A stretch of 32,000 nucleotides of DNA. Source: Candidatus Heimdallarchaeota archaeon. GTDB taxonomy: Archaea; Asgardarchaeota; Heimdallarchaeia; Heimdallarchaeales; Kariarchaeaceae. Below, one piece after another: positions 1 through 32,000 of this stretch; the first letter of the stretch is position 1; each line of letters begins with the position of its first letter. A program made the translations under genes and the position numbers. The DNA lies in contig JASBSB010000001.1 in NCBI GenBank assembly GCA_030149205.1, forward strand, positions 330,001 to 362,000. Direction: 5' to 3'. The notes under the pieces were generated by a model, which did no database searches, was not told the DNA's origin, and worked only from the letters and a program-made list of their open reading frames with translations.

Positions 1-1319
1 ATTAACCTGCTCATCGCAGATATCGCAGCTTCCTTAACCAATCCTGTTAGATCAGAACCAACAAAATGTTTAGACCTCTCACTGAGTTCTCGTAAATCAA
101 CATCTTTAGATAAAGGAACCCCACGAGTTTTTATCTGTAATATTTCATATCTATCTTTTTTGTCTGGGGGTGTTAGATGAATTACTACCTCTAATCTTCC
201 AGCCCTCCTAAATGATGGATCTATATCCTCGATTGACTTACTTGTCGCAAGAACTATGACAGGAGAGAATTTTGGAAGTTGATCCAATTGATAAATAAAT
301 TCAGAAGTTATTCTCCTAGATAAATCACTAGAGGTATATGGGTTTCGAATAGGTGCATAACTTGGAAGATTGTCAAGTATAAGAAGACAGGGGGCCTTTA
401 ATTCAGCTTCTTTAAAATATTTTTTGATTCTGCGTTCTGAAGTGTCAATATCATTACTAATTACTTCAGAGGGCTCAACTTTAACCACATTAACTCCTGA
501 TTCAACTGATAGAATTTTTGTTAAAAGGGTTTTTCCACTCCCTGAAACCCCTGTAATAATAACACCTCGCGGAAAATCAATGTTGACGTGATTAAAGAAA
601 TCTGGATTTTTTAAAGGTAAAGCTACAAATTTATGCATCCGATCTTTGATCTTACCATATCCGCCAAAATCATCGTACGTAAGTTGCTGGTTTAAATTTG
701 TCTCTGCCAACTTTGTCTGCTTTCTTTCCAATTTCACTTCAGTGTTCTCATTTATTATTACCAAGGTATTGGGGTTGGTTTCAATTACCCTAAACTGAAC
801 CTCACCAATTATAGTGTCTTTATCTGTGAGTTTTGTGGTTCCAATTACATCCTCCTTGGTACCATTTCCATTTTTTGACAAGGTATTTAGAACATACAAT
901 GAGAGGATATCACCTCCCGCAACGGGAATACCTGACAGATTTTTAAACTCATCTAAATTCTTTTTGTCAACTACAGAACCCCCTCCAATTTGGGTGACTA
1001 TTAGTTGTTCACATGGTCTAGAAATAGCTTTATCTATCCTTACTATCGAATCTAAGGAAACACCCAATGATGTTCTTGTTAATCCATCGATCAGAATAAA
1101 TCCCTCAAATTCTCCTAGCATACTTTTATCCACCTTAGGTATCAGCTTTCTATCTTTTTCCCTAAAGGGTAAAATGATTACTCCCGACCTCTTTTTCCCA
1201 TAAATTTCTACTATCTCACCACGTTTAAATTTGTACTTTTGCATAAGTGATTTTGAAATCCTTGCCACTTTTTTCCCATAGTCATCTAAGGGTGAAGCAA
1301 TTACTTTGACATGTACCAT
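1..1319 (-). CDS. CDC48/VCP(VAT)-like AAA+ ATPase, 3' end truncated by window edge; N-domain plus degenerate first AAA domain
   Basis: Not in the ORF track. Hand translation from ATG at 1319 is open to position 1: MVHVKVIASPLDDYGKKVARISKSLMQKYKFKRGEIVEIYGKK (CDC48 N-domain-like), LTYDDFGG, PRGVIITGVSGSGKT (Walker A, 528-551), APCLLILDN (Walker B), IDPSFRRAGRLE (SRH), PDKKDRYEILQIKTRGVPLSKDVDL, FVGSDLTGLVKEAAISAM. Confidence 0.93.
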   Translation of the reverse strand, partial: MVHVKVIASPLDDYGKKVARISKSLMQKYKFKRGEIVEIYGKKRSGVIILPFREKDRKLIPKVDKSMLGEFEGFILIDGLTRTSLGVSLDSIVRIDKAISRPCEQLIVTQIGGGSVVDKKNLDEFKNLSGIPVAGGDILSLYVLNTLSKNGNGTKEDVIGTTKLTDKDTIIGEVQFRVIETNPNTLVIINENTEVKLERKQTKLAETNLNQQLTYDDFGGYGKIKDRMHKFVALPLKNPDFFNHVNIDFPRGVIITGVSGSGKTLLTKILSVESGVNVVKVEPSEVISNDIDTSERRIKKYFKEAELKAPCLLILDNLPSYAPIRNPYTSSDLSRRITSEFIYQLDQLPKFSPVIVLATSKSIEDIDPSFRRAGRLEVVIHLTPPDKKDRYEILQIKTRGVPLSKDVDLRELSERSKHFVGSDLTGLVKEAAISAMSRL

Positions 1320-1413
1320 TAACAATTCTCTTTTAATTTTTCATCTCAAAAATGCTTTGAATAATTGTTAAACCTTAGCCTGAATTTTTCAAGATAGTTT
1401 CTATGAGGTTTGT

Positions 1414-2247
1414 CTAAAGTTTCCAGTTGGGTTTTCGTTTTTCAATATAGGATTGAATACCCTCTTGACCATCCTCAGAGGCAAATAATCTGTTCTGTAA
1501 CTCTCGTTCCAGAGTTAAGCCCTCATGCAATGACATTTGTGAACCTGAGACAACTGCCCTTTTGATTAGTCCAATTGTAAGACCTGGTCCAGAAGCCAAT
1601 TTTGAAACATATTTATCCAGATTCGTAGCAAAATCATTTGAATCATAAACATAATTTACCAATCCTATGTCTAAAGCCTCATCTGGGGTAAGTAATTTTC
1701 CAGTTACCATCATGTCTATTGCCCTAGAATTTCCAATAAGCCTGCATAATCTTTGAGTTCCACCAGTCCCAGGAAGAACCCCTAGATTAACCTCAGGAAG
1801 ACCTATCTTATGTTCCTTTTCAGGATTTGATGATCTAGACATAAACCTAATATCCGCAGCTAGAGCAATTTCCAGTCCACCACCGACAGCATGCCCATCA
1901 ATCGCCACTATCACCAACTTCGGAGTTTGTTCTAACTTCAACAGTGTCTCATTTCCATGCAAACAGAAATTTCCTTTGCTCGTTGTGCTGCAGGCCTGAA
2001 GATAGCTAATTTCAGCACCTGCTGAAAAAGCCCCAGTAAATCGATTTTTTATCAAGATTATAGAAATGTCATTGTCAAATCGAGCTGTCATAATAGCCTT
2101 ATCCATTTGGATAAAAAATTCATGACTGTATGTATTCATTTTTCGCTCATTTGTAAGTTCAATAATACCTACTCGGCCTTCTTTTTTAAATTCAACTAAC
2201 GATAGGTTATCACTTTCAATATAAGTTGCACCAGGAGTTTGTTCCAT
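1414..2247 (-). CDS. Enoyl-CoA hydratase/crotonase-family protein resembling the N-terminal catalytic domain of BoxC (ring-cleaving dihydrodiol/epoxide lyase)
   Basis: Crotonase motifs FSAGAEI, AIDGHAVGGGLEIALAADIRF and IGLPEVNLGVLPGTGGTQRL. MNTYS...ARFD and KGNFCLHGNET match BoxC as recalled (LNSYD...RF, KVNFCKFTNET, LPEVPLLGVLPGTGG). The family call is firm; the BoxC relationship is inferred. Confidence 0.9.
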   Translation of the reverse strand: MEQTPGATYIESDNLSLVEFKKEGRVGIIELTNERKMNTYSHEFFIQMDKAIMTARFDNDISIILIKNRFTGAFSAGAEISYLQACSTTSKGNFCLHGNETLLKLEQTPKLVIVAIDGHAVGGGLEIALAADIRFMSRSSNPEKEHKIGLPEVNLGVLPGTGGTQRLCRLIGNSRAIDMMVTGKLLTPDEALDIGLVNYVYDSNDFATNLDKYVSKLASGPGLTIGLIKRAVVSGSQMSLHEGLTLERELQNRLFASEDGQEGIQSYIEKRKPNWKL

Positions 2248-2317
2248 AAGTATCCAACTCTTGATTCTATACCAATTTTAAAATTGTTTGGAGAACAAAC
2301 AGTCTGAATATAAAATT

Positions 2318-3103
2318 TTAAGAGGGTACTATAGATTTAAAGTCAGCATTTCGTTTTTCCTTAAATGCTGTAGCTCCCTCGATATGTTCAGAGGAAGAAA
2401 ATGCAATTCCCTGGTAAGCCGCTTCTAGCTCTTGTTGATGAGCTAAGGTCATTTCAAATGAATTGTTCAAAAGTCTTTTAGAAAGACCTATAGTCTGAAT
2501 TGGACCATTTATCCATTTTTTCATAATTGTAATCCCATAATCTTCTAATTTTTCATCAGGGATAACTTCAAGAACAAGTCCTAGATTTTGTGCTGAGCTT
2601 GCATCTATGACCTCTCTTCCAAATACCAAAAACTTTGCCCTTTGAAGCCCCATGAACCTAGATAAGAAGTAAGAGCCTTCAGCAATCAATCCTATATTAG
2701 CAAATGCAAAACCAAATTTGGAAGACCTTGACGCAAAAACAACATCTGCCGATAGAGCTAATACAATCCCTGCACCATAACATCCTCCATTTACCAAACT
2801 TATTACCGGAACATTTAGTTCCCTCACTCTATTTACAACTCCATAAATCAGTGTTAACATCCTTTGTTGTGTGGTAATCGGTTTATTTGTTCTTGATTCC
2901 ATGTCTTTAATATCTCCACCCGCAGAAAATACGGATCCGTTTGCTTTTAGAACAACACCTCTTACGTCCTTGTCTAGTCTAACTTTTTCTAAAACACTTA
3001 ATAATTCAACCAAAAGTTCTGTACTTAAAGCATTCCTTTTCTCTGGTCGATTTAAAACTACTTCAGCAATCCCTGTATTGAAATTTAACTCTACAAGTGC
3101 CAT
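2318..3103 (-). CDS. Enoyl-CoA hydratase/isomerase family protein, PaaG-like
   Basis: LNRPEKRNAL, FSAGGDIKDM, VNGGCYGAGIVLALSAD (no Glu in this helix, as in PaaG-type isomerases), AFANIGLIAEG-SYFL, EHIEGATAFKEKR. Confidence 0.88.
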   Translation of the reverse strand: MALVELNFNTGIAEVVLNRPEKRNALSTELLVELLSVLEKVRLDKDVRGVVLKANGSVFSAGGDIKDMESRTNKPITTQQRMLTLIYGVVNRVRELNVPVISLVNGGCYGAGIVLALSADVVFASRSSKFGFAFANIGLIAEGSYFLSRFMGLQRAKFLVFGREVIDASSAQNLGLVLEVIPDEKLEDYGITIMKKWINGPIQTIGLSKRLLNNSFEMTLAHQQELEAAYQGIAFSSSEHIEGATAFKEKRNADFKSIVPS

Positions 3104-3255
3104 AAGAGCAGATAATCTTGGGGTTCATAACTTTAATTGCAAAAAGAACTGAGAAACAACAAATTCACAAATTAATTTTGTTTTTTCTACAGATTTTCAA
3201 TCTAATCTTTACTTCTTAGAAGAAGAGGTTAAATGAGAATGCAAATATAAAGAGT

Positions 3256-3963
3256 ATGGAAAGAAAATCTGAAGAGGTGGTTTTCTCCTCTGCCAAAAAT
3301 CTCCCTAACAACATTAAGGATGCTTTATTCGAAATTTTTAGGTTTCAGGGAGACATTGAGTATGGATCCTATAACATTCATCTACCATGGCAGAGCAAGG
3401 CAACATCCTCAGAAGATCGATGGATGGTGGCCCGAATTGTATCTACTGAAGTCAGACACGGACTTCAGGTAACAAAATTTTTACGTCAACTCGGAGAAAG
3501 GGGGAATGAGTTGGCAGATGACCTCTTCAGAAGAAAGGTTGGAGACCATGATTTTAGGGTTTTTGAAGAGGAGTTACCAACCTGGGCAGATGTATGTGGG
3601 TTTTCGTGTTTTTTTGCTGTCACAGATCTGTATCAACTAAACCTACTGGGAAACAGTAAATATGAACCGTTAAGAAAGGCAATTCCTTTGATAATGAATG
3701 AAGAATCATTACATCCAACCTTTGGCATCAATGGTTTCAGAAAAATGATAGAAACAGATAAAATTTCTGAAGACGAAGTGGTTTCCACAGCCAAAAAATG
3801 GATTACCTTAAGTCAAGAAATATTTAACTATGGTGGAAAGATGAAAAAGGAAATTCCTAGTGAACTTGGGATTAAATGGGATGAGTCTCTATTTAGGAAT
3901 CAGCTGAAAGTTACAAACAATTCATTGTTTGAGCAAATTGGGATAGAATTTAGAGTACATTAA
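3256..3963 (+). CDS. Ferritin-like di-iron protein, PaaA/PaaC/BoxB superfamily; probable partner or altered-site subunit
   Basis: QGDIE35, TE65VRH68, LPTWADV, LYQL, NEE150SLH153. Aligns without gaps to the downstream paralogue (offset 7), but the Asp ligand position is Ala121. Confidence 0.82.
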   Translation: MERKSEEVVFSSAKNLPNNIKDALFEIFRFQGDIEYGSYNIHLPWQSKATSSEDRWMVARIVSTEVRHGLQVTKFLRQLGERGNELADDLFRRKVGDHDFRVFEEELPTWADVCGFSCFFAVTDLYQLNLLGNSKYEPLRKAIPLIMNEESLHPTFGINGFRKMIETDKISEDEVVSTAKKWITLSQEIFNYGGKMKKEIPSELGIKWDESLFRNQLKVTNNSLFEQIGIEFRVH

Positions 3964-4024
3964 TCTAGACAATCGACTATTTTTTATTCAAAACTATTAA
4001 AACCATACAGAAATACTGCGTTAT

Positions 4025-4783
4025 ATGTCTACTCGGCACATTAAGCAAGGAAAATTTGCGAAAATACGAAAATTCGAGACACCGGAAGAACTACCCGAGA
4101 AATATAGGAATCTCCTTAAAAAAATGCTCTTTGTACAAGCAGATACAGAATTTGCAAGTGTTCAACAGCATCTCGAGTGGCAACAAAATTCACCAAGCCC
4201 TGAGGATAAATGGGTATTGTCCAGAATTGTAGCTGATGAGGTGAGACACGGATTAACAATGACTCGCTTGTTAAAACAATTTGGTAAAGAAGGTGAGCAA
4301 ATGGTCCAAAAACTCCTTGCACGGAAAATTGGAGAACATACCTTAGATAGTTTTAACATAGAATTTGAAAACTGGGAATCGGTATTAGCATTTACCTGCT
4401 TTGTAGATCGGGTGGGGTTGTATCAATTAGAGGCATTTGGAGAGTGTTCTTATGCACCTTTGGCACGAGAAATGCCCTTAATGCTAAATGAAGAGAAGCT
4501 TCATATTGGGTTCGGGTATAATGGTCTTAAGAAAGTAATTTCTGATGATGGATATCTGGGAGACATGGATAGCGCACAGAAAGCGGTCAACTTTTGGCTT
4601 CCCCGTGCATTGGATATGTTTGGTCATAGTAAATCAGAGAACGCAGACCTTGCTGTTGAACTAGGAATTAAAAAATGGAACAATATTGAAATGAGAGACA
4701 GGTATTATCAAGAGGCTACACAACTCTGTGAGAGTCTTGATCTTCAGACCCCAGACATAGATGAGGGCAGAAGGATCCTATAG
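4025..4783 (+). CDS. Ferritin-like di-iron oxygenase, BoxB/PaaA-like aromatic acyl-CoA epoxidase catalytic subunit
   Basis: Full six-ligand set E42 (QADTE), E72/H75 (DEVRH), D128 (VDRVGLYQL), E157/H160 (EEKLH). Segments resemble the recalled BoxB core (QGDTEPASVEQ, TDRDGKFQL, TEEAHH) and PaaA (APS, DEAGHG, SYGPYARAM). Confidence 0.88.
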   Translation: MSTRHIKQGKFAKIRKFETPEELPEKYRNLLKKMLFVQADTEFASVQQHLEWQQNSPSPEDKWVLSRIVADEVRHGLTMTRLLKQFGKEGEQMVQKLLARKIGEHTLDSFNIEFENWESVLAFTCFVDRVGLYQLEAFGECSYAPLAREMPLMLNEEKLHIGFGYNGLKKVISDDGYLGDMDSAQKAVNFWLPRALDMFGHSKSENADLAVELGIKKWNNIEMRDRYYQEATQLCESLDLQTPDIDEGRRIL

Positions 4784-5215
4784 TTTAGATTCTAATACTT
4801 TCCAACTAGCTTCATTCATACCCAATCTTAAGAAATATTGATAAAGACCTTCATCCTTGTCTTGTACTATGGTACGAACCTGCCGAGTCCCTAACCCTTT
4901 AAACCTGTTTAAAAGCTCTTTTCCTAGCATCTTACCAACTCCTAATTTGTTAAATTCGGGGTCAACTCCAACCATGTTAATCCATCCGATTTGTTCTTCT
5001 AGACCAAAACTGTCCTGGGTCACATCTCCAATGATGAACCCAACTAATACACTATCATTAAAGGCTCCGACTGCAGTAAGACATTGTCCATAGTCTATCT
5101 TCTCCGACATCTTCTCTTCTGTCATGTTTTTCTTACCTGTTACCTTAGTGTAAATTTCTACCATTTTGGAAACATCATCTAATGTTAACTCATTAATTTC
5201 AATCATTTCTCTCAT
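4778..5215 (-). CDS. GNAT-family N-acetyltransferase
   Basis: GWINMVGVDPEFNKLGVGKMLGKELL (motif A), LYQYFLRLGM. Converges on the upstream gene with a 6-nt overlap. Confidence 0.85.
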   Translation of the reverse strand: MREMIEINELTLDDVSKMVEIYTKVTGKKNMTEEKMSEKIDYGQCLTAVGAFNDSVLVGFIIGDVTQDSFGLEEQIGWINMVGVDPEFNKLGVGKMLGKELLNRFKGLGTRQVRTIVQDKDEGLYQYFLRLGMNEASWKVLESKL

Positions 5216-5272
5216 TAACCTAATTTAGGATAAGTTATTAAATGAATTGTTCTTTGGTTTGCCAAGGATTAA

Positions 5273-6715
5273 CTAAATTCCGTAATTAATATTCACATTT
5301 TTAGTTCTTGAGAAATAGTCTAATGCGTACTTTCCCTGCTCCATACCAATTCCACTTTTCTTCCACCCACTGAATGGTGTTTGGGGGAAAGTCACAGGAT
5401 ATTCGTTTACCGAGACCATCCCAGAATCCAAATCTCTTGCAAAAATGTGTGCAAGTTTTAATTCATTTGTCCAAACCCCATTGAGCAACCCAAAATTGGT
5501 GGAGTTTGCAAGAGTAATTGCTTCCTCGACCGATGTAAACTGTGTTGCAGTGAGAACTGGACCAAAAATCTCCTCTTGAAACACTACATTCTCTTTTTCA
5601 ACATTTGACAAAATTGTAGGTTCTAGGAATGCACCGTTTTTCAAATGTTCAGGAGGTTTCCCCCCTATTAAAATTTCTGCCCCACTTTCTGCGCCCTTAT
5701 CAATATACTCCAAGACTGAACTCCTCTGATCCAAACTAACCATTGATCCGATTCTGACACCTTCATTGGTTCCTACACCAATGCTCCATTTCTTGACCTC
5801 TTCTTGTAACATATTCATAAATTTATCATGTACAGATTCTTCGACCAACAATCTTGATCCTGCCCAACACATCTGTCCTGCATTCCAAAAGATTCCAAAG
5901 GCCACACCTTTCACAGCTCTTTTCAAATTGGAGTTAGCCATTACAATATTTGCACCCTTTCCACCTAATTCTAGCGTGATTGGGGTGATATTTTCTGCGG
6001 CAGCCTTCATAACATTAATCCCAGTTTCAACACTCCCTGTTAGGCTTACACCATTGATATCAGGTGATCTAACCAATGAATCCCCAACTACCCTTCCTGA
6101 GCCAGTAATAACCTGTAAAACACCCTTTGGCAATTTTGCAACTTCGATTAGTTTGATCCATTCAAGAATTGAGAGAGGCGTTAAAGAGGCTGGTTTAGCT
6201 ATAACGGTACAACCTGTTGCCAAAGCCGGAGCAATAGACCTGATTCCAAGTTGAAAAGGAAAATTCCAAGGGATAATATGAGCAGTAACCCCTAAAGGCT
6301 GTCTTAATGTATAGTTTAATCGCTCTCCAGGAACGGGGATTGTTGTACCCTCAATCTTGTCAGCCCATCCAGCGTAGTACTCAAGCGTTTGTGCTGCAAA
6401 TCGAACATCACCTAAGGCGTCCCGAAAAGTTTTCCCATTGTTTTGACTTTCAATCAAAGCTAGTTCTTTTGCATGTTCATAAGTTATTTGAGCTAAACGG
6501 TATAACAGCCTTCCCCTTGAACTTGCATCCATATTATGCCAATCATCACCATAAAATGCTTCATTCGAGTACCTTACCGCTTTTTCTACATCTGAGACTG
6601 ATGCACTGGGCACTTTTGCGATAGTCTCCCCTGTGGCAGGGTTAAGTACCCCCATAGTTTTTTCATCTTCAGCATCAACCCATTCATTATTTAGATACAT
6701 TCTGGTGGTGTTCAT
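5273..6715 (-). CDS. NAD(P)+-dependent aldehyde dehydrogenase
   Basis: IIPWNFP, KPASLTP, LTGSVETG, LELGGKG, NAGQMC (catalytic Cys), EEIFGP, PFSGWKKSGIG. Confidence 0.96.
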   Translation of the reverse strand: MNTTRMYLNNEWVDAEDEKTMGVLNPATGETIAKVPSASVSDVEKAVRYSNEAFYGDDWHNMDASSRGRLLYRLAQITYEHAKELALIESQNNGKTFRDALGDVRFAAQTLEYYAGWADKIEGTTIPVPGERLNYTLRQPLGVTAHIIPWNFPFQLGIRSIAPALATGCTVIAKPASLTPLSILEWIKLIEVAKLPKGVLQVITGSGRVVGDSLVRSPDINGVSLTGSVETGINVMKAAAENITPITLELGGKGANIVMANSNLKRAVKGVAFGIFWNAGQMCWAGSRLLVEESVHDKFMNMLQEEVKKWSIGVGTNEGVRIGSMVSLDQRSSVLEYIDKGAESGAEILIGGKPPEHLKNGAFLEPTILSNVEKENVVFQEEIFGPVLTATQFTSVEEAITLANSTNFGLLNGVWTNELKLAHIFARDLDSGMVSVNEYPVTFPQTPFSGWKKSGIGMEQGKYALDYFSRTKNVNINYGI

Positions 6716-6848
6716 GGATTCCTGAGTCTGAGAATTTATTTAAATTATTCCTCTTTAAAATAGAGTTAACTCTGAAAATTGAGATAAAATATTGCTAAAT
6801 TTTTCAGAACATTTTTGGGAATTTCCTTCTGTGCTGCAACAAAAAGTA

Positions 6849-6918
6849 TTTATTATAGGTATGGTATGGTATATTAGGTATTACAGTATGAATACCACAC
6901 CACCAATATATTAGGAGG
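6849..6918 (+). promoter_or_regulatory. Putative promoter/leader of the hsp20 pair: TATA-like box, GGTAT repeats, imperfect inverted repeat and Shine-Dalgarno
   Basis: TTTATTATA 6849-6857; GGTAT at 6858, 6863, 6868 and 6877; complementary arm ATACCACACCACCAATA 6892-6908; AGGAGG 6913-6918. Confidence 0.5.
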
Positions 6919-6926
6919 TCAAAAAT

Positions 6927-7292
6927 ATGTTAGCAAGAATGTTTGATGATTGGCTCTTCCCTAACAGGATTTTCAATGCACTTGAAAATGCATTTGAGGA
7001 AGACAGCACAAGACAACCACTAAGTAATATTGTCTATGATAAGACACAAAAGACATGGGAAGTTGAGATTGAACTCCCTGGTCTCACCAAGGATGATGTG
7101 AGCATCAAAATCATTGATGGAGCACTACATGTAACCGGTGAAAATAAGGACAAAAGCATAACCTTTCAGGCACAATACTATCTAGGGAAAGACATTGATC
7201 AGAAATCCCTGAATGCAAAGATGGAAGATGGACTCTTGATCATTAAGGCTAAAACCAATGAGCCTGAGGAGAAATTCGTAGATATACAATAG
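6927..7292 (+). CDS. Small heat shock protein (Hsp20/alpha-crystallin)
   Basis: EIELPGLTKDDVSI, LNAKMEDGLLII, C-terminal VDI motif; AGGAGG SD 8 nt upstream. Confidence 0.92.
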   Translation: MLARMFDDWLFPNRIFNALENAFEEDSTRQPLSNIVYDKTQKTWEVEIELPGLTKDDVSIKIIDGALHVTGENKDKSITFQAQYYLGKDIDQKSLNAKMEDGLLIIKAKTNEPEEKFVDIQ

Positions 7293-7303
7293 GAGGTAAT
7301 AAT

Positions 7304-7657
7304 ATGTCACAAACAAAAATAGTAAAACAAGATAACAAATTAAGTGAGGTCAAAGAACAAGAAAAGGTCACCCCCGCTCTAAGGTTCCCCAGATATTTTG
7401 TCAATCAAAATAGAGAGACGGATGAAATTGAGATCCAGTTGGAGATGCCAGGGATCAACAAAAATCACACAGAAATTAAGCTGAAAGACAACAAACTCTA
7501 CGTGAAGGCACTAAATGAAAGGAGATTTTATAAGAAAGAGTTCGAGTTCAAAAACTCCTTGAATCCTGAGGCTCTCGAGGCAAATATGGAAAATGGTGTG
7601 TTAACCATTACCGTGAGACCTCTTGAAAGCGAATCTCATAACATCACTATTGCTTAA
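7304..7657 (+). CDS. Small heat shock protein (Hsp20/alpha-crystallin), second copy
   Basis: QLEMPGINK, LEANMENGVLTITV, C-terminal ITI; SD AGGAGG 7291-7296 overlaps the previous stop codon. Confidence 0.9.
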   Translation: MSQTKIVKQDNKLSEVKEQEKVTPALRFPRYFVNQNRETDEIEIQLEMPGINKNHTEIKLKDNKLYVKALNERRFYKKEFEFKNSLNPEALEANMENGVLTITVRPLESESHNITIA

Positions 7658-7711
7658 ACCAAGTAATTGACGGGTGTTGTGACCAAAAAATCAGTGTAAA
7701 CTAAATAATAG

Positions 7712-7733
7712 GAATCCTTGTGGGTTCATTTTT
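7712..7733 (+). terminator. Possible terminator after the hsp20 pair
   Basis: GAATCC-TTGT-GGGTTC hairpin (one G-U pair) followed by ATTTTT. Confidence 0.4.
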
Positions 7734-7791
7734 ATTCAAAATACCAATTTGTTCTCTCAATATTTAAAAATTCTTAATTTTAAAGGGTTTA

Positions 7792-9492
7792 ATGACTGAG
7801 GTTCAAGAAGATATTCCAATGCCGTGGTTAAAGACCTCGGAGGGAATTAGAGCCATCCATTTGAATTATGAACATGTTAGCCCATTTGAATTTGTAAAAA
7901 GGAGAGGAGAACAAACACCAAAAGATCCAGCAATTATACCATTTAAGGGAAATCCAGTTTCCTGTGGAGAATTACTAACTTCGATTAAGAAATTTCAGGT
8001 TGTGTTAAAGGAACTTGGTATAGTTAAAGGGGACAGAGTGGCAATTATGCTTCCAAATACCCCACATTATGTGATAGCACATTATGCCATCTTATCAATG
8101 GGGGCAATTGTGGTTCAAGCAAACCCACTTTACACTGAAAGAGAACTTAAGCATCAAATGGATGACTCTGGTTCAAAACTAATTATTACTCTAACGAGTT
8201 TCCAAGAAAAGGCAAATATTGTAATGAAAGAGACTGCTCTCGAAAAAGTTGTACTATGTAATATTGGGGATTACATGAAGACAATTATTCATTTTTTAGG
8301 AAGCAAAATCTTGAAAAAATTTGAAGATCCAAAAATGAAAACACTAGATAATAATTTCAATTTTATAGATCTAATGAATAAAGCAGATATATCAAAATTC
8401 GAGGAAGCTCAGGTAGATATTGAAAATGATGTCGCTATATTGCAATACACAGGAGGTACGACAGGAGTGTCAAAAGGTGCAATGCTTACACACAAAAATG
8501 TCAGCTATAATGCGCAACAGAGTCGTGAGATATTTCGAACTGTACCAGAGGGTCAGGGAAGTGTTTTAACTGCTTTGCCTATGTTTCACAGTTTTGGACT
8601 GACTGCTTGTATGAATATTTCATTTCAGTTGAAAGTCCCGATGGTTCTTATGATCAGATTTAATGTCCCAGATGCCTTAAAGTTAATTGAGAGTCAAAAG
8701 ATAACCTTTTTCCCTGGTGTTCCTACGATGCTGATTGCAATGCTTCATAGTCCAGATGTCAAAAAATTCGATCTTAGCTCTCTAATTGCTGTTATCTCTG
8801 GTGGCGCTCCCCTTCCAATTCAAGTGGCGAGAGAATTTAAACAGATTACAGGAGGAGATCTTGTTGAGGGCTATGGTTTGTCTGAGACTTCACCAGTGGT
8901 ATTCGCAAACCCTATAGGTTCAGATAAGTTCACTTTAAGAGAGGGTAGTGTAGGGATCCCTGCCCCGGACACAATCTGTAAAATCACAGATAGTGAGGAT
9001 CCAAAGAAAAACCTTCCACTTGGTGAGGTTGGAGAAATATGCCTCAAAGGTCCTCAGGTAATGAGAGGATATTGGAACCGTGAGGAAGAGACTGCAAAAA
9101 CACTGATAGATGGATGGCTACACACTGGAGATATCGGCAGGTTAGATGAAGATGGATACCTGTATATTGTTGATCGAAAGAAGGATTTAATTATTGTGTC
9201 TGGATTTAATGTGGTTCCACGAGAGGTAGAAGAAGTTCTTTATGAAAATCCAAAGGTCTTAGAAGCTGCTGTTGCAGGTCTTCCACATGAAGAGAAAGGA
9301 GAAATGGTGACTGCTTGGATTGTTCTAAAGACTGGCGAAACCTCATCTAAGGAAGAGATCCGAGAATATTGCAAGGAGAAGCTAGCACCATATAAAGTCC
9401 CACGAGAGGTTTACTTCAAAGATGAACTTCCTAAATCGATGATTGGCAAAGTATTGCGAAGAAAGCTTGTTGAAGAATACACAAAGAAATAG
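7792..9492 (+). CDS. Long-chain acyl-CoA synthetase (FadD/LcfA-like AMP-binding enzyme)
   Basis: LQYTGGTTGVSKGAMLTH, EGYGLSETSP, GWLHTGDIG, DRKKDLIIVSGFNV, LPKSMIGKVLRR. Confidence 0.95.
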   Translation: MTEVQEDIPMPWLKTSEGIRAIHLNYEHVSPFEFVKRRGEQTPKDPAIIPFKGNPVSCGELLTSIKKFQVVLKELGIVKGDRVAIMLPNTPHYVIAHYAILSMGAIVVQANPLYTERELKHQMDDSGSKLIITLTSFQEKANIVMKETALEKVVLCNIGDYMKTIIHFLGSKILKKFEDPKMKTLDNNFNFIDLMNKADISKFEEAQVDIENDVAILQYTGGTTGVSKGAMLTHKNVSYNAQQSREIFRTVPEGQGSVLTALPMFHSFGLTACMNISFQLKVPMVLMIRFNVPDALKLIESQKITFFPGVPTMLIAMLHSPDVKKFDLSSLIAVISGGAPLPIQVAREFKQITGGDLVEGYGLSETSPVVFANPIGSDKFTLREGSVGIPAPDTICKITDSEDPKKNLPLGEVGEICLKGPQVMRGYWNREEETAKTLIDGWLHTGDIGRLDEDGYLYIVDRKKDLIIVSGFNVVPREVEEVLYENPKVLEAAVAGLPHEEKGEMVTAWIVLKTGETSSKEEIREYCKEKLAPYKVPREVYFKDELPKSMIGKVLRRKLVEEYTKK

Positions 9493-9549
9493 AGTCACCT
9501 AAGACAATTAAACATTAATTTTTTATTACTTCCAGTTATATTAATCATT

Positions 9550-9924
9550 ATGGGAATCCCAGATCAAGTAAAAAGATTATCAAATGCAGATGAAATAGGT
9601 GAAAAATTGTATAAACATAATTGGACAAGAATCATTGACACTATGGCAGAAATTGATCCAGTATTTGCCACTTATGTAAAAGAAATAGCTTATGGCTCTG
9701 TCTATCCGTTACAGTCAGTAGATTTGAAGACTAAAGAGTTTGTTGCGATTAGTGTCTTAACAACCCTTCAGCTCAAACCTCAGTTAAAATCACATATTAT
9801 AGCTCTTAAAAATCTTGGAATCACACATGAACAGGTTAAGGAGGTAATGCTATTAATCGCTATGTACACTGGATTTCCAAAGGTACTGGAAGCCTTAAAA
9901 ATTGTTAGTGAAGTATATGAATAG
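9550..9924 (+). CDS. Carboxymuconolactone decarboxylase (CMD/PcaC-like) family protein
   Basis: VDLKTKEFVAISVL, QLKSHI, GITHEQVKEVMLLIAMYTGFP; no CxxC. Confidence 0.85.
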   Translation: MGIPDQVKRLSNADEIGEKLYKHNWTRIIDTMAEIDPVFATYVKEIAYGSVYPLQSVDLKTKEFVAISVLTTLQLKPQLKSHIIALKNLGITHEQVKEVMLLIAMYTGFPKVLEALKIVSEVYE

Positions 9925-9932
9925 AATTACTT

Positions 9933-10642
9933 TCAAAGTAATTGAATAATCCGTTCTCTGAGTTCATCTATTGTGGATGCTTCAGTTTGAAATTCAAGCA
10001 CCTGAACATCTGAATCATATTGTATAGTCAAAAATTTTCTTTGGACATGTACAAGCCTGACAGTTTCCAGACTATTTATTGTGAATTTATACCTTTTTAG
10101 AAGTTTTACAAGAAAATCATGATGATCAGTGTTCATATGTTCAATCACCTCTAAAAATTCAGATCTTGACAATTTATAATTTGACAAATAATCTTCTCTG
10201 GGAACCCAAAAAATTTTACCAAATCCTCCAATAAACCTGATTTTGACAATAGAAAGCCTATAAATGTTGAAATCATGGAACTCTTTGTATTTACTTGAAG
10301 ACGGAAATCGAGTAGTGTAGATTTTGAAGGTATTATCAAACTCTTCTTGAGGAACAATGGTAGCATCCCCAATTAGAGTCAATCTTGCAGAATTTTGGAT
10401 ATTGATTCTATTTGGGGCAACGATGGTCAAAGCACAACTAGGATTAGAATCTAAATTTTTCTGTGTTCAGCTAATGTACTGATATAGAACAGTAATGACC
10501 CATCGCTATCAACCACAAAAGGCATAAGGGAACCGAAGGGATAGCCATCAGTTGATTTACTGAAAGAAGATAAAACACCAAATGGAATGGTTTGGATCAT
10601 AGAAATAACTTCTTTTCTATAATCATAGGATTGAACTTCCAT
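9933..10642 (-). pseudogene. HugZ/pyridoxamine 5'-phosphate oxidase-like split-barrel protein with C-terminal DUF2470-like domain, interrupted by a single-base frameshift at 10456-10460 (true pseudogene or sequence error)
   Basis: The upstream ORF ends GYPFGSLMPF...ISTLAEHRKI-stop. Adding one A to the A5 run gives AEHRKNLDSNPSCALTIV...ARLTLIG...FHDFNIYRL...FIGGFGKIFWV...IEHMNTDH, a contiguous 236-aa family-typical protein from ATG 10642. Confidence 0.85.
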
Positions 10643-10813
10643 GTAATTAAAGATTAACTCAATCATTTTACATTTTCGGTCGGAAAACAAAATTTACTAG
10701 TAAGAATTTTTGAAGGAATTAATTAACTTAATTTTCTCAGACATAGAGATAAAATTTACAGACCATGAAAATTTAATACTCAGACTTAAAAAAAATAAAT
10801 CAGTTAAATAATT

Positions 10814-12541
10814 ATGATCGCAAATAATGGGGGAGATCTAGTGGCATTAGCATTGAGAGAACACTCCGTTACTCAAATTTTTACACTTTGTGGGGGTCAC
10901 ATCTCTCCCATTTTAACTGGATGTGAAAAGGTTGGGATCTCCGTCTATGATGTAAGAAAGGAAGACACTGCCGTTTTTGCAGCAGATGCTAATTTTAGGT
11001 TTACCGGTATACCAGGAATTGCAGCAGTTACTGCTGGACCAGGGTTGACTAATACACTGACTGCTCTAAAGAATGCCCAAATGGCACACTCACCTCTACT
11101 TTTGTTTTCAGGGGCAGCAGCCACTATATTGAAAGGGCGTGGATCCCTTCAGGATATTGATCAGATTCGGATTGTTAAGCCATTTACGAAGGCACAGTTT
11201 AGAGTCACAAGAACAAAAGATATTGTAGGGACTATCTCAGAAGCATTTTTTGTTTCACAGAGTGGTGTTCCAGGACCCGTGTTTATTGAATTACCGATTG
11301 ATTTACTCTACCCTGAAAACATTGTGCGAGAATGGTATTTAAAAGATAGCAAAAATGCAAAATCTATTACCTCTAAGGTCTTTAATTGGTACCTGCGAAA
11401 TCACCTTAACAAAATGTACGTAAATACAAATTACAAACCAGATATTGATGTTTTACCAATTGAGTACAAAGTTGCTTCAAGATCAGATGTTCAAAAATCT
11501 CAAGAATTAATCAATGCGGCAAACAAACCTGTTTTGATTATTGGGAGTCAAATAATTAATAACAGAAATCTCGTGAATCAAATTAAAGACTTAGTTGAAG
11601 AGTTAGGAATCCCAGTGTATCTATCAGGAAGCGCAAGAGGAATTCTAGGAAGAGAACACCCACTCCAATTCAGACACAAAAGAAGTAAAGCCTTGAGGGA
11701 GGCTGATTTAATTTTATTGCTTGGTGTTCCCATGGATTTTCGCCTTAACTATGGGAGGTCTTTAAATCGAAAATCTCCACTAATAATAGTAAACCTTTCA
11801 AGAGATGATCTTAACTTAAACAATAACTTCAAAAAACCAACCTTAAAGATATTAGCTGACCCTGCATCCTACCTCAAGCAAATTTCGAAAAAACCAACCA
11901 AAGAGTATGTGGAGTGGGTAGAAAAACTTCAAGCTAATGAAAAAGAGAGGATTCAACAAATCGAAGGGTTTGCTGATATTAGCTACAATAAAACAAATCC
12001 AATTCGACTATTCATGGAGCTAGAAACTCTACTTCCAGAACAAACCATCTTTGTGGGAGATGGAGGTGATTTCTTAGCTACAGGCTCTTATATTTTAAAG
12101 CCTCGACTACCCAGGGGATGGATTGACCCAGGAGTATTTGGGACGCTAGGTGGGGGGGCTGGATTTGCCTTGGCTGCACAGATTTGTAATCCAGAAAAGA
12201 AGGTGGTTATACTTTATGGTGATGGAGCCTCAGGGTATAGTCTCATAGAATATGATAGTTTTGTTCGTCATAACCTGCCAATTTTAGGAATAGTGGGGAA
12301 TGATGCAGGGTGGACACAAATTGAGAGAGACCAAATCGAAATCTTAGAAAGTGATGTGGGAACGGTTCTCAATCATTCAGCATATGAGAAAGTTAGTATT
12401 GCACTTGGTGGAGAGGGAGAATTAATATCCTCAGATGAAGATCTAGTTCAATTATCAAAATATATAGCTAACTCTAAACCAAGATTATTGAATGTAATTT
12501 TAGCAAAGACAGAATTTAGGAAGGGATCAATTTCAATGTAA
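10814..12541 (+). CDS. ThDP-dependent enzyme, acetolactate synthase-like; closest recalled relative is eukaryotic ILVBL/HACL2 (2-hydroxyacyl-CoA lyase-like)
   Basis: [21 protein letters not shown] (catalytic Glu), [26 protein letters not shown], ThDP motif [18 protein letters not shown]...GND, C-terminal [10 protein letters not shown]. Confidence 0.9.
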
Positions 12542-12545
12542 GCAA

Positions 12546-12562
12546 TCTCCCAAAATGGGAGA
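12546..12562 (+). terminator. Perfect hairpin just after the ILVBL-like stop codon; possible terminator
   Basis: TCTCCCA-AAA-TGGGAGA (7-bp stem), followed about 10 nt later by GTTTTT. Confidence 0.4.
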
Positions 12563-12617
12563 ACATTATCGTTTTTCTACCAAAATATTTCTATGTCGTA
12601 CATAAAATTCAAACCTG

Positions 12618-14975
12618 TTGAGCTTAATTACCCTACTTATACCTCCCTTGGCAATTTTTTTTAGTGGATTCTATCTTTATGCAATAATTAAACGGTTTTA
12701 TATTATAGAATTGACGCCTTTAGAGGTTTTGATTGGTTCTATTACATTGGGATTTTTTGGCCTTGTGGTTCCAGACATTTTAGTTACTCTTCTACTTAAT
12801 AATCAGCTTTTTAGAATAAATTACCTGTTCTTAACCTTTTTTTATATGGGATCAATCTATTATATCATAAAATTTATGTTAAAATTTTCAAATTATGTTG
12901 AGAAAATTCAAGATAGTTTTATTTTGAGCCGAGAAAAATTCATTGAACGGGTTTCCAATCTATTGGAGTCAGCCCCAAACATCAAAAACACACAATTCAC
13001 TAATTATTTATACATTATCCTCACGGGTTTAATTTTAAATTATGTTTTCATTGCCTTTTTTGCACCTATGAGGGGGTGGGACGCATTGCATTTTTACATA
13101 CCCAACGGATACTATTTTTATTTGATTAATGGTTTTCCGAGCTCTTACAATCCGCTAAACTTCTTCCTACCATTTAAGTCACCGTTGAATTCATTATACA
13201 TATCATTTTCATATTATGTAAATGGAGAGTTTTCAGCTCAACTTATACCTTTACTCTTTTTTGTTGGATTGATTTTAACCACCTATTTACTCTCTAAGGA
13301 ACTTGGTATGTCTAAGAACACAGGTTTAATAAATGTGATAATTCTTCTTTCACTTCCAATTACATTTGAATTCATTTTTGATTTTGCATATTATCAAGAC
13401 CTTCCCCTTGGATTTTTCTATTCATCACTCTTTTACTTTTTCATTAAGTATCAAAAAAATCCAAGCCAACATTATTATCTTCTGTTTGCTTCTGTAAGTA
13501 CAGTTCTTTTACCCTTATCAAAATTATCTGGGTTTATTGCTCCATTGATATTGTTTTTGTCTTTTAGGAACACCTCAAAGACTATAACGCTTACTCAAAG
13601 AATCGTTCTATTCCTTTTAAGTGCTTTCTTAGCCTATAAAGCCTCTACAAACTATTTCATAGGGATAGGGGTATTTGTTTCAATTTTGGGGGTAAGTTTG
13701 CTATATCTAAACTTTAAAAGTGTAGAGACAAGCTTTACCAAAAAATCTTGGCTTTATATTGTTCTAACACTCATTGCAGGAATTGTCACCACAGGAATAT
13801 GGATTACTCAGATTGTTAAATTCCCAAGTATCAGAGATGGACTTTATTCCCTCTTTTTTGATGTAAGTTCAAATTCTACGATACAGTTCAGTCTGGGTCT
13901 ACTTGTAAGTCCACCATTGGCATACTTTGAAAATGCCCATGCTGCCTCATATCTTACAATATTTGGAGTTTTGTTCTTTGCAAATGCATTCAACACATTT
14001 TTGGTTTTGCCCAAACTTATTGGATTAGGATGGTTGATTAAGGAAGGGAGTAAACAGCCCTCAGTGTTTACAATTATCAGCTGGATGACTTTATTTTTTA
14101 TGTTTTGGCTTGCATATTTTCCAGTTGTGTCGGTTCGGTATCTTATGCCAATTTTGGTTCCAGTAGTCCTGATGACAGGAAAAGGTATTGAACTAACGGT
14201 GAAGCAAATTTACAAGAACAAAAACACCCAAGAAGATAAATGGTCAACTAGCCAACAAATCATTACTATTATCCTGGTTTTATCAAATTTCATTGGGTAT
14301 TATCCATTCATACCTTTTGATCAACTCTTTGCTGACTACAATTATCGAATATTCTTCTTTCATAAGTTTATTTTTATTACGTTATTGTATGTTCTATGTT
14401 TTTATATAATACTCTTATTCCCTCTGTTGTATCCAATTGATCAAAAAAGCCATTTAAAAAAATATGTAATTCCCTATGATCCACCGAGGCTTAAAAGGAT
14501 ATTAACGCTAACTCTTATATTTTTATTTTTCCTTCCGTTTCTTCTCCAGCTTGGGTTTTTGATCACAAACGGGTTAAATGTTAACACATATCAAGCGAAT
14601 TTCTACTATTCTGCAAGACCTGGAAGAGAGGAATTAAACTCGTTTTTATCAAATTTACAAATTTCACAAAAATCTGGAATGGTTGGAGTTAACATACCTG
14701 GAATAGAGGTCATCACAACGAGAGCATTCCTTGATCTTATTTTGATAGATCAGATCCCAACTATTAGCAAGCCCTTGAAATCAACAAACATAACAAATGT
14801 GATAAATGAATTGAAGAGGTTATCAATTGATATATTCATAGGTCTAGAACCTAAGAATTCCTTCTTTCAAGCATATAATAGTAGTTTTGTAAATAAGTAT
14901 CCATTTATTAGATTTGTTCAGACACATAATTCACCAATATTTGTCAACTCAGAATTTTCTGTATACCTCTTATAA
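12618..14975 (+). CDS. Large multipass membrane protein, probable GT-C fold glycosyltransferase (PMT/ArnT-like)
   Basis: More than 15 hydrophobic segments; first-loop motif PMRGWDALHFY; YYQDLPLGFF; LSKLSG; VSVRYLMP; soluble C-terminal domain. TTG start is uncertain. Confidence 0.6.
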   Translation: MSLITLLIPPLAIFFSGFYLYAIIKRFYIIELTPLEVLIGSITLGFFGLVVPDILVTLLLNNQLFRINYLFLTFFYMGSIYYIIKFMLKFSNYVEKIQDSFILSREKFIERVSNLLESAPNIKNTQFTNYLYIILTGLILNYVFIAFFAPMRGWDALHFYIPNGYYFYLINGFPSSYNPLNFFLPFKSPLNSLYISFSYYVNGEFSAQLIPLLFFVGLILTTYLLSKELGMSKNTGLINVIILLSLPITFEFIFDFAYYQDLPLGFFYSSLFYFFIKYQKNPSQHYYLLFASVSTVLLPLSKLSGFIAPLILFLSFRNTSKTITLTQRIVLFLLSAFLAYKASTNYFIGIGVFVSILGVSLLYLNFKSVETSFTKKSWLYIVLTLIAGIVTTGIWITQIVKFPSIRDGLYSLFFDVSSNSTIQFSLGLLVSPPLAYFENAHAASYLTIFGVLFFANAFNTFLVLPKLIGLGWLIKEGSKQPSVFTIISWMTLFFMFWLAYFPVVSVRYLMPILVPVVLMTGKGIELTVKQIYKNKNTQEDKWSTSQQIITIILVLSNFIGYYPFIPFDQLFADYNYRIFFFHKFIFITLLYVLCFYIILLFPLLYPIDQKSHLKKYVIPYDPPRLKRILTLTLIFLFFLPFLLQLGFLITNGLNVNTYQANFYYSARPGREELNSFLSNLQISQKSGMVGVNIPGIEVITTRAFLDLILIDQIPTISKPLKSTNITNVINELKRLSIDIFIGLEPKNSFFQAYNSSFVNKYPFIRFVQTHNSPIFVNSEFSVYLL

Positions 14976-15025
14976 CTTGTTTTCCATTTAGCAAATATAA
15001 TAAATGTGAGAATAAAGATAAGTGT

Positions 15026-16177
15026 GTGCTGTCCTTAGAATATTTCTTCAAAAATAGCACAAAGTTAAAAGTGTTATTTATTGTGATAGTATTAACACTT
15101 TCTATGTTTCTATTTACGAGTGTTTTGATCAATGGGTTAACGGTTGAATTCAATGCAATCAGCAACAAACTTACACAATCAACCTCAATAATCGAAATAC
15201 AGACTAACACAAATGGTTCATTTACAAGTTCTCAGCTTACTCAAATTTATAGCACCTTCTCCTTTTTTGGGATTGAAAGTTTAGATTCCGTTGCACAAAA
15301 GACCAGCTCAAATTCAACGCAACCCCTAAAGCTTCCTTTTAAATTTGTTTTTTATCAACATACTATGTCCAACTTAAATATTCTAAATTCAACAATATCT
15401 GTACCCTTATTTATATTCAATTCAACAACACTAAGGTATCCAAACGTGAATGGGTCAAAAATGATGGCTGATCTTAACACATTTGAATTCCTAAACTCTC
15501 AAACTCAATCAAATCAGAGCCAGATTAACTTCAATTTAGGAGCGTCATATATTAATAAATCAATGGAACTTGTTAATGGAGGTAACCTACCATTCCTAGG
15601 CTTTTATTTAACAACATCAACTCAGAACAGAATCTTTAATTCAGTTCTTCTTACAAAGCAATTTGGGTCTGAGGTTAACTCCGCTGATATCAAACGATTA
15701 ATTTCCTCCTTAAAGAAAGTTCCAGGGCTTGAAGTGGTTACTGATGTTTCACTCAACAATTATCTTTCTAATTCTAATGCTCAATTAATCTTGGTTCTTA
15801 ATCTGTTCTTGGTTATGATCCTTTCTCTAATCGTTATCTCTTCAGTTAATGTTTCTTATTTACTGCTTAGTGAAAGTCTTCCAGAAATAAAAATATTAAA
15901 AGATCTTGGCTTTTCCAGATTCCAGAGAGTAAATATATTCTTATTTCAGTTTGTACTTACTGCCATTCTTGGTGGTATTACTGCATCAATTTTGAGTGTT
16001 GCTATGTTTCAATTGATCTTCTCTGGATTAGGTATTATTTCTGAAACGATATATATTTCACCGATAATAAATGTTGAGGGATTGATATTACCCATAATTG
16101 GGAGTGTTATTGTAGTTTTGTTTGGGAGTTTAATTAGTTTAATTATAATTCAATATAATACGGGGGAAATATTTTGA
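15026..16177 (+). CDS. FtsX/MacB/LolE-like ABC permease
   Basis: N-terminal TM, extracellular domain, then three TMs with EIKILKDLGFSRFQRVNIFLFQ (FtsX-type loop); GTG start. Confidence 0.75.
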   Translation: MLSLEYFFKNSTKLKVLFIVIVLTLSMFLFTSVLINGLTVEFNAISNKLTQSTSIIEIQTNTNGSFTSSQLTQIYSTFSFFGIESLDSVAQKTSSNSTQPLKLPFKFVFYQHTMSNLNILNSTISVPLFIFNSTTLRYPNVNGSKMMADLNTFEFLNSQTQSNQSQINFNLGASYINKSMELVNGGNLPFLGFYLTTSTQNRIFNSVLLTKQFGSEVNSADIKRLISSLKKVPGLEVVTDVSLNNYLSNSNAQLILVLNLFLVMILSLIVISSVNVSYLLLSESLPEIKILKDLGFSRFQRVNIFLFQFVLTAILGGITASILSVAMFQLIFSGLGIISETIYISPIINVEGLILPIIGSVIVVLFGSLISLIIIQYNTGEIF

Positions 16178-19100
16178 AACTCCCAAAATTTGATTTTTTT
16201 CAACTGGAGTTTCCATACCCAGTTCCCAAAAGAAGATTGGTAACTTTATACATATCATTAATTTTATCTGCAACATTAATTTCTGGTACCGTCTTGATCA
16301 GTAATAACATCAATGCCACTCCAACTTCTCTCTATGAAAATTCTAACAACATCCTAGTCCTCCATGACACAACATCTTCAACCCCATTCACATCACATGT
16401 TTCAACACTATACCTCCAAACAATCAACCGTTTTAATGGTATACTGAATTATTCACCCGAAATTCTACAACCTGCATTGTTTGAGGGGAGGTCCGCTTTG
16501 TTCAGAGGTGTTGATTATCCTAGGTTTAAAGATATAGCTAAATCCGTAGAGATTGTCTCGAGTACAAAACCAATAAAATCATTGGGGCTAGTTGAGGGTC
16601 TTGTTTCACTTGATTTTAAGCAATTACATAAAGTTTCATTAGGTGGAACATACTCCTTACAATCAGCACTTACTGGTAGAACTATTCAAATTAGTATTAT
16701 TGGATTCTTCAAATCTTCAACAACTTATACCTCAGATATATTAATTAACATCAAATCAGCAACCTTTTTAGGGGATTATAATGGGTATTTCACACATATT
16801 CAAATTAAATATGATAATAACAAAATTTCAAAGGATGAATTGCGTCAGTTGCTTACCAGAGAAAACAGAATTCAGTTTAGAGTAAGTTATGATAATGGGA
16901 CACTTCCAACAGATAAAGTTCGATTTCTAATATATAATTCATTTTCAAATCCCATAGTAGACAAAATCGTTAATCAATCTGTTTTTTCAATATATCTCCC
17001 AGTAGGAATGTATCGTGTCACCATTCAGGTAAATGATCGTGAAACTAACAGTAGAGAATTCACCATTCTAAAAAATGAGAGCCTTGTCATATCTACGAAC
17101 CAGTTTCGAAAACTCGTAGAGTTCAATGCTGTTTATAAGAACACAAACTTACAATCTTTTTCACTTTTGACCTTTGATGAAAACAATCAACTGCTCTTAA
17201 CAAATTCTACAGCCAAGGGGAGAATCACTCAATCTTTATTGAACGACCAATTGTACAACTTTGGGGTATTACTCGGTTCTTCAATTTTCAAATTTCAGTC
17301 TATCGGCCTTCAAAGTCAAATCACATTTAATCTAACGAACAAGAATATTTTTAGCAACGTATTTCCCTTTCCAACTAATTTTAGATCATTTAGCTCAGAA
17401 TTTATTGTAGAACTACCCAAGAGCTATCAATCAAAATATATTCTGAACCTTCAATCCCAAAACGGAACACAGCTTAACCAAAATTTTCTGGTTATTCAGA
17501 AACAATTTATTTATTTTTATAATTTAAACTCAGGAAAATATGTTTTTTCTACATCTTTCAATAATACTAATGGGATTATCAAACTCGATGAACACAAATT
17601 TGAGGTAATTCTATCAAAATCTCCAATAGAAACAAATTTGTTCAATTATTCCAGTTATAACCCGGACACAACTGCTAAAGTTAAATTAATCACAGCTGAT
17701 ATTTCATCTGCAATTGTAACATTAAACAATGAAAATGTAAACATGCTCACTGTTAATCGATCTAGTCTAACTTTTAGATTACCACATGTTTATGGGTTCT
17801 ATCAGCTATCTGTAGAATTATATTCAGAATCACAAGGTAACCTTTCCAATACATATTACATATCTATCTCCCCACCCTCCCAAAAAGCTGGTTGGATGTC
17901 ACCTGACACAATTCCCTCAATTACTAATGAATCGACTCTTTATTTTTGGAGTAAAATACCAATTATAAGTTCAAACAGTTCGATAATGAAATTAACTCCA
18001 TACATAGGTAAATTTTTTATTAACAGCTCAATTTCAGTTGGAAATTACTTTTTTACTGCTAATTCTAAAAATGATAGCATCGTCTTACCATTTCAAGTTG
18101 TTGATTATTCAAAAATTATATCATTTAAAAACTCAACTAACGGTAAGTTACTGGTAAAAAACAATGATATAATCAAGACAGATAACCTGATACCTACGTA
18201 TAATTCAAATAACCTTAAACTATTTTTAAATAGCTCTAAGGATATGATTCAATCCAATGTCAAGGTTGATTTTCCAACTGGAGTTAACAAGATTCATCTT
18301 AATTTACAAGACAAACTGACGGGGTCCCCAGTTCTTAGTCTAAATTTCACAATAATTTCTGGATCCACCTCTAATCTTCTATTATATCCCAAGGATAATT
18401 TTCGAAATGAATCGTCGTCAAATATATTCAAATTAGATGGGAACTTTACCTATGATTTTAAATTTCTAAACGGAACAAAACTTAGCCCAATCTTTATTGG
18501 CAATCATGAGGTAATCCTCCCTCCAACATTTGTAAACATTACAATTTTTAACTCAAATTATCTGAATTCCATAATAATTAAGTTGGGGGCAGCAAATTAT
18601 CAAAATCGTTCAATCACCGCAAATACAATAGTTTCAACTTGGTACTCCTATATAGTTCTAAACCAATTTCACAACTTATCAATCTTGCCTGAAAATACAA
18701 TATACACGTTTTCAAACCAAACCCAACTATTAATGGGATATAAGAGGGTTGAATTGAATTATAATGCAACGGTTTCGAAATTCACAAATTTAACTGTAGT
18801 TCCTAATAAGATTAGTTTACTGAGATATAAAGTCCTTTTTCCAAATGGTACATTATCTTCAGAGATTCAATTTAATCATACAATTTTGTTTGTTGGAAAG
18901 GGTAATTATACTTTATTTTCAACTTGGACAGATACCTATGGGTTCCAACATAATAGTTCAGAGAAATTTTATGTTGGCGTGAATTTAGTCAGTTACAATG
19001 TTAAGTTCATGGGATTAAACAGATTTCCAAGCTCTCCTTTATTACTAACTTTCAAAAATTTATATGAACCAAATAAATTGACTACAGAAATTTCGAATGG

Positions 19101-20229
19101 TACAATTAACTTGTTAAACATTCAATCAATTTCTAATTTGGCAATAGGATCATTTAGTATTGACTTTTCGTACAACCTCAGCTCTACTGAGTTAACCATT
19201 TCTTTAAATTACTTGGAGGTTAGATTTAACACAATTGATAAGAACTTTAATAGATTAAACCCTTTGAGGGAAAATGTGACAGTTCAAGGAAGAACTGAGA
19301 GTGGGAAATTTTTAAATTTTACACAAGATCTTAGTGTACTTCCAAATTTGTTTCTTCCAATAGGAACATACAATTTTTCTGCGATAAGCGGTATTCTCAA
19401 AAATTTTAAATTAAACCAATCTGAGACATTGAATTTACCATCTCTGATTTTGAACTCAACTGGGTTATTAAAACTACAAGGTGTAAATGTTATTGATATA
19501 CGAACCATTACCTTAAAGCACAACCTATTATCTGTGTCTCAGGGTCTAAAATTTTTCAATGGAACAGATTTAACCTCATTTTGGATTATCAATAAATTTC
19601 CAATCGGTAATCTATCAGTGACAATAATACTGAATAATGGGAAGATTTTGTCAAGTTCATTCATCTGGAATATTAATTCTAAATTAACAATCATAACTTT
19701 TGGATCCGAAGCTAATAACCAGTTATTTGGAAACCCAAACCTGTTAAAACTGGCAAGAAATAACGCGATCAACCTTTCTGATGGGGGAAACTATGCAAAT
19801 AGCTTTCTCCAAAGCTTTATTATCTTACTTAGAGTTAGTTTAATTGTTGAAATAATTGTCATCACTTTTATAGTTTCAATTAACATTTACACTAGTTTCG
19901 ATTTCTTCATAACATTGTCGAAGAAAGAATTCGATATTTTAAAGAATCAAGGTTTTTCTGAAACAAATATTCTTGTTTTGTTTTTTAGATCACTATTTGT
20001 AATGATATTCATTTTGTCCACCATAGGATATGTTTTAGGGTTTTTAACAGTCTCATCATACATCAATTATTTTGGAATAACCTTATATGGAAACATTTTC
20101 AAATTAGAATTTTTTAACGTTCGGTCATTTTTGACCATGTTGGTTATTCAATATGGAATTTTAGTTTCGATAATTTTTATTGGACGTAGGTTAAGTCTAA
20201 GGGTCAACTATTTGAGAGAAACGAATTAA
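16174..20229 (+). CDS. Giant FtsX/MacB-like ABC permease with a roughly 1150-aa extracellular region
   Basis: N-terminal TM, MacB-PCD-like segment (FRGVDY, ISIIGFF, DILINI, FTHIQIK), long N/S/T-rich beta region, C-terminal TMs with KEFDILKNQGFS. Start overlaps the previous stop (TTGA, 4 nt). Confidence 0.75.
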   Translation: MKLPKFDFFQLEFPYPVPKRRLVTLYISLILSATLISGTVLISNNINATPTSLYENSNNILVLHDTTSSTPFTSHVSTLYLQTINRFNGILNYSPEILQPALFEGRSALFRGVDYPRFKDIAKSVEIVSSTKPIKSLGLVEGLVSLDFKQLHKVSLGGTYSLQSALTGRTIQISIIGFFKSSTTYTSDILINIKSATFLGDYNGYFTHIQIKYDNNKISKDELRQLLTRENRIQFRVSYDNGTLPTDKVRFLIYNSFSNPIVDKIVNQSVFSIYLPVGMYRVTIQVNDRETNSREFTILKNESLVISTNQFRKLVEFNAVYKNTNLQSFSLLTFDENNQLLLTNSTAKGRITQSLLNDQLYNFGVLLGSSIFKFQSIGLQSQITFNLTNKNIFSNVFPFPTNFRSFSSEFIVELPKSYQSKYILNLQSQNGTQLNQNFLVIQKQFIYFYNLNSGKYVFSTSFNNTNGIIKLDEHKFEVILSKSPIETNLFNYSSYNPDTTAKVKLITADISSAIVTLNNENVNMLTVNRSSLTFRLPHVYGFYQLSVELYSESQGNLSNTYYISISPPSQKAGWMSPDTIPSITNESTLYFWSKIPIISSNSSIMKLTPYIGKFFINSSISVGNYFFTANSKNDSIVLPFQVVDYSKIISFKNSTNGKLLVKNNDIIKTDNLIPTYNSNNLKLFLNSSKDMIQSNVKVDFPTGVNKIHLNLQDKLTGSPVLSLNFTIISGSTSNLLLYPKDNFRNESSSNIFKLDGNFTYDFKFLNGTKLSPIFIGNHEVILPPTFVNITIFNSNYLNSIIIKLGAANYQNRSITANTIVSTWYSYIVLNQFHNLSILPENTIYTFSNQTQLLMGYKRVELNYNATVSKFTNLTVVPNKISLLRYKVLFPNGTLSSEIQFNHTILFVGKGNYTLFSTWTDTYGFQHNSSEKFYVGVNLVSYNVKFMGLNRFPSSPLLLTFKNLYEPNKLTTEISNGTINLLNIQSISNLAIGSFSIDFSYNLSSTELTISLNYLEVRFNTIDKNFNRLNPLRENVTVQGRTESGKFLNFTQDLSVLPNLFLPIGTYNFSAISGILKNFKLNQSETLNLPSLILNSTGLLKLQGVNVIDIRTITLKHNLLSVSQGLKFFNGTDLTSFWIINKFPIGNLSVTIILNNGKILSSSFIWNINSKLTIITFGSEANNQLFGNPNLLKLARNNAINLSDGGNYANSFLQSFIILLRVSLIVEIIVITFIVSINIYTSFDFFITLSKKEFDILKNQGFSETNILVLFFRSLFVMIFILSTIGYVLGFLTVSSYINYFGITLYGNIFKLEFFNVRSFLTMLVIQYGILVSIIFIGRRLSLRVNYLRETN

Positions 20230-20280
20230 AACACAACATCATTTATGTATTATCTGGGTTTAAAAATCAGAAACTTGATA

Positions 20281-21417
20281 TCATTCACGTATTACTAGTT
20301 CAGCAACTTTTTCTTTGAGTTCTTGACGTTTTGCTTGGTGTGTCTCCAAAAATATGACCACTCTATCGGCGAGTTCCTGCTTGCATGGCCCACACATTAA
20401 AGTTCCGCTTTTGCAGTCATTCCATCTTTTATCCAATAGAGAATCATCAGATTCAAATGAAGACCTGTACCATGCAAAGACATTACATTTTTCAGGTTGA
20501 CCACCTAACCTCTTTTGTTCCTCGATTGTATCTCTTCCCCCTGTAAATGCTCGTTTAACCTTTTTTTCGGCTAATTTACTTGAATCAGTCGTAAATATGG
20601 TGCTTTCAGGTTTGCTGGCGCTCATCTTACCTCCTTCTTCCAAACCAGGCGTAAACTGCAAATGGATAGCAGCTGGCTTGTAGTACCCTAACCTTTTCGC
20701 TACATCACGAGTTGCCCTCCAATAGGGGTCTTGGTCTATCCCAGCGGGAATCAAGATCGGTACATTCCTTCCCTTTAACACAGAAGGATAAAAACAAGGT
20801 GCTGCTTGAATTGCCGGATGATAAATCATACCAATATTCGTACTTTCAGTAAAGCCAAATATACCTTTGATTGTAGAAAAAGTAATTTTTTTACTAATTT
20901 CAGTTGCTATCTTTCTGAATTTTACACCAGCTTCAGAATCAATAATAAAATGAGTTTTTTCAGGGTTAAAACCTAAAGCTAATACATCAGTAGCATTTTC
21001 ATATGCTAGTCTAGTTGTCTCTTGGTATGAGTTTTCAAGCTTCAACAGAAATTTTTCATCATCAGTTAACTGAAAATAAAGATCCGCATCAAATTTGTCC
21101 TGTAACCATTTTGTAAATTGCCATGGGATAAGGTGTCCAATGTGTGTATTTTCACTTGGTCCTCTTCCAGTATATAGTGCAAATTTCTCACCAGATTCAT
21201 ACTTGTTCAGTATCCAGTCCAAATCTCTGTGGGAGATAACCAATCCTCTTCTTATCATATAATGGAGGTCTCCATTGGTTAGTTTCTTGATACGAGAAAC
21301 CATTTCTGGTGTAATTGGAGTTGTACCAAATTTCTTTATTAGCTTGGAGTAATCAATTTCACCCTCAACTTCCCAGGGTGTGACTATAAAATCATCAGAT
21401 TCTTCATCAGTATTCAC
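20281..21417 (-). CDS. trpS: Tryptophan--tRNA ligase, archaeal/eukaryotic type
   Basis: VTPWEVEGEIDY, YTGRGPS, HIGH, QLTDDEKF, IPAGIDQDPY, KMSAS, AFTGGRDT, C-terminal CGPCK. Confidence 0.97.
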   Translation of the reverse strand: MNTDEESDDFIVTPWEVEGEIDYSKLIKKFGTTPITPEMVSRIKKLTNGDLHYMIRRGLVISHRDLDWILNKYESGEKFALYTGRGPSENTHIGHLIPWQFTKWLQDKFDADLYFQLTDDEKFLLKLENSYQETTRLAYENATDVLALGFNPEKTHFIIDSEAGVKFRKIATEISKKITFSTIKGIFGFTESTNIGMIYHPAIQAAPCFYPSVLKGRNVPILIPAGIDQDPYWRATRDVAKRLGYYKPAAIHLQFTPGLEEGGKMSASKPESTIFTTDSSKLAEKKVKRAFTGGRDTIEEQKRLGGQPEKCNVFAWYRSSFESDDSLLDKRWNDCKSGTLMCGPCKQELADRVVIFLETHQAKRQELKEKVAELVIRE

Positions 21418-21460
21418 GATGTGTTCCTCTAGGTTACTAATTCAATCCATTAACAGGTAC

Positions 21461-22342
21461 TTATAAGATGTTCTCTTCATCTACTGACTTATTCATAGTT
21501 AACAAAAAGCTAGCCAATCTACTTGCAAGTACCCCAGATATTCCTGATATATCAAACAGGGGGTTCAGTTCAGTAATATCAGCGTAGTTTATTCGAGGAA
21601 GACGAGAGATGAGATCGAAAACTTGCTTGGGTGAAAGTCCAAGAGTTTCAGGATTACCCACACCCGGAGCGTAGGCAGGATCAAAGCCATCCATATCAAT
21701 GCTCAGGTACAGCCCATCAAAGGAGGAGATTCGCGATTCAACTTCTTTAAGAATTTGATCCCTTTGCTTGCCATTATGAGAAATACTGTAATATTGGGTA
21801 ATATTTTGTGACCTGCTATAATTTATCTCTTCCTTGGAAAGAGCTCTTATTCCAAACTGAATGACTGCCTCAGAGCCATTTTGTTCAACAATTCTCCTAG
21901 AGGTACAAGCATGGGAAAAGGGATTTCCTAAATAAGTGTCTCTTAGGTCTCCATGGGCATCTAAAATCAGATACAACAGATTTTTATTTGGAACAAATGA
22001 CGTGATTGTATGTTCACCACCTAGCATTAGTGTAAATTCTTTGTCTTTAGTCAATTCATTAAATATTTTTGCTACCTTAAATTTCAAGTCAGTTATATCT
22101 TCAAAAATTAGATCACCCAAATCATGAATTAGAACTTCTGATATATCGACGTAGGTATAAGGATTAATCCCCTCAATATTGCTTGAATAATATCTTATAT
22201 TGGAAGGAGCATTCCCACAACCTGGTCTGAAGCTGGCGGTTTGGTCATAAGGTACACCAAAAACTAATGATGTTGCTGTGGTAATGTCCTCTTGAAAACC
22301 TCCAAGAGGAAAATCAGTGGGGATAAACCAATTCATGCTCAT
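21461..22342 (-). CDS. speB: Agmatinase (ureohydrolase family)
   Basis: GVPYDQTASFRPG, GGEH, DAHGD, SHA, GIRA, SIDMDGFDPAYAPGVG, ELNP. Confidence 0.92.
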   Translation of the reverse strand: MSMNWFIPTDFPLGGFQEDITTATSLVFGVPYDQTASFRPGCGNAPSNIRYYSSNIEGINPYTYVDISEVLIHDLGDLIFEDITDLKFKVAKIFNELTKDKEFTLMLGGEHTITSFVPNKNLLYLILDAHGDLRDTYLGNPFSHACTSRRIVEQNGSEAVIQFGIRALSKEEINYSRSQNITQYYSISHNGKQRDQILKEVESRISSFDGLYLSIDMDGFDPAYAPGVGNPETLGLSPKQVFDLISRLPRINYADITELNPLFDISGISGVLASRLASFLLTMNKSVDEENIL

Positions 22343-22351
22343 GAAATCACT

Positions 22352-23098
22352 CTATGTGAATAATCTTTCTATTTTAGGGCGATTTAAATCGGACGCTGAT
22401 GAAACAAAAGATTGTTCATAATCGAATCCTCTAACAATTATGATTGGAGTGCCTTCATCAGCTTCACCCATCATTAACTGAGCCGCACTAGCAATTTCAT
22501 CCGCAACAGCGATTTGAGAAATTTTCAACTCGTAACCAAAGAGGTCATTTGTCCCTACATAATTTTTTACTGGATTTAATCCATAGACTCCGATTGCTAT
22601 ATTGACTGCATGTCTTCTTAAAGCACGTCCGACTGAATCAGAGATTATAACAGGAATATCTAAATTGAAATTTGATTTTACCCAATCATAGATTTGATTT
22701 GCTACTAAATCTGGATTTTCTGGAACAAACACAACGTTTCCCTTTCCTGCGTTGGATTCATCAATCCCTGCGTTAGCACAAATTGTCCCAGATTTATTTT
22801 CAGTAATTAAAATCCCACGTTCTGACTTTATAATCTCTCTACTTTGATCAAGTATTACCTGAATTTTTTTTGGGTCTTTATTAAGGGTTTCTGCTAGCGA
22901 AATCGCCTTTTCACTGGGGTTGACTTCCTCTAAATTTACGATACAATTCATAATCCTTGACAGGGGTGTATGAGCGATTACAAGAATATCTCCTGCTTGT
23001 AGAACACTATCAATAGTTTCACTTAAGAATTCCCAAAACTCACTCTCTTTTCTAAATATAGGCACGTTATCAACTGATAAAACTTCTAATTTTTTCAT
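22352..23098 (-). CDS. cofE: Coenzyme F420-0:L-glutamate ligase
   Basis: GDILVIAH, CANAGIDESN, IISDSVGRALR, DLFGYEL, VADEIASAAQLMMGEADEGTPIIIVRG. Confidence 0.9.
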   Translation of the reverse strand: MKKLEVLSVDNVPIFRKESEFWEFLSETIDSVLQAGDILVIAHTPLSRIMNCIVNLEEVNPSEKAISLAETLNKDPKKIQVILDQSREIIKSERGILITENKSGTICANAGIDESNAGKGNVVFVPENPDLVANQIYDWVKSNFNLDIPVIISDSVGRALRRHAVNIAIGVYGLNPVKNYVGTNDLFGYELKISQIAVADEIASAAQLMMGEADEGTPIIIVRGFDYEQSFVSSASDLNRPKIERLFT

Positions 23099-23110
23099 TT
23101 TATAATTAAC

Positions 23111-23392
23111 CTATTTCTTTTCGATTCTGAATACAGCAGGTTTAATTTTCTCACGGCGACATTCAGGACATCTGGTTGGGGTTTTTACATTTGTATTAGT
23201 AAAAATATACCCACAAAGTTCACATTCCGCACGTTGCATCATTAATTTATAGTCTGGATCATCACGCAATGATATCCTAATATGCTTTAAATCCTCTTCT
23301 ACTTGTGAAACAGGTTTTTCTAAAACAGTAGCTAATTCAAAAACACTGGCCGCTTGCTTCTTCAAATATCTAACGATGTCTTCTCTTGTCAT
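23111..23392 (-). CDS. Archaeal HTH plus Zn-ribbon predicted transcriptional regulator (COG3357-like)
   Basis: TREDIV...EEDLKHIRISL; CELCGYIF; PTRCPECRREKI. Confidence 0.85.
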   Translation of the reverse strand: MTREDIVRYLKKQAASVFELATVLEKPVSQVEEDLKHIRISLRDDPDYKLMMQRAECELCGYIFTNTNVKTPTRCPECRREKIKPAVFRIEKK

Positions 23393-23498
23393 CTAAAGAT
23401 GTTTGTTTAAATTAAATTTAAATCAAGTTGTAGAGTCAGGAAATCTTGATAATTATTTCAGCACTTTGAAGATTAATACTGAACATTTTTATCTTTAA

Positions 23499-24134
23499 GT
23501 GAACACCATGCTTATGCTCGACGATAGGGAAATAAAACAGATTTCTAAAAAAATTCATGAACCGCCAATGACACCGCATATTAAGTTTATTTCACCTGAA
23601 AACGCTGAAAGTCCTCAACTCAAAAGAATGTACAGAAGAGTGTCTAAGGAGAGAACAAGTGTCGCAAATATACACCAATCGCAAAGTCTCAATCCTGACG
23701 CAATGAAGGCTCATTTAGACCTCTACATGAATACAGTTTATAAGTCCTCGAGTGAACTTTCAAGGAGGGAAAGGGAATTAATCGCTACTGTCGTGAGCTT
23801 TGTCAATTCATGTAAATACTGTATAACCCATCATTATGAGGCGTTGTTAGCACATTGGCCTGATGCACCTCAACCTCCATTTTTAGTTTCTGAAGACGCC
23901 GCTTCAGTCTTGACACAAAGAGAGTATGCAATTGTCAATTATAGCATTAAACTGACAATGGCTCCTCATTCTTGTGGTAAGAAGGAAATTCGAACCCTGA
24001 AAAATTTGAAACTATCAGATGTTGCAATTCTTGATGTCATCTTAATAATTTCGTATTTTAATTTTGTAAATAGATTAGCTCTGGGGACAGGATGTCCACT
24101 AGAAAATCAGACTGAGAGAAACTATAACTATTAA
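23499..24134 (+). CDS. AhpD-like / uncharacterised peroxidase-related enzyme
   Basis: LSRRERELIATVVSFVNSCKYCITHH (CxxC), YFNFVNRLA; start codon uncertain (GTG or nearby ATGs). Confidence 0.85.
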   Translation: MNTMLMLDDREIKQISKKIHEPPMTPHIKFISPENAESPQLKRMYRRVSKERTSVANIHQSQSLNPDAMKAHLDLYMNTVYKSSSELSRRERELIATVVSFVNSCKYCITHHYEALLAHWPDAPQPPFLVSEDAASVLTQREYAIVNYSIKLTMAPHSCGKKEIRTLKNLKLSDVAILDVILIISYFNFVNRLALGTGCPLENQTERNYNY

Positions 24135-24236
24135 GACAAAAAGCTTCACCGATTTTTCAAATTGGTTTTGTTTGCAATTGATGTCACAAGAGAGACAAGC
24201 TTAATTAGATATTTAATCTAGGGAGACCTGATCTAT

Positions 24237-25382
24237 ATGGTCGACAAAAATAGATTCACTTCTGTATTCCCTCTTGTAAAAGGAAAAACTGTGCGTCAAG
24301 CACATGCTGGTTTTGAAAATATTGATGGAATTTCAACTTATGAACATGAACATGGACGTCAAGGGTTTTTTGGAAAAGTAAGTCACCTGTATCATAAAAA
24401 TCCGCCAACAAATTTTACAAAAATTGATGATGGGCCTTTTAAGCCTTACATGATAGATTCCAACAGAATAAAAGTTTCTGACAAAGAGGATGAATGGGGT
24501 TCTCCCATCACTGTCATGCAAAATAGTGATTTAAAGATTAGAATCTCAAGAAGAGAAAAACCAATGCCCTTCTACTATAAATCCACAGATACTGATGACC
24601 TTTGGTTCGTCCATCGAGGGAAGGGAGTGATGGAAACATTATACGGACCACTGACATTTGAAAGAGGTGATTATATTGTAATTCCAAGGGGAACAATTTA
24701 TCGACTTGTACCAGAATCAGTGGACAACCACTTTCTCCTTATTGAAAGTTCAGAAGAAATAAACATTCCAGATAGAGGTATGTTGGGACCAACCGCACTG
24801 TTTGATCCTGCTGTTGTGGTTACTCCAGATCCTATGCCAATTGAGGATGGGAAAGAGTGGGTTGTAAGGTTTAAGAGAGGAGAGACATACACACATTACA
24901 CCTTCCCAAATAATCCTATAGATGTAATTGGTTGGAAAGGGGATGTTACGCCAATGAAACTTTCAATAAAGGATTTTAGACCAGTCAACTCACATCGTTA
25001 TCACTTACCACCAAGTGTACATACAACATGGATAAGTCAAGGATATGTTGTATGTTCGTTTGTACCTAGACCATATGAAAGCTCTGAGGATGCTTTAAAG
25101 ATACCTTTCTTTCACTCTAATGTGGAATATGATGAAGTCATATTCTATCATGAGGGGGATTTTATGAGTAGGGACAACGTTGGTGAAGGATTTCTATCGT
25201 TCCATCCAGGGGGATTCACTCATGGTCCTCATCCAAAAGCATTGAAAAGGATGTTTAAACAGGATAATCCAATGACAGATGAATATGCAGTGATGATAGA
25301 TTCAAGAAAACCTTTAGAAATAGTGGATCAATTAGGTGAAGGATTAATCAAAGACTATTGGAAATCTTGGACTGAACATTAA
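24237..25382 (+). CDS. hmgA: Homogentisate 1,2-dioxygenase (short bacterial-type)
   Basis: GFFGKVSHLYH, DDLWFVHRGKG, RYHLPPSVHTT, VVCSFVPR, PFFHSNVEYDEVIFYH, FHPGGFTHGP, EYAVMIDS. Confidence 0.93.
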   Translation: MVDKNRFTSVFPLVKGKTVRQAHAGFENIDGISTYEHEHGRQGFFGKVSHLYHKNPPTNFTKIDDGPFKPYMIDSNRIKVSDKEDEWGSPITVMQNSDLKIRISRREKPMPFYYKSTDTDDLWFVHRGKGVMETLYGPLTFERGDYIVIPRGTIYRLVPESVDNHFLLIESSEEINIPDRGMLGPTALFDPAVVVTPDPMPIEDGKEWVVRFKRGETYTHYTFPNNPIDVIGWKGDVTPMKLSIKDFRPVNSHRYHLPPSVHTTWISQGYVVCSFVPRPYESSEDALKIPFFHSNVEYDEVIFYHEGDFMSRDNVGEGFLSFHPGGFTHGPHPKALKRMFKQDNPMTDEYAVMIDSRKPLEIVDQLGEGLIKDYWKSWTEH

Positions 25383-25439
25383 ATCTATTTTACCTTTGTT
25401 CCGATTTTTAAACTAAAACAGATTATTGATTTTGCTAAA

Positions 25440-26834
25440 TTATTCTTTAATTCTAAATTTTTTAAATTGAATAATTACTATCAGTAGAATTGGAGCAAAC
25501 ATCGAAATCAATGTCAGAGGTGTCGCTGTACCTGAACTAACCGGTGAACTTGGTTTGGTTGTTGAAACAGAATCAGGGGTCACATGCAGGAGGGCTTCAG
25601 CTTTAACCTTGTTTCCATTTGCATCAGACGCTAAAATTGTAAAATTATATGTTTTATCTACCACTAAATCTGTGAAGGTCGGAGATATTCTTTGACCTAC
25701 CATAAAGTTTCCTGATGAAATTGAAGATCCATTTTTGTAAAGTTCATATTTCCCACCAAATATTGCTCCATTTAATGTCCAACCAAAGTTTTTGGATGAC
25801 AACTTGGAAAATTCCACAGAGACATCACCCTGAGTTGTCAGATTTAATTTACTATCATAACTAAAAAATTGTAACCTGTGGTTATATTGGTCTGCTACAA
25901 CGAACCTGTTATTTAACACATCAAAAGCAATGCCATCTGGTGACAAAAATTTTCCAGGTGCTGACCCAGAATTTCCACCAATGGCTGCCACAGGTTCATA
26001 TGTTGTAGTATTAAAAATAATAACTCGTGAATATTTATTTGCTGCGATTGAATCAGGACCCTCATCAACCGCAAGAAGATTTCCCCTTGGATCCATTGTA
26101 ATTCCTTCATAATTTAAAGTTGCGAATTCTTTACCAAATGACCCGATGATTGTCCCATTCATTGCAAAATATCCTATTTTTCTTTGTCCCTCTAATGAAA
26201 CATAAATCATATTCTGCTTTTTATCTACAACCAGATTTTCAGGGGTTGAGTAAAGCCCTGTTGAAAACTGTGATTTAAACACACCATTTTTATCAAACAC
26301 CATCACCAAATTATTAGGTTGATCTGTCACATAGATTGTGTCTGTTCTGTTATCAATCGCAAGACCCTGAGTATCCCTTGTTGATTCTGTACTGTTTATC
26401 ACAGGGAGAGGGATAACGGCTCGTGGGGTAGTTCCAAACTTATCAAAGAAATACAGATTTGCAGCCTTCTCAATGACTACAATAGTACCATTGGATAGTT
26501 CCCCAATCCCTTGAACCTCATTATTTGTGTTTGATGATATGGGTGTAAATCCAGTCTTTTCATGCAAAAAGGTACCATTTGGTGCGAATACCTGAACACG
26601 AAGGTTTGAGGTATCACCCGCAAAGATCGTCCCTTTAGAATCAACGTAAACACTATCTGGTTGATCAAACTGTGAAGGGTCTGTCCCTTTAGTTCCACCG
26701 ATAATCAATGATGGAGTAACTATACCTACGGGTAAAGTAGAATTTGTAATTACAACTCCCCCAATATTCGTTGAACCAATAAAGAGGAGACCAATTATTA
26801 ATAAATTTATAAAATGAAAGAATTTTACTTTCAT
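25440..26834 (-). CDS. Secreted, membrane-anchored NHL-repeat beta-propeller protein
   Basis: Signal peptide; repeats GGTKGTDPSQFDQPDSVYVD, GNSGSAPGKFLSPDGIAFD, VVADQYNHRLQFF; S/T/P linker; C-terminal TM plus KKFRIKE. Confidence 0.85.
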   Translation of the reverse strand: MKVKFFHFINLLIIGLLFIGSTNIGGVVITNSTLPVGIVTPSLIIGGTKGTDPSQFDQPDSVYVDSKGTIFAGDTSNLRVQVFAPNGTFLHEKTGFTPISSNTNNEVQGIGELSNGTIVVIEKAANLYFFDKFGTTPRAVIPLPVINSTESTRDTQGLAIDNRTDTIYVTDQPNNLVMVFDKNGVFKSQFSTGLYSTPENLVVDKKQNMIYVSLEGQRKIGYFAMNGTIIGSFGKEFATLNYEGITMDPRGNLLAVDEGPDSIAANKYSRVIIFNTTTYEPVAAIGGNSGSAPGKFLSPDGIAFDVLNNRFVVADQYNHRLQFFSYDSKLNLTTQGDVSVEFSKLSSKNFGWTLNGAIFGGKYELYKNGSSISSGNFMVGQRISPTFTDLVVDKTYNFTILASDANGNKVKAEALLHVTPDSVSTTKPSSPVSSGTATPLTLISMFAPILLIVIIQFKKFRIKE

Positions 26835-26905
26835 GGATCAAATTTTGTCGATGAAATAAATTGCTTTCTCATAGTTATGTTTGGAATTGAAACAATAAAT
26901 TACTA

Positions 26906-27646
26906 TTAGTATCCAAAGTTTGAATGATACATAATGTGTTGATTTAGGACTTTTTGCCACTTGTATTCAAAGTAAAATATTATGAATGGAGCAATTAATA
27001 GGGGTAAACCGACAAGAATTAATGATCCAAACCAGATTGCAAGTGTTACCCCAATGACTGCACCACCAGATGGACAGTTTTCCATAAATGTTCCTGAACC
27101 GTACTGAGTGTATTTAATATGCTGATGAAGCTTATCATACTTGTAATAGTGAACCACTGGTAAGAACACAAAAACAAAGCCAAAAACGAAGTATAAAAAC
27201 ACCATCAAGAGTGGATTTTCCTCTGTAGAAGGGGTGTTGTCTCCATAGCTTGCTCGATGAAGATTTTGCATGTCTGAAAAGTTGTAATAGAGATAAAACA
27301 GATACCCTATACCTAAGGTAAATATGCTTATCAACAACCAAGTGAAGTAAGACCTTGTGGGAGGCATGACACCTACGTGAGTAGTTTGTCGTTCTTGGGA
27401 AAATTGTTGAGGTTGAGAACTATTAGAATGAGTCGTAGATATAGGCGTAGACTGATTTTGAGGTTGTAGATATTGGGATGATATATTAACTGTTTGATTT
27501 GGAGTGGAACCTGTTTGTATTGGCTTTGCAGGTTCAGTATTTCCTAGTTTTGAGCCACATGCGGTACAAAAAGTTGCATTTGGCTCAATCTTGCTACCAC
27601 AGTAAGTACAAAATTCTGCCATACTTTTATGAGGTTCAACAGCCAA
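26906..27646 (-). CDS. Zinc-ribbon plus DUF4234-like membrane protein
   Basis: FCTYCG...FCTACG; Q/P/S/T-rich linker; RSYFTWLLISIFTLGIGYLFY followed by further TM segments. Confidence 0.75.
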   Translation of the reverse strand: MAVEPHKSMAEFCTYCGSKIEPNATFCTACGSKLGNTEPAKPIQTGSTPNQTVNISSQYLQPQNQSTPISTTHSNSSQPQQFSQERQTTHVGVMPPTRSYFTWLLISIFTLGIGYLFYLYYNFSDMQNLHRASYGDNTPSTEENPLLMVFLYFVFGFVFVFLPVVHYYKYDKLHQHIKYTQYGSGTFMENCPSGGAVIGVTLAIWFGSLILVGLPLLIAPFIIFYFEYKWQKVLNQHIMYHSNFGY

Positions 27647-27701
27647 TATAAATATTTGTAGTTCCCGAATCTATTGTGTGTAAAATTAGTTGGAATTTAA
27701 T

Positions 27702-28829
27702 CTATAGGTTTCCTCTTTCCTCTTGTTCTCGCTCAATTGCTTCGAATAAAGCTTTAAAATTTCCTTTGCCAAACCCTTCACTTCCTTTTCTTTGAATCAC
27801 CTCGAAAAAGAAGGTTGGGCGATCTTGAATTGGTTTGGTGAACAACTGAAGAAGATACCCTTTATCATCTCTGTCTACTAATATTCCATGTTCACTCAAT
27901 GCATTGATGTCCTCCTCTATATGTCCAACTCTCTCTGTTAGGTCTGAATAATAGGCTTTTGGTACATTTATAAATTCCACGCCTTGGCTACGCATTTGAT
28001 GTACGGTTTCAAGTATGTTATCTGTGCTTAAAGCCACGTGCTGAACACCTGCTCCATGGTAATAATTCACATACTCTTCTATCTGCGACATCTTCAAACC
28101 TTTAGCTGGTTCATTTATTGGCATTTTCACCTTTTGATTGTAACTTCTAACGACTTTTGACCGTAAGGTAGAATACTGAGTTGCTATATCTTTTTCTGAA
28201 AACTCGATAAAGTTGTCGAATCCAAAAACATTGTGATAAAATTGAATTGTTGGATCCATTTGGTTCCAGTTTACATTTCCAACGATATGGTCTATCCGAG
28301 TAACACCATTTTCTGGTAGATCTAATGGTGAAGTATACTGGTGATATCCTGGCATGTAAATTCCATCATATCCCTTTCTCTCGATGAATTTGTGAATAAC
28401 ATCTCCATATGTGGAAATTGATGAAACCTGAACCTCTCCAAATTCATCTTGAAGAGTAACAGGTTCTAAAACACTTTTTGCACCTCGATCAACTGCATTT
28501 GACCACGCCTTTCCTGCATCCCGTACAGTTAGCCCAATCGTTTTGACTCCATCCCCGTGGGTCATCTGGTGAGCTGCGATTTCACTTGAAGGGCTGTAGG
28601 GTGCGGATAATATAATTTTTGCTGAACCTTGTTGCATCACATACGACGCAAACTTACGATTCCCAGTTTTCAAGGTAGAAAATGCAACGGGTTTAAACCC
28701 TAATGCATGTTGGTAGTAGTAAGCTGCTTGGTAAGCATTTCCCACCCAAAATTCAACAGCATCAAAGTCTTCAACTGTTAATACATCAGTAGCATTTTTA
28801 ACCCCAGATTCTCGATCTAATTCTAACAT
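27702..28829 (-). CDS. hppD: 4-hydroxyphenylpyruvate dioxygenase
   Basis: FWVGNA, HGDGVK, IDHIVGNV, PINEPA, QIEEY, GVQHVAL, YLLQLFTKP, FEVIQRKGSEGFGKGNFKALFEAIEREQEERGNL. Confidence 0.97.
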   Translation of the reverse strand: MLELDRESGVKNATDVLTVEDFDAVEFWVGNAYQAAYYYQHALGFKPVAFSTLKTGNRKFASYVMQQGSAKIILSAPYSPSSEIAAHQMTHGDGVKTIGLTVRDAGKAWSNAVDRGAKSVLEPVTLQDEFGEVQVSSISTYGDVIHKFIERKGYDGIYMPGYHQYTSPLDLPENGVTRIDHIVGNVNWNQMDPTIQFYHNVFGFDNFIEFSEKDIATQYSTLRSKVVRSYNQKVKMPINEPAKGLKMSQIEEYVNYYHGAGVQHVALSTDNILETVHQMRSQGVEFINVPKAYYSDLTERVGHIEEDINALSEHGILVDRDDKGYLLQLFTKPIQDRPTFFFEVIQRKGSEGFGKGNFKALFEAIEREQEERGNL

Positions 28830-28884
28830 GTATTGAGATAAATTTCCATGTAATTAAAATTATGGATTTCAAGATGAACTGATC

Positions 28885-29943
28885 TTAGTCAAATGGTTTA
28901 TTCACAATGAATACTGGTTTAGCATTAACCTTGTATGAGATTGAAGAAACAAACAGTAATGTTAAAATTATATAGAGATTTATGGTGCTCAGAGTAAGCA
29001 ACCATGTTTTATCAAACCAATCAGTTGTAAGGAGACTCCTCAGAATCAAATTGCCAGTTTCTAAGGATACAGCAAAGCTTAAGAAGAATCTTCCAAATTC
29101 GATGCCTCTTAACAAAATTATCAGACCAAACATGTGGATTGAAAGAACGATTCCCCAGGCATAAGCTGCGTTTGTATATCCTCTGTAATATGCTAAAAAT
29201 CCAGCAACTATTGGAACCAAAAGTAAGGGAATTGAAAGCTTAATTGAATTAATGAATTCAACTCTATTCTCGTTCCATGTTTCTTTAAGATTCATAATGG
29301 AATACTTAATTTTACCTTTAACCGTTACAGGTTTATACGAAACCAAATAAATATATCTGTACCATTTGTGGTTCCTTCTAAATAAATATGCAAGTGGTGA
29401 ACTGACACTCTTATGATATTCAAACCCAACACTCAATATGTTCTCTTGTAAATCCTTTTCTAATTTTGGAACGTACAATGAGAGATAACGTATTTTGTCA
29501 GAATCCATCCAATTTTTAAGTTTTGAAAAGAATACCTGAGTAACATCTTCAAAATCAAAATCCTTGTCTACCACTAAGAATTCAAGGTAAGCTTCGCTCA
29601 GTCTTGGTTTGTATTCATCCCAAGTTGATAACAGAATCCCGGCTTTTAGTCCAGAAAACAAACCTAATGATTTTATCAGCTTCAAGTAAGAGATTCCTGA
29701 ATAAGATCTTTTTCTGTCAGAACGGATCTTGGAAGCACCGATTATATTCATTCCCTCTGTTATAACAATAATATCAGATATGTTTTCCTCGAAAAATCTT
29801 TTAAGCAATGATTTAACTTTAGTCGATGGTTGAGTGAAGATTCTTTGGTAGATATTTTCAGTGCCATTAAATATAAGGTCAACTATAGCCTCTGAATCTG
29901 ACCTTTTAGCGGACCGAACAATCGGCACATTGAATCTTTGCAT
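28885..29943 (-). CDS. Degenerate GNAT-like N-terminal domain fused to a C-terminal four-helix membrane domain
   Basis: IVRSAKRSDSEAIVDL, EAYLEFLVVD, SVGFEY; hydrophobic segments from IPLLLVPIVAGFLAYY to IILTLLFVSSI. Confidence 0.6.
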   Translation of the reverse strand: MQRFNVPIVRSAKRSDSEAIVDLIFNGTENIYQRIFTQPSTKVKSLLKRFFEENISDIIVITEGMNIIGASKIRSDRKRSYSGISYLKLIKSLGLFSGLKAGILLSTWDEYKPRLSEAYLEFLVVDKDFDFEDVTQVFFSKLKNWMDSDKIRYLSLYVPKLEKDLQENILSVGFEYHKSVSSPLAYLFRRNHKWYRYIYLVSYKPVTVKGKIKYSIMNLKETWNENRVEFINSIKLSIPLLLVPIVAGFLAYYRGYTNAAYAWGIVLSIHMFGLIILLRGIEFGRFFLSFAVSLETGNLILRSLLTTDWFDKTWLLTLSTINLYIILTLLFVSSISYKVNAKPVFIVNKPFD

Positions 29944-30001
29944 AACTAAAGCTTATGTTTAGATGGTCAAAATCACATAAAAAGATTCTTAATTAGGATT
30001 A

Positions 30002-30736
30002 TTACTTAGTAGAGGCTTGATGATATGAGTGTTTTTTTAGTAAAGATTCTACGAAGTTCGGGTCATTTTTGAGGAGTTTTATTAATCCAGACATTAATAG
30101 TACAGAATTTATTGCCGTGTAAGATAGCTTACTTACGTTATTTAAGTCTTCATTTGTCAACGTTTTAAGTTGTTCTTTAAACGTATTTTGAATTTGAGTT
30201 TCTAAATCAGTCATAAATTTAGCAAAATTAACCTCCACATTTTGCTCTATGGGTACCAATTTCAAAAGGGTAAGTAAGCCAATACCTTTCAATGACTGCT
30301 GATGTAATCCATCGTCCTTACAGGCTAGACAATCAGGGCCACAAAATGAATCAACATCATTTTCTTCTGAATTTTGGATGAAGAACACTTTTGCAGTCCT
30401 TCCCCAAATTTTCTCTGTTGCAGTCTGTCCCTGGGTAACTCTTTGACCCACCTCATCAATAACCCCTGTACTTTTCAACTCTCGAAGATATCTATAAATC
30501 GTCTTTTCAGATTTTAATTTTGAAGAGGAACCTGCATATGTGGGATACAATTCCACAATTTCCTTGACTGTAAAATTTCCATGTCGTAAAAGTGCTACAA
30601 TTGGATACCTTTCATTGCTTAAGAGCAGTTTAATAACATCTGGATTCGAGATAAACTCTATAGTTTTAGGGGCTTTATGAATGAAATCCTTACTAACTTT
30701 ATCAAATTCATTAAGTTCTGATGATCCATCATCCAC
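30002..30736 (-). CDS. Winged-helix (ArsR-like) transcriptional regulator
   Basis: IVALLRHGNFTVKEI...KSEKTIYRYLRELKSTGVIDEVGQR...TEKIWGRTAKVF; C-terminal CGPDCLAC; GTG start. Confidence 0.75.
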   Translation of the reverse strand: MDDGSSELNEFDKVSKDFIHKAPKTIEFISNPDVIKLLLSNERYPIVALLRHGNFTVKEIVELYPTYAGSSSKLKSEKTIYRYLRELKSTGVIDEVGQRVTQGQTATEKIWGRTAKVFFIQNSEENDVDSFCGPDCLACKDDGLHQQSLKGIGLLTLLKLVPIEQNVEVNFAKFMTDLETQIQNTFKEQLKTLTNEDLNNVSKLSYTAINSVLLMSGLIKLLKNDPNFVESLLKKHSYHQASTK

Positions 30737-30905
30737 AGTTTTAATGCGAGTTGAACTTTAAATAACTTATTAAAGGGTAAAATTGACAAATACTTAATTT
30801 TCTTATCAAAATTCCAATTAAGATATAATTTTTAGAATGCATTCTAATTTCTTGTGATTGTTCATATTTTTACAGAAACTTTGTCTTATTGAAAATATAA
30901 TAACA

Positions 30906-31009
30906 GTATATACGCTATTGTTCAAAATTTATCTCAATTGTATATGCGCGAAATTAGCTCATCATTAATTTTCTCAATTTATGAGAAACTATATATAGTT
31001 CATTGAGAA
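30906..31009. promoter_or_regulatory. Repeat-rich putative promoter/operator region between divergent regulators
   Basis: GTATAT(A/G)CGC at 30906 and 30940; TCTCAATT at 30932 and 30972; TTCTCA-N5-TGAGAA 30971-30987; palindrome AACTATATATAGTT 30987-31000; ATTGAGAA 31002-31009. Confidence 0.5.
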
Positions 31010-31032
31010 TATAATATTAGGAAGTGAAACTA

Positions 31033-31146
31033 ATGGATCAATTATTAGTGTCAATCATGAGTCAAAGCAGTCAGAATATCAGGATGTTTAATAGGGTACA
31101 GTCAAAGGATAAGAGAGCAGTTCTACCCAAAAGAAAGCTTAACTAA
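31033..31146 (+). CDS. Putative small ORF, 37 aa (MDQLLVSIMSQSSQNIRMFNRVQSKDKRAVLPKRKLN)
   Basis: ATG about 33 nt after the TATA-like palindrome; upstream AGGAAGTGA is SD-like; below the ORF-track cutoff. Confidence 0.3.
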   Translation: MDQLLVSIMSQSSQNIRMFNRVQSKDKRAVLPKRKLN

Positions 31147-31159
31147 GGAGGAGAAAAAA

Positions 31160-31267
31160 ATGATTACCAATATCCTATACATTATGGAAGACATAAACAA
31201 ATTTAAGGTTAACAAACCAGTAACATCTAGCAAGAAAATCATCAGCAAAAAAACAAACAACAGTTAA
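31160..31267 (+). CDS. Putative small ORF, 35 aa (MITNILYIMEDINKFKVNKPVTSSKKIISKKTNNS)
   Basis: Strong SD AGGAGG 31146-31151 overlapping the previous stop, 8 nt before ATG. Confidence 0.4.
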   Translation: MITNILYIMEDINKFKVNKPVTSSKKIISKKTNNS

Positions 31268-31364
31268 GTCAAAAGTTTTGTTTATCATCTAACATATTGA
31301 ACTAATTCATCATATAATTTAAAAGCTATGAATTGCTAAATAGATTGAATTAAGGATAACTGAG

Positions 31365-32000
31365 ATGAATTCCAAGGATATTAATTTAAAAGACCTGTTC
31401 CTAACGAATGAAATCATTGAAATTCCACAGCTAGAGTTCTCTAAATCTTATCTAGAGATGTTATTAAAACAAATTAAGAACAATCAAATTGGAGTTTTAA
31501 AGAGGTTTTTTGAATTCATCTCATTAAGTCCTGCGTCTTCTTTTATTGCAGCTAAAACATTTCTCTCTGATTCAGCAGTTCAATTAAAGGAGATTGTTGA
31601 AGAGTCCTCATATTCACAACCTGCGATTTCTCAAAGGTCGGCCCAGCTTGAAGAAATGGGTTTACTTCAACGAAGAAAGGGAAAGGAGAACCGAACTGTA
31701 GAGTTAGAATTGGAAGATTTTAACAAGATCATTTATAGGTTTCTGGATCAGATAATTAATAAAACTCTCAAACCCACAATAAGGGCTCAGCTTAAAATTA
31801 GGGAGACACTTGATCAACTAATTGCTGAATTACCGGTTGAAACTGTCGATAACCATGTACTATACGGTTATGCAAGTTTTAGAAATGACCTTACCTTTGT
31901 TATCAAACGTTTAGCTACAATACTTGAATGGATGATTAATTTGTCAAAGATTGAGGTGAAGGAACCAGAGGAGATTGATGAGTCCATGGTTTTAGAGATC
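31365..32000 (+). CDS. Winged-helix regulator, GbsR/MarR-like; 3' end truncated by window edge
   Basis: Not in the ORF track. Open for 212 codons from ATG 31365: ...VQLKEIVEESSYSQPAISQRSAQLEEMGLLQRRKGKENRTVEL... (HTH plus wing), then a helical C-terminal region. Confidence 0.75.
   Translation, partial: MNSKDINLKDLFLTNEIIEIPQLEFSKSYLEMLLKQIKNNQIGVLKRFFEFISLSPASSFIAAKTFLSDSAVQLKEIVEESSYSQPAISQRSAQLEEMGLLQRRKGKENRTVELELEDFNKIIYRFLDQIINKTLKPTIRAQLKIRETLDQLIAELPVETVDNHVLYGYASFRNDLTFVIKRLATILEWMINLSKIEVKEPEEIDESMVLEI

Follow-up and report, generated by a model that had tools for sequence, protein, structure and literature searches.

A putative, conserved mini-Box-type CoA-ester oxygenase module in a Heimdallarchaeota archaeon

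The 32,000-nucleotide stretch of Candidatus Heimdallarchaeota DNA analysed here (the window) harbours a locus that, judging from its sequence, appears to be a real, conserved and uncharacterized CoA-ester oxygenase module of a mini-Box type. Its core would consist of two genes, coding for a short BoxB-like di-iron protein, DI252 (positions 4025-4783, plus strand; 252 residues), and for a crotonase with two Glu residues, ECH277 (1414-2247, minus strand; 277 residues; ECH_1, E 5e-48). Next to them are genes for a PaaG-like crotonase, ECH261 (2318-3103, minus strand; 261 residues; ECH_1, E 1.7e-54), and for a second ferritin-like protein, DI235 (3256-3963, plus strand; 235 residues). Both di-iron proteins score above the 28.5-bit cut-off of PF05138 (PaaA_PaaC), with 98.1 bits for DI252 and 38.7 bits for DI235. 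The two crotonase genes diverge from the two di-iron genes, and the A+T-rich region of 152 nt between them (3104-3255) is presumed to be a promoter region common to both pairs.

The ORF borders are exactly those of an earlier note on positions 1414-6715, and with the family matches they agree with its description of two crotonase genes diverging from two short ferritin-like genes. The same note had an aldehyde dehydrogenase (ALDH) gene following the di-iron genes. This gene is present (5273-6715; 480 residues; Aldedh, E 2e-163), but it is a minus-strand gene that converges with the di-iron genes and therefore lies outside their transcription unit. Furthermore, it is located behind a GNAT acetyltransferase gene that had been missed (4778-5215, minus strand; 145 residues; Acetyltransf_1, E 3e-9), which overlaps the DI252 stop by 6 nt and sits between DI252 and ALDH. 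The locus is rearranged relative to same-genus relatives; in these, the ECH261 gene is found between those of DI235 and DI252, on the same strand as both. The window also encodes a FadD-like acyl-CoA ligase and an HACL/ILVBL-like TPP enzyme, neither of which is syntenic in relatives.

Alignment of DI252 with BoxB revealed that all six iron ligands are present, with E42, E72, H75, D128, E157 and H160 of DI252 matching E120, E150, H153, D211, E240 and H243 of BoxB. Eight BoxB residues that position benzoyl-CoA have been named across two lists (PMC5489048). Five of the eight are kept, as Q38, T41, S45, F110 and F123 in DI252 for Q116, T119, S123, F193 and F206 in BoxB, and these five and the ligands are invariant across 15 family members. 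At two BoxB pocket positions, F203 and T210, DI252 has Val instead, and therefore its substrate need not be benzoyl-CoA. The predicted structure of DI252 (pLDDT 92.9) has BoxB with benzoyl-CoA (3PM5) as its best solved structural match, with a TM score of 0.91. The family is highly conserved, with 53-60% identity across phyla. We propose that DI252 is a catalytic subunit that has a CoA thioester as its substrate.

DI252 thus shares its ferritin-like core with BoxB of Azoarcus evansii, the benzoyl-CoA 2,3-epoxidase of the BoxABC(D) pathway (3PER/3PM5; TIGR03225), but it is only 31% identical to it and about half its size, in agreement with the earlier description of a BoxB-type core of ~250 residues. 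BoxB has ~475 residues, with N-terminal and C-terminal extensions of ~95 and 130 residues, respectively, that are absent in DI252, and it has no second ferritin-like paralogue, unlike DI252 in three lineages. In a phylogeny that included BoxB, PaaA and PaaC, the DI252 family formed its own clade (97/93) outside those of canonical BoxB (100/100) and PaaA+PaaC, rather than nesting in any of them. Together with a BoxB-like clade it forms a group (100/95) apart from PaaA+PaaC (99/92), and the BoxB clade is the nearest named one. DI252 has 27% identity to PaaA. It scores 106.7 bits with the BoxB model TIGR03225, whose cut-off is 499 bits, and 91.5 bits with the PaaA model TIGR02156, far under the cut-off.

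The public names of DI252 homologues are '1,2-phenylacetyl-CoA epoxidase catalytic subunit' or 'Phenylacetic acid catabolic protein'. Taken at face value, they point to an ordinary PaaA/PaaC or BoxB protein of a canonical Paa or Box pathway, with the other parts encoded elsewhere in the genome. We consider this very improbable, given the scores far under every equivalog cut-off and the position of the proteins outside the canonical clades. The earlier note had the locus lacking paaB/D/E, boxA and paaZ, and PaaB, PaaD, PaaE, PaaK, PaaZ/PaaN and BoxA were not found in the rest of the genome either, nor was a hotdog-ALDH fusion like PaaZ; as the genome is 93.5% complete, these absences are no proof. 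The genome yielded no dedicated aryl-CoA ligase above cut-off, and no reductase is encoded near DI252. The usual Paa and Box partners are also missing at the examined loci of Thermoplasmata, Chloroflexota and Sulfolobales, where the same arrangement is repeated.

DI235 keeps five canonical iron ligands. Its Asp ligand is relocated: it has an Ala in the canonical Asp column, followed three residues on by an invariant Asp. This protein is fast-evolving and rare, with one cluster only at E<1e-30 among 1.84 billion representatives. Its nearest neighbour in the tree is the DI252 family (98/89), of which it is a nested member or a sister, and its grouping with PaaA/PaaC is disfavoured (p-AU 0.037). 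The locus had been viewed as a mixture of BoxB-type and PaaA-type proteins; DI235 instead belongs with the DI252 family, as a divergent paralogue. Modelling of a DI252+DI235 complex gave a score of 0.89, the best control reaching 0.65, and the runs share at least 98% of contacts, with a partner pLDDT of at least 89. Of the solved complexes, 58 of 80 attain that mark, compared with 2 of 110 mismatched pairs, and these counts apply only roughly because the alignments were our own. As like complexes (PaaA-PaaC, 4MUD) are already solved, the pass may only reflect likeness. DI235 probably partners DI252 as PaaC does PaaA. The phenylacetyl-CoA 1,2-epoxidase PaaABC(D)E of E. coli, which works with PaaG and PaaZ (3PW1, 4FZW), similarly combines a catalytic di-iron protein with a second one that has the same fold, although PaaC has lost the iron ligands, most of which are kept in DI235.

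The best solved sequence match of DI252 is SSO1313 of Saccharolobus solfataricus (4MUD; E 2e-33; TM 0.83). 4MUD is a structural-genomics entry entitled 'ring oxydation complex/phenylacetic acid degradation-like protein', and we found no paper on SSO1313/4MUD. It is of a second-subunit type with its own clade (100/100), neither of the DI252 type nor an orthologue of DI235. Its Sulfolobales orthologue is encoded divergently from a pair of ECH277-type and DI252-type genes (47% identity for the latter), an architecture like that in the window, and a CoA ligase and PaaX are also encoded at that locus.

ECH277 is a single-domain crotonase in which both catalytic Glu residues are retained, as shown by alignment with PaaF and the BoxC N-terminal domain. 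It had been described as half of the two-domain BoxC. However, it is nearer generic crotonases, with 237 bits against the Geobacillus protein 2PPY vs 72 bits against BoxC (2W3P), and 63.5 bits on TIGR03222 vs a cut-off of 712; short-chain enoyl-CoA hydratases are its closest likeness. A BoxC-like role in processing an oxygenated CoA ester is nevertheless plausible. BoxC co-purifies with BoxB and relieves BoxB product inhibition (PMC4498308), which offers a reason for a tight oxygenase-crotonase pairing.

Such a pairing is conserved across phyla. ECH277 orthologues at ≥67% identity are present in exactly 8 of 41 related genomes, the same 8 that carry DI252. In 55 of the 68 informative loci, i.e. 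those with enough flank, an ECH277-type gene immediately precedes that of the DI252 homologue on the same strand, as boxC does boxB; it lies within 8 kb in 6 more, and 7 have no crotonase nearby. The pair was found again in Thermoplasmata, Chloroflexota and Sulfolobales, where, as in relatives, ECH277 orthologues (40-83% identity) adjoin DI252-type genes, and in Gemmatimonadota with a longer BoxB-like protein. This arrangement is far from chance. One locus (L134) has ECH277-type and PaaG-like genes with no di-iron gene within 8 kb. A chance adjacency, or non-catalytic ferritin-like proteins with iron storage or regulatory functions, would fit the displaced ligand of DI235, the lack of a reductase and the rearrangement relative to same-genus relatives. 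With a complete and invariant BoxB-type active site, perfect co-occurrence in relatives and a pairing kept across at least four phyla, the absence of a functional unit is nonetheless hardly credible.

Both classical catalytic Glu residues are absent from ECH261. Its best solved relatives are PaaG of T. thermophilus (132 bits) and E. coli (126 bits), and in the tree it clusters with E. coli PaaG and with the crotonase of the Haloferax paa cluster (99/97), as expected from the earlier note, which had a PaaG-like isomerase at the locus. Its score on TIGR02280 is 163.9 bits, under the cut-off of 345. ECH261 is a candidate epoxide/oxepin or double-bond isomerase. In some bacteria, PaaZ is replaced by an 'oxepin-CoA hydrolase, alternative type' (NF046063) and a separate ALDH. 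There, cleavage of the oxygenated ring is due to a crotonase and oxidation of the aldehyde to a stand-alone ALDH, which is the logic that we propose here; ECH261 matches NF046063 at 149 bits, under its 300-bit cut-off.

The ALDH has 49% identity to an ALDH within the Haloferax gibbonsii paa cluster and 40-42% to the ALDH encoded directly after the ECH277-type gene in Gemmatimonadota operons. It is next to the module in this genome only. In three same-genus genomes (G001-G003), its orthologues sit on contigs other than that of the module. The HSP20 pair accompanies those of G002 and G003; the 4.4-kb locus of G001 did not show it. Its link to the module, assumed earlier, is thus weak. GNAT orthologues (43-59% identity) abut DI252 in the family relatives L025, L027, L028 and L033. 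In sequence, the GNAT is unrelated to the one encoded next to the PaaA-like gene of Haladaptatus.

Several related clusters resemble catabolic operons. The window shares with Paa systems a PaaG-clade crotonase and a nearby ALDH, related clusters share with them PaaX-family regulators and PaaI-like thioesterases, and hotdog thioesterases are repeatedly found near DI252-type loci. The Chloroflexota locus encodes, in order, PaaX, ECH, DI252, ECH, a CoA-transferase, NuoE-like and NuoF-like proteins and a second di-iron protein. In Gemmatimonadota, uncharacterized TetR-controlled operons (3 loci) encode, in order, ECH277-type (48-52% identity), ALDH, thiolase, PaaG-like ECH, a BoxB-like protein of 371 residues (35% identity; 371-376 residues across these operons, labelled 'benzoyl-CoA 2,3-dioxygenase component B' at JGI), HCDH and ECH, and no reductase. 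These operons have four elements in common with the window, namely an ECH277-type crotonase, an ALDH, a PaaG-like ECH and a BoxB-like di-iron protein. They differ from it by their longer di-iron protein, which belongs to the BoxB-like clade, by the absence of a second paralogue and by the extra thiolase, HCDH, ECH, GDPD and amidohydrolase genes.

Taken as a whole, the explanation that we favour, with somewhat better than even confidence, is a DI252/ECH277 module for a benzoyl-CoA-like aryl-CoA, joined by DI235, ECH261 and possibly the ALDH. DI252 would use O2 and two electrons to oxygenate, most likely epoxidize, the ring, and ECH277 would immediately dispose of the reactive product, either hydrating it or opening its ring hydrolytically, as BoxC does for BoxB. 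DI235 as partner of DI252 and ECH261 as PaaG-like isomerase would be additions at the genus level. The resulting aldehyde would be oxidized by an ALDH before entering beta-oxidation; that the enzyme encoded at 5273-6715 oxidizes this ring-opened semialdehyde is possible.

It is less probable, yet deserving of attention, that DI252 hydroxylates, desaturates or epoxidizes an acyl-CoA that is not aromatic but aliphatic, branched or alicyclic, and that ECH277 then hydrates the product in a modified beta- or alpha-oxidation. The likeness of ECH277 to short-chain enoyl-CoA hydratases, the ligase and TPP enzyme of the window, an ACAD gene in L025, thiolase and HCDH genes beside P0053 and in L022, and the thiolase, HCDH and ECH genes of Gemmatimonadota are consistent with such a route; ACAD, HCDH and thiolase suit plain beta-oxidation equally. 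However, the five ring-positioning BoxB residues are invariant in the DI252 family, PaaX-family regulators occur in the Chloroflexota and Sulfolobales clusters, the recurring PaaG-like isomerase and ALDH suit ring opening rather than chain shortening, and the ligase and TPP enzyme lack synteny in relatives.

The chemistry might also be that of the aryl-CoA module and serve housekeeping, with DI252, ECH277 and a thioesterase clearing toxic or dead-end aryl-CoA, which could for example arise from 2-oxoacid:ferredoxin oxidoreductases acting on aromatic amino acids. An IOR-alpha-like gene of the genome, near the cut-off (632.6 vs 650.9 bits), could make arylacetyl-CoA without a ligase. In ~42 Thermoplasmata-type loci, the pair lies among housekeeping genes (ribose-5-P isomerase, MVD-like decarboxylase) with only a 4HBT thioesterase nearby and no ligase, ALDH or thiolase, and the high conservation of the DI252 family would also suit such a function. 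Nevertheless, the Chloroflexota, Sulfolobales and Gemmatimonadota versions resemble catabolic operons under regulation. Those of the first two lineages include an activating enzyme (ligase or transferase), and that of Gemmatimonadota includes later steps of beta-oxidation. This makes detoxification unlikely, more so than a non-aromatic substrate.

The favoured aryl-CoA module thus brings together, in an Asgard archaeon, a half-size BoxB relative and its own crotonase. Since this pairing is also present in four other phyla, again with the usual helpers missing, it probably represents a so far unstudied route that depends on oxygen and serves CoA esters of an aromatic type.

The two crotonases are encoded on the minus strand, ECH277 at 1414-2247 (277 aa; ECH_1, E 5e-48) and ECH261 at 2318-3103 (261 aa; ECH_1, E 1.7e-54). 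The plus strand carries the genes of two short ferritin-like di-iron proteins that match PF05138 (PaaA_PaaC), DI235 at 3256-3963 (235 aa, 38.7 bits) and its paralogue DI252 at 4025-4783 (252 aa, 98.1 bits). A minus-strand gene for a GNAT acetyltransferase (4778-5215) separates DI252 from the gene of an aldehyde dehydrogenase (ALDH; 480 aa, 5273-6715, minus strand). The crotonase, ferritin-like and ALDH genes have exactly the ORF borders reported in the earlier note, and all five are placed as it described. However, that description overlooked the GNAT gene, and the ALDH gene said to follow the di-iron genes converges on them from the minus strand.

Canonical BoxB is about 470 residues long. 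DI252 scores far below the cut-offs of the equivalog models of every named family, with 106.7 bits for BoxB (TIGR03225, cut-off 499.1; profile positions 96-325 only), 91.5 bits for PaaA (TIGR02156, cut-off 280) and 20.4 bits for PaaC (TIGR02158, cut-off 133). Among solved structures, its first match is 4MUD (E 2e-33), a 235-aa Sulfolobus structural-genomics protein (SSO1313), followed by BoxB (1.8e-21) and PaaA (2.4e-16). DI252 was aligned by HMMER to A. evansii BoxB with the published BoxB residue numbering, and the list of ligand and benzoyl-pocket residues was taken from PMC5489048. The six di-iron ligands of BoxB, E120, E150, H153, D211, E240 and H243 (PMC5489048), are all present in DI252, as E42, E72, H75, D128, E157 and H160. 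In the second shell, the benzoyl moiety is positioned in BoxB by Q116, T119, S123, F193, F203/F206 and T210 (PMC5489048). DI252 retains Q116, T119, S123, F193 and F206 as Q38, T41, S45, F110 and F123, and has Val at the positions of F203 (V120) and T210 (V127). The ligand and pocket positions are invariant across 15 members of the DI252 family from three phyla. The AlphaFold model of DI252 (pLDDT 92.9) superposes on BoxB with benzoyl-CoA with a TM score of 0.91, on 4MUD with 0.83 and on PaaA with 0.81. Based on these ligands, pocket residues and superpositions, DI252 is the BoxB catalytic core devoid of the N- and C-terminal extensions of BoxB.

We built a maximum-likelihood tree of 78 di-iron proteins, comprising annotated reference BoxB, PaaA and PaaC proteins and representatives from an exhaustive search. 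PaaA and PaaC form a single clade (support 99/92) that excludes both DI252 and DI235, and the members of the DI252 family group in a separate clade (97/93). Canonical BoxB proteins (100/100) are nested within a larger BoxB-like clade (100/99), and this clade, the DI252 clade and the Sulfolobales 4MUD-type proteins together make up a 100/95 group. Thus, by the tree topology, DI252 falls outside canonical PaaA/PaaC and outside canonical BoxB, and the nesting that would have spoken against the separate pathway suggested in the earlier note was not seen.

The strongest result of the analysis is the association between the genes. In relatives from the same family, orthologues of ECH277 (67-83% identity) adjoin DI252. 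In the same genus, ECH277 is on the minus strand; divergent from it, DI235, ECH261 and DI252 follow in this order on one strand, with the GNAT gene behind them in opposite orientation. ECH261 of the window is on the other strand relative to these genomes. The left border of the module is stable, as a CDC48-like AAA ATPase gene (3-1325, partial at the window edge) also adjoins ECH277 in the same-genus relatives (48-49% identity). A GNAT gene also lies next to a PaaA-like gene of Haladaptatus; the two acetyltransferases show no similarity to each other, and we therefore regard this common neighbour as a coincidence.

DI252 is present in 8 of 41 related genomes, and ECH277 orthologues (at least 67% identity) are found in exactly the same eight, the best matches elsewhere reaching at most 39%. 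As these genomes are kin, this co-occurrence reflects co-inheritance and not eight independent events. In a survey of 301 genomes of the phylum, DI252 was confined to eight genomes of one family, namely the source genome and seven of the ten other sampled members, with none in the 290 genomes of the other 29 families. This distribution is consistent with acquisition of DI252 by transfer.

Beyond the phylum, 87 loci with DI252 homologues were collected, 80 of them by an alignment-based metagenome scan (a single-protein contig scan gave 2), and their neighbour genes were assigned by tblastn with reference proteins. Informative loci, in which the sequence upstream of the DI252 homologue extends for 900 nt or more, number 68 of the 87, many of them close kin. 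The contigs with P0134 and P0137 were too short for neighbourhood context. An ECH277-type gene lies directly upstream on the same strand in 55 of the 68 (42 of the Thermoplasmata type and 13 of the Chloroflexota type) and within 8 kb in six more, leaving seven with none. The conserved gene association that had been anticipated is thus borne out for the ECH277-type and DI252-type pair, which recurs across lineages. Hotdog thioesterase genes are recurrent near DI252-type loci. The close homologues of DI252 number 547, and those of its Gemmatimonadota relative more than 5000. The family is conserved in Thermoplasmata of soil and peat, in Chloroflexota and Sulfolobales, and in a single Asgard family. 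Its current database label is 'phenylacetyl-CoA epoxidase', although the partner proteins are absent.

ECH277 had been described as a half-BoxC. As a statement of family membership this does not hold, since ECH277 scores 63.5 bits against the BoxC model TIGR03222 (N-domain only, cut-off 712) and is closer to a generic Geobacillus enoyl-CoA hydratase, its best solved relative (2PPY, 237 bits), than to BoxC (2W3P, 72 bits). It has a single crotonase domain, in contrast with the two fused domains of BoxC. A tree of 26 crotonases is split (100/99) into one group with PaaF, PaaG and the remaining crotonases of the source genome, and another with the ECH277 family, the crotonase of a Haladaptatus paa-like cluster and the BoxC domains, whose long branches attach at a polytomy. 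A BoxC-like role for ECH277 is nevertheless plausible. BoxC has two Glu residues positioned as in PaaF, co-purifies with BoxB and relieves its product inhibition (PMC4498308). Both catalytic Glu residues are present in the alignment of ECH277, and an ECH277-type gene adjoins the BoxB-type gene in those same 55 loci.

The PaaG-like nature proposed for ECH261 fared better. Its best solved relatives are the PaaG proteins of T. thermophilus and E. coli, it clusters with E. coli PaaG and the crotonase of the Haloferax paa cluster (99/97), and, like E. coli PaaG, it has non-acidic residues at both Glu positions; its score of 163.9 bits is below the 345 cut-off of the PaaG model TIGR02280. Where E. 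coli PaaG carries the catalytic Asp of its 'PDCGG' motif, in the loop that follows the second Glu position, ECH261 has the sequence 'AEGS' in a loop shortened by two residues, with a Glu near the position of that Asp.

DI235 is rare, with one cluster at E<1e-30 among 1.84 billion representatives. It scores 37.3 bits for BoxB (TIGR03225, cut-off 499.1) and 31.9 bits for PaaA (TIGR02156, cut-off 280), with no match to PaaC (TIGR02158). The DI252 family is its closest relative: it is the sister of the Heimdall DI252 genes (98/89), and a topology with DI235 outside that family is not rejected (p-AU 0.63). Five canonical ligands are retained. The column of the canonical Asp (D211 of BoxB) holds Ala in DI235 and Ala, Pro, Ser or Thr across seven family members, all with an invariant Asp three residues further on. 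Grouping DI235 with PaaA/PaaC is 40 lnL units worse (p-AU 0.037), which speaks against the PaaA-type di-iron core previously assigned to the locus. Together, the retained ligands, the shifted Asp and the topology tests rule out both a PaaA-type protein and a ligand-less PaaC. In structure prediction, the DI252-DI235 complex scored 0.89, compared with 0.65 for the best control, with at least 98% of contacts agreeing between runs and a partner pLDDT of at least 89. Of 80 solved complexes, 58 attain that mark, as do 2 of 110 mismatched pairs; these counts are only rough because our own alignments were used. This modelled pairing may merely reflect likeness, as PaaA-PaaC and 4MUD assemblies have already been solved, and it does not tell a heterodimer from a homodimer.

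A DI252-type protein, an ECH277-type crotonase and a second ferritin-like paralogue recur together in three lineages, and the second subunits fall into three separate clades of the tree. The Chloroflexota cluster encodes PaaX, a crotonase, DI252, another crotonase, a CoA-transferase, NuoE-like and NuoF-like proteins and a second di-iron protein of 240 aa, with a full ligand set and in a different clade from DI252. The NuoE-like (2Fe-2S thioredoxin-like) and NuoF-like (Complex1_51K) genes lie between the two di-iron genes (L022:12534-14131). The pair is found in all six Chloroflexota-type loci with sufficient downstream sequence (L022, L046, L049, L056, L057 and L023, the last being a truncated copy of L022) and is a candidate for an NADH-dependent reductase; no Box or Paa oxygenase is known to have one of this type. 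A Sulfolobales locus encodes a crotonase with 40-46% identity to the ECH277 type, next a 255-aa protein that is 47% identical to DI252 and, divergently from these, a 226-aa 4MUD-type protein, an AMP-ligase and PaaX.

Three Gemmatimonadota loci share an operon for TetR, an ECH277-type crotonase (48-52% identity), an ALDH (40-42%), thiolase and a PaaG-like crotonase, and then a BoxB-like di-iron protein of 371-376 aa (35% identity), GDPD, HCDH, a crotonase and an amidohydrolase. The ALDH in this operon ties the ECH277 type of crotonase to an aldehyde-forming step. The position of the gene for GDPD, a glycerophosphodiester phosphodiesterase, immediately behind the BoxB-like gene is conserved (L133:8055-8852, L138:11143-11802), inside what is otherwise a CoA-ester operon. 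In another locus (L134:8001-12497), with no di-iron gene within 8 kb, an ECH277-type gene (54% identity) and a PaaG-like crotonase gene (36% identity to ECH261) precede genes for a 145-aa protein with one weak Pfam match below cut-off (PDR_CDR, E 0.033), an Amidohydro_2 protein and a 421-aa protein with neither a Pfam match nor a solved relative. Plasmids of Rhodococcus (L038) and Alteromonas (L039) carry genes for further stand-alone PF05138 proteins (243-250 aa) in different contexts: a PDR/VanB-type reductase and a PaaG-clade crotonase accompany one, and in the other case the neighbours are a radical SAM protein and a MaoC dehydratase. These PF05138 proteins share with DI252 the C-terminal tail 'P..…R(R/K)(F/I/V)L'.

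It is possible that the ALDH, too, belongs to the module, as the earlier note had it. The Gemmatimonadota operons pair an ECH277-type gene with an ALDH, and the window ALDH shares 49% identity with the one within the paa cluster of Haloferax gibbonsii. However, its orthologues (65-67% identity) were found only in three same-genus genomes, all on other contigs, and a 20-kb relative locus (L027) has no ALDH, and its adjacency in the window thus results from a rearrangement. Two tandem HSP20 genes (6927-7657) accompany the ALDH and not the di-iron module in the same-genus relatives: the pair lies beside the ALDH orthologue in G002 and G003, as in the window, and none was seen in the 4.4-kb ALDH locus of G001.

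To our knowledge, only two CoA-dependent aerobic ring-epoxidation systems have been described, Box and Paa. They require dedicated partner proteins, BoxA for the former and PaaB, PaaC, PaaD and PaaE for the latter. In the source genome (3.3 Mb), we found no match for PaaB or PaaD, only generic FNR-like matches for PaaE (at most 92.7 bits, cut-off 420), 16.5 bits for PaaK and a best BoxA match (TIGR03224) of 21 bits (cut-off 459); no BoxA gene was seen near the homologous loci examined. No ALDH of the genome reaches the PaaZ/PaaN cut-off (TIGR02278, 562.8), the best being that of the window with 140.6 bits. The missing paaB, paaD, boxA and paaZ genes reported for the locus thus extend to the genome, where, at 93.5% completeness, they are best termed not found rather than absent. 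Nor was a true PaaX found, the only PF07848 match being a generic double wHTH regulator. A 792-aa protein (G000:C2:442921-445299) with a full ALDH domain and a second ALDH-matching stretch was rejected as PaaZ-like, having no hotdog domain and adjoining a DeoC-type aldolase gene; it matches open frames of 790-820 aa in G001-G006 and G010, three of which have no detected DI252. From an IOR-alpha-like gene near the cut-off, we infer only that it could supply arylacetyl-CoA without a ligase.

Within 7 kb, the window encodes a FadD-like acyl-CoA ligase (7792-9492), an HACL/ILVBL-like TPP enzyme (10814-12541) and the ALDH, the enzyme set of 2-hydroxyacyl-CoA lyase-type alpha-oxidation. Around the di-iron module of the relatives, neither the ligase nor the TPP enzyme has a match, and we therefore do not link them to the module. 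Further away, a protein with a weak HgmA_N match (homogentisate dioxygenase-like, 24237-25382) and a 4-hydroxyphenylpyruvate dioxygenase-like protein (Glyoxalase and HPPD_N, 27702-28829) suggest O2-dependent breakdown of tyrosine or phenylalanine in the same genome region.

We class the DI252 module among the CoA-ester di-iron ring oxygenases. What the analysis establishes is the gene pairing, the separate clade, the fold and the iron-ligand and pocket residues of DI252; we infer the substrate, chemistry and subunit structure as follows. DI252 would oxygenate, most likely epoxidize, a benzoyl-CoA-like aryl-CoA, and ECH277 would then hydrate the reactive product or hydrolyse its ring and so remove it, in parallel with BoxC. 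In this genus, DI235 is probably a PaaC-like partner of DI252 and ECH261 probably an isomerase; an ALDH and then beta-oxidation would complete the pathway. The main rival explanation is that DI252 acts on a non-aromatic acyl-CoA, since its neighbour genes are equally consistent with plain beta-oxidation. Returning to the aryl-CoA reading, we propose tentatively, and with rather less than even confidence, that DI252 and ECH277 may constitute, in minimal form, a widespread third CoA-dependent system of aerobic ring attack. It would be built on a half-size BoxB-type epoxidase without a dedicated reductase, with a general ferredoxin as the electron donor, or the NuoE/NuoF-like module in Chloroflexota. 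Heimdall-group Asgard archaea, Chloroflexota and Sulfolobales would each have recruited a second ferritin-like subunit on their own and so arrived convergently at the PaaA/PaaC design.

In the literature, we found no characterization of SSO1313, 4MUD, archaeal BoxB or PaaA, or Sulfolobus paa genes, nor of BoxB in Thermoplasmata, Gemmatimonadota or Chloroflexota, and no paper on any DI252-family member; the only public statement found is the title of the 4MUD entry. The proposal is directly testable in Sulfolobales, a cultivable and genetically tractable carrier group for which 4MUD provides a solved second subunit. If the proposal is true, these archaea would perform O2-dependent aromatic ring cleavage with the minimal DI252-ECH277 system. 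Should DI252 prove to be a working oxygenase, it would illustrate how little protein such a reaction requires and raise the question of its electron source, and O2-dependent aromatic catabolism would be added to the metabolism of a Heimdall-group lineage relevant to the origins of eukaryotes.
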